From Glaucostegus cemiculus (taxonomy: Eukaryota): a DNA stretch of 64,000 nt. The position numbers and the translations under genes are program-made. Under the pieces are notes generated by a model. That model saw nothing but the letters and a program-made list of their open reading frames with translations, ran no database searches and was not told where the DNA came from. Positions 1 to 64,000 of this stretch are shown here, one piece after another (the stretch's first letter is position 1; each line of letters starts with the position of its first letter). Where the stretch lies: the NCBI GenBank assembly GCA_976551045.1, contig CDPCPM010000320.1:682001-746000 (forward strand), read 5' to 3'.

Positions 1-225
1 AAAAATTCTTCATCTCAGTTCGAAAGGGACATCCTTTTATTCTGAAGCTATGCTCTCGGATTCTAGACTCTCCTACTAATGGAAACATCCTCTCCACATC
101 CACACTGTCCAGGCCTCCCAGTATTTGGTAGATTTCAAATGAGACTCTTCCCCCTCCCCTTATCCTTCTGAACCATCAAATACAGGCCTAGAGCCATCAA
201 GTGCTCCTCAAGCATTAAGCTGTTG
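1..225 (-). mobile_element. CR1 3' fragment
   Basis: catctcagttcgaaagggacatccttttattctgaagc...ggaaacatcctctccacatccac is typical of antisense CR1 ORF2 ends. Confidence 0.6.
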
Positions 226-269
226 TCCTGACAACAAAAAGCAAGACACATCCAATTCAGATAATTATT

Positions 270-1190
270 GTCCAGTCTCCTCTTAAACCTAAAAATGGGC
301 CATTGATAGTGCTATAAAGTGATTCTTGCCAACAGCTTGCTTGCCAATGCTCAGCTTTAGTTTTGCCAAAACCACACAGCTCCAGATTTTATCACAGCCT
401 TGGTTCAAAATGCACCAAGGAGTTGAATTAATGCAAGTGACTGCCCTTGATATCAGTGCTGTGTTTGCCTGAACGTATCATCATTGGCCCTGTTAAAACT
501 GGAGTCAGCTGACATCAAGGAGAAAACCTAGCAATAGTTGAGCCAATCCTTGCAAAAATGAAGATGATTGTGATTATTAGAGGTCCATCATCCCAGCCCC
601 AGAACTTTACTGCAGGAGATCATCAAGGCAGTTTCCTTTACAAACCATCTTCAGCCTCTTTATCAATGACCTACCTACCTTCCTTCCTTCCTTCCATTAT
701 AACGTCAATTGGAGATGTGCAATCATGAGCAAACAAAGTTAAATTCCATTTGTTGTTACTCAGAAAATGAAGAAGCCTCTGAAGAAGTCACTTTAGTGAT
801 AAGTAACATTTGTGCCACAAGTGTGCCAGGCAATGACCAACTCCAAGAAGAAATAATTTTTAATCACCTACCTTTCATGTTCAATGGCATTATGTGTGCC
901 ACGTCCCCCACCGTCAACATCTTGGGGTTCACCATTAACTGCATTAGCAGATTGCGACTGGGATCACCACACTGAGTAAGTGGACAAGCCACATAAATAT
1001 TGTGGCTGCAAGAGAGGAGAGAGGTCAGGAACCCTGCACCAAATGACTTGCTTGCTGATATCCTTTCCACTTTCTGCAAGGTGCGATGGAACCACTTGCC
1101 TGGATGACTGCAGCCCCAGCAACTTTGCCATCATTCAGAGGAAAGAAATTCAATTGAATCCCCATCTCCCACTCAGAATATGGCACTGAG
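270..1190 (+). mobile_element. Degenerate CR1-clade LINE RT fragment (second family)
   Basis: gtgactgcccttgatatcagtgctgtgttt (VTALDISAVF), ttcagcctctttatcaatgacctacct (FSLFINDLP) and a PTVNILGFTI motif, with many frameshifts. Confidence 0.7.
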
Positions 1191-1569
1191 TCCTATAATA
1201 GGCAAAGCTCATTGGAAAATGATATTGAATAGAGCAGATATAGGTCAAATAATACATTATATGGTAATATCAATTTGTTGTGCATAAATTGGCTGACATT
1301 TCCAAGATTCTAATGGTGACTGCATTTTCACAGGATACATAAACAGGAACTAGTAGATGTAATGTACAGGCAACCCCTGCATTATAACTGTTTCGATAAT
1401 GGAAATTCTCCCTTACAGAATTCAGATCACTACCCAAAAATTTGAGGTACAGAATAAAATTCATTCTCACAGAATCTACATGATAAAAACTAAATAAATG
1501 AACAAAATTTGTTTCAACTCGCGTTTCTTGACACATGCAGATGATGTGGCTTCACATTACAGAAAACAG

Positions 1570-2730
1570 GGGTAGCATTTCCAGAAGGCATTTGATAAGG
1601 TACTGCACAAGGCAAGAATGCACAGGGTTGGGGTAATATTGGCTTAGACAGGGGTTTCTCTAGCTAACAATATAACTAGGTCACTCTTGCATCAACAATC
1701 AGCAGGTTGCTCCTGGGATCACTGCTGGGGCCCCACATTCTTTATATTTTTGACCTGGATGGGGAGAATGAAGACAAATTTACTAATGGGATAAAATAAG
1801 TGGGTTAGCAGCTTGTGAGAAAGGAAAAAAAAGGAGCTTGCAAAAGACCATAGATTGATTAGGTTTTTAGGCAAGGAGTTGGTAGATGGAAATATGAAGT
1901 TATTCACTTTGGATGGAGTGAGACAACAACAGTACAAAAAGAATCTAGGATCTGGTGCATGAAACACAAAAGTTTCAGCAAGCGTTAGAATCTGGAAGAC
2001 ATTGATGGGATTGTGGGAAAGTAAAATGGATTTAGTGTAGCACGTATAGATGGGTGCTTGATGGTCAGTACAAATTCGGTGGGCTGAAATTAGCTGTTTC
2101 ACAACAGCAGTACAGTGCAAAGACATAAAATTTCTAACACAGCTATATGCTAGGCTAATTAAAAGGAAGACCATTGGAAATGTTAGCATTTATTACATGG
2201 GGTATGGAGTATAAAAGTAGGGACATTTTTATACAACTTTACATGGTGCTGGTGAGAATGCTTCACCTGGAGTACTCCATGTGTGGAGTTTTGGTCTCCA
2301 CATTTAAGGAATTATATACTTGCATTGAAGGCAGCATAAAAGGTTAACTGGGCCAATCCCTGGGATTGAAGAGTTGATGTATGAAGAGAAGTTGAACAAA
2401 TTGGACCTGTCCTCATAAGGGCTTAGAAGAATGAGAGGTGAATTTATTGACATACAAGATTCTGAAGGGGTTTGACAATGACAGAAGTTGAGATGATGTT
2501 CCCCCTAGTGGTGCTTTTCTAGAACTAGGAGGCATAGATTCAGAACAAGTCACCCAGTTAAGACAGACAAGGAAGAATGTCTAAGGATTGTGACTCTTTG
2601 AACTGTTCCATCCCCAAAAATTCTGGAGGTGAAGTATTCAAGGCAGAGGTTGACAGGCAATTTGAACTTAAATGGAGTTGAGGGTTTATGGGGAGAGAAC
2701 AGTAAAGTGTTGCTGAGGGCAAGATCCTGG
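1570..2730 (+). mobile_element. Degenerate CR1 LINE
   Basis: ttccagaaggcatttgataaggtac (FQKAFDKV), cacctggagtac...gagttttggtctcc, agaagaatgagaggtga. Confidence 0.75.
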
Positions 2731-2914
2731 TCTGTTATTTAATGTACTTCACTATAAATGAAGCATTTTGGGGTACTTAAATTGTGTTACATAAATGTAA
2801 TTTCCTTACATCATGAGGGAGCAATGGGGAAAAGGGTATCAACTAACAGTGAAACTCACTCAGTAATGAAGATAAAAGGAAAGTGATCTCCCAGACAAGT
2901 TAACACATACACAA

Positions 2915-3655
2915 AACAGCAAAATAAGAGAAATAACAAGCAATGTTGGAAACACTCATCAGATCAGGCAGCACCTGCGGACAGAAAAACATAGCATTTC
3001 AGGTCAGAGGTCCTTTGTCAGAACTAGGAAGGAGTTTAAAAAAAAGTTGCAGAGAAATTGGTGGTAGGGTGCATGGCACAAAGGGAATATCTGTAACAGG
3101 GCAAGAGCACATCAAGTAATAATGGGACAGTTGGGGAGTCTCAGGGTGGAGAGCGATTACTCTTGTTGCTAATAGCAGAACATGTCTAGCAGATTAGGCT
3201 GTGTTAATGGAGGAAAAAAAACTAAGCCACTATTACACATGAATAACTTATAGCAGAAATAGCCAGCTTTGATAGAGAAAGCAAGTTACCTAAAGTTGGA
3301 AAATTTGGTATAGAGTCTGGAAGGCTGCAACATGCCTGGATGGAAGACGAGGTATTGTTCCTTAAGCTTGCATTAAACCTCATTGTAACAGTGCAGGAAG
3401 CCACAGATGTCAGAGTGGAATGAAGACTTAAGCTGGCAGGCAACAGAAAGCTCAAGGTCATTCCTGCGGGCTGAAAACAGAGGGTCTAGAAAGTAATCAC
3501 TCAGTCTCCATCTGGGAATACAGAATGTAGCATAAGATTTGGAAAAAGTGCAAGTGAATCGCTGCTTTAGCTGGAAAGACTGGGTCCCTCTGCAGCAGCA
3601 AGGGAAGAGGCAAAAGGGTAGAAGCTGCATCTCCTGCGGTTGCATGGGAAGTGCT
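2915..3655 (-). mobile_element. Penelope-like retroelement relic (GIY-YIG-adjacent region plus terminal repeat)
   Basis: Minus-strand frames give HFPCNRRRC and QSFQLKQRFTCT, matching the Penelope linker (FPCNRRRCxTC...QSFQVxQRFTC). A terminal-repeat motif ctcatcagatcaggcagcacctgcgg is present. Confidence 0.65.
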
Positions 3656-3744
3656 ATAATATGTGGAATAATTGATAGGGACAGAAAACTGGATCAAGGA
3701 ATGTTAAAAATACTGAAAGGGGAGTGAAGTGTCGGGTAGAAGTT

Positions 3745-4700
3745 CAGTACTGGAGAAACAATTAATATCAATTGTGAATAACTGGGGCCCCAGCACCAAT
3801 TCTTGCTGCGCTGCACTAGTCAGCCTTCCAACCTGTTAATAAAAATCCATTTATTCCTCCCATTTTCTGACCATTTATTAGCCTTTAATCCAAGCCGATA
3901 TATTATCTCGAGATAACATGTCCCAGTTTTGTTCATTATCTGTGGCACCTTTTTGAAAGCCCTTTGAATGTCGTCCAAATATGTTGCACCTGCTGGTTCA
4001 TTATTATCCATTCTGCTAGTAAGATTTAAATGTGATTTCCTTTTCATGAGTTCACGTTGACTGTGCTAATCCCATTATTTTCAAAATGCCCTGCTACCAC
4101 TTTAATAATAAATTCCAACATTTTCCCTTTCCCTGATGTTAGTTGAACTGGTCTAGCTTCCCATTGTCTTTAACCTTCACTTTTTGAATAGTGGTGCCTT
4201 CTTGTGTGGGAACCATTCCAGAATTTTGGAAGATAGCAACTAGTGCATCCACTATTTCCATAACTGTGTCGGACAACTTGTCAATTTTCAAACCCATTAA
4301 TTTTTCAATATTAATTTTACCAATGCTAATTTCTTTGTTCTTAATTTATACAAAACTTTCATTTCTCCACTGATTCTAGAGTGGTCTTCTATGAAGACAT
4401 AATATGTCTACCTTCTCTGCCATTTCCTTATTCCCCTTATAATTTCTACTTTCTCAGTCTGTAAGGAACCCACTTAAAACTTTCGCTAATTTTTTTAAAC
4501 ACATTTATACAAGATATTACAGCTTGTTTTTGTTTCTCACTAGCCCTATTGCAGACTTTCCCTTTCCTTCCCAGTGCTGAATTCTGAAAATTTTCCAGTT
4601 CAGTTTATTATTTACTTAACAGTTCAAAAGGAAAAGGCTATTATCTTTAGTTTCTCAATATCCATATAGTTGGACCACTATTGCTTTTGGGCTTTTGCAT
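3745..4700 (-). mobile_element. Degenerate CR1 LINE RT fragment
   Basis: ggggccccagcac, ggcacctttttgaaagccctttgaatgtc (DIQRAFKKVP on the minus strand), tagttgaactggtctag. Confidence 0.65.
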
Positions 4701-7700
4701 ATTAGATCAATGAATGACTGTATATCCTTTTTAGAAAAGCATTTTGTTAAGCAAAATTTTTTAAATCAAAAGGCTGGATGCAGTACTTGAGGGAATTTTA
4801 TTATTCTTTCTATGCACAAAGAGTACTGTGCTATTTGTTGCAGCAAAAAGTAGTTTTATAAACTAGACATGTTCTCCAAAGAATCAATGGTGCTTTACAA
4901 AACTTAATAAATTGAACATTTGTAAATTGAGGAATATCTGTATGACTATTATTTGAGTAACGTAATTCCACATTGTCATTATAAATCTTGTAACATGCAT
5001 GACTCTCCCTGTATTCTTTATGGCAGAGAACAATCTCACATGGAAGGTCCTGTAATGGTGCCACTGTGATAAGGATTTCTGTGTAGCTGTGGCACCAGAT
5101 CCTTTCTCAGCAGTGCCTTAATTTCTGTTTGTTACATGTGCAATGCCATGAGGATATATTTCATATTTTATTGTATTAACCCAATCAGATGGATAGGAAG
5201 GTAGACAAAGCAATGATAGATTGCCTCTTTATATGGCCTTCATATCGTCCACTTTGCATTCCTTCGTGAAAATTACTGAAGGCTATTTGAAGAAAAAACT
5301 AAGTTTTCCTGACAAATAATGGTTACTTGTTTTAAGTAATCTTGGGAAGGTGGAACAAAGGCAGATGTTTGGAAATTCTAAACCCAAAACTCCAAGTCTT
5401 TATTGTGGAAGGATATCTGATATTCAGCTAATCCAGCTATCAGGGATTAAATTATTCCAGTTAAAAGAAAAATGATCTCTTCCCTCTCCTATTCATTATA
5501 CCCAATCTATTTTTTTTATTTCTGTACTGTATATATAAGCAGATGAATTTAGATTAGGGTTTGTATCCATAGATGAAGACATCTGTAACATAGAAAAAAA
5601 TCACAAAAAAACCAAGGTGCACCAGAGTTCTACAATTGCAGGAAACTGAAGAGGAGAATTGATAAAAATGCACATCTTTCATACAAAGTGAGGCAATTTA
5701 TGAAAGCGGAGTGCACACCTTTAAATTCAGCGTGGGAATGGATTCTAAGGATCCTACATTGTGAAAGGTATAGCTTTGAACTAAGGAACATCAAAACGGT
5801 TCCCACACATTCAAGTCATTGGCTTTCAGTCATACATGTTTCACAATGTCAGAAAATCATAAAACACTATAGCCAATGAAATATTTTTTTTCCCCAAGTG
5901 CAGCCAGATTGTGATGTTTTGAATGTTAAATGGCCCATATGAAAGAGTGTAAGATTCCAACACTTCCTCAATACTGCACTTAAGGCTTGGACCCAATTAG
6001 TTTAAGGGTTTGCATGAGAATAGATTATAGGTGCAGGATAACAATTAGACAATTTCCACTTCCATCAGCTGCAGTACAAGTTCTGTCAATGCAAAACACA
6101 GATTGTGTTTTTTTTTAAAAAAGTGGGCACAGCAAAACAGTTTGTCAAAGTTCCATTTGATTTCCACACTGTTGCACAATTCAGTCACATTATCCCAAAT
6201 TGGAATTAGTTATTCCATATTCAGTAAAAATGTTTATTTCAACAATAACTGCACAAAAACTTTAGTAATTCAAGTGGGAAAATCTAGTAATTTCTTTCTA
6301 CATATATTCAAAATGTTTAATACAAGCATTTTCATATTTAATATAATTAGAACTTGAATATGAGCGACATTGTGTTGCATTAAAAAAGCTAACTATCATT
6401 TGATTACTGGCTTACATCACATTGATGCCGTTAATCTGCAAGTCAAATTGCCCACGAAAACATTAAATATAGTGTAAAATGTGCCCTGCATGTAGAGCTC
6501 AAACATGAAAATTAAACTTAATATGTCTGATGTATCCAAGAATGAGACAGTTGTATCGTCTATCAAGCAGCCCATTTAAGGGCTGAAATGCACACTAAGA
6601 AATGAGCAAGATACAAATAAAATCACATTACTGGATAATGTTAAATAAAAATACACTGGAGTATAATCCATAAATGTGTACGTCTGAAAGTTTTAAATGT
6701 TTTGATCAGAATGTAATGAAATCACCTCAGTCTCAGACTGAAATGCTAATCTATTAACAATTGACAATATTTGGCAAATTTAAAGTACAATTTAAAACAT
6801 TAAAAAGGCTATTATTTCTAATGTCTGAATACAAATATTTTGTTCTTTGCATACATATACAATTTAAATACATAGTTTTTTTTTAACCCCAAATGTGCCT
6901 TTAGGGTTTTACGTTTAGCACTTGCAATTCATTGTGTTTGATGTGCATTGATATCAGTTCAGAACATATTTATACCACTGTGCGCAAAGTACCCACTGAA
7001 CCCTGAGCGTAGACAGCAAGCAACTCCTGCAGAAGGAAAAATGAACTGCAATTGCCCTTCAGTCCGAAATATCACTTGTGGAATAAACACTGCCATATTT
7101 TCAACTGTTGCTTAGAGGTAGCCCGAGATCAAATAGTGAATGTAACATCAACAGAGCCCATCCAACGATAACTTAAGGATGTTGCAAATGAAATCCTAAT
7201 AAAATTGGAAGTGAGTCTCAGATGTTTGGCATTCACATAAATGAAATGCTACAGTACCATTATGTGGATAGTTTTACCCTTATCTCCTGACAAGCAGTTT
7301 TCTATTGCATGCATGAGACTGATACATCAAGTACAGATGCATCCATCTGTAAAAAAGATTATATTGTTGGGACTTTTCAGGAGTATTGCCTCTGGTATAA
7401 TTGGAGGGTCATAAAACACAGTGATAAGTGTTGCCTTTGACTAGTCTAGTTTCCAAATATCACAACATTTAATAGTTGTATACACCCACACTGAATATGG
7501 CAGTAAAGTGTGTTGCAATTTAAATTAGGAACCAAAAAGTTGTCAAAAATATCAACTTTAAAAAGGGAAATGCATCTCAATTTTGTCAATAATTGCTTCA
7601 ACAAAATATGAGTGGAAATTCTGTAAACCAAACTAACGGGCAGTATAAAACTGAATTAAACTAGCTCCAGTAATGGGAGTTGAAGACACTTCAAAACATA

Positions 7701-8702
7701 GTAGTCTAACTGCGCTAGAGAGTAGCTCAAAGTCGTTATTTTCTCTGCCTACTTGGTTTTCTAAGGATAACAGCCAGCCATGGTGTGGTGCAATGTTCAT
7801 TAATGAAGTGCTACATACAGTCCTTTAGGTAGTCAGGTGAAAGGTGACGATACATTTACAATCAAACCCTTGCTGTAAAGCCTATGCATAATCACAACAT
7901 CTTTCTTCTCCTGCCTCCTAGTGGTAAGACTTCAATATTCACTGCTTTGAAAGAATGAAATATAAAGATATTATTCTCACTGATAAATCAAGTACAGATG
8001 CAGGGGTAAAAACTTTAAGGATAGCCCTAAAAGCGGATATCCTATTCCCCTTTTGGTCATGAGCTGCCTGGCACACTCCAATAAATCAATGCTTTATTTG
8101 TCTGCATAAATCTTAAGCTGCAAATATTCAACAGAATGCATTTTGGTTTAGAATTTATCCACTAGAGAGACAACCATACCAATAGTTCAATTCATATCAC
8201 CTGAGCAACAAAACCATAGACACAACTGGAATAGATCTGCCCAAGTTTTGCAGGCTGGATTGATGGGAGTTTGCAGGATTATGGTTTAAGGGCTGTTGTT
8301 TAGTTATCCCAGTTACAGTTCAACTGCTGCACTCAAATTATTGCAGATACTGTTTTTTTTAAAAAAATGCTACATAAGCACTTAGTTTACCGAGTCAGTT
8401 CTTCATCAAGTGAAGTGTACAAACCAAGATTTTTTTTAAAAAAGTGTTCAGATTAAAGAATATATGCATTTACATGGGACTATAGGAGGAGTAGCCTCTT
8501 CTCCCAGGATGTCATGAGGTTTGTGAAAATTGTGTAAAGGCAGATTAAGCTTCAGAAACCTTAGTCAAAATCTACAGAGGCCCATTTTTCTGATTGACAA
8601 GTAACTGCCATAAATAACTATGATCAGTATTTTGCTTTGGTTGCCATAGACCATTTCACATACAACCATATATTGGGGTAGGGGGAGAGAAAGAGAGCAG
8701 AT

Positions 8703-8719
8703 GGGGGGGGGGGGGGGGG
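8703..8719 (+). repeat. G17 homopolymer
   Basis: Direct read. Confidence 0.9.
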
Positions 8720-10949
8720 CGGGTGGTGGGATTAAATACCAACCACTAAAATTCCTATTTCATACACACTGCAGAAATCAGTGTCATAAACCATTAACTT
8801 TTCTGAAGAATTTCCCCTTGCAGTAATGAAGCTAAAGGACTAACATTTCAAAAGAAAGTACTACAAGTGAGTATTATATGTTTCCAAAATTAAGCTTGCT
8901 AACTTCATGAAACTGTCACATTAACCTCAGTTACTGGCATTATAAACGTCAATTTCTTTAATTCCTTAGTAAACTTATACAGGGGACAGGAGTCACCATC
9001 TAAATATTTTTTAAATGCACAAATTTTATTGTTCCAAAGAGTTTAATTCCAAAGACTTCTAGCACTGGCAAACAATGCAAAGCATCTCTCAAACACCAAG
9101 ACTAATAGGCCATTTAATCATTGTTGTGCTGTCCTGAGAGGCAAAGACTCTTTTGCCTCACCATCTCAAAAGCCACCGAAACAGCAGCCTCAAAAATCTC
9201 CAGATGTACTTTGTACAAGTCAAGCATCAAGATGGGACCAATGCTGCAACCTGATTCGCACCCAGGGAACAACTTTCCCCAGTGTCCACAGCAAGTAATA
9301 TAACACAACTGTTGTGGACAGATAAGAGGATCTAAGATTTTTATCCTCAGAGCAAAGGTTAAAGAAACCTTTTTAGAAAGTGATTTGAAATGGAGACTAT
9401 TTCTACTGGAAATAAAGTTGTTAATCTGACAACACAGGTTGGCAGAAGAACTAGAGGGGAGGTGATGAGTATTCTTTTTACACTTCTCAGAACACATTAC
9501 CTAAAAGGGTCAAAATAGACTAAGTAACAGCTTTTAAAAGGGTACTATATAAACTTGAAAAGTTAAGCATTTATAGGGTTAGGGGGGAAGTGGGTCCAAT
9601 TGTGCTGTTCTTCCAAAGATATAGCACAAGCATGAAAATGCAAATAGTCTTCTCCTGTTCAGAATTATGAATCTGTTGAATGAAATAATTCAAATTTCAT
9701 CTGACATCACACAATATTTTGGAATAAGCACCCATTTCATAATTCTACACCTTTTCCAAAAGGGTGACGATCAGTTTCAGTATTAATTTACTGGAAGCAT
9801 TACTCTTGATTTGGAAGATTCAAAAATTCTGAATTTATTTTGAAGCTATATATTTGGCTGTGAGAAAACTATTTTTTTTAAAGTATCAGCTGTCTGCAAA
9901 CAAGATCAAAAGAATCCCTGGCTGCCCGAGAAAAGTAAACATGCTCTAAATTAATCTAAATAAGATATGAATTACAAAATCAGTTTATAAAAACTATTTT
10001 GTCTTCACATATGATAACATTTTTTGAAGATCAGTTTCTCTACTGCAAGTTCCACAACTCAGTATCAGACTTTCCTCCCTTCTAACCAGAAGCACCTCCT
10101 GATAAATTAATACTCAAGGGCATCATTAAACTTCTGTGTGTACACAAGGCTCCTACATAAAGGCTGCTGCAATGGATATTACTTGAGCTATTCTGGGTTC
10201 TTCATTTCCTTTCATGGTGAAAGTTATTTTGATACATTTCTTCTATTAGGATGCTTTCATGTTTATATTAAGATTGTAAAATATCCATAGTTTTTCTTTG
10301 AATGTCATGGAGGAAAACTAAATTGAACTAAGCCTCTAACAACCATCATGAAATAAAGTTATTTGAGCAATCCAAACCAATTACATGTCTTGCTCTCCTC
10401 TTAGAGGACTGTAACTTTCTCCACTTCCCAAAATTCATCACTGCAAATTTCACACAAGATAGTTTGGAAACTAATCTCCAACATTTCTGGCACAGCCCAG
10501 TAGAAAGTGCATCACTTGTGCGGTTCTGAGGAATAACTTTCCCTAAAACATTTTATGTTAAAAGAGAAAGTTGGCCAACAAAATAAGTGAAATTATTGCT
10601 GTGTCCGATTCTTTAACAATCACCAGATTCGTCATCTTCCAATACATCTATCCTATCAATATTATGTATTCAGCTACTCTTAACTTTGTTTTTCATGTAC
10701 TTGCAAGCTTTGTTGAAGACCTATGGTCCTGGGAACAATACTGACAACTAACAGCAGAGTTGCATTAAAACTGGATTTTTAAATCACTCTTCCTCTGAAA
10801 AATGTGACTTTCAACTTTTAATGATGTGTTTTTGGTCAAGATGTTTCATTAGTAAGCTATGTTATCAGTATACTCTGAAAGGTATAGGTGGTCACTCCGA
10901 TGGAACAGTCTCTAAGAAAAAGACACCAGTGTATTGTATAAAAGGTGTG

Positions 10950-10955
10950 TTTATT
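10950..10955 (-). promoter_or_regulatory. Polyadenylation signal AATAAA of the long isoform
   Basis: Minus strand reads attgAATAAAcacaccttttatacaatacac followed by tggtgtcttttttctt (GU/U-rich downstream element). Confidence 0.7.
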
Positions 10956-11985
10956 CAATAATCGATACAGACCAAATGCAATTTTTCTGCCTCTCAGTAA
11001 AACCGACTTTAAACTGAGGTTACCAACACTGGAGCTGGTACTGTATAGTGGGTATTTTGGCACATTAAAATATGTTCATTTTAAAAAAGAAAAAGGTTAA
11101 AAACAGCTGAAAAAATAAAATTATATTTAAAGGCAAAGACGAGGAATGGTACATTAATTTAAATTGCCATATTTGCCATAAAACAATCACTCGTCTAATT
11201 CTTGCTGCAGAGTTTAACTAGGAGAACCAGCACTTCACTTGATGCTTTTAGCGAATACTAAAGAGACACTTGCACAGAAACAGCTCGTATATTTTGTACA
11301 ACCCTCTGAAGAAAAAAAAGCCCAGAATCGACCATATAAAGATAAAACTCACACCTGGGCCTCCAAATCGCATTGGAAGTCTGCTACATTAATAAAGTAA
11401 GTTTTTAATTACAGAAAACATACAAGTTAAGCATCGCACACCAACCATACCCACTATACAGCATCGGTTGAACACTACTCAAGGGCAGCTGAAACCTCTG
11501 GTTATTTGCAGAAAAGAAAGTCAGCTCTTGTATCTTTACTATTCAGAGGGACAACAGTACAAAACAGTTTCAGCAGTGCCATTCAACATTCGTATCTCCT
11601 GAGGTAATGAGACAAACAATTTCACCTACTTTGGTTGGTAGTCCAGCTTTGATCCCAAACACTGCAGAAAAGAAATTAAAACAGGGAAAAACAAAAGAAA
11701 TGCTTTAGATGGGATTGCTGTTTAAACTCATAACCTCCGACATACGATTTTTTTTTCCCTTTTTTGTATTGCCATAACCATCACATGGCTTGTCAGAACA
11801 TACTGAGCCTAGTATCTGAAAACTCTGTAGATAAACAAAACCTGCAGACAGCACTATGCACTGTAAAAAAAAAAGTAATGAACACATAGTTGCACTGCTT
11901 AAATAGTCCATCCAGATTATACTGTTGTAACTTAGTGAAGGGGCCAGTTTTCCCAATTACAGGGGAATACACCCATTTTATTATT

Positions 11986-12043
11986 TGTGTGTATATGTAT
12001 ATATATATATATTATATATACATACATATATATAATATATATA
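11986..12043. repeat. Imperfect (TG)/(TA)n microsatellite in the 3' UTR
   Basis: tgtgtgtatatgtatatatatatatattatatatacatacatatatataatatatata. Confidence 0.9.
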
Positions 12044-12562
12044 TCATAGTATCGCCCCGTTCTCTCATGAGCAGTGAAGGAGATGCACTAGATTTATGGA
12101 ACCAATGCAGCAAAACCGTTCAGCAAACAGGGCCCTGACACTGCAATAGTGAAACCCTGTTTGATTGAATACATCAAAATGTAATTGTGTCTTTTCATAC
12201 ATAGTGAAGGAGTTTGGCGAGGGCAGCCTTGCAGCTAATGGGTAACCCCTCCCCACCCCCTTTACAGTAGTATCATTCGGAAAGCTGGACGCACATTTGT
12301 GCACGTTTTCTCTAAACAACAATAAGTTTTTTTTGTCTATTTGTTCATTCCTATATTGTGGGTTAAATGTAAGGCAGACTCCTGTCCATCCATGTCCATC
12401 CATCCATTCAAGGCATTGACTGAACGATTCGCTCACTCACTGGGTCACACATGCAGAAAGACGTGCACCAAGAACCTGGCCGAAACACTACGGTGCCACG
12501 TAACTCATGGAAAACAGTTTCGTAGTACTTTCAAGAGTCAGGATATCCCGAATAAGGAGCCC

Positions 12563-12631
12563 TCAGAAGAGATTCTCTTCAAATATTGCCATTAAGTCGC
12601 TCTGAAAATTCATGTCAATCGTAGCCGCCAT
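12563..12631 (-). CDS. BRD4: BRD4 last coding exon, C-terminal motif MAATIDMNFQSDLMAIFEENLF*
   Basis: Acceptor gtgatttag, 22 codons plus TGA at 12563-12565. This is the diagnostic BRD4 P-TEFb-interacting C-terminus. Confidence 0.98.
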   Translation of the reverse strand: MAATIDMNFQSDLMAIFEENLF

Positions 12632-12859
12632 CTAAATCACAGTAAAGGAAATAGGTAAGAAAATGTTCACGTGCAGTTCACAGTTAGTCTATTCTCTTGG
12701 TCATTTAAAACATCTATTTTTCCAGAAATTTTCAAATGATTGCGTGCTATACCGGCTCACTAATAGGAGGAACTGTCAAGCCAACCTTTAGTTAATCAAG
12801 GGGCAAAAGTGAAGTTAGATGATAGACCAGACTCAGCTATATGGAGACACATGAGACTG

Positions 12860-12945
12860 TACGAGACACACACGACTGCAGATACTGCAAGCTGGAGTGA
12901 CAAATGAAATGCTGGAGGAACTCAGCGGGTCAGGCAGCTTTGTTT
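12860..12945. mobile_element. Penelope-type terminal repeat fragment
   Basis: gactgcagatactg...gctggaggaactcagcgggtcaggcagc, same family as 2940-3020 and 28520-28665. Confidence 0.55.
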
Positions 12946-14011
12946 TCTCCCCCCAAAGGTTACATGGCCAGGCCTGCTCCTATTTGTTAAATGGCAAGGG
13001 GTTTGTAATTTGCATGTTTGCTCAGAATTTTCAATGCATGTTGATAGTCTGGGGGCAATGCCCAATGCAGTGCATACAAGAATCAAAGTTAGTTTACTCC
13101 TAGATGCCCTCCCAAGCTCAGCTAAGCTCAATGGAAGACCCCTGAGGGATACATGACCAAAAGGCGGCATGCAATTTCAAGTCAAGGGGAAAAAGCATTT
13201 TTTAATGAATGACAAACCTGATAATGATTATTTTTCCACTACACTCATGACTCAAGAGAACACAATCATTGTAAGCCATAAAATAATAGCTTAGAATGGA
13301 AGAATGGAGGATCTTCCCATCCATATTGAAGGTTTGACCTCTCATCTATTCCCTTCTTTTACTATCACATCCCTTTTTGGTACCTTTCAGTTTCTAAATC
13401 AGAGACACGACAGGTAAAAACCAAATCACCACCATCGAGCCAGAGTTCATTCTGCTCTGAAGAATAGTTGCAGTTCCTCCCATTTCACCATCAAAATATT
13501 CCGAAACTAGCTATACAGTTGTTGATCAGGATTAACATTTCAACATTAAATTAAAGCATTACCCTAAGATCAAGATTTCAAACACTGTAACCAGTCACAC
13601 TAAAGATTTTAATCTTTGCAATCAGCGTAGTTAAAAAAAGAGCATTCAAATGAAAACAAAGGCATTTTCACCATTGCTCAAAGGTACCAATATCCCCAAG
13701 GCCACTGGCCCTTGGGTATCCCCAGTGGTCAAAAGCAAGTGACAACTGATTTAAAAAACACACAGAAAGGTTGAAACCTATTTGATGCTTTTATGATATC
13801 CAGGCACAAACACTTTCTAGATGTCAAACAGGGAAAAATAAAAATCAAGCCAATTTTCTTTTTCACTCCACATCCTAGCTCAGGACACCCACTGCTAACT
13901 GCTAACACCCTGAAGACAAAGCACAAACTGACATTTATCAGGCCCGGCTCTAAGGGACTAGAAATCCTATTCAGGATTCTATCCCATCCAGGAGTTACAC
14001 TGGGAACTTAC

Positions 14012-14099
14012 TGCTTCCTTCCGCCTTCGTTCTTGCTCCCGTTTCCTTGCTAGCTCTCGCTGCTGGTCCAGCATAGACTGCGAGGTTGGCTGAGAGCCC

Positions 14100-14155
<56 letters not shown>

Positions 14156-14234
14156 CTGCTGAAGATGTTGCTGCCTCCTCGCCTCCTCATGAGCTCTCCG
14201 AGCACACTCCAAAGCATCCTCCTCATCTCGACTT
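14012..14234 (-). CDS. BRD4: BRD4 penultimate exon: [20 protein letters not shown][27 protein letters not shown]
   Basis: Acceptor aattacag, donor GCA|gtaagt, 223 nt, phase 2-0. Confidence 0.96.
14099..14161 (-). repeat. Coding CAG/CAA repeat, polyQ21
   Basis: (CAG)4 CAA (CAG)3 (CAA)2 (CAG)7 (CAA)2 (CAG)2, read directly. Confidence 0.97.
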
Positions 14235-15420
14235 CTGTAATTTAAAGCAGTGTTTGGTCAGAAGCAGTACAATGGTAGTAAATCTCATTCTGTTCAGTTC
14301 TCGCTTAGTCATATCAAAACATATCTGAGCAATACTGAAAGCAGTGACAGAGTTTCCTGTAGAGGAGCATCTAACCAAGTGTGCTTGCATCTAGACTTAC
14401 TCTCGCACATTTAAAATCTATAAGTTTCCTAATGACATTTTGCTGAAAACCTGAACTGAGAATGCCACCACCAGGAAAACAAAGATTTAGGACCATATTG
14501 AAAAAGGAAACATACATCTTGTCAACCAAGTCAATTGAAGGACTATGAAATGAACAATGACACAGAATGAACTGGAATGGGTGAAGTCAATGTCAAATTA
14601 GATCTAAAAAGGAATAAAGAGGGAAAGAAGATTGACCTGAGAAACCCAAGTTAATACATTCTAAAATGATGGTGAAGAACTAAAACCCGAAGGAATGACA
14701 TTGGAATAGGTGCCATTGAGACTGATTTGTATTAATAACACATGTTAAAAAGTTATGTAGACAGGAACAGAGAAGACTTCATTGTGGGTTTAGTTTGTAC
14801 CTAATATGCAAATACAACCCAGGCATCAAGGATAGGACGAACAGTGCAATGCTGTTTTCACAAAGCTAACTGTAGAGTGGAGCATCTCAAGCAGAAAGAA
14901 TTTTCTTTTGTCTAATACACTGGCCAGAATTCTCTTTTCAACATAACAGCTAGACCAGCCAAGCTCACTGTTACTTATCCACTCATACAGCAACTGAAAC
15001 AATGGGTCTTTTTGACAGTAGAAATTTGGCCATTGTAGTCCAAATATTCGAGTTTCTCCTGCTGCATTCTAAAGACTGTACCTGAAGAAATAGCACACAC
15101 CAACAATGACTTATTAGCCCACATCAAGAAAGGGAGCTGATCTGATGAGGCAGAGGGATCTTCATCCACAATGGGTCTTCTTTAGTCCTTCTTTGGAACA
15201 AAAAAAATTGTTGCCTTCCATCCAGCAAGCTCAGCTGGGACCAGACACTTATAGTAGACGCTGAGGTGAAAAGATTTTATGTGCAACAGGTTCACAAAGG
15301 CTACTCACTGGCAATAAGCACATACAGCCAACCATAGGTGCTATCCATTAAAGCTGGCTTATAACAAACACAGTAACCAAGGCAAAAGATAGCTCTAAGA
15401 AATGCAAAGGCTAGACTTGC

Positions 15421-15647
15421 CGCTGTCGCTCCTGCTCCATGCGGAGACGCTCCTTCTCTGCCGCCTCCTGTTGCATCTTACGGTACTCCTCCTGTGCTTT
15501 AAGCGCCTTTTCTCGCTCCTCTTTCTCTCGTGCTGCTCGCCTAAACTGCTCAAAGCTATCACTTGATGATTTTGCCGTGGACGAGGGAGTGGAAGGAGTC
15601 TTCTTAACTAGACTTGCCCATGAGCCCATGTTCTTGATCTTGAGATC
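15421..15647 (-). CDS. BRD4: BRD4 exon: [52 protein letters not shown]...EQERQR
   Basis: Acceptor tgctgtag, 227 nt, phase 0-2. The first two-thirds of the peptide is nearly identical to human. The donor is non-canonical CG|gcaagt. Confidence 0.95.
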
Positions 15648-16189
15648 CTACAGCATACATGCATAGAGAATTTAGAACTTCATTAAGGTAACAAAGCTCA
15701 ATGAACTCTGAAGCTGGACAGGTTTGAGAAACCAAAAACTAATAAAAGATTGGGTACAATTTAAAACTTAGTAATTTGAAAAACGAAAGAGAATTATGTT
15801 TGCATACTTTTTCAAAAAATGTAATGTTAGTTCAACTGAACATCTCATTCATTCAATTTCATAAACCCAAAAGATCACTGGTTCAGAATGAATTACAAAA
15901 CATCAGGAATATAATTCAGGAATATAACAGTTAAGATAAATATATAATCCACAGCGATCACTAAGGGGAAAAGGGCACTATACAAATTGGGATATCCCCA
16001 GTATGGTCTGAGTTATAAACTTATTAGGCCTAGGGGGCTCTAGACAAAAGGGTCAAATAAAGCCAACCTTGCTATTTACTGAATCCTCCTGCAAATCTGT
16101 GTGGATTTCAACAGAATGCTAGGATTGGAATATGAAGTAGTTCATATTAAGAGCTTCTACGTAGTAAAAAAATAAAAGTAGCAACAAAT

Positions 16190-18015
16190 TTTGGGATAGG
16201 AAATTGTGACTAATGGGGTGCCATAGAGGTCAGTATTGGGGGCCCCACCTGTTCAAAACCTTGATCTTCTCATCCAAATCACTTAATAAAATGTTATATA
16301 TTTGTTTTCAAGTGTAATATTAGTTTTCTAATGATGCAAAGCTCAGTAGCAGTGAGGTTTATGAGAAGGATGCAAAGGGGCTTCAGTGGGACACAGTTAG
16401 TTTAAGTGAATAGACAAGAACATGGGAATGGAACATAATCTGTAAAGACATGACATTGTTAACTTTTGGCAGAATAAAATAGAACTACTTACAGGGCAGA
16501 TGCGGGTTTGGTTTTGCCCCAGCTGTTGTGTGTAGAGGTGAAAGGTTTACAGTGTCAAAATAAATGGGTCAGTCATGAGGAGGTTCCTTCACCCAGAGGG
16601 CAGTGAACCTTTGGCATTCGCTACCCAAGAGGACTGTGGACGCTCAGTTACCAAGTATATCCAAGTCAGAGACTGACATATTTAAATATTAACCAATATG
16701 GAGTTAGCGCAGGAAAGTGGCAAAGTAGGTAAAAGATCAGCCTTGATCTTACTGAAGGGAAGAGCAGGCACCAGGAGAATGGTCTGCTCCTCTGACTTAT
16801 TATTTTTAATGGAGGAGGGCAGCTAAAGTAAACATTGGTTACTTGAAAGATGAAACAAGGAAATGTCAGTAATTTGTAAAAATATTTTGTATGTGTCTTC
16901 ATGCTAAAAGGCTCTGAAAGCATCCTAATAACAGAAATTGAAAATAATCACCAGAAAAAAATACTGGGCAAACTAATAGGATTAAAGGCTGACAAGCCTC
17001 AGACTGATGACCTGTATCTCAATGTGTTATAAACAGCTGCAGACTGTGAATACATTGTTGTGACTTCTGTAATTCCCTACATTCGGGAAAGGGCTTATGT
17101 TAGTAGTTTTCAAATATACAACACTCCTAAGAAAGCAGTAAGTCAGAAGCAAAAATTCTACGGGTTAGCTAGCTTGCCACCGATCATTGAGGAAATGCTA
17201 GGAACAATTGTTAAAAAAATGACACCAGTACTTTTAGATTATCTTATTACAATCAGAGTCACCATAGCTTAAGAAAAGGAAATCTTACTTAATAAATTTA
17301 TTACATTTCTTTGAAGATCTAACAGGCAAGGCTGATACAGGGGAAATGGTATAACAGATACAAATTTCCAAAAGGTATGCAATGATATCACAAAGATATT
17401 CACTACAAAAAAAAAGTTAAGACACCATGGTCTTGGGGTGAATTATGAACATGTATAGAAAATTAGCTCATTGAAAAGAAATTAATTTAACAAATGGATT
17501 ATTTTCAAGTTGGAAAACTGCAAAAATTAGTGGGATCAGAGCTGGAATACCAACTGATAAATGACGTAGATGAAGGGACGAGGGTACTGTAGATAAATTT
17601 GTTGATACAATAAAGGTGGGAAAGCAAACTAAGAATATGACACAGATTGTAAGAAGATACAGATAGATGAAGTGAGTGGGCAAAAGTTTAGCAGGTGAAG
17701 TATAATGAGGAGAAATTTGAGCTTATCCACTTTGCTAGAAAAGCAAATTGTTTAAACGTGGAGAGACTAGAGGGATATGGGTATCCTTGTATATGAAACA
17801 CAAAGTTACCAAGCAGACACAGCATGCAGTTTGGAAGGCAAAAAGAACACTGGCCCTTAGAGTATAAAGCTAGGAAGCCTTGCGACAATCGTACAGGACA
17901 TTGCTGAGACCACACCTGGAGTAAAACGTTAAATTTGGATCTCCCAATTTATGAGGGATATACTTACAAAGGAAGCAATACAGAGAAGACTCACTGGAAG
18001 GTCTGCTCACTGATT
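16190..18015 (+). mobile_element. Cluster of degenerate CR1 fragments
   Basis: tgactaatggggtgccatagaggtcagtattgggg, ttcacccagagggcagtgaacctttgg, gagaccacacctggagt. Confidence 0.65.
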
Positions 18016-18501
18016 CAGACTGAGATGGATGGAACTGTGTTACTGGGGAAACTGAATGTTATGGGGAACATGCAGGAAAATGGAACCAAGTCTAGATCAC
18101 CCATGTCAGAGTCATACAGCATGGAAACAGGCCCTTCAGCACAACTCATCCATGCCAACAGTGTTGCCCAACGAGCTAGTCCCAACAGCCAGCATTTGAC
18201 CATAGCCCTCTAAACCTCTCCTATCCATATACTTATTTAGATGGTTTTTAAATGTTGCCAATGTGCCATAGTTTTACTGAACAGCAGAGCAGGAGTTGAA
18301 AGATCACAAAGCCTACTATTCTTATTTCTTAAGTTCTTATAAGCCACCGCAGATCCAAGTTCAGCTGTTCTGGGGCAAGTTCTAACCACCATACCTCAGA
18401 GAAAGATCAAGTCAGCAATCACTTTCCATCAAAAATCAGCAACTTCAGGAGAGGAACAGAAGAGGACAGAATCACAAGTTTAAACCATTAATGCTTCTCA
18501 C

Positions 18502-18632
18502 TTTTTTGGGAGCGACAGGAGTTTTGGGCGTTTGTTGCTTATGCTTGTCTTTGTCCTGAGGAGAAGGTTGCGAGCTGTGTTCTGGAGGCCGAATCACTGG
18601 CCCAGCAACTTCCATGTGCTTCATCTCTGGTC
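18502..18632 (-). CDS. BRD4: BRD4 exon: RPEMKHMEVAGPVIRPPEHSSQPSPQDKDKHKQQTPKTPVAPKK
   Basis: Acceptor cctcctgcag, donor AAA|gtgaga, 131 nt, phase 1-0. Confidence 0.95.
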
Positions 18633-18882
18633 CTGCAGGAGGAAAATATCCAAAGTTTCTAAGGACTGTCCTGTAGCAACAAACATTGATGTAAAAAAGA
18701 AAATGATGGAGATGCACAGATCAGGAAGCCTCTGCAAAGAGAGAAAGAAGTTAGTGTTTCTCTCTCCACAGATGGCCTATGAGCTCTCTAGCAGCTTCTG
18801 TTTTATTTCAGATGCATAGCAGCTGTAGTATTTTGTATTTGAACCAACATTTGACCATTTCAGGGTATCTAACTGAACACTT

Positions 18883-19171
18883 AAGATCTTTATTAGTCAC
18901 ATGTACATTAAAACACACAGTGAAATACATCTTTTGCATAGTGATTTTGGGGGGGCAGCCCGTAAGTGTCGCCACGCTTCCGGCGCCAACACAGCATGCC
19001 CACAACTTCCTAACCTGAAGGTCTTTGGAATGTGGGAAGAAACCGGAGCACCCAGAGGAAACCCACACAGACATGGGGAGAACGTACAAACTCCTTACAG
19101 ACAGTGGCTGGATTTGAACCCGGGTCGCTGGCACTGTAAAGCAATTGTGCTAACCACTATGCTGCCGTGCC
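18883..19171 (-). mobile_element. tRNA-derived SINE (V-SINE/HE1-like)
   Basis: A box tagtggttagc, B box ggttcaaatcc, core gtttgtacgttctccccatgtctgtgtgggtttcctctgggtgctccggtttcttcccaca. The tail ends gtgactaataaagatc. Confidence 0.88.
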
Positions 19172-20389
19172 GTGACTTGAAAAGTGGTTGAGGAGACTTT
19201 TTTTAAAGAAAGTATTGCATTTCAATCATAATAAGTATTTATTCTCTTTCTGGAACTCCAAACAGGGTATTGGTGGACAGATTTCTTATGTTGGGAGCTA
19301 CATGAAAAATACAAAGCATGAAGACCACAAAAATCAACGTTTTTCTCCCCTAAGGCCAGAGCTTTTGAGCTGTAATCATTTCAGATTAAATTTAAATAGG
19401 TACACAGTTCATCTCTGAAATGCTGTACTTTTAGCAGACTTGACCATCTCAGTGTTCCATCAACAAAAATGAATGGGACTTGAATAACTAGAAATTGGAA
19501 ACAAATTTTAAATCTTGTGTGCAGATCCAATTTATCTTATTAGAAATATTTCATCCTGTCATAATTTCATAATCCTATGGTTTTCATAATTTTATGGCAA
19601 GATCCAATATACAAAATTTGAATTTTTAGTTTGTAAACAGTTCACGAGGATGATTTCAGAACTGAAAGTTATAACTATCAGATATTAAAGCTGGTATTCT
19701 TTTCTCTGATTGAGGGAGTGTTCCGACAGAGGACTTCAAGATTTGAAAGGATTTACTATGATGGACATAGATGATGTTTCCACTGAGCAGACACCAGACC
19801 TTGGGGCCATTAAATTTTTCACTGATATCATGTACAAAAGAATTGCGTATTTTAAACATTTAAGTTACTTAGCAGGATTGTTCTTCAGTTCTAGAGAGAT
19901 GAATATTGAAATTTTTGGGGATTACCAAACTCCATCAATTAACATGAAGGAGAAAAAACTTCCCTAAATCAAAAACCCTTCTGAAACAATCCACATTCAT
20001 CTTAAAGGTGCCCATCAATTAAAATAACAGAAGACCCAAAACAAGTTATACTGGGCACTTGAGCAGGTAAAGAAATACATGAAGTATTTCTGAAGACCTG
20101 TTGCAATGTCAGAAAAAGCAGCTCAATTGTCACAAAGAAGCTCCCATTAGCAAAAAATATGACAACTAGATAATCTGCTTAATTGATGAAACCTGGAAAA
20201 GGTATTGGCAGTGTTCTACAACGTGATATTAATTTCATAGCCAATAAAAAGACTTGCACTGCTGTGTTTCACAACTTTGAAGCATTCTAAGTCTCTTTAC
20301 AACCAATTCTACTTGTAGTCACTTTTTTAAGAAAGTTCTCACATTTTGTGATGATTTAAGGGGTGTCCACTCTAGTTGTCAGATCGATC

Positions 20390-20671
20390 CCATCAATCTC
20401 ACTCCCCCAGTTATTTCCCTGCAATGGATTCTCACACACTGATCAACTTCCCCGATTCTGCTGCCACCCAACTATGCTGGTAGAGGTAACTTAAAGTAGC
20501 CACTTAATCTACCAACCGGCACTACCTTAGGAGGTAGGAAGAAATCAGAGCTCCTGGGGGAAAATACACAATTACAGGTAGAGTGCAAACTCCACACAGC
20601 CAACACCTGGTGTCAGGGTTGACCCCAGTTTACTGGAGCTGTGCAGCAGTTAACACCAACTACCCTGCCAC
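20390..20671 (-). mobile_element. Older degenerate tRNA-derived V-SINE-like element
   Basis: Degenerate core (+ strand gagtgcaaactccacacag...tactggagctgtgcagcag). Confidence 0.65.
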
Positions 20672-21129
20672 AAATGAGTAATCAATCTGCACAAAACAAG
20701 GCGATATTATCCAAGTGATTTCATTATCTGTGGGTAAGTGAGAAATTATGAATTCCTGTACTGAGACAAAATTCTATCTTTTATCCACCACTTTTATCAC
20801 TGCGAAATGTTTTCACTTACAATGAATTACTCTGAAGAAAACCAACTGCTGTACCAGCAACAGTGATTAACAACTTTGCAAACAAGAATGTCCCTCAAAC
20901 ATCAATGCAACAAATGAAAATTTGAAGGTACAATAAAGTTTGGGGAAATGCGCCAGTATCCTGCGCTGCATTAGTGAGCCTGCATTTGCACGTGTGATTC
21001 CGAGATTCTCTGAATGACAAAGTTCTGTTTTTTTTTAAATTATGCCTTTTGTTCTGGAGGAAGATTATAAGCAAAGAACTACATGATCCCTACAGCCTTT
21101 GAATGAGCTAAAGCCTATTGTTCACTTAC

Positions 21130-21295
21130 GGTGACCAATATGCGGAGGTGGTTTGCTTCCCTCTCTCTGCTTTGATGGCTCCTGGCGCATCGAAGGGCTA
21201 AATGGCTCATTTCTGATTACGGGTGAAGAGTGGCTCTTCTCTTCTTTCACGTTCACCATTGGTTGCGATTGTACTATTGACGGAGTTCGGGGTTC
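21130..21295 (-). CDS. BRD4: BRD4 exon: [55 protein letters not shown]
   Basis: Acceptor ctcttgcag, donor C|gtaagt, 166 nt, phase 0-1. Matches human [21 protein letters not shown]. Not shown in the ORF track. Confidence 0.94.
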
Positions 21296-23297
21296 CTGCA
21301 AGAGAATAAATATTTCTTAGATCACCACCATCGAAACCAGACCGTTGAGATCAAAGCATCCATACTACGGTGATTTAGTGGCATCTCCCTCCATTCTTTA
21401 TGGCCCACAGCTAAATGGGCACACATAAATTGCTGTATCAAACAGAGGAGGACAGCGACCAGCAGGTTAGTGTGGAGGGATGCTCTGGCCAAAGTACTAA
21501 GACTATACTAGTACCCTGCTTGGAGCTACTCCTCACAATGCCTATTCATATAATGCTTTTGGTCTTTGACCCACTGGTACGTATCCCAACTTCTTGTCTT
21601 AGACTGCACAATTCAGTGCAGGGAACATAGCACGAACCCCTACCCTTCCCATTACTACACATTCAAGTGCTGAGGTTGGGATGGGCGAGGAAGACTGCAC
21701 CCTGGCTGGCCATTGTTACATCTGCTCCATGTGTCGACTAACCGCCCAAGTCTTATGGTCTGTCTCATCACCTCCTGTTGGATATGATGGGAGCTGCTGT
21801 GTCTCAGAGACAACTACCAAATGGTGGTCATTGGCCATTGAGAAATCTGATCTATATTGTATTAGGTCATACTTGAAATGATATCTTGAATTAGATTCCA
21901 GAAGCATGCATGCCACCAACTGTTCTAACTTCCAGAAATAGCCACCCCCTCAAACCAAACCTTGTGTAGGAGAGATTTTAAAAAATACAGAAAATGTTGA
22001 GAGGGAAAGAAGTCCAGCAGGTCAGGTAGCTTCTAAGAACAGAGAAACATTTCAGATCAGAGATGCTGTGCCTTGAGTAGGAGGGGCTTACAGCAATTTT
22101 TTGATAAACAATTTTAGTGTTACTTCCCGCTAAGTCTGTGAACCTTGCCACATGCATTGGATGTCTGTACTATCAAGTCTCTGATAGGCAGGATTTTCCC
22201 AGGGTGAGCTGAGGGTTCAAAGCAGATGACGTCACAACAGGCCTTTTACACTGCGACAGAATCTGTGCGCAGAGAACCTAAACTTCCAGATTATCTGGAA
22301 CTCCAGATAAAAGGGGGAAGTGTTCATTTCTATATGATGTTGATGCTCAGATACCAAAATTATACATGATGCACAAGAACTATCAATTTTTACATTATTA
22401 TATATTTAGTTTCAAGTTAATAGACAGGTTTAGAATTTAAGGGTTATGATCACTTTCACTAAGTAAAATGTTAACTACTTTAAAAAAAATTATGTAAGTT
22501 GAATCCCTGTCAAATTAGAGGTTGTATACAAAGTGTACAGTGCAATCTCAGATGTAAAATTACATCAAATTAAACAAGGATTGATTGCACTCTTTCCTGT
22601 CGATCACCTGAATAGTTATATTTGCCTGTAACAGAAGGCTTCATGACCATAGAATACCTTCAGGGAAATTGCAGCAGGAAGCCAGTGCAGATGCAAGTAG
22701 TTTCACAGGGGTTGAGAGAGCAAGAGAAAAAAGGGATTAATAGAATGAGTCAATTTCCAGAACAGCCATCCAATTGGTTCAATTCACTCTTGTTGAATTT
22801 GACAAGTCAAAATGATTATATTGTGGCTGCGGCTGCACCAGACACTTATTATATAACCAGTGTGAGAACATCCCTCACGAACAATGCTTTTCAAAAGATT
22901 CTCTGATTAGGGCAATAAGTGAACCATAGAAATTATAAAGGCCTCTGGCTTGATCCCAAGTCTTTGAAAACCTCAACACAAACAGTGACAGGGGAACTGA
23001 AAAAAACGGACAGGGTTCCCACTTGTCATCACTAGCCAGTGAACCTTTAAGTGTGTGCACACATTATCAATATCTTTATTTTTTTTCTTTACCTCGCCAG
23101 CAACATTCATTTGATTAGGTACATATATTTTTCACCAAATACACTTTTAAATGGCGCCCTGCAAACATTGTTACCACTTTGTAGACATGATTTAAAGGCT
23201 CCTAGCGAAGGTGTAAATAAAACTTAAAAATATCTGTGCCATTGGAATAGATTATACTCTGGTCCATGCTATATTGAACTGAAAAGATATTTTTTAC

Positions 23298-23404
23298 CTG
23301 TTTTTTAGTCTGTACATTTCTTGGCGGTGATTGGACAAGAGATGGAAATTGTGGCAGCGGTGGGGAATGCATCAGGAGTGGAGAAGACACATCTGCCATA
23401 TGAG
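23298..23404 (-). CDS. BRD4: BRD4 exon: AHMADVSSPLLMHSPPLPQFPSLVQSPPRNVQTKKQ
   Basis: Acceptor cttttctcag, donor CAG|gtaaaa, 107 nt, phase 1-0. Matches human SPLMIHSPQ...NVQPKKQ. Confidence 0.93.
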
Positions 23405-23479
23405 CTGAGAAAAGCAAGCACAAAAAATTGTCACAATTTTTGTTTGTACAAGTCTTGTCACAAAAGACTTGTACTTATC

Positions 23480-23870
23480 TAGCACTTTATGCACCTTCAG
23501 AATGTTCCAAGCACGTTTTTTTTCCAAAAAGTGTGGTCACTATTGTAATAGGGAGAATGCAGAAGCAAAATAATGCACAACCAGTTGCCCTACAAGCAGG
23601 AGTGTGACAATATTGAAATATTCTTTTAAAAATGTTAAGGGATAAATATTTACCAGAACAATGGGGTTAAGTTCTTCAAAATAGTGTCAAGAAATCTTTT
23701 GCATTTATTTGATTGCATATGGGGCCTTGGTTTAATGTATTATCCTGAAAATGTCAGCATTAACATAGCACTACTCTGTAGTGTCAGCTTAGATTTTTGG
23801 CGCTCAAGTCTGCGTTGTGGTATTTGATGGAAAGATTGTGCAAGGACAGCAACCAATGCACCACAGCTGG
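23480..23870 (-). mobile_element. Ancient Deu-domain SINE (SacSINE1/AmnSINE1-like) relic
   Basis: ggggccttggtttaatgtattatcctgaaa...gtagtgtcagcttagatttttggcgctcaagtc resembles the reverse strand of the DeuSINE core (recalled). Confidence 0.55.
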
Positions 23871-24884
23871 TGACACAATCATGGTGCACGGTTTGATTTC
23901 CTTCCCTCTGGGTCAAGGTTGAAATTTTGTAGAAAATCATTGTATTTCTGCTATATTGTTTTTACTTAATACACATTCAAAAAATCTACAAGATGATCAG
24001 CTTGCAATTTATTACCTTCGCCGTAAACAAAACTAATTTTATGGGTAAAACCCAAATACAGAAACTTGCTTACTCCAAAAGGGCTGCTCAGACTGCTGAC
24101 TACTTACACTTTCTGCTTGTATTTCAAGCACACACTTCACTGTCCATAAAATTAGACAAGGTGAATGGAGGTCATTTACCAAGCCCTACAAGCACAATTC
24201 ATTTAATCCCACACTGGCTGTTATTTCTCTGTAGTCCTGAAGATCTTTTTATTGCATATCCAATTCGTCATATGGCATTGTGACAATCAAACTCTTGAAA
24301 ACTGCCTCCTCCTCTGAAGTATTTCCAGTTATGTTCAGTAATTCCTTGATTTACAAACACTTACACATTTTTACGATAAAATCATTAATTCTCTGCAATA
24401 TGCATCTTTGATTTAAAGCTATTTTTGTTTTTACAAATAGTATGCCACTCACCAGCCAAAATGTATTTTACCAAAACTTCCATGCCAGAGGTCAGTGCTC
24501 CACTAAGATTTATTGCTATTTATTTTGTGCATTCTTCCAGATCATTTCAAAATGTGCTAGCAGTTCTAAAGAATGCATTTTTGCAATAAAATGCATAGCA
24601 AGCTATAACCATTAAACACTTAAGATGAACATAATTAACAAAAGCAGAGAAAGTGAACATCTGATGGACATTAACTGTTCATTACATTTTAAAGCACATT
24701 GATGGGCGAAACAATCCTTGATACAGTAAGACTTGGTACCCAAAGTATTATCCCTGGAAGAGGATTGTGTTTTGAAGATGGGAGGTGTTACAATGGAGAG
24801 AATGCAGTTAGAAGATGAGAATAAAATGACATATGCCCGTCAGTTTGATCCTGGGAAATGCAAGATCACTGTGGCAAGACTTGA

Positions 24885-25721
24885 TAGAACATGAGAACAG
24901 AACATAGAACATCACAGTACAGGCCCTTTGGCCCATGATGTTGTGCCAACCTATATAAACACCTAATCCATGATCAATCTAACCCTCCATTTTTCTTATA
25001 TCCACATGCCTATCCAAGAGACTCTTAAATTCCCCTATTATATCAGCCTCTACCACCACCTCCAGCAGTGCGTTCTAGACACCCACCACTGTTAGTAGTG
25101 TTAAAAAAAAAACTACCTATGACATCTCCCCTCAACTTTCCTCCTGACCTTAAACAGATGTCCTCTGGGGGAAAGAGTGCTGGCTGTCTACTCTATGCCC
25201 CTCTTAATCTTACACAACTCCATCAAGTTGCCTCTCATCCTGTGTATTTCCAAAGAGAAAAGCCCTAGCTAGCTCAACCTTTACTCATAAGACATATTGT
25301 CTAATCCAGGCAGCATCCTGGTAAATCTCCTCTACACCCTCTCTAAAGCTTGCACATCATTCCTATAATGAGGTGACCAGAACTGAACACAATACTCTAA
25401 ATGTGGTCTAACCAGAGCTTTATGGAGCTGCAACATTACCTCACTGCTCTGGAATTCAATCCCCTGACTAATGAAGGCCAGCACACCATATGCCTTCTTA
25501 ACCAGCGTGTCAACTTGCACGGCAACTTTGAGGGATCTATGGACTTGGACTCCAAGATCCCTCTGTTCCTCCTCACTGCTAAGAATCCTGCCATTAACCT
25601 TGTACTCTGCGTTCAAGTTAGTTCTCCCAAAGTTTATCACTTCACAATTTTCCAAACTGAACTCCATCTGCCACTTCTCTGCCCAACTCTGCATCCTGTC
25701 AGTATCCCGCTGCAACCTACG
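24885..25721 (-). mobile_element. CR1 LINE, 3' segment (RT C-terminus, 3' UTR and tail)
   Basis: ORF 25332..25946 contains RLQRDTDRMQSWAEKWQMEF...LVRPHLEYCVQFWSPHY, typical of CR1 ORF2. The tail is made of (agaacat)-like repeats at 24885-24912. Confidence 0.93.
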
Positions 25722-26587
25722 AATGTGGAAAAAACCAAGGAGATGATAGTGGATTTTAGGAGGGGACACCGTGTGCACGCCCCGCTGATAATCAATGGGT
25801 CTGCTGTGGAACAAGTAAGCAGTACCAAGTTCCTGGGGCTGCACATCACCGATGACCTGACCTGGTCCACTAACATCACGGCCCTTATGAAGAAAGCCCA
25901 GAAACGCCTCTACTTCTTGCGGAGACTGAGGAAAGCGAACTCTCATCCCTCAGTTATGAAAACTTTCTATAGAGGGACCACTGAGAGCATCTTAACCCAA
26001 TGTATCACTGTTTGGTTTGGAAGCTGCTCAGCTGCTGGGCGGAAGTCCCTCCAGAAGATAGTTAGGGCTGCAGAGAGGATCATAGGAGTCTCTCTTCCAT
26101 CCATCGCAGACATATACAAGGACCGTTGTGTCAGGAAGACCAAAAATATAATGGCGGATCCTTCTCACCCCTCCCATCATCTCTTTACAATTTTGCCATC
26201 TGGGAGGAGGCTCAAATGTATCAGGGTGAGAATGACCAAGCTGAGCAATAGCTTCTTTCTGCAAGCCATCAGAACTGCAAACTCTCTCATTCTTCCATCT
26301 TCCTTGTTAACACTAAGGGATGCTACGTGCACAGAAATGCACCAGCACTTTAAATGCCCGCCACCAGCCGGTTCACTTTAATAATTATTTATTTAATTAC
26401 CGGCCGTATTTCATTTAACCGGCGTATTTAATTTAAACTTCTGTAGTTTTTAATGTTTTTGTTTGTTCAGTGTGTCTGTGTGTCTCTGCTGTTTGTTATT
26501 TAATGGGACGAGCCCCTGAGGAGGACGGTATCTCGCTCCTATGCATACTATGTATGTATATGGTTGTGACAATAAAACTGATTCTGA
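25722..26587 (+). mobile_element. 5'-truncated Rex1/Babar-clade LINE nested in CR1
   Basis: Uninterrupted frame NVEKTKEMIVDFRR...KFLGLHITDDLTWSTN...KKAQKRLYFLRRLRK...HPSHHLFTILPSGRR, characteristic of Rex1/Babar RT C-termini. The element ends in aataaaactgattctga. Confidence 0.88.
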
Positions 26588-27152
26588 ACCTTCCACACGA
26601 TCCATAACATCTCCGACCTTCGTGTCATCTGCAAATTTACTAACCCACCCCTTCCACTTCCTTATTCAAGTCATTTATAAAAAAAGTCACAGAGCAGGGG
26701 TCCCAGAACAGATCCCCATGGAATACCACTAGTCAGTGACCTCCAGGCAGAATACACTCCATTTACTACCACCCTCTGCCTTTTGTGGGCAAGCCAATTC
26801 CAAATCCACGGAGCCAAGTCTCCATGGATCCTATGCCTCACGACTTCCTGGATGATTCTACCATGGGGAACCATGGGGTCCATATACACCATACCCACTG
26901 CTCTGCCTTCATCTATTTGTTTTGTAATCTCCTCAAGAAACTCAATTAGGCTTGTGAGGCTTGACTTGCCCCTCACAAAGCCACGTTGACTATCCCTAAT
27001 AAGACAATGCTTCTCCAAATGCTCATAAATCCTGTCCCTAAGAATATTCTCTAACTGTTTGCCCACCACTGTCGTAAGGCTCACTGGTCTATAATTCCCA
27101 GGATCATCCTTATTACCTTTCTTGAACAAGGGAACAACATTTGCAATCCTCT
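26588..27152 (-). mobile_element. CR1 LINE, 5' segment (RT domain)
   Basis: ORF 26671..27129 reads FKKGNKDDPGNYRPVSLTTVVGK...YMD...SGIPWGSVLGPLL. The sequence at 26620-26640 encodes the KFADDTKV catalytic motif on the minus strand. Confidence 0.94.
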
Positions 27153-27393
27153 AGGTGTATCATTTCTTTTAATTAAAATTTTGACTGTTTTGTTATTTGT
27201 GTGTGGGGTTTTTTTTTGGACCAAAATTCTTGAGCTCTGGAACACAACCTGAATTTTTAGCTTTAAATGGGAAAACCCTTTGTGATTTGCAACATTTTGC
27301 TTAACAGAACATCTTTCAAAATTCCCTTATGAAAACTGAAGAATTATTGTACAAAAAGCAGAGTCAAGGAGAGATGTTGTTAAGACTCCTTAC

Positions 27394-27954
27394 CTGTGGA
27401 ATAGGGGTCAGGCTTCGGCTGTCGTGGGGAGTGGTGATGCTGAATGACTTGCTGGGGTTTTGCCTGCTGAGGAGGCTGGTGCTGTGGCTGTGGCTGTTGG
27501 ATGTGTGGTGGGAACTGCATGGGTTGCATGTGAAGTGGCCTCGGCTGATGCTGCTGCTGTACCTGCTGTGGGGGAAGAGGCTGAGGCTGGGGATGTGGCG
27601 CAGCCTGAGTGTGCGGTGGAGGCTGAGGCTGCGTGTGGGATGCCTGGGCTTGGTTAAGGACTGGCTGGGGCTGGGGTTGGGACGAGGTCGTTGAGAGAAG
27701 TGGGGTTTGATTCTGGGCCTTTTGCAGCTGCTGCAGGTACAGGTGCATCTGAGTAGTATGCAGGGGCATCGAGAGATGAGATGGTGGTTCTTCCTCTTCT
27801 AGAATTGCTGGCGGCTGTGTCATCTGTGGGGGCTGTAATATAGGCTGTGGGACCATGGGTGGGGACTGTGCAAGAGGCCGAGGCTGTTTTGGAGGTAATG
27901 GTGCTGCTTTACCACTGGGTCTGGATGGCTGTTGAGGCAGACTACTGTGCAAAG
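27394..27954 (-). CDS. BRD4: BRD4 large Pro/Gln-rich exon: [14 protein letters not shown]...[20 protein letters not shown]
   Basis: Acceptor cctttttag, donor ACAG|gtaagg, 561 nt, phase 1-1. ORF 27380..27976 carries motifs matching human BRD4 ([24 protein letters not shown]). Confidence 0.96.
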
Positions 27955-28519
27955 CTAAAAAGGAAGAATAAAACACTAAGTTAAATTATTATTTTAAGCA
28001 TAGACCATTACACCTAGTATAGATATGGACAGCCAAACAACACACCTACAGCTCCTTCATTTTCTTTCCTTTTTTTCCATTTGTTTCTAAAATACTGCCA
28101 GCATTTGCACCTTCATTTCTCTATGAAATTGGATTCCAATCATTGTCAAGAATGGTTTCCTGACCAGTACTACATTTACCCATCACCATGCATCCTTATC
28201 CAACATTTGCAATTTAATGTTTGGGATGTTAACCTTTTACATTTTCTCAACTTTTTTAAAATTTTAAAACATATCCTGACCTAACTCAGCCCTTTTTAAT
28301 CAGCTATATGTCTTTTCTCTTCCATTGTCTTCAAGGTCTTCCTCCATTTCCCACTCCATCCTTTCTACAAACTGCATCAACAGCTGAACTAAACATTAAT
28401 AAGCGGTTCTTTATTCATTCCTCCACAAGATAATTTTGCTGGCCCAGGTAAATGGGCATGATATTTAATAGACTAGTTTACAGAACAGAAGGATGGAGGG
28501 CAAATGTTATGGTAACATC

Positions 28520-28665
28520 AGAAACACAAGAGACTGCAGTTGCTGGAATTTGGTGAAACTGTCAACATTTCAGGGCCTGATGACTTAAAACATTGACAAT
28601 TCCTTTCCTCCCACAGATGCTGCTCCACCCGCTGAGTTCCCCCCTTCAGATTATTTGCTGCTCCA
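28520..28665. mobile_element. Miniature Penelope-type terminal repeat remnant
   Basis: aaacacaagagactgcagttgctggaat...cccacagatgctgctccacccgctgagttcc. Confidence 0.55.
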
Positions 28666-28873
28666 ATAATGTAACATTCATTCAGGAAGTGGGTTTCAAT
28701 ACAACACAATTTAACTCTAGTGCTTTTCTAAGCAGAGCACACAATATAAAAATTGACACAACTAGCACATCACTTCAGTGAATCCTCGTGGAAAAATTAA
28801 TGGTGATTATACAATTTGAAAGGTTTTCTCAGATATTGTACTTCACTAAAAGGCTATGAAACTGTGCACACAC

Positions 28874-29114
28874 CTGGCGGAGACACCACTGAATGCTGGG
28901 TGAGGTGAGGGGGCGAATGCTGTTCGGGTGGTGGCGGCAAATGCGTCTGCAGCTCGCTTTGGTGAGGAAGGTGCATCATGGGCTGTCCAAAGTGCGGCAT
29001 GGCATCATAGGCATTGGTCAATATCTGTGGCTCCATGACTGGAAGGGGAGCAGGTACAAACTGTTGAGGTGATTGCTTCATCGGCTGTGGTGGCTGATGG
29101 TGGTGGTGGTGCTG
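28874..29114 (-). CDS. BRD4: BRD4 exon with His tract and Pro-rich region: QHHHHHQPPQPMKQSPQQ...HLTQHSVVSPP
   Basis: Acceptor ttttctacag (tandem CAGCAG), donor CCAG|gtgtgt, 241 nt, phase 0-1. Overlaps ORF 28854..29081. Confidence 0.94.
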
Positions 29115-29759
29115 CTGTAGAAAAAAGAAAAATTAAACTTGAGTAATCATATTTTTTTAAAATTAGTTCAATTTTAAATTCTCTACCACTCACAATGCTG
29201 AATGTATTTTCCCCGAATTGTTTGTTTTAAAAATTTTATTGGCAATTTTCTTTCTAACTTTCCAGTATTTGGAACTAATTTGCTCCCAGTCCACAGAGCC
29301 AGTTGTTGGTATGTTCAAGTGATCCAGAAAACACAACCCCACTCCAGTTTTTCCAATTCTTCCTTCTTCTAAAGTAGATGGAACTGGCCTCCATCTTCCA
29401 CAACTCAAACCACCAATTAGGAATGACCATGAAGCCTGAAGGATCAAATCTGCTTCTACCAAATTCTATGATGTTCAGATTCAGATTGGTTTATTGTCAT
29501 ATACATCAGGGTGCAATGAAATTCCTTGCTAACAGCCTGGAGCAACGTACAAGTCCACAACCTCAAATGGTCACATTCACATCAAACCACAGTGAACTGC
29601 ATGCTTACAATGAAACTGTGGCCTTTGACAGCGTTATGTTGGAAAAGCAGGCTAAAACTCACTTTTAAAAATATACTGAAACATGAGTCACAGTGTGACA
29701 GTGAGAGTTTATGTTTTTGAACAACATTCTTTAAGAGAAAGGGAAAATTAAATTTAAAT

Positions 29760-29997
29760 TTTTTTTTTACAGCGTGGTAACAGGCCCTTTCAGCCCAATG
29801 AGTTCACGCCGCCCATTTTAAACACCCCAGATTAACCTACCCGTACGTCTTTAGAATGTGGGAGGAAACCGGAGCACCTGGAGGAAACCCACGCAGACAT
29901 GGGAGAACGTACAAACTCCTTACAGACGACAGGAATCGAACCCCGATCGCTGGTGCTGTAACAGCGTTGCGCTAACCGCTACGCTATCGTGCCGCCC
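29760..29997 (-). mobile_element. Young tRNA-derived SINE (V-SINE/HE1-like), CpG-rich
   Basis: A box tagcggttagc, B box ggttcgattcc, same core as the 19 kb copy. The tail is gggctgaaagggcctgttaccacgctgt plus an A-rich run. Confidence 0.9.
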
Positions 29998-31827
29998 ATA
30001 GAATTAGTTAGGTTGGGAAGGAATGATGCTGTTGGCTCAGTAGTGAAGGCACCCTAACACCTATTCAACATACAATTCATAAAATCATACAAAATAATAT
30101 CTCACTGTGCTATTATCTATTTCCATCTACTTCCTATCAACACAACCCTCCACTCTTCAATCTTAAGTACCAAAGGGAATGGTTTTGCACAGCCAAAGTA
30201 AAATTTTCAAATTATGTTCAGGAGCAGAGAAAACCAGTCTCATTAGCTAGTGGTCTCCGCCAGTCAGGTAAATTTCCTACATCAAAAGGCTAACTGCATG
30301 AGATCCAGATGTCAGACATCTGCATGGCAGCAGTGTAATAATAAAATATTAAAATTTAATAACAGGAAGATTGTAGCTCTTAGTCAAGTCTCAGTCTGGA
30401 AACATTGCTACTTATATTATAATGGAACTTTTAAAAACAAGTCTTTACAATAAACTCTAATGAGAGTTCTGTAGATAGGATAGATTCCACCAGACCAGTG
30501 TCCGCTACAACATCTACAGGAGTCTCTAATTTAGCTTGTGTTTCTTTGTGCGCAGCAAAGTTAGGAGTGATCGCATCAAGCGGTTTAAAATGCTAGAAGA
30601 ATTACATGGGGTAAAAACAGAGGAATAATTCTGTTGGAGAAATCAAGAACAAGGGAACAACAGTTAAAAATTCGAAATAGGCCATTTCAGAGAGCCATTT
30701 TCACTAAAAGGAGTGGTAAAACAAGTAACTACTCCTAAAGACTGCTGGGGGGCCAACTGGAGCTCTGGAAACTAGGATTAACAGGTTATTGTGGATGAGG
30801 GCAATAAGAAAATGTCAAAGCGAATAATCGTAATACTGAGCAATCACAATCTAAATTAGGCCAGCATGAAAGAATACCAGCAAAGCAATTCCAAAATGCT
30901 CCAATTTATGGATTTTGGATGGTGTTGAAAAACACCAGGGCGGATGAAAACCTGGGAGCCCTCAAACATGTCCATTTGAAGCTTCATTTGGAATAGTTGC
31001 CATTCACTGAGCTTCACCTTTGACCATGGTACAAATAACAAGTACTTTGTAATTTTGTACACTTCTCAAACCCATATAATATTAAACAAATAATCATTCA
31101 ACATTCTACCAAAACATCAATTTTTCCCGAAATTAGAAAAATTTGGCATTTTGTTCTGTTGTTGAGTGACAATTTTCTCCCTCGCAAGTATACGGCTACA
31201 TTTTTGTTATTTTCTGCAACACCATCACCAGTGGCTCAGGCTAACGTAGGCAACCAGCTTGAAGGGTCTTGAGGAGGACTGAATGGTGCATAGGAATGAA
31301 GGAGTCCCAGGCATAACATCTCCCTCTCCTAATTAGCCTGGCTCAGATGTCACTGAAATTATGGTCACCTTGTGGGAGAAATGTAAACAGCATGTCTGTT
31401 ACCCTATCATAGTCCAGAGCTGTTACCCTCCTCCCCACTAAAATGTTAAGAACCTTCCTATTGCATCTTAGGCAGAAAGACAAATGGGGGTGGGGGGGGA
31501 TCATGCTCATAGTATCCCATTCAGAGTTTTACCATCAGAAGTCAATTTTCAGGGGATTTAGAAATATAGTTTTAAAATACATTGAGAGTTGATTGGTTGC
31601 CTTTTACAGGAAACAAGAGAACGTTGCTCACCACTTAGGAGTGACAGAGAACAAGTCAAGGTAGTAGAATCATTAACATGCTAGGGCAGGAGAGGTGGAG
31701 GGAAGAAAAGCAGATGGAGTCTGAAATATGTTTAGTTTCTTTTAAGCAGCAAATGAAGAAATGCTCAAAACCCAAGCCACCCCCACCAGTAAACAAACAG
31801 CACAGAGTCTCAGCCCGTTATTCCTAC

Positions 31828-31889
31828 CTTCTTCTGCTCCCGTCCAGAGCGACTCTTGTGGCTGCCATGTTTGGTTTTAGGTGGCACCT
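31828..31889 (-). CDS. BRD4: BRD4 first long-isoform-specific exon: EVPPKTKHGSHKSRSGREQKK
   Basis: Acceptor ctcttctgcag, donor AAG|gtagga, 62 nt, phase 1-0. Matches human EMAPKSKKKGHPGREQKK. Confidence 0.92.
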
Positions 31890-34800
31890 CTGCAGAAGAG
31901 AGTTGAAATTGAGATGTGCTGGCTAATGGACAACTAAATCTAAACTATACTATATACACAAGAGCTCCAAGTGACTTTTATTAAAAAACAGCTCCAACAG
32001 AGGACCCCTCCTTGCATCAAAGTACAGCAGGATTTGTGATTGCACCAAGAGGATTCTATGTAAGTTTTCATTGTAGAATGGGAATTTTATCTTTTTGACA
32101 TTTTTTATTCCACTTCCTTCAAGTTTTAACCCTTCATCTTTTCAATTGTACCCTAAAGGGTGAGCACATGATATGCTATCAACCCCCAGAGTTTACTCAG
32201 TTGAAGATTTCCACTAGGAGATCCAAATTATACTTCTCTACCTTGGAAAAATCATTTCCAGTTTGCTAACAGCATTTCATAGGAGTTCATTAGCCTATCA
32301 CAGGTATGGATACAATAGAAGATTCAATAAGGTTCTCTTAATCAATTATGTTCTTGTCATTTGGTGCTGCTCCATGCCCCACTAGATTGAAGTTCTTCTA
32401 TTTCTCCATTAAGCACAGGCAAATCATTTCAAGGTTGTTGTAACTGGTGGCACAGAGTGGACAGCAGTAGTTCATGTCATTTTCTCTACAAATATGGAAT
32501 TGGTTGGTTTCACTCAAGGTGCATCTTTTGTTCAACAGATTACAAAACATCTCTGGTTAAGTATCATGTGGAAAAAGCCTGTGTCCTGCTATCATATGAG
32601 CCTACTACCCCATCTCTGGTAGGGTTTTACAGACCTGTCTACTTAAACCCCTCTAAACTCAATCAAGCTAAATAAAGTAAGCAATTATACAATTTCAACT
32701 CATTGTGCCAACACTAGTACACAAGAGCATAAAAAAATGAGCATTGAGACACTATATCTGGTTAACTACATTATTCATTGCTTCCTTCCAGATGTTGATC
32801 TGGTGAGGCAAAATACAATTTTCTAATTTTATGCCAAAGTAATTGTTCTCTTTAAGTACATGCTCCTTTTAAATATTTTCATTGACAAGGTATGTATTAT
32901 CATTATGCACAGCAGGTGAATAGAATTGCAATCAAATCCATCGGCCCTGTCAAACAGCACACAGCAACTTTTAAATACAAACTCAAGCTTATATTATAAA
33001 CAGAAGGTAGACCCACAGGGGTTAAAGCAGTTCTCAGATGTTTATAATTGTAAAGTGGAAGAGGTACTGATAAAATATGGGTTTGTCTACCAATTCTCTA
33101 ACTGCTCCCTCTCCCACCAAAGATCACATCTGTACAGGTTTGCTACATAAAAATCAGACACTGTGCTCTATACATTATACAGCAAAAATTATAGTCAAAT
33201 AATACTTGAGACTTCAAGTCAATGTTTAGCACAATGCAATATGCATTGTATATGCTGAAAATTAAAAATATCATGCTGAACTTTCACATTATGACAACTG
33301 CTTATACACACACACAATAAGTCCAGTAAAACTGGTGTACATCTGAACAATTAACTGCATTAATTTGTTCAAGTGCTATAATCAATGCTGCCAAAAATCA
33401 AAATCTGCAATCATCTCCTTTCCACCTAGATCAAGTGCCCCTTTACATTAATAGATTGTGCTAAATTATTTGGGAAAAATGTCTTTTGACCATCAACATC
33501 TGTAACAAGGAAGTATAAAGCAGATATGACAACCAATCCTGATTTGGAAATTGAGAAGAATGAAAACAGGAAGATGTATGAATGAAGATTTCCAGATGGT
33601 AAATATCCTCATGTGAGTGTACATCATGAAGTTCAAAGAAGCAGTTTACAACTTCGTATTACAACTTTCATTTAACTGAATGAAATATTTGAACATGCTT
33701 CCTAGTAGCATAACTATACAAAAGAAAATGGATACAGAGCTCAAGGGTAGTATTAGAATACGACTAAAGCTTGATCAAAGACTTTGGCAGGGTTTAAAAA
33801 GGGACTGGTATAGGGAAGAAATATTGAACATTAAGCCTGAGACATGAAGGCATGGGAGCCAATGGTAGCAAAGGGAGTGGACAAGCAGTAAAATTTTGAA
33901 GGAACAAAGTTGTTAAACATAGTTTTGGTAGTTAAATTTTAAAGTGGACTATCACTTTACAACAGATCATTGAGGTAGATTCTTATATTTACAACTTGTT
34001 TTCACAACACAAACCATAAAATGCTTTTCCACAAAAATCTGAACCAATGCTTCAATAGATGAAATTTTTAAAGTTATTTTGCTTGCTGAACTACAAAATC
34101 TGAAGTACTCCATTAGTCTTCCAGACTCTCAATTATAGGAATCACTATCAAATTCCTTTTCTGTGGAAGTGCAAAGTGAGTACCACATTGTCCACCTTAT
34201 ATCATGACTATACTTCAAGGGTATTTGATAAGGTACTTTAGGACATCTTGAACCATGAGAGGTGTAAAAAAAAAGCAAGTCTGTTTTTATTTAAGTATAT
34301 TTTGACATCACAAAGCGCTATATTTTCTAACAATGGTGTTGTTAACCTTTTTACCTCAGGCCACTTTCTTCCACAATTAATAAAAGGCCAAGGTCCCAGT
34401 GCAGATTGGCAGGGTAGGTGGGAGAATGAAAGAGTACATCAGGAAATGGTGAATAGAAACCAAAGAGCTGATACCCAGTGAGAAACAAAAGCGACATAAG
34501 AAATCGGGCAACAACAAAATAACCTGGGGAGGGGGGAAAAAAAAAAATCACAAAAAAATGCTCATCTGGAAACTTCTAGTGACAAAAATAAAATCCCCAG
34601 TGTTGTTATTCAGGAGAATGACATCACTGAACTCCAAGGTTGAAAAGATATTTACAAGAAAGATTATTTCGTCCACCTTTCATGACCCAATTAGTACACA
34701 AATTATGACCCTATTATAGGAGAATCTAATTATTTCAAGTCCAAAATGTAATAACATCAACGTGTTTATGTATGTACATCCTCAATAGGTAGTAAGATTC

Positions 34801-37800
34801 TGTCAGAGGATAGATGCTAATGGGGATGCACCTGCTGGAAAGGGTGTCGAGAACTACAAGCAATTATTTCAAAATGAGGGAGCTGAAGGAGGGAGAATTG
34901 CTGTCAAAGGGCTATGAATTTTGGAGATTCTTTATACAAGAGCACCATGGATGCAGATTCATTAAATATATTCAAGACGTTTATGGGGATCTGGCAGGAA
35001 AATGGAGTGGAGGCCAAACAACAGATTACCCATAATTTTATTTAAATGTAGACTCAAGCTGTGTAGCAAATGACTAAATGTTCAGTGAAAAACCAATTAA
35101 AAGGAGAAAAAAGTCAACTGGCAGAGAGTTGAGGGAACTTCAGCGTACAGGCCCTTAGAAGCTAAGTGTAGCTGATAATGATGAATGATCAAGAAGCCAG
35201 AATTTGTAGATCTACTGGAACATTGCAAGGCGAGAGATTACATTGGGGAGAGATGAGGCCATGGAGGAATTGGAAAATAAAGCTGTGAATTTTAATACAT
35301 AACCAGGAGGCAGTGAACAGAGTTAACAGATAGACATGGAAGCCAGCCAAGATTGTGTTGGAATAGTCAAGTCCAGAGGTAACAAAGGCATATTAAATGG
35401 TTTTGCAAACAAGCTGAGACATTTCAGGAATGTTCTCAAAATAGAAATAAATAGAAGTCAGGTTTGATACTCTCCTGAATCAAATATGACACCAGGATAG
35501 TATGAATTGCCCTGTTCAGCATCAAGAACGGAAGTAGAGTCAGTAGCTAGGTCTAATATTTAACTGGAGGAAATTACTGCTGAACTAAGATTGGATATGA
35601 AACCAAGTATGACAAATTAGAATCAGTGGAAGGTCAAAAATGAAGTTGTTTCACCTCAACTACTCTTTCCAGTAGTCCATTCCTTAGTTTTCTTCGTTCA
35701 CAAGAAATTCTGTATACCCATCATAAATTTGGGATGTAGGAGTTTTTAAAATGTGCTGTTGGTGATAATAATTTTACCCATGCCACTCTCAAATCAAATC
35801 TTCCATTCATTTCTCCTTTTATTGAATACACTCAAATGGTAGCATTTTGGAAAATATGAGAAACTCAATTAAAAATTCTTTTCAGGAAATACAGCCAATT
35901 TGAAAGTCAAAAAGAGTATAAACATTGCAGATGAAAACTAAATGGCACACCATTTGGTTCTTGATGGTCAGTGTGGACCTAATAAACCAAAAGACCCGTT
36001 TCCTTGCTGTATCTCTAACTCCATGACCATCCAAACTGAACATGTAGATTTTGCTAGCAGAAATAAGTGATGCTAAAATTTCAATTGTTAATTAAATGAT
36101 AAAATTTCACTACAAATTACAGGGATGGGTGTGAAAAACATTGAGAGTTTGCATGTACAGGACAGTGACTAGTCTTAAGTTTCATTAATAATAAAGAATT
36201 TCTATTAAGGACTGATTTATGATAGCCACCGATTTCTCTCCATTACTTTATATTTTCAAATTTTGAAGGACACACATTCAAGTTTTTTTAAGAACAATAC
36301 TAATGCAAACTGGCATCCTCTCTGCTTCCAAACTGCACCTCCACAACACTGCTCCAATCATTTATGACAAACTAAGTAGTAAAAAGCTGCATGAAGCTTC
36401 CATTAAATAGATATATAGTGGTTGTGTGTGTTTTTTTTATTCTGGTTACTCCGTGTTAACTGTTAACACCAACCTATCACTTTCTATGAATGCCATTATG
36501 GCCCAGTGTTAATGAAATGTGCGAGACAGTTCCCGCAACACCTCAGTTAGGATGTGCCTTGCCTGCCATCAAAAAGGGGAGGGTTTGATTTGTGTGTTCT
36601 TCCAGCCAAGACCATTGTTGGGACCCTGAGATTTGTCTCAAGAATCCTCAACTATGTAACAGCGTCAGCCCAACAATTAAAAACTGGGAACAAACACCAA
36701 TAGCTAAAAGCTGCACAGGTCAAATTTTCCATATGAAATAATATCCAAATACAAGGAATGCTTATCTCATTATCCCCAATTAATAGATTTGGTTCTAGAT
36801 GGCACTGCTTACCGAGTTACTTTAGTTTTGTGATGTGTATATCCTGGGAATATTTTCCCCAAAAAGGTCTCCCCATACTTCCACCAATTTCCTGTTTCAT
36901 GCACCCAACAAACAGCCCAATATTAGACCCCATTTTGCAGCCTAACATGAGAGCCATTTTCCATGCACAAAGGTTTTCAAGGAGCAACTATCTTCCATGA
37001 AACTCCAAAATTCCATCTTCGTCTTTGGAGAAATTAAAAGTCACAGAACAAAAGTCAGGCTGATCTACTTTTTATATTTATGTAAAATCAATGGAGCACA
37101 AATTTTATTTTGCCATATTATGATATTTGATGGGGTTCCTCGACAATTACTATCAAGCACTGGAAGACAAGGATTTATTCTGTTTAAGCAGAGTCAACTA
37201 GACCAGGCTACAGAAGACAGATTTTGGGTTATTTTGGTCCTTTTATTTTGTTTCAAGTCATTTTATTTTGTTTCAAGTGGAGTTGCAGATCTCATATGTG
37301 ATGAACTCAAAAAATAATTTTCCCCCTCCAGGTCACTACTTGATCAACCTTCTACCCAATCATTAACTTAGTAAATTAGCAAAGGTTGGAGGGAAATATC
37401 AAGCATTCTTCTCTCTAATCACACATGTACAAGTCAACCTTTTCAGGCTGCAAATGTTTCCCATGAAAGCTAAATTCCTGCTTCACAGTTCCTCAATAGT
37501 TAATGCTTATATTTCATCTGAATGTAAATATATGCAGCTGAGATGTAGGGGAAAGAGTAGGAACCTCTGCCAACTCACAACTAACTACTCCACGATCTAG
37601 TACTGAAATTTTCTCCAACTGAAAGTCCACTGGTCATCACCATTTTGACTTCTTTCTGACAACCATCTGGAACCACTCACTAATGCTGATGCGTTTGACC
37701 CCGAAATAATTAGGATCAACTTTTCCGAAGCAGTCTCAGTCGCTTCCCATCTACAAAAGGTCATTCTACGCCACTGCCCTCTCTCCGATTCAAGTTTGAA

Positions 37801-37849
37801 ACAATCGATTAACTTATGGCTCGCTGACCTATGCTGGTTAACAGAAACC

Positions 37850-38130
37850 TATTTTTAAATTTATCTTTGTATTCGTATTGCTCCATGGCCTCATTTCCCC
37901 CAACATTTGTCATCTCCTTTAGTCCTAATTCTTCCAAATCTGACCTCTTGAGCATCCCATATTTTAATCACAAGTCTTCAGCTACCAAAACACTAAGCTT
38001 TGAAACTGTTACCATTTTTTTTCCCTTCAACGTCCTTAAAACCTACCTCATCAGCCCTAATATTTATTTGTGGCTCCATATCAAGGTTTGTTTGACAATA
38101 ATCTTTTTGAAGCACCTTGAAGTTAAAACA
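37850..38130 (+). mobile_element. L2-like LINE 3' end relic (similar pieces at ~60880-61135, ~35100-35640, ~42960-43480, ~51050-51620)
   Basis: ctgacctcttgagcatccc...ccttaaaacctacctc...tgaagcaccttga, a typical L2 terminus pattern. Confidence 0.45.
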
Positions 38131-41100
38131 TTAACGTAAATAACTCTATAAGCAATAGGCTTAAGACCGGTCTGAGTAACCAGCCCAATATTTTATCCAG
38201 CACCTTGATGCTGAAATATTTGAACTTCCAACGGCATTGTAGACTATACAGAAATATATTTAAGTTAAACATGTATGAATACGTCCAGTGATAAAACAGA
38301 AAATGTAAACTAATTTGCATACAGAGACAAGAATAAGGGAAGCAGCATGTTATAAAGTAATCCAAAAAGAGTCAATGAGAACGTTCCTTATTTGCTGCCA
38401 ATAGTGCAGATTCCTGTAGTTACCATGTGTTACAATGTACAATTCACTATGAAGACATCTGCAGTCCCTTTACTTGAAAGCCCATCATAACCAAAAAAAT
38501 GTAAAAATTTCCCACAGCCCTAGAAATGACCCAAATGCTTTAAACACACATGAACAATTCAAATAAAAGCACAGAAATCCACGCTTCAACATAAAGGATG
38601 AACAACTTTTTGAGATTCTTTTGATGCCATTTATAGGAACTAAAAACCTTTTCTGCTATTCAAAGCAAAGAACATTCTCTGGCCCAAGAAACTTCTAAGC
38701 CACTATCACCAGAAAAGTAATGGTGATAGAATTAGTAATGGTGATAAAGAATTATTGTTCCAAATCCCAAATATATACAGGGGGCAGCTACCCACACTAC
38801 CAACAGTTGATCTACCTAAAGAGCTGAAGTGTTTGAAAGTATTCTGTCGGTGTTTTTGATGCCTCTGGAAAATTTTGCTTCTCTTTATAAAGTACATCTG
38901 TACTACATACAGCTTGGGAAATTCAGCCAATTACAAAAAAAGAGACCGTTCTTTTTTTCCTCTCTCTTCTTTCCTGAAGACACTAACTCTCAAGGTCACG
39001 TACTATGACCCAGTTCATTTTAGCAATTTTAGGCCAGATTAATTGTATTGTTTACCAAGGCCAACTCCTTCCACAGACATTCAGCATATGGCATCAAATA
39101 GTATTCCCCTCCCCCCACATCCCCCAGACAAAATGGAGCTAGGACATAGAGGAATAAAATTAGGGACAACTTGAGACTGCAATGTACTTTGGGGTTGGGG
39201 GCAGAATACAGGTTTGGTAAAGGGAAGAAGGATGATGAATAGAGAATAGAGAGAGTGGAATAACTTATAGGAAGAGGTCAGGTAGCCTTTTTATTGTAAC
39301 CTTTATTCAAGACTATTTTCTACTTTCACAACCCTATCCTCATTTATTTCTGATGATACTCTTGCTTTCGGATGCAGTGAAAGCAGTCTTTTGATAAACT
39401 ATCCTGCCTACAATTAAAAAAGGTTGGCCACTTCAGTGTGGAAACAAAGGCTGTATGTCATTTTACAGTCAGGAACCCAAAGTCTTTTATGCAACGGGAG
39501 GGTAATGCAGTTGTGAAGGGGAAAAAAAATGTGGCTCGTGCATCCCTTTTGAAGCAAGTTCATATGTTATTACTTCAGTCGTGACCAAGTCTCACCATTA
39601 ATATTAAAGAAACTTCCAATTTATCAAGCAACATTTGGTGACCTGGTTTTCTTCAGATAGTTAGAGGACATGCATATTACTAGCAACAGAAAGTGTGCAT
39701 TTAAATTAACCTGGAGCTAATTTTACAGATAGTTTATATACTACCATTACCCTATTGATAAAATGTACATTCATCTTTTTTAAGATTTGAATTTTCCTTT
39801 CAGTTTTAAGTAAATTAGCTGCCTTCTTGAACTGGATTTGTCCACTGAGAGCATCTCCACTCCAGCTACAGGTTCAGCATTGAAGGTGCATTCCAGCTGA
39901 CAAGTGCTAAGAGCACAGTGGAGAGTCAAAGATCCCATCCTTCAGATGAACCCATGAATTAATAGATGGTTGATACAGAAACATGAATTCGATGGTTCTT
40001 GAAGTGTGTAGTCAAGGTCTTGCTCAACATTCTTCCCTTGAACATTACATACAATTAGCTGTCCTTCACCTCACTCTTTCTTGTTGAACCTAGTTGTTTA
40101 TGTATGTCTGCTTACACAATAGTTCATTTTGTGATGCACTGTGAACTTTGATACTTTGTATGCAGTCCAAATGACTTTTTGGAAAACAACCCCAACCACA
40201 ATTCATCCTGCTCCCTCAGTTACACTAAAAGATCTAGTTACCGACTATTAGGCAGGTTTTCAAGTGATATGGAATTCTTATGGGTGAGGATATGCTGCTG
40301 CTGAGCTTTGCAGAATCAAATTTTTTTTTTTAAACATTTGGCTCCCAGGAACACCTCTCTCTCTCGCTCCATCTACAATAGTCTGGAAAAGTCGTAAAAG
40401 TAGTAATTTGTAGTACTTTCCCCCGTATTTTAATTACCAAATAGAAATACCCAGATTAATGGTTTAATATTGAAGATTTAAGCACTTCAGTTGCTTACAA
40501 TAATTTTATTCACACTACAGATACACTGACATTACAAGAGTTACAAATTGCTGAACATATCACATTTCAAAATCCCAAAACAGATTTTGACAGAATTTTC
40601 ATGTTTCTACTAGTTTGCCAATGCCATTTCTCAGCTGCAGCAACCACTTTACACTACCACACCTACCTTCCAAACACTCTTTCCCCCCCCCTCCACAAAA
40701 TTGTAATTTAAAAGAAAACCTCTCTTTTCATGTAAGGATACTTGAAACCCAACTACTGAATTTCCTCAATTTGCAGAAAGGAGTGTAGGTTGAGATCAGC
40801 AACTAGTTTTTGAACAAGAGTGGACAGGTTAGTAGGACTGGTAAGATCAGACCAAGAAGCTAAAGTTAGCAATTAGAATGATGAAGGTATTTCTGGATGA
40901 TCTCTGGTCATGTTAGTTAGTTATGTCTTGTGATTTTCTTTCTCAGATAATGGATCTGCATTACATTTCAGAGCTTTAGTATGAAATTCAATAGGAATAT
41001 TGATAGAAAGGTGACAAAGTTTTGATTCAACCCTGGCTTTAAGTTATCGTTTTTGATGTATAGCCAACTTACCTGTCTAGCTGGTCATCTAATCAATGAG

Positions 41101-42479
41101 GTGCATCAAATGACATGGAAATGTGTAAGAGATTTCAAATTCAGGGACCTAAATGGATCCGGACAGTCTACAACTCAACCCAGCAAGCAAACACATTCTT
41201 GTTTGTAAACTTGTTTTATTTGAGAAATGATGAAAATAGAAAACTATACAAAGTTAAAAAAAATACATATAATTTAACCCCAAATATAGAAAATCAACAT
41301 GCATTGGATACATATCAAACTAGAAAGCAGAAAGAGTAAAAAATATATATACCACAAAAGCTGCATTTCTGGTAACAAATACCCAGTTAATTGTCTCTTT
41401 TGATAGGAATACTCAGAAGTCCCCAGCTAAGGATTCTGGAGAGTTCACTTAAGCACAATCTCTTCCGCCATGTATTCCATCAACTATGTTCAACAACCTT
41501 TTAAGTAACTTTCTTGGACCTCTGAATGTCTTAGTTCAGAAATGTGCATAAATGCATTCACTCAGTACTTTACTATTCAAATGAAATAGAGCTTTACTGC
41601 AAATCAAGCTGAGTCTCAGCAATACCTCAGAACATTTAGTTCTGAAAGATAGATTTATTTTGTACCTCAAATCCACTTGAAATGGTGATCATGGCACAGC
41701 TGGGAAAATTATCTGATACTTTTAATTATCATTTGAAAATACCAATTCCCATGTATTGATTAGACCATTAAATGAACACTGCACTATATATTCAGGGATG
41801 ACTTAAGTGACTTGGAAAGGATGAGTTTAAATTTCATGAGAATTGGTTTGCAGGCACGCCAATTTCCCAAACCAATTGTTACTATGTTTTCTGCTGGTTC
41901 ATCAACTGTTGACAGCAAATGAACTGCAGGATCATTTCAAAGGAAGCATTAGGAAAAATCCAGATCAACAACAGAATATTTCACACATGGACTGCAGGCA
42001 TTGGCTCACATTCCTAACTTCCCAACACAATGAATCAGGCATTCCCAATACAATGAATCAGGCAATGCTACAGAAAGTGTTGTGACCAAGTCATGCAACA
42101 TTACATGAATAGGGGAAAGGGGATTGCCTTAAATGCCTGGGAGAGTAAAGCTTATCAAATGATGCCAGTTACACCAGTTAAGCATCAGGGAAGGCATAAG
42201 GAAAGAACACTCATCTAAATCGCTGATGCTTACCAATATCGACATTCTTAGGTCAGGGTATTTGTCAGGGTACAGTCAAATCTATCTTGCTCTAGCCTTA
42301 AGAACATGGTTCAGTGCAGTGGTGCAATTTTGCCCTGGTGCCCTTTCATGTGCCAGCTGCAAGTGTTTTAGATTTGCTCTTTATGAACTGGATCAAAATT
42401 TCTGAAACGGACTTCCGTTGTTCCTAACAACATCAGAGACCTTTCAGTCAATCGAGTTGATGCCAGGCTCAGAACAATC

Positions 42480-42725
42480 CCACTTTCCCCAAATTCCCAT
42501 CAATTCTATCATCCACCTACCTATCCATTAGGGACAATTTACAGTGGTCAATTAACATACCAACGTGCATGTCTTTGGTCCATGACGGAAAGTTAGAACA
42601 CCTGGGGAAACCAATATGGTCACAGGGATAACATGCAAACTCCAGAGGCAATGCTGGAGGTCAGGACCGAATCCAGATCATTGGAGCTGTGAGGCAGCAG
42701 TCCGACTATCAGAGAAGCTGGCTCC
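42480..42725 (-). mobile_element. Older degenerate V-SINE-like element
   Basis: + strand agaacacctggggaaacc...acatgcaaactcc...gaggtcaggaccgaatccagatcattggagctgtgaggcagcag. Confidence 0.65.
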
Positions 42726-43499
42726 ATCAGTTTAACAGAAGACAGTTTACCAACCTATCAATTATCTTAGCTTCAATATTTATCCATGCATGTTGGCACA
42801 ACTTAAAGACAGATACAGCAACTAAACAAACATCACATTTGGAGCTCAAGACTGTAAATGCATACATTCAAACTCTAAAGAAATGCACCTTTATTCAGAG
42901 ACAGCATATTCTTCTGAAGGTGTTACCATAGTAATTTGTACTTAGATGAAGCATCTGCCACAGCAAAACCCCAAGGAGCTCAGAAGGATCATTATTAACC
43001 AGATGTGGCACTGAGGCATATATTTGGAAAGACAATCAGATGTTTGGCCATAGAGTAGAATGAGCAGCATCTTAATAATACATAGTAAGATATAGAGGAG
43101 AGGTTTATGGAGGGATTTTTTTAAATTTTAAAGATCAGGCTGAAAGTGTGGCTGTCAACAGTGGAAATGGTACATTCAAGAAAGGATCAAGAAATCAGAA
43201 ATGGATTTGTATGGCTAGAGAATACATGAATTGGCAAACCAAATGGTCATGGGAGTGTTCAAAAACAATGAGAATTTTAAAAGGAGTTAGTCAATTAGGG
43301 AAACAAATTTTTGGTTGACAGTTTATATGAAATTGAATGAGGAAGAGCAGCTCGAATTTTGTCACCTTTCTTACCTCTGGAATTGATATGATGCAAAAGC
43401 CATTGGGTAAGGCGAGGTTGGGGCAGATTCAGACATTACTGAAATGGGAATAGCCAGTCTTAGAGATAGCTGACTGAAGGCAGAGAGATCATGACGAGG

Positions 43500-43865
43500 A
43501 CAGCACATTGAGCAACTTCTCTACCTGCTGTGCTCAAAGCTCAGTCACCGGTTTGATCCTGACCTCTGATACTGAGTGTGGAGTCTGCATGTTCTTTGCA
43601 AATATGTGGGTTCCTTCCAGGTACTTCAGTTTTCTCCCACAACCCAAAAACATGATGCGTTAATTGATCTGTAAATTATTCCTAGTGTGGTGAGTTCTGA
43701 AACAACTGGAATTGTGGGTGGGTGGGTGGGGGAATGGAAAGTTGATGGGCATGAAAGGGACATAGACAATATGTTACTGGAAAATAAGAGGTCAATGGGA
43801 CTAATGAAATTGCACTGATTGGCACCAATAACACATGGGCCAAATGGCCTTGAGCAGTGTCATTA
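43500..43865 (+). mobile_element. Older degenerate V-SINE-like element
   Basis: ggtttgatcctgacctc...gtgtggagtctgcatgttct...tgggttccttccaggtacttcagttttctcccaca, with tail tgggccaaatggcct. Confidence 0.65.
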
Positions 43866-44437
43866 GGATGTTTGAAATAGGGCCAGGTAGAGATGGTGAC
43901 TCGATAAAGGGGGGGGGTTAGAAATGCTACTGAAGACAAAAACCAGACCTCTCATTGTTCGGTTGTCAGGCAATGGACCTCAGCAAACCAAAGGGCCCAT
44001 TTCTGCCCCGTATAATTCCATGACATGTTTTCTTTTGCTTGCAAAGCTTTAAGCCAATTATATTAAGATATTATTGTGATGCCTGTTAAAATGGTCTCAG
44101 ACATCAATTTTATAAATCTGTCCAAGTCATTGACAAATCAGCTGAGTGGCAACCCCAATGAACGACTTGGACCAGAATTTACTTTAGACCCTTTGCAATA
44201 GAAGTGCACAACATGGACGTAATGTAATGTTAAATAATGCTACTTCCCATTTTAATGATATCAGTTTAATTAACTCAACTGATTAGAATATGTTGTGACC
44301 ACTTTATTAAGCTACAGGTACGTATCTGTCTACAAACAAAGCAACTCAAAAACTGAGACTTTGGTAACAGGCAAGGCGTTCTACAATCCAGTTGTTTAAC
44401 AGCTATTTTTAACCAGAAATACAGCTTTTAATCTCAT

Positions 44438-44443
44438 TTTATT
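44438..44443 (-). promoter_or_regulatory. Candidate intronic polyadenylation signal (short isoform)
   Basis: AATAAA at the distal end of a ~5 kb repeat-poor, U-rich block that follows the SEED exon. Confidence 0.35.
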
Positions 44444-47400
44444 AACTGCCAATCACTACACAAGCTCTGTTTTTCTCTTGCATGCAATGCATATGAAAAC
44501 AGCTATTCCAACCAACCAATCCCTGTGACCCCAAAGTCAAAAGTAAAATACAGGTGTTTTAAAAGCAACAAAAAGTTCACCATTACAAAACATGCAAGTC
44601 AAAATAAATAAGATATACAATTGCATACAAAACAACAGTTTTGGAACAGTGAATTGTTTTATCACAATAAATTGGAATACAATGTCCAGTTTCTTTTTCC
44701 AAAAAAAATCACATCTGTTTTGGCTTACAAATTTTTAAAAAAAGTAAAAAAAAAGGAAAGTAGCCAACGAGTGCTAAAGTTTTGACTGAGGGGCCAGCTA
44801 TGCCAGGTCAGAGAGAAGTAAAGGTTTCTGTTCTGCTACTTGGATTCAAAGGATATTTAACAAAATAACAAATTTGGTACCCTATTTACAGGTTACTTCT
44901 GGCTAAATGAATCCCAACTCCCACAAATCTAAATTTTAAACAGAACTGCTATCCATTCTGAAACCTGCTCGAACTACAAAGGAGTGTAATAAGCCATTCC
45001 CAACCTGTGACCAATCTGGCTTGAAAGACTGGCAAATGTGGCACCAGTCATGATCTCACATCAATTTAGATCTAAAGGGATTTTTAAAACTAACAGCAAA
45101 TACACACCAATCTGGAGCTTTCCCAGAGACTGCACAGCATCAGTCTCAGAACACATCAATATAGATTAATAAAAAGATTGCAGCATCAATTACTACCTAA
45201 AAATTAGGATTTATTAGTTTCCAAATAGACAATTTCAATTAGTTAAAAATTAAAGCAACCACATAATTAACTTTACTGCAAGAAGTGCACATTAGACCTC
45301 CTCCCAAGACTCTTTAAGACAAACACCTAGCCCCACAGTCAAAAAACATCACCGATGTATAACAATAAAACTGACCACAACTTCACTGACTTTTCCCCGG
45401 CAGAAATAACAAAGATTGAAAACCTGCAGATTAAATCCTTTTGATTCACACACCATTTTTTTTTAAAAAGCAAGTCTCTCATCAGAGCACCAGTGTTTAA
45501 AATCATGCATGTCACACATGTACAAATTGAAATGCACTTTTTTAAAAAAATAAAAAGTTTAGGGATTTCAAAATATTGTCTGAAATATTTATGAGCTAAA
45601 ACAGTGGCTTCAAATTTACCAAAGTTTGAATGGCTCAAATAGCACCTGTCTTTAAAAGCTTCATAATCAGAAACACAATATTAACACACTGGATAATTCC
45701 TACAATGACAAACAAGTGAGATTGTAACGTCCAACGGTGAAAGTAATTACAGTAAATATTCAGGGAAATGGGGTTTAATGCAAGTGCAGTAGTCATTCCA
45801 TAAGGAAACAACTTGAAATGCTGTGAACAAGAATTCCAATAAATCAAAGGAAGATGCAAAGTAACATACAGTAATGCTGCAGATTACTCTACTCCTACAA
45901 GAATTCCACTGAAGGTTATTGATAGGCAAGACAGAATTTTTATATGCATGTTCTGTCAAGGGTGAACCTATTTATCCTTTCGTGTCAGTCACCAAGGGAA
46001 GCAGTGGTTGGGACAATTTGATACAATACGGATGATAATTGATGCAAGACACGTAATGGGTGATAACTCCTCAAATCACTTAATTGTCAATAAAGTCATT
46101 TGTTGTTCATCACTCTGCAACTTGTTGCCTATTATACATTCTTCCGCTTCAGAAAAATCAAAAGCTGATGGAAGCACCAACAATTGCTGGAGACAAATGC
46201 ACAAAGAAATCGTTACTGTGCAAAATTCATTCTCTGTTGGGGTTGTCACAAATTTCCATAAGGTGGGAGCTTATATGAGGAACAAAAAACCCAACTGCTC
46301 TCTGCTTCATCTTAATTATAAATCAAGCTGTTGAATTAAATCGTTCCTTCCTGTGGTTTTTTGACATAATTTATATTTTCATAAACTTTGTTGAAAAATC
46401 AACAGATAAATATACTGTAATGACACTTGGGACTACGCTAAGTAATTGCAATATGTTGGATACGAATTAAACCCTTTTATATTGTACATTTTGCTTCTGC
46501 TGCTCCAGTGTTCTGTTCCCAAGAATCCAGATAAATAACTCAACAATGGAGATATTTCATTTGTGACGCTTGTTAGGAGTACAAACAGTGGCAAGTGTGG
46601 AATATTTCCCAGTTTGGCTAACAAGACACAGTCAGCCATTTAGGTTGCAGATCTGATTACATCTCAATGCAATAGATACCTGCATAATATGATGTGTACA
46701 TGCATGACTGAAATCAGGCCCCAATGATTAGCAGTTGAAATCAAGCCTAGTGCAATACAAAGCCATAAAGTTCCAGGATTGAATATTAATCAGTGATGAA
46801 TTAGTTGATCTCAACCAAAATAACAGCTGGCATGTTATCACTATAATCATTTTAGAAGCGAGAACGTCTGGAGCACTTCTGCAACACCTGATAGAAAATG
46901 TATGAGCAATAGGCATACTGAATGTGAACAGAATCAAGCTGAGCTGCGCTGCTCCTAGCAATCAAATTATCTAACATCTACAATGGACACTCAGGAGTGC
47001 ATGTCCAGTCCACTCCTGATAACTAAATGCAAGCTTCAGCAACACATGAAATGAAAATTTAATTAAATCACTAAGAAAAATTAACAGCCTGTAGTTAGCT
47101 AAAGGTATTAAATATTATATCCATTGCCCAATAACTTAGAAATTTAAGTCACCAAAAAATCCATATTATTTATACCTGTCAAAGCTCAAGGCTTCACATG
47201 CATACACACATTGATGACAGACCATTCACAAAATTTCATACATCTTTCAAGAAACTTCAACCTCTTTTGGTTTAAATCAAGATTGCAATATCTCAAGAGG
47301 TTAGCCCTCTACAATTAGACTATTGGCCGTCTCACGAAACAGGTGGTGCAGTATTCACTGAGCCATGCTGTGCTTTTAAAAAACAGTTCCGAATACTTAG

Positions 47401-49465
47401 AAGTGTTATTTTATTAGGTGTATTTACTGAAGTCAATGAGCTAATTCCAAACGAAGCTTTTCGACTTCTCAATTCTAATGCATAGTTTACAATAACCTCA
47501 ACATCCAAACACACCTGTGACTCATCCTGATACAAGATCAAAACTTGTATTATAATCACAGCAGGAACCATGTAATATACAGCCGGCTGACCTCTCAGTT
47601 CCAAACTCTGCACTCTGTGGCTATTACACAATTCAATCTGTAGAAAAGTACAGCTTACAACTAAAAAAAAATCACTCATCTCAAAGATAGCATTTGGGTA
47701 AGAAATCACAGCATCCAAAGACCATACATACCGTAACACGCAAGATAATGAGTGCACATTACAAAAATAAAACTGTTGACAATTATCTGGGATATATTAA
47801 ATACACACACAGCAAGAGCCCCTTAAAATAGTTCTGTGACCGAATCTTGAATGACCAACTAGTGTACAAAATGAAATTTACCCACTGTAAACTGAAGATG
47901 CACATGTTAATTCAAAACCTATCATTCAGTTTTTCTCAGCAGAATACAATTAATGACACTTCAGTGGAACAAATATTTTGATTTCAATACATTTGGATTT
48001 TGGGGGTGGGAAGCAGAAGTACAGTCAGCTAAAGAACTCCCAAGGTCTAATTGGAAAAGTTGTAAAATTTGAAATAATCGACAAGACCACAAAGTAAGCA
48101 TCCAGAAATCTTGATGGTAATTTTCCACACTTCAAAATAAAATCTAGGATTCTGGTCCAGCACTGTGAACTATTTTTCTGCAGTCATTGGAAGAAAGAAT
48201 GCAGAACAGGGAAGAGTTAGAAGGCTTGGATGAAGGAATTTTGCCAATTGCAGCTGTCAAACGATTTGCAAATCAGAGAATTCTTGACTGTCATTCAGTC
48301 AACACTTATTTAGATAGAGCGTGCAAGATAACCGACATCACTGTGTATAATCGAATTTTAGTTCAAATGTTGAGCGATGACTTTGCTATGGGTAATGACA
48401 ATTATGAAGGTCCGACAGGGCCATTTATGCAGAACCGGTCTTTTCTGAAATGACAATTATGTGGAAACATCTAGGTAGTGAATTACAAGATCATTTATAA
48501 ACTATGACTGATTCAAGAGAAAATATACAAGCAGAGCTTGACACAGCTGGCTCTAAGATTAAAAGGGACAGCCTTGCAACTAACTAGCTGGGTACTTTTC
48601 TACAATAGTTAAAAAAAGGTACATAATTAAGTAGCTTACTTGCTTTAAATGCGAAATCTCACTGAGTCGACGGCCATGAAGGTGTAGTAGTAGTAGAACG
48701 CAGGATGTAGATAATTTTTTGCCAATTGTGACAGTCGAAAAGATAAAGATCTGCAGCCCACCAGGTTTTTTCTCCTCCTTTTGCTGTCCTCTTACTGTTT
48801 ATATAATCAAATTTAAAAAATGCACATGTACCTTACTGCGCAAGAGTCCACAGTGCACGAGGTGGGGGAGTATCTTGAACCTGTCCCATTCACCACAGAA
48901 CAGTGTTAGCACCAACCACCTGAAATGCTACACGAACTGCACACAGGTGAACACCATGTTTTGTAAAAGCATTCCATATGCATGTCCTGACCAGAAATCC
49001 TTCATAAATTTTTTTTTAGACAGGTGAAGCAAATTTCATTTGCTGGTAGTCAAACGTTGATCTTTCAAAAGACGAGGTAGAAAAAAAACAATCCTGTTTT
49101 TTCCAAGAGCAAAACAATTCTCTCTGTTGAAGCTGCTTTCTAATTTAAGTGCAACTTAAGCTCTTTTTATGGCTTTCAATGGTCACTGTCAGCATTATTG
49201 CACTTTTTCTATGCAGCTTAAACAGACTAGCGCTAGAAATTCTTCCAGACATGTTGTTCTTTTAACACAAGGAACTACTGGCAAAAGGCTCCAATTCCAT
49301 TAATCTGGCAAACTGTATGTATTGCAGTGATATTTAGAAGTCACTGGTTGTCGCTTGGAAACTACGATGGGTGGTTTACAGAGAGTACGTGGGGCAGAGG
49401 GGAAACAGACTTTTGCCAGCGCCAGGCTAGCAACAGGCTCAATTACTGAAAGAATTGACGCTAAC

Positions 49466-49588
49466 CTGTTTCAGAGTCGTTGCTCTCAGAGGAGCTGGAG
49501 TCACTGCTACTGTCTGACTCAGAAGAACTGCTGCTGCTTCTCATCCTTGAAGGGCCTCCCACATCCATGCTTACGTCATGCTTCTCAG
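49466..49588 (-). CDS. BRD4: BRD4 SEED (Ser/Glu/Asp-rich) exon: AEKHDVSMDVGGPSRMRSSSSSSESDSSSDSSSSESNDSET
   Basis: Acceptor ctttgtacag, donor ACAG|gttagc, 123 nt, phase 1-1. Matches human AEKVDV...SSSDSEDSET. Confidence 0.95.
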
Positions 49589-52500
49589 CTGTACAAAGAG
49601 AATTATCGTGTAAGTAAAAGGACTAAGTAATCTGCTCAACCATCAATACTGAAACTAATTGGCTTCACTAAGCTCTAAATTGTAATTTATCTTTGGGTTT
49701 TGTTGATTGTTATTAACCATGAACACTTAAGATGCTTACTTCACATCGCATATCATACATTAAGCGAGAGTCAAAATACTTGCAAGATCTATAAGTGTTA
49801 AAAACAATTATCAGGTTCCATACTTTAGGCAATTCATGACTCAGATAATTTGAAGATTAGGCCAAATTGAAGTTAAACTGCTTAACTTCTAAATATGAAG
49901 TAACTAGGTCAAACTCAATTTACTGTACATTTCATGTCAGAGCACCTTTGAGTGAATGCACTCATTTGGAACTGCTTCTTGCTGCAGAGCACTATGCAAA
50001 TCATTCTCCTTTCATGACATAAGCAAACTAAATACATTCTGTGCAAATGAAAGAATTAAACTAAAATGATTAACCTATGAGTTAATTCTGTTTTTTACTA
50101 ATTTAAGTGGACAGGGAATAACAAATAAAAAATAACAGATGTGTGACACAGTCTATCACTTATGAGCCTAAATGGCTTTTACACAAAAAGCAATCACGGG
50201 ATACACACAAACTAGAATTCAACAGAATTGGGCTCAGCTATTTTTCTCTTACCTTCCCAGCCCCTTTCAGAATAAGTAAAAATAAAAGGATAGCAAGAGA
50301 ATCTCTCAGGCTATTCGAAGTTAAGACCTTAGACAGAATATTTGTATTTACGTTAAAGTGATCAATTTAGGTAACAATTCAAATTCCTGGTGTATTGTGC
50401 CCCAAATATTCCTTCTTGCTTTTGAAGTTTTCCTCATGGACTAATGAGGATGAGTCTAAACACCGAAAATTTTAACTGGGAACAGGTAGTATTGAATTTT
50501 TTTTTCATCCTTTTAGTCAGAATGATTTCAGTAAGGTATGGGGTTCAAGACAACTCAAGTTGCGGGCCTTGATATCCAATCAGCTTGATGAGCATTTTTT
50601 CGGTACCCAAGTCTAAAAGAGCAGGCTGTTGAATCATCCCGAAGATCTTCACTCAATATGGTGATTAGCTTCTGTTTTGATGCAACCATATTGTTTGGAT
50701 GACTGCAAGCAGTTAGAAGTTCAATTTGTAATGTAATATCTTCCCATTTAATTTATTTTGCTTTTCATAGGTCTGAATTAAAATTCTCCTAACCACACAT
50801 GGTTCACAATAATTGATATTAGCAAGTTTCTCTCCCAGCCCCTTTAACAATTTCATACCATTGTCTAATAGAGTTCCTACGATGTTTTATTCACACCAGC
50901 TCAAAAGCTGCATCAGTGAAAATAATTTGGAATAATTTCCTGCTGTAAAATTATATAAATCAATCCCAATATTCAACAAGATCATGGCTGAACTTCTACC
51001 TCAAACACGATCTTGCTGCTTGACCCCAGACCCTTCAACTTCTCAAATATTCAAGCCACAAAACATTTGAAAGGTTAAGAAAGTTAATTTTGAGATGCTG
51101 TTCTGGAAACCAGTACAAAGTCGATACAGGGTAATGGGAATGTTTTGTAAGCTATAATAGAGGTAGCAGAATTTTAGATGAATACAAGTTTATTTCCAGT
51201 GACTGGGAAAAATCCAGAGATAACAAAAGCATGACAACATTTTAGTTGAAAGAATGTTGCAGTCAAAGAAAGTCAGAGGTGGAAGTAAGCAGTCACTGTG
51301 ATGGAGCAGAGGGGTGGTCAGGCTAAAAATATACTCAAATCTGGCTCAATAGACAGTTGCAATTGCCATATTAAGCAGCAACAGACAGGGGATGAAGTAT
51401 AAGGTAGGGACAAAAGATGAAGGCTTCAGCCTTCTTCAAAATATTTAGTTTTTGATCATTCATGCTTGCTCAACAATAGACAGTCAAGTATTTTGATAAA
51501 TGAAAGGTATCAAAGGGGTCTATAGTGATGATGGCAAAACAGAGCAGTGCCATTACAAAAATAAAAGCCTGTGTGAAAGAGAAATGAATAAGGAATTCAC
51601 ACAGCTGCAATAGGGTTATGTACATACCAAATACCTCTGGTTTATAAAAAATCACCATCTTAAGTTGGCTTTATTGTGATTTCCTGTAAATACTATCAGG
51701 TCAGGTTTTAATATAATTTGTAACAGTTTGTTTAGATGAATTCTTAACCAGTGAAATAAATTTCTTTCTTTCAGTCAGGAAATCAGTTGATTTCATTTTG
51801 AAGAATTTTCCTGGGTTACATGAATCTCCAAACTATTTAAGAATTTATTTTGTTTTCTGGGACTGGAATCAGGAGGTAAAATAAATAGGGCAGATTAAAT
51901 TACCTGGTAGATATAATTAGAAAAAGCTAAGTATTTTAAGTCCAATAGCATTTCTCAGTATCAATTGATAAATTACCAAAACCACTGATTTCATTTCTTG
52001 ACATGACAGGATTCAGAATTCCAATCATTATACCACTGCATGTACTCAGGCTGAAATAACTCAATAGTGGAACATGAAGAACATTTTCTCCACTCATTGA
52101 TTGCATTATCAGGCTACAAACTTAAAATGGAACAGGCCAGAAAGTGTTCTTCAATCTACAGTAACACAATGCAGTATGCAGAAACCACCATTAAATGTAA
52201 CAAAGCATAGGTTCAGTTATCAAGTTACAAACATTACAATGTTCATTAATAAAATACTGCGATATGGTAGTGCAGGCAATTCATGGGAGTTATAAATTTG
52301 TCCTTCAACCTAGATTAGCTACAAACGCTTTGCTGTCTTATAAGCAACTTCAGGCTGAGTTTATTAGCCAAGGTTCATTTCTCCTTCACAGGGATACAGA
52401 TTTTCTCTTACTGATGTATGGTAATTTATGTACAAGGCAAGGGAGCAATTGTTAATGGGCATTTACCTTTGTGTACTGTCCAGGCAGAGCACTAGGTTGT

Positions 52501-54399
52501 ATACTTGCTAAGGTATGACTCCAAAGCATGCAAAATGACAGCCTGAACATGCATATCACAATTATGCACCAGCATACTGCACCAAGGAGAGGTGCAAACC
52601 TCTTGTATTTCAGCTTTTACTGTGCTGTCTTGATAGTGAAAGGAACTATGCTTGTACTTTGTGATGAAATAACCCAGTGGGTATTCCAAAAACAACAGGA
52701 GAATCATTCCTGGTCACTCATAATTAGCACCCTGAAGAGATCTCAAAGCAACACAATGAGCAAACTCTTGCCCACTCTTGCCCATCTGAAGTAACACATT
52801 CAAATGACAAATACTCATGGTAAAACCCAAGGCTAGCTGTTATCAAAATCTGATTTTCTTTTTCAAGCTCAGTAACTGTACTCCTGCTCTTTAACTATAT
52901 ACCCTCAATCAAACACCACACATCACTCAAATACAGAAGGAGAACAATCTTAAACAATGAAAGTCAGTTGTCAGAGATCTGCAAATAGTTGTAGCTGTTG
53001 CCTCCCACAGTTTATAAGCTGGATTTATGCTAGTGGCCCAAAAGAGACAAGCCAAGTTAATGGTTAAATACAGCTAGTCCTGACTTAAAATACATGACAG
53101 ACTCATTTGACACAGAGGTGAAATGGACACTACCCCTACGGTGAGGTTCCTGTGTGATCAAGATAGAAGGTACTGAAAAATTCTGTATTTGCAAGGGACA
53201 GGAGATCAATGGAAAATGCCAGGTTGTGTGAAAATTTGGCATAAACTTCAATAGAGTACTTGACCTGTTTTTTGTCATGACAGCATAATAGAGTTAACAT
53301 GGATATTCAGTAATATGAATAGTGGTCTTGCAGATCCTCAGACTAGTTTGATTGATTTGAAGATATCAGAGAAGAATTTTCCAGATTACTTTCTAATACC
53401 ACAAGATTTTACCTTACCCATTGATCAGGAATGTTAATGTAAATGATATTCAAGTATACTGGCTCAAAGAATATGCTGGTCCTTTTTGTGAAGGCACAGT
53501 TGCAATGTACCTTGACTGATCACTGTCCTGTTTCCTCTTCCTATTTCATTTCCAAAATAAGCAGACATCGATTCTTAAAATCTTTGCTAATGATTTATTC
53601 CTTTGTGTTTACCTTGTCTGAGAAATTGCTTTAACAAATTTCCTATTTGGTCTCTAATTAATGAACTGTTTTTTTTTCCTGACCCCCATGCCAGTACAGT
53701 TTATATGAAGCACTTTTAATCAGCAGGCACTTGGAGACTCCAATTATGACAAAGTGTCTTTCCACTTGATGTTTCTTCATATAGCCCATAATCAGGCAGA
53801 GTCGCTACAGGGTAATAAAAATGGTATCCAGAAAAGCTACTACTACCACAAAAGATACCTTAAAACAGGGTAATCCATAAAAAGGTAATCAAAGAACAAG
53901 GAAGATTATAGTTTTGCACATCAAGTTGTTCCTTAAATAATTGACTTTTGAAAAGCATTTACATCATTCCATTCAAGGACAGAATGCCCAGGACTATTTT
54001 GCATCCTGCAAATTAAAAATGAAGTACTACTGAAGTATAACAGCTGTTTAAAATGTAGGCATACTCCAGTCTGATTCCACCCACAATCCCACATCATTTC
54101 CAAGCAGCCATTCTTTGTTTGAGCAACACACTTTTCAACACTGGCCACATTACAGCCAAGCCTCATTATTCAGTTTCGTGCTTCCGTAGGATTAACTGGG
54201 AAGTGATCTAGAGTACAAGACCCTTCTGACTCTTCTACCCCCACCCTCCAAAAGCAAAAATTAAAACCCACAGGGCCTTGGGAAAGAAAAGCCAATTGCA
54301 GCAATCTTATCACTCAGACTGATAAGTAGTTCAGCACAGACATGGAACTGAACCCAGAGGATTTTTTTTTATTGTTGCCAAGGCCACGATTTATAGTCT

Positions 54400-55900
54400 G
54401 TTCCAAAATACCCTTGAAAATGCTGCTATTTTGTATGTTTTTGGTGAAAGCTCCATTGTTGGGGATGAACTACCATGATCTACAATCAGAGATGGTGAAA
54501 CAATAGCAATACATTTGCAAATCAAGATGGTGCGCACAGAGGGAAAACTGGAGGTGCTGATGTTCCTGTGTGCCTAAAGCCCTCTTGTCTTCTTGGTGGC
54601 AGAGGTTGTGGGTTTGGGAAGAGCTACACTATAGTGGTCGAGATGAGAAATTGCAGTGCATTTTGTAGATGACACGCTCTGCAGCCACTAATCCAGGGAA
54701 GTGGAGAGAATTTCAAGGTCCTGACTTCTGCCTTACAGTAAGGGTGTCAGGAGGTGAGTCCTTCACCAGAAGTCCAGCATCTGAGCTGCCCTCGTAGCCA
54801 CAGTATTGATGTGGCTGGCTGTTAAGCTTCTGGTCAACAGTATGGCAGTGGTGATGGGGATTTGGCAATAGTAATACCCATTAAACATCAAGAATAGCTA
54901 TTCAGATCCTCCCTGTTGGACATGGTTATTGCCTGGAACTTTTACCCCCCGATACAAATATTACTTGCCACCATCAATCCATGCCTGAATATTGTCCTGA
55001 TCTTTTTTGCATTCAGGCCTGGACTGCTTCAATGAAGAACTGCAAATGGAACTGAAGATTGTGCCATCTTCAGCAAACATCTGACATTATAAAGAATGGT
55101 TGAACCTTGGACACTACTCTGAGAAACTCCTGCTCTGGGGCTAGAATGATTGACCTACAAAAACAACCACCTTCCTTACTGCAAGGTGGTTACCCTTGCT
55201 ACCTAATGACTTCACTTTGGCACCTTGATGCCACACTGAGTCAATCGTTACCTTTGTGTCACTTAACTTCAGGAATTCAGTTTTTTGGTGCATGTTTGGA
55301 CAAAGGTTATAATGAGGTTTGGAGTCACCCTAGTAAAACCCAAATTGGGCAGCAGTGAATAGGTTACTGGTGAGTAAGAGCCACTTGTTAGCATAATTGA
55401 TGACACCTTCAATCTTTTGATGATTGAGAGCAGACTGTATGGGCTGTTATACACAAGATTATATTTCTTTTAGTGAACAAATGATTAGCTGGATTAGTGC
55501 TGTAACTATATTAGAACAACTTTGCTCGAGGCACAGTTCTACAACTTTGATATCTGAACCCACAGCCTTTATGATAGCCAGACCTCTCAGTAGTTTCATG
55601 ATATCACATGAAGTGAATCAAATGGGTTGAACACTGGCTTCTACGATGGTGGAAGTTCAGTATGGAGATGAGATGGATCATCTGTTCAGTACCCCTTGCT
55701 GAATAATGGCAAAAGAGTCAGCCTTGTCTTCTGCACTAACTTGCTTGTCAAGGATGAGAATGTCTTTGGAGCCATTGCTCCCAAAAGCCTCATTTATTGT
55801 CCTCCATCATTCATGACTAGCTGTGGCTGGGTTTGGTTTGATCTGATCAGTGGGATGAGAGACTGCTTAGCTCTGTTTATTGCATGCTGTTTAGCTCTCT
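54400..55900 (-). mobile_element. Degenerate CR1-clade LINE, same family as 270-1190
   Basis: Reverse-strand similarity to 270-1190, e.g. ctcgtagccacagtattgatgtggctgg versus ccacataaatattgtggctgcaagag. Confidence 0.6.
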
Positions 55901-56714
55901 ATTTGCACCTTCAAATTGGAAGCTTACAGACAGTATTGAGAGACCTTGAAGTTTTAAATGAAAACCTGTATGATTAACATTAAAACTCATGGCTTTTTTT
56001 AGGGAGTAGATTTCTGGTCCACAACAATTTCAACTAAGTCAGCAATCAATGTACAATTCATTTCAGTGCCCTCATGATTAGTGGGAAGAGGAGCATCAGC
56101 AGCAGTGGAAAAATTCAGCAAGATTTAAACTCATTATTACATTCCTGTAAACAGAAGTAAATGATAAAAAAAAGACTACAATTGTTGTCTGTGCACTGGA
56201 TCCAAACATTTAAAATGTGTTAAAATATCTCAAATTCATCAATCCCAAAAGTGCTGCAAAATGAGTCAAAACCCAAATTATGCAACGTCTCATGCTCTTG
56301 ATTTAATTCCAAAATCACAAATTATACTCAATTTTGCAACAGTGCACGCTTCTGAATAAGCCTGTTTCCTAAAAAACTACTTGCCTGATCTTGAATTCTA
56401 CACAAAGTGATTCTGTATCACGTACCTTAAGTTATGTAAATTTGGCTTTAACCGTACATTCTCATCTAAAGAGATAAACTTCAACCTTCAAAAGTGAGCG
56501 TCTCTGTATAGCAGTGATAACTGGGAACAATGAGAACAGTCATGACTCTCAGTGGGTTGTTACCAGCCACTTGCATTGAGTGAAATGTCCAACCTTTTGG
56601 GAGATTGGAGTATGGGCCGGAAAAGTCTGGTGCTTCACCATTTAATGCAAGTTTAAATACATCAATATCAAGAGGCAAAAATCTAGCTTCTATCACAAAG
56701 ATTTCAAACACTGA

Positions 56715-57135
56715 CAAAGAACATAAGGTTAAACCATTTAATCCTTTATGCCTGCTCCCTAATTAATAAGATCATGGCTAATCTTTTACTTAGTTGCCAC
56801 TTTCCTGCACCAACCCCACTTCACTGATTTCCCTTAATATCTATTGGCTTCTGTCTTGAATAATCATAGCAACGGAGCCTCTCAAGCCCCTTGGGTAATG
56901 AATTCCAAAGATTTACCAAATTCTGTGAAGAAATTTCTTCCTATTTCAGTCTAGAACACTGAGTCTTATTTTGAGGCTGTGACCATGAAAACATAACCCT
57001 GGTAGCAACCTGTCAACCTCATTAGAATTTTTTGTGCTTCAATGAGATCACCTTTCATAGTATAGATCAAATCTGCTTAATCTCTACTAACAGAACAAAT
57101 TCTGCCCATCCAAGGAATTAATCTAGGGCACTGTT
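56715..57135 (-). mobile_element. Degenerate CR1 3' end
   Basis: aataagatcatggctaatc...gaattccaaagatttacc...gtgaagaaatttcttcctatttcagtct. Confidence 0.6.
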
Positions 57136-58130
57136 ATATAAATGAGTACAGACTTGCAGTATAAGGAAGCACTGTATAAAGTGCCAAATGCTTCAAATGT
57201 CCACGGCACCCAACGTTGGTTAAATAAAGGGTTGCACTGCCGCTAGTGTGCACATTATAGATACAATACTGTTTTGGCAAAGAGAAATAATGCACTGACC
57301 AATTTTTTTTCTGGTACAGGAGGGGAGGAGAGAAAATAGTATGTTTTATCAAATTGATGGCTGCCATGTGTGAAATCGGTGCTTTTGATATCCCCTTTAA
57401 TATTGAATCCACAAATCATTAGTTCTTGGGTCAATGTACAACATCGGAAGATACCCGTGAGAAAACGCAATGCTAACCCCATTGACCTGATCTGAAAATT
57501 TAAAGTCTATGCTTTCATTTTTTAACCAGTGCATCGCCTGTTTCCTGTTTTAAAGTTAAATATTTGTATACAAACAATTTTCCATTAGCAGAAAAGATTA
57601 AGGAATTGTTAGTTTCAGAGGCTACATTGACTCCCAAGAAATATTTTCTAGAAAAAAACATTAATTGCTTATTATAGGCAGAACACAGGACAAAGTAAAC
57701 ATCTCTATTTGCAGCAAAATTTCAGAAAATTACATCTTACCCTCTACCTACAATTGCAGTGTGAATGATTACCTGCAGTGCATATCCAGAATCGAACCCT
57801 GTTTCAATCCAATAAATCAAATACTAATGAGATTACCACCATACCTCTCAACTGTAAGGTTTTAAAAAATCACTGTGACCCAATATAAAGCTGTAACACT
57901 TGGAGAAATAGCAGCCAAATGCAACCAATGAAAATCAGCCAATTTACTAATGCTACCAAAAGCCGCACTCTTCTGCAAGCATGAACCAGAATTCTGCCAA
58001 TCACATTTCAGTTTGAGAGGTATGTGCACCACAAAATTAAAGCCATTACATATTTGTACAAATTAATTTTAACCTTGGCCCCAACCTATTTCACCTAAGG
58101 ATCTACTTCACAAGGTTGCACTACACCAAC

Positions 58131-58250
58131 CTTTTCTGCCTGGTTTCTTCCCAGAGCTCAGCTGGCCGCTAACGTCATGTAACCTGGTATCCAGCTCACT
58201 CTTCGAGTCTAGCTGGAGTTCATCGTTCGATTTCCCTGGGACTTTTTTCA
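58131..58250 (-). CDS. BRD4: BRD4 exon encoding a post-ET coiled-coil ([40 protein letters not shown])
   Basis: Acceptor ctgtttgcag, donor AAAG|gttggt, 120 nt, phase 1-1, open frame. The peptide resembles BRD3 [34 protein letters not shown] (recalled). Confidence 0.88.
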
Positions 58251-61200
58251 CTGCAAACAGCATCACACAACAAGATTTGGACCAAACACTTTGGTACCAT
58301 TACACAGGTACAACACAGTGAATAAAATTAATGTAATTTGGAACATGGGATCAGATGCAAATTGAAGTAAGGAATAGCAGCTAAAGGAAAAAAAAGGATC
58401 TATTCATTGTTTGCAACTTAAAAGGCCAATAATCTAAAAAGAGACTTTAGCAAATGCTTGGAAGCATGTAGTGAGGTCATGATAATTTTGCCTTAATAAA
58501 ACATTAAATCACATTTAAAAATTTGCCAAAGTGAAATAAATATAGGATTCAACTCATTGCTAAACATATTCCAACCTCAGTTGTGCTACTGTAAAGAGCT
58601 GCACAAAAATACAAGACAGAGAGAAGGGGAATAAGGGGAATGATCCCTGGTCACTGCTTACAAAGAGGTCAACTTCAGAAATTAATTGCAAAGAGCCCAA
58701 AGCTCAAAAATTGAGGAATAAAAAAATACTTTCCATTTAAAAAAAAGTTTGACCAAGTTAAATTTAAATTTTTAACTACTTTCACTCATATCAAAAGAGC
58801 AATGGTCAAACTGTTTGAAGGGATCCAAAACCAAAATCTAGCTGCCATGACAGGCAGAGAATTCTATGGCATCTGCAGTAGCAGGGTTAGCATGATGAGT
58901 TAGAATAATACTTTTTTCTGTCATCCCCATAAATATTCACCTATGCTTCCCCCACCACCCCCCACAGTAAAATTTAAACTTATGTATCATGACATCACTA
59001 CTGAAATTCACCATTTGCCAAATTCAAAATCAATTTCACTGGAGAAGTCAAATCTGGTTCAAAATTAAAAAGGAAATAGTGTACCTCTGAAAACCAGCTG
59101 TTGCTCTGACCTCTATATTAAGCAGCCCCAAAGATGTCAATACCCAACCTGTGCATGCCCATTCACAAGTCCAATGATGCTGTAACAGTGTAGATCATTT
59201 AACAATGATCATACATCCAAAGTAAAAAGATAATCATTGTAACAAAAAACTGAATATTACAATATCTTCCAATAACGAAGGCAGATATCACCCAGATTAG
59301 GGCCAAAGAACCCATTCACATAGAGCGCAATGAAAATCACATCATTTTACGAATAACTACACCAAAATTAACAATTTTTCACTGAGTCCTTACTGTAATC
59401 CATAGACAAATTGGTTATATTTCACTTGCAACTACTGATCAAGTTATTAATAAAATGCATTGAAGCAAATTATCTATTCTATTGTACAGCAAGTCCTTTT
59501 CCCCAACATCATACGTGAATCTTACAAATATAGTACCAATGGTCTTCATAAGAATACAATCACATCTTAGATGTGTGAGCAGAAGAACGTATTCCATCTT
59601 AACTGTTCATGGACTGATTTGGGGGAAAATGCTGTAACCTGGGATCTGGAACAAATTTAAACCTCATATGCGTACAGATGTTAGCTACCAAGAACATGCA
59701 AATTCAGATATCTGTCACACAATCTGAAGATCAAATCATTGGTACAGGAAGCACCAAATTACAAAGCAACTGGTTAAAGTTGCTCTACATTCCAGAAGCA
59801 TTTTTATGGACAGGACATTTTAATGTACTATGGAATGCTCCTGGCATTTGGAATATAGAAAATGAAACTGTCAAAAATCAGAACCAGCAAGTTTTCAAGG
59901 ACTGATGATGTAGAAAAATTTCCTGGAGTTCTACTACCTGTTATTTCAAACTTGAATTAAGCACAGTGGATAACGGTATAGGAGTACATAGTATGTTTTT
60001 TTTTAAACCAGGAGGTGGAAGAAGAAAATATTTTGCCATTTACTTTAAATTAAGCAATCTTAATTCCACAATCCTAAAGGTTTGGAGCGAATTTTAAGGA
60101 TAGTGGTCATGTATAAATTCTACCCTATCCCAATGAACAAAGCAATGATCAGCACACTAATACAGGAATGTCAAAGTCTGTCTTTGTATTTATGATTGGG
60201 GGTTGCCTGTTCCCATGTACATTTAATTAATTAGGAATGTACATCTGTCATGATTTACCTGGAGGATCACACTGTGGTTTTCTGGCTAAGAGTTGGCTAA
60301 AGTCAGTTCAACTGCACCAGAATTGAGTAAGGGTTGGTTTTGTGAAATATTTTCTCTCAGAAAAACAGTATTTCAATCTATTATATGAGAAACATGTTTT
60401 CCCATCCTGTCAAGACTCCTCAGGATCTTAGGTTTCAATAAACTTTCCTCTCACTTTTCTAAACTCTACCACATACAAGCAAAGCCCATTCAAACCTCAT
60501 TTTAGTTATTTGTCCTGAAATCTTCTGAACTCCTTCCAACAATATTAACATCCTTTTTTTTTATGAGTAAGATTAATGCCGTATAGTGCCACTCCACATG
60601 TGGTCTAACCAATGGCATCTGATCTCCCTAGCATTAACAGTGATGGCTTTCTCCATTACTGGAGTGTTTGCATACTAGCTTTTTGCAAATCATGCACTAG
60701 TTCACCCAGATGCCTCTGCATCTGAGGTCTCTCATAATATGCTTCTTTCCTATTTTCCCCTGACAGAAGCACAACTGAAGTCACTGCTGCGAGTTTTAAT
60801 CATACATAATGTAATCTCAGAACTATACAGGTCCTGGCAGCAAATCCCTCATTTCAAAGTCCTTAGCCTTGAGGTTCAATCTCCACCCACTTAGCCCAAC
60901 AAGGTCTCAAGACCCTCTATTCCCCCATTTCTGGCCTCTTGCACACTATTTTAATCACTTCATCACTGGTCACCTTGCCAACATGCTCTATAATTCTCCT
61001 CCTAAAACACTGTCCTGCAAATCTACTCCTTAGACCAAATTTCAGTCACTGTCATTGATATTGCCTGTGTCACCACCAAAAGGATACCAACATTGCTCTT
61101 AAGTGTCTTGGGACATTATGCAGCATTAAAAGGCATTTTTTGTGGTTTCTTGATCAGTTAATGGTGCAGTGACACAATGTGCTGGCAACATGGGTAAACT

Positions 61201-64000
61201 TGTAACAGCACCTGTCCCCACAATAGTGAAGCTCATTATATCATGGCATATAAGCATTACCAGTGACAATCTCCAAATAAAAAGGTCCAAGTTCAAGTAT
61301 TTGTTAATCATTTTGGTCAGAAGGGACAAGCAGAGAAAATTATACTTGGGTTCAATTAATTTTGTATGATGATATTATAAGATATCATGAGGCAAAATGA
61401 ATTTGTACTGTGTCAATTCCTTAAAGGCCAAAAACCCATCACAAAATTGCCCAAGTATAGCATTAATAATCTTAATGAATGCGTGGATAAGTTACTAAGG
61501 GCCCAAGAGCACTTGGATCGCCTCGTGGGTTCCCTGTGCATTCACTGGAGTTAGGGAACATTATATGTCTTCACTTTTGGGTATGCTGTGAGTTAGGATG
61601 GTTTGATATTGGCCCTGGGTTCCTAATACAAATAAGAGGCCCGTTTTTTCTGAACAAAGTTCAATTTGACAAGCACCAAGTGAAAAAGGTGAACAGTAGT
61701 TTAAAATGTGATGTCCAGAATATTTAAAAAGTAATCAAAAATAAAAACAAAATGAAATATGGTTTGCAAGACTGAAATTGGCTTCAATAAAGTTGATAGA
61801 TTTTATACTCACTTCAGTGATCTCAACAGGCTCAAAACAATTCTGGGCCAAAAACCTTTAGCATGTATTCAAACCTTTTGCAGAATTTGAGGTTCGCTGC
61901 ATATCAACAACATATTCCATAGTACAAAGTGACTGATGCTCCCTTTAGCTCAGCAAATTGTATCTTCCTGCAGAACTACTTTCTGCATCAAAGAGAAGTT
62001 TCTAACTCACTTTGTCAGCCATAATTTTTTTCCACTTTATGAAACATATGGAGCTTCAGATACCAGTAAAATACTGCAGCAAAACTCGTGATCTCAGAAG
62101 CCAAACACACCATAGCTTCATAAAAGTAACTCAACCACAGAACAGGTTGCAACTGTGAGGTCCATGGAAACTGGTGTCAAACTTTACATTTGCCACATTG
62201 CACAAAACTCAAATTCCATCTCGATTCCTGGTAATTGATACGTGTCACCAAACTTTTAAATTCATGAGGTTTTTCTAGATTCCCAAATGAATAATAAAGC
62301 ACCATTAGCACTTCTATCTAATAAGCAAGCATTAAAGTTAATTAACTGGTCCTACACTGAGCACAAGTCCTTTCCACTTAATCATCTCTTTTCACCTTGC
62401 ACATGAACTTCTATCCCTGCGAAATCCAAAAGGAATTGTTGGAAAACAACAGGCATGTTGACGATGATACTATCTATTAAACTGGTGAATTTTCCTAACA
62501 CAATTCTTAAGGGGTCTACTTCAGAAACATATTTAATTAGACCTTCAATGTGAAGCTTTGCAGTACTTTACTTTCAACCAAGATGAAAACTCTCACATGC
62601 ATTTTAACAAGAATTACACCAGTATCGTTCCTATCACTGGTAAGTTTTGAGATAAAACTTACACCAGCTATTCATAATTTTCCTGAACTGTTTTATTAAG
62701 GCAAAATCCCTGTCATCTCCAACACGGATTCTGAATTTCTGGTGATGAAATCCATAATAGCCTGAGGCTTAGCCAGAAGTAAAGTTGGTGTTTCTTTTCT
62801 TTCCATCTTCTAATACCCATCAAGATTACTATCACACATGCTAACATTTTCATTTTTATGAATTTCATTCTGATACTCCAACTCTAGCAGTCACATTCTC
62901 TTCCTGCACCTGTATCACTCCATATAGTGCAGCTATTCAAGAAGCCACCTTGATATTCCTCTCCCTCCTAATTTTCACCTTTGCCTCTGCCATTGACTCT
63001 TATTTAAAATAATGACCTTGGCTACAGGCTTTAATTAGCAGGAAGGATCACAGGGGATATGAGGAAAAATCCTCACCCAAAAATTACGGGGATCTGGAAT
63101 TTGCTGCCTGACAGGGGTGGGGAAGCAATAACCCTTGTTCCACTTAAAAAGGATGAACACCTGAACAGATTTAACCACAAGCAGCAGATAGAAATGAGTG
63201 GTAGTAACCTACTAAATAGCTTCATTTTTAAATTCAGATTATTCCCACATTCTACAGTTTTGACAATATGGCTTCACTGTCATCAACTTTAGGGATTTAT
63301 ATATTGCACCATTATTGATCATTTTAATAATAAACAATAATAAATAAACAAAAATAGTCCTTTAATCTATTATGTATGGTGTGCTGAGCCTCAGGACAAG
63401 CAGCCAAAATATCAGTTTACCATATATTTGCTGTGCTGTTTTAATTTCTCCCTAGACTTCAGTTTCTGGAGAGCAGAAAGGGGATGAGTGTGGGAAGCAA
63501 AACATCAAAAAAGTCAGATGCTGACTTGTCAACATTTTTTAAAAATTTTATGACACTAATCAAATTCTTGGCTACAATTCACTAGTCTGGCCGAACAGAA
63601 ATGAGGAAATATTAGTGTTAACAAAAATGCATTTATTTGCACTGAAATGTCAAGCTGACACTTGGGAGGGGAAAATATCACCCTGCATTCCTGTTTCTGC
63701 TTACTATCAAAGCCAACTGCTGGAAAAATGTGATCATAAGATCATAAAAGAAAAAAGGCATTTCTGCAACACCCCACAGCTCATCAGCAAAGACTCACTG
63801 ATTCCTCATCAAGGAAGAATGGTCATTCTGGCACAACATGATGCCTCAAAAGTTGAGGGGAAATAAAGGAATGGAGAATTTAAAAGTTACAATATACATG
63901 TAGTCTCGTTTCCTACACTTCATATTAAATAGTAAATTAAAGGTGATCTCATTAGGAATGGAGTATTAATTTTTTTGGAATAAAGGGAAACTGCCCTAAT

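Follow-up and report, generated by a model that had tools for sequence, protein, structure and literature searches.

An ancestral exon coding for the coiled coil (CC) that follows the ET domain of BET proteins is present and partly included in BRD4 of the ray Glaucostegus cemiculus, while it is absent from the sampled bony-vertebrate BRD4 proteins. The exon lies at 58250 to 58131 on the minus strand of the window, a 64,000-nt stretch of DNA that corresponds to positions 682001-746000 of contig C320. It is 120 nt long, has phase 1-1 and codes for a drifted copy of the post-ET CC helix. This post-ET coiled coil of BRD2, BRD3 and BRDT was reportedly described as the 'ETCC' module by Werner et al. 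in 2020. BRD4 is described as being without it (PMC11939847). Available excerpts of PMC11335234 and PMC13083254 mention the CC, those of PMC13373324, PMC9454494, PMC5261807 and PMC8391731 contain nothing on this exon, and a full-text literature search, with most subscription journals outside it, returned no report of the CC in a cartilaginous-fish BRD4. Public shark and ray gene models may already contain the exon.

Position and borders of the exon

The CC exon is bordered by an acceptor reading TTTGCAG and a donor reading AAG/GTTGGT. Its 5' splice site, GTTGGT, occupies 58125..58130 (minus strand) and is covered by reads joining the CC exon to the SEED exon, while its 3' splice site, with a pyrimidine tract interrupted by G, occupies 58251..58272 (minus strand) and is marked by loose-end reads running from the ET exon into the CC exon. 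Its reading frame continues that of the upstream ET exon and runs on into the downstream SEED exon. The ET exon ends 577 nt past the window, at contig position 746577 or window-equivalent 64577, and the intron between it and the CC exon measures 6,326 nt in total, of which 58251..64000 (minus strand) lies in the window. The intron between the CC and SEED exons measures 8,542 nt (49589..58130, minus strand) and appears in RNA as a joint skipping 8542 nt with CT..AC ends. The SEED exon itself spans 49588 to 49466 on the minus strand, and its acceptor takes the CC exon or, on skipping, the ET exon.

Exon shape alone is weak evidence, since 60 comparable pseudo-exons (stop-free, frame-preserving, YAG..GTR, 60–240 nt) occupy the same 14,868 nt of flanking introns. 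The exon is taken as real because homologous exons occupy the same position in the paralogues and because spliced reads cross both junctions. In a search of the genome the exon peptide was 61, 54 and 49% identical to three paralogue exons, and it resembled (E 5e-5) PDB entry 6CUI, labelled BRD2, which contains a BRD2 chain including the CC. Pfam contained no family covering the CC. Translation of 58250-58131 on the minus strand returned the peptide of the preliminary description, and the clean 120-nt AG/GT exon in frame with SEED proposed there is upheld by sequence, homology and RNA, with the minus strand now added.

Identity of the gene

The gene encodes two bromodomains and an ET domain (PF17035, E 1e-29), and gecko and newt BRD4 align to it exon for exon over its whole coding length. 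A tree of 31 rows and 288 columns was built from the bromodomain and ET blocks, with six rows having less than half of the columns filled. The ray gene was placed as sister to seven bony-vertebrate BRD4 proteins; the BRD4 clade had support of 95/85 with one change and was recovered in 94% of bootstrap trees, and the bony group had support of 98/96. BRD4 and BRDT were grouped weakly (71/76), with the partial BRDT row of this genome outside that group.

The C-terminal (P-TEFb-binding) motif of the long isoform is encoded by two exons on the minus strand. The penultimate coding exon, at 14012..14234 with its end inferred from translation, contains the first half (PF17105, E 1e-9) and also a long glutamine run. 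The last coding exon, at 12563..12631, contains the second half (PF17105, E 6.8e-12) and is 90–95% identical to gecko and newt BRD4, compared to 67% for the paralogue on contig C56. Across the 1.26 Mb BRD4 contig no match was found to the Notch NOD domain expected of NOTCH3, another conserved BRD4 neighbour. Three AKAP95-domain matches were located 80–170 kb upstream of BRD4 on the same contig, and akap8l is named among neighbours in an excerpt of PMC9454494. The tree and the PF17105 motif identify the gene as a cartilaginous-fish BRD4, in agreement with the original assignment, which the AKAP95-domain neighbours would fit as well.

The other BET loci were assigned by similarity and C-terminal motif as BRD2 (C196), BRD3 (C52) and BRDT (C56). 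Position 13 of the BRD2 CC is M in this genome, as in all listed ray and skate records, and L in the listed shark records, which most likely makes it a batoid genome. One further AKAP95-domain match, with two internal stops, was observed at C56:8005529-8005675, 1.4 Mb from BRDT; it may be ZNF326 read across an intron.

Ancestry of the exon and contrast with bony vertebrates

Searching the genome with the peptide identified four CC places, one per BET paralogue. The exon has phase 1-1 in all four; its length is 120 nt, except for 129 nt in BRD3. A CC after ET was also found in hagfish, spiders, horseshoe crab, ticks, mosquitoes and a nemertean, often together with the C-terminal motif. On the basis of these comparisons the CC exon is ancestral to all four jawed-vertebrate BET paralogues, and the claim of an ancestral coil stands on both the homologous phase 1-1 exons and the invertebrate proteins. 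That ray BRD4 keeps coil and long tail together is likewise correct; the combination is not special to it, however, as CC and C-terminal motif occur together in BRDT of this genome, in marsupial and rat BRDT and in invertebrate BET proteins. The symmetry of the exon, from which a regulated switch had been suggested, was confirmed, but being common to all four paralogues it is an inherited feature that gives no indication of a switch.

The ray exon could instead have been copied from a paralogue such as BRDT after BRD4 had lost it, a late gain that we consider highly improbable. It is closest to BRDT (59% of residues, 87% of first codon positions), but BRD4 and BRDT tend to group in the tree anyway, if weakly. 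Third-position identity to the paralogues is 28–36%, position and phase are ancestral, and the neighbouring SEED exon also retains the old GGPSR motif, as in BRD3 and invertebrate BET proteins. No second or decayed CC copy was detected within the 184-kb BRD4 region.

None of the 28 bony-vertebrate BRD4 records in which ET continues into SEED, gar included, had the CC, as the preliminary description had proposed. These records represent 11 named species (four mammals, three lizards, a newt, two teleosts and gar) and four unnamed records, and include 7 newt and 5 clingfish isoforms; records ending in intron read-through or lacking the ET end were excluded as uninformative. The contrast draws on protein annotations, from which minor exons can be missing, with introns outside the comparison, and the sample is without BRD4 of coelacanth, lungfish, bichir, sturgeon, an informative bird, shark or chimaera. 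As a partial control, the CC was nearly invariant in 18/18 shark and ray BRD2 records (15 of the 60 in the main cluster were listed). By parsimony over this limited sample, the CC exon would have been lost on the bony-vertebrate stem. The proposed later loss therefore holds as far as absence from every record is concerned, while its date rests on annotated proteins only. One dolphin BRD4 model carries an unrelated 22-residue insert after ET, and two newt BRD4 models leave out an exon that codes for 43 residues of the second bromodomain. KKVP in the ET end of gar was considered as a CC remnant and is most likely ordinary drift.

Homologue searches yielded no further cartilaginous-fish BRD4, returning only unlabelled single-exon ET reading frames. 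A search of 50% representatives gave 22 matches with no cartilaginous-fish BRD4 among them; those bearing the CC were of the consensus type, and two were unrelated repeats. None of 12 single-exon reading frames of ray BRD4 had an exact match in the protein collection. The atlas gave no usable match, and a metagenome scan gave one, apparently by chance.

Inclusion and skipping in RNA

Three raw RNA runs with the same species label (X1-X3) were mapped on 46001-60000, with 18–24% of each run read; these and one contig of a fourth run make up the RNA sample, among six listed runs. The CC-to-SEED joint 49588-58131 was crossed by 10, 12 and 9 reads in the three raw runs, and loose ends at the CC acceptor carried the end of the ET exon in 9, 10 and 7 reads. 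Skipping was counted from loose ends at the SEED acceptor that matched the ET exon end (15, 5 and 25 reads, agreement 0.92–0.99), among which a few short-overhang inclusion reads may be present. Inclusion at the SEED acceptor was accordingly 10/25, 12/17 and 9/34 per run (26–71%), or 31/76 when pooled (41%, Wilson interval 30–52%), with the remaining 45 reads skipping the CC. Both inclusion junctions and the skip junction were observed in 3/3 raw runs, and the contig from the fourth run spans SEED, CC and the ET end. The CC exon is an optional cassette in ray BRD4, roughly 40% included. The in-frame ET-SEED junction seen in RNA is the mammalian-type junction that skipping had been predicted to give, and the count of junction reads proposed alongside that prediction is hereby supplied. 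A retrocopy as the source of the skip reads is not supported, as only four ET loci were found, counts of this kind being lower bounds.

The RNA reads differ from the assembly at one position inside the CC exon (58219), where the difference is synonymous and occurs in all four runs. About 20 further differences, carried by most or all of the reads, lie in the UTR region within 47789-49411; a divergent population or a closely related species may be the source of the runs.

Inclusion varied between runs (chi-square p 0.010), which would fit a regulated switch in which tissue or state sets inclusion and the form with the CC still binds BRD2-type partners (TFIID, PAF complex), with one gene yielding BRD2/3-like and BRD4-like proteins. 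The reads were not de-duplicated, however, the 12 inclusion reads of X2 derive from about 6 start positions and the tissues are unlabelled. We regard such a switch as possible but unlikely.

Splice sites and a probable short isoform

The last 20 nt ahead of the AG in the CC acceptor contain 7 G, and no pyrimidine run there exceeds 3, which makes it the extreme of the 17 BRD4 acceptors located. Its pyrimidine count, 12/20, is low but not the lowest of the 17. The donor has 6/9 matches to the U1 consensus, equal to the ET donor, which counts against splice-site weakness on the donor side. Compared to the introns of 6.3 and 8.5 kb in BRD4, the CC exon of BRDT is flanked by introns of 96 and 87 nt, and that of BRD2 by introns of 1,248 and about 980 nt. 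Partial recognition of the exon probably stems from the G-broken acceptor, set between two long introns. Splicing-factor motifs in the flanks were near background except for TGTG (5 upstream vs 1.8 expected), an excess too small to rely on, and the want of a motif clearly above background speaks against regulated inclusion.

A transcript that reads through the SEED donor reaches a stop immediately. Sense-strand read depth covered 47402-49269 in X1 and X3 and was absent in X2; there was none in 46935-47401, and the neighbouring intron was mostly empty. The depth and an AATAAA at 47415-47410 mark 47410..49465 (minus strand) as the probable 3' UTR of a short isoform, which suggests that a short form of BRD4 ends just after SEED. 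If this ending and the CC exon co-occurred on one RNA, the product would have the layout of BRD2/3. The signs of a short isoform count in favour of the regulated switch, as does the statement, in an excerpt of a review (PMC8446420), that the CC together with ET confers BRD2-like activity on short BRD4. On the other side, no read joins the CC exon to the short 3' end. The letters G/GTTAG end the SEED exon in BRD4 (49460-49466), in BRDT (C56) and in BRD2 (C196). In BRD2 they form a true stop, and BRD2 looks like a fixed short isoform with the old donor letters.

State of the peptide

The ray peptide was compared to 49 distinct intact CC segments, picked by a pattern requiring L19, L23 and L30; this set omits degenerate copies, namely those of aphids, beetles, lamprey and reedfish BRDT. 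The hydrophobic 4-3-4 core (L19, L23, V26, L30) and DVSGQL are all retained. In contrast, N8, D14, S15, D20, T21 and H24 occur in 0/49 intact segments and S17 in 1/49, and the charged consensus is departed from by E14D, K15S, E20D, K21T and Q24H, each 0/49. The comparison thus agrees with the initial impression that hydrophobic residues were kept and charged ones had drifted. In our heptad assignment the substitutions fall on outer positions. Basic residues number 3 in the ray BRD4 CC compared to 6–7. Retention of the core counts in favour of the regulated switch, while it is countered by the substitution of E14, K15, E20 and Q24, which are conserved in 44–48 of the 49 intact copies.

The profile score of the ray segment, 31 bits, is below that of all 49 intact segments (lowest 37, median 90), and its helix penalty of 8.8 exceeds that of all 49 (6.5 +/- 0.4). 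A structure model guided by 18 intact relatives, and for that reason weak evidence, has a helix at 8-30 with a pLDDT of about 80 there and a mean of 70. The 40-residue insert has retained its hydrophobic face and on this ground would most likely still form an amphipathic helix. Two new S-x-x-D/E sites (S15, S17), the pattern recognized by casein kinase 2, are created by the drift beside one common to the paralogues.

The rate of protein change was evaluated from residues at which the other three paralogues agree. Changes confined to BRD4 affected 9/39 CC residues vs 2/74 ET residues (Fisher p 0.001), and the other paralogues differed at 4, 2 and 0 CC residues in the same comparison. Against their pooled CC:ET ratio (6:7), the acceleration in BRD4 was not significant (p 0.10). 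On the BRD4 branch 5/45 non-synonymous sites had changed vs 5/7 third positions (p 0.002), in a test that draws on 7 third positions and mixes old and recent history; between paralogues, synonymous sites were saturated. This small branch test points to purifying selection that would still act on the exon, and the synonymous nature of the single read difference at 58219 is a further sign of constraint. Neutral evolution was also simulated with substitutions only (4000 runs), scoring runs that kept an intact frame, AG/GT ends and at least 59% identity, and such runs made up 34%, 12%, 1.8% and 0% at 0.1, 0.2, 0.3 and 0.5 changes per site. Prolonged neutrality of the exon is unlikely, and recent neutral decay is compatible with the simulation.

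A dying exon is the corresponding explanation, in which function was lost fairly recently, the sequence drifts neutrally, and inclusion persists only because the splice sites are still intact and the insert is harmless in a disordered region. The lowest profile score, the highest helix penalty, the weak acceptor and the degenerate CC of reedfish BRDT and lamprey BET proteins all fit such an exon. Conversely, three of the changes are E to D, the four core residues and DVSGQL are intact, there is no indel relative to the CC of BRD2 or BRDT, third positions have diverged much more than non-synonymous sites, and inclusion stands at about 40%, not at a trace. We consider a dying exon improbable. 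The ray CC is probably a weakened or re-tuned form of the BRD2/3 ET-CC module on which selection is relaxed rather than absent. Drift of the CC was also seen in aphids and beetles, as well as in the reedfish and lamprey proteins, and helix decay has consequently happened more than once.

Discussion

The results are, in our judgement, best and rather probably explained by a weakened but still constrained cassette exon that resembles the state before loss in bony-vertebrate BRD4. The ancestral BET gene carried ET, CC and SEED on three consecutive exons together with an optional long tail, and the four jawed-vertebrate paralogues inherited the phase 1-1 CC exon, which is an optional cassette in ray BRD4. 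The G-broken acceptor between the long introns probably leads to partial recognition of the exon, with the skip form having the junction of the bony-vertebrate type. The outer face of the CC has lost basic and helix-favouring residues, probably leaving a helix that is weakened or re-tuned. The final step, complete loss of the CC, would then have been taken by bony vertebrates in BRD4, and it would cost little because skipping is frame-neutral and already common.

In a general model, exons are lost via a frame-preserving, alternatively skipped stage. The symmetric exon, weak acceptor, partial inclusion, faster protein change and absence from the sister lineage all match this model, although the ray case represents one species at one time point and the order of events is inferred. 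Relative to the CC of BRD2, BRD3 and BRDT, the ray copy has the same position between ET and SEED, the same exon phase, the same 4-3-4 hydrophobic spacing and DVSGQL; it differs in lying in BRD4, in being skipped in about 60% of junction reads and in having six residues absent from the 49 intact copies. Compared to bony-vertebrate BRD4 the gene is orthologous, its skip form shares the ET-to-SEED junction, and it likely has a short form after SEED, like the gecko records ending ETG. With long BET proteins of the BRDT and fs(1)h type (Lineus, Limulus, ticks, mosquitoes) it shares CC and C-terminal motif in one protein, but there the CC is mostly near consensus, unlike the drifted CC of ray BRD4.

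The CC is the element reported to separate BRD2/3 function from that of BRD4, and with its partly included exon ray BRD4 shows a halfway state in how the work was divided among sister BET proteins. A partly included CC in ray BRD4 places the loss after the cartilaginous/bony split and not at the genome duplications from which the paralogues arose. Tail and CC coexist in invertebrate BET proteins, in BRDT and in ray BRD4, which suggests an ancestral tail and a late loss of the CC. This bears on the hypothesis, put forward in the Discussion of bioRxiv 10.1101/2025.09.20.676678, of a BRD4 that first acquired the P-TEFb tail and later gave up its role in initiation; the preprint also maps TFIID binding to the CC-holding C terminus of BRD2. 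Ray BRD4 provides a natural isoform pair and a natural six-residue mutant set for mapping the helix face that binds TFIID or PAF.

More speculatively, and with a rather low probability in our view, ray BRD4 may be a BET protein switched by splicing at two independent points, namely inclusion of the CC and length of the tail. If so, the short form with the CC would be the natural counterpart of the engineered chimera of short BRD4 plus CC and would be BRD2/3-like in initiation, while the long form without the CC would correspond to the bony-vertebrate elongation factor. Splicing in a single gene would, on this view, already have separated the tasks of BRD2/3 and BRD4 before exon loss fixed the division.
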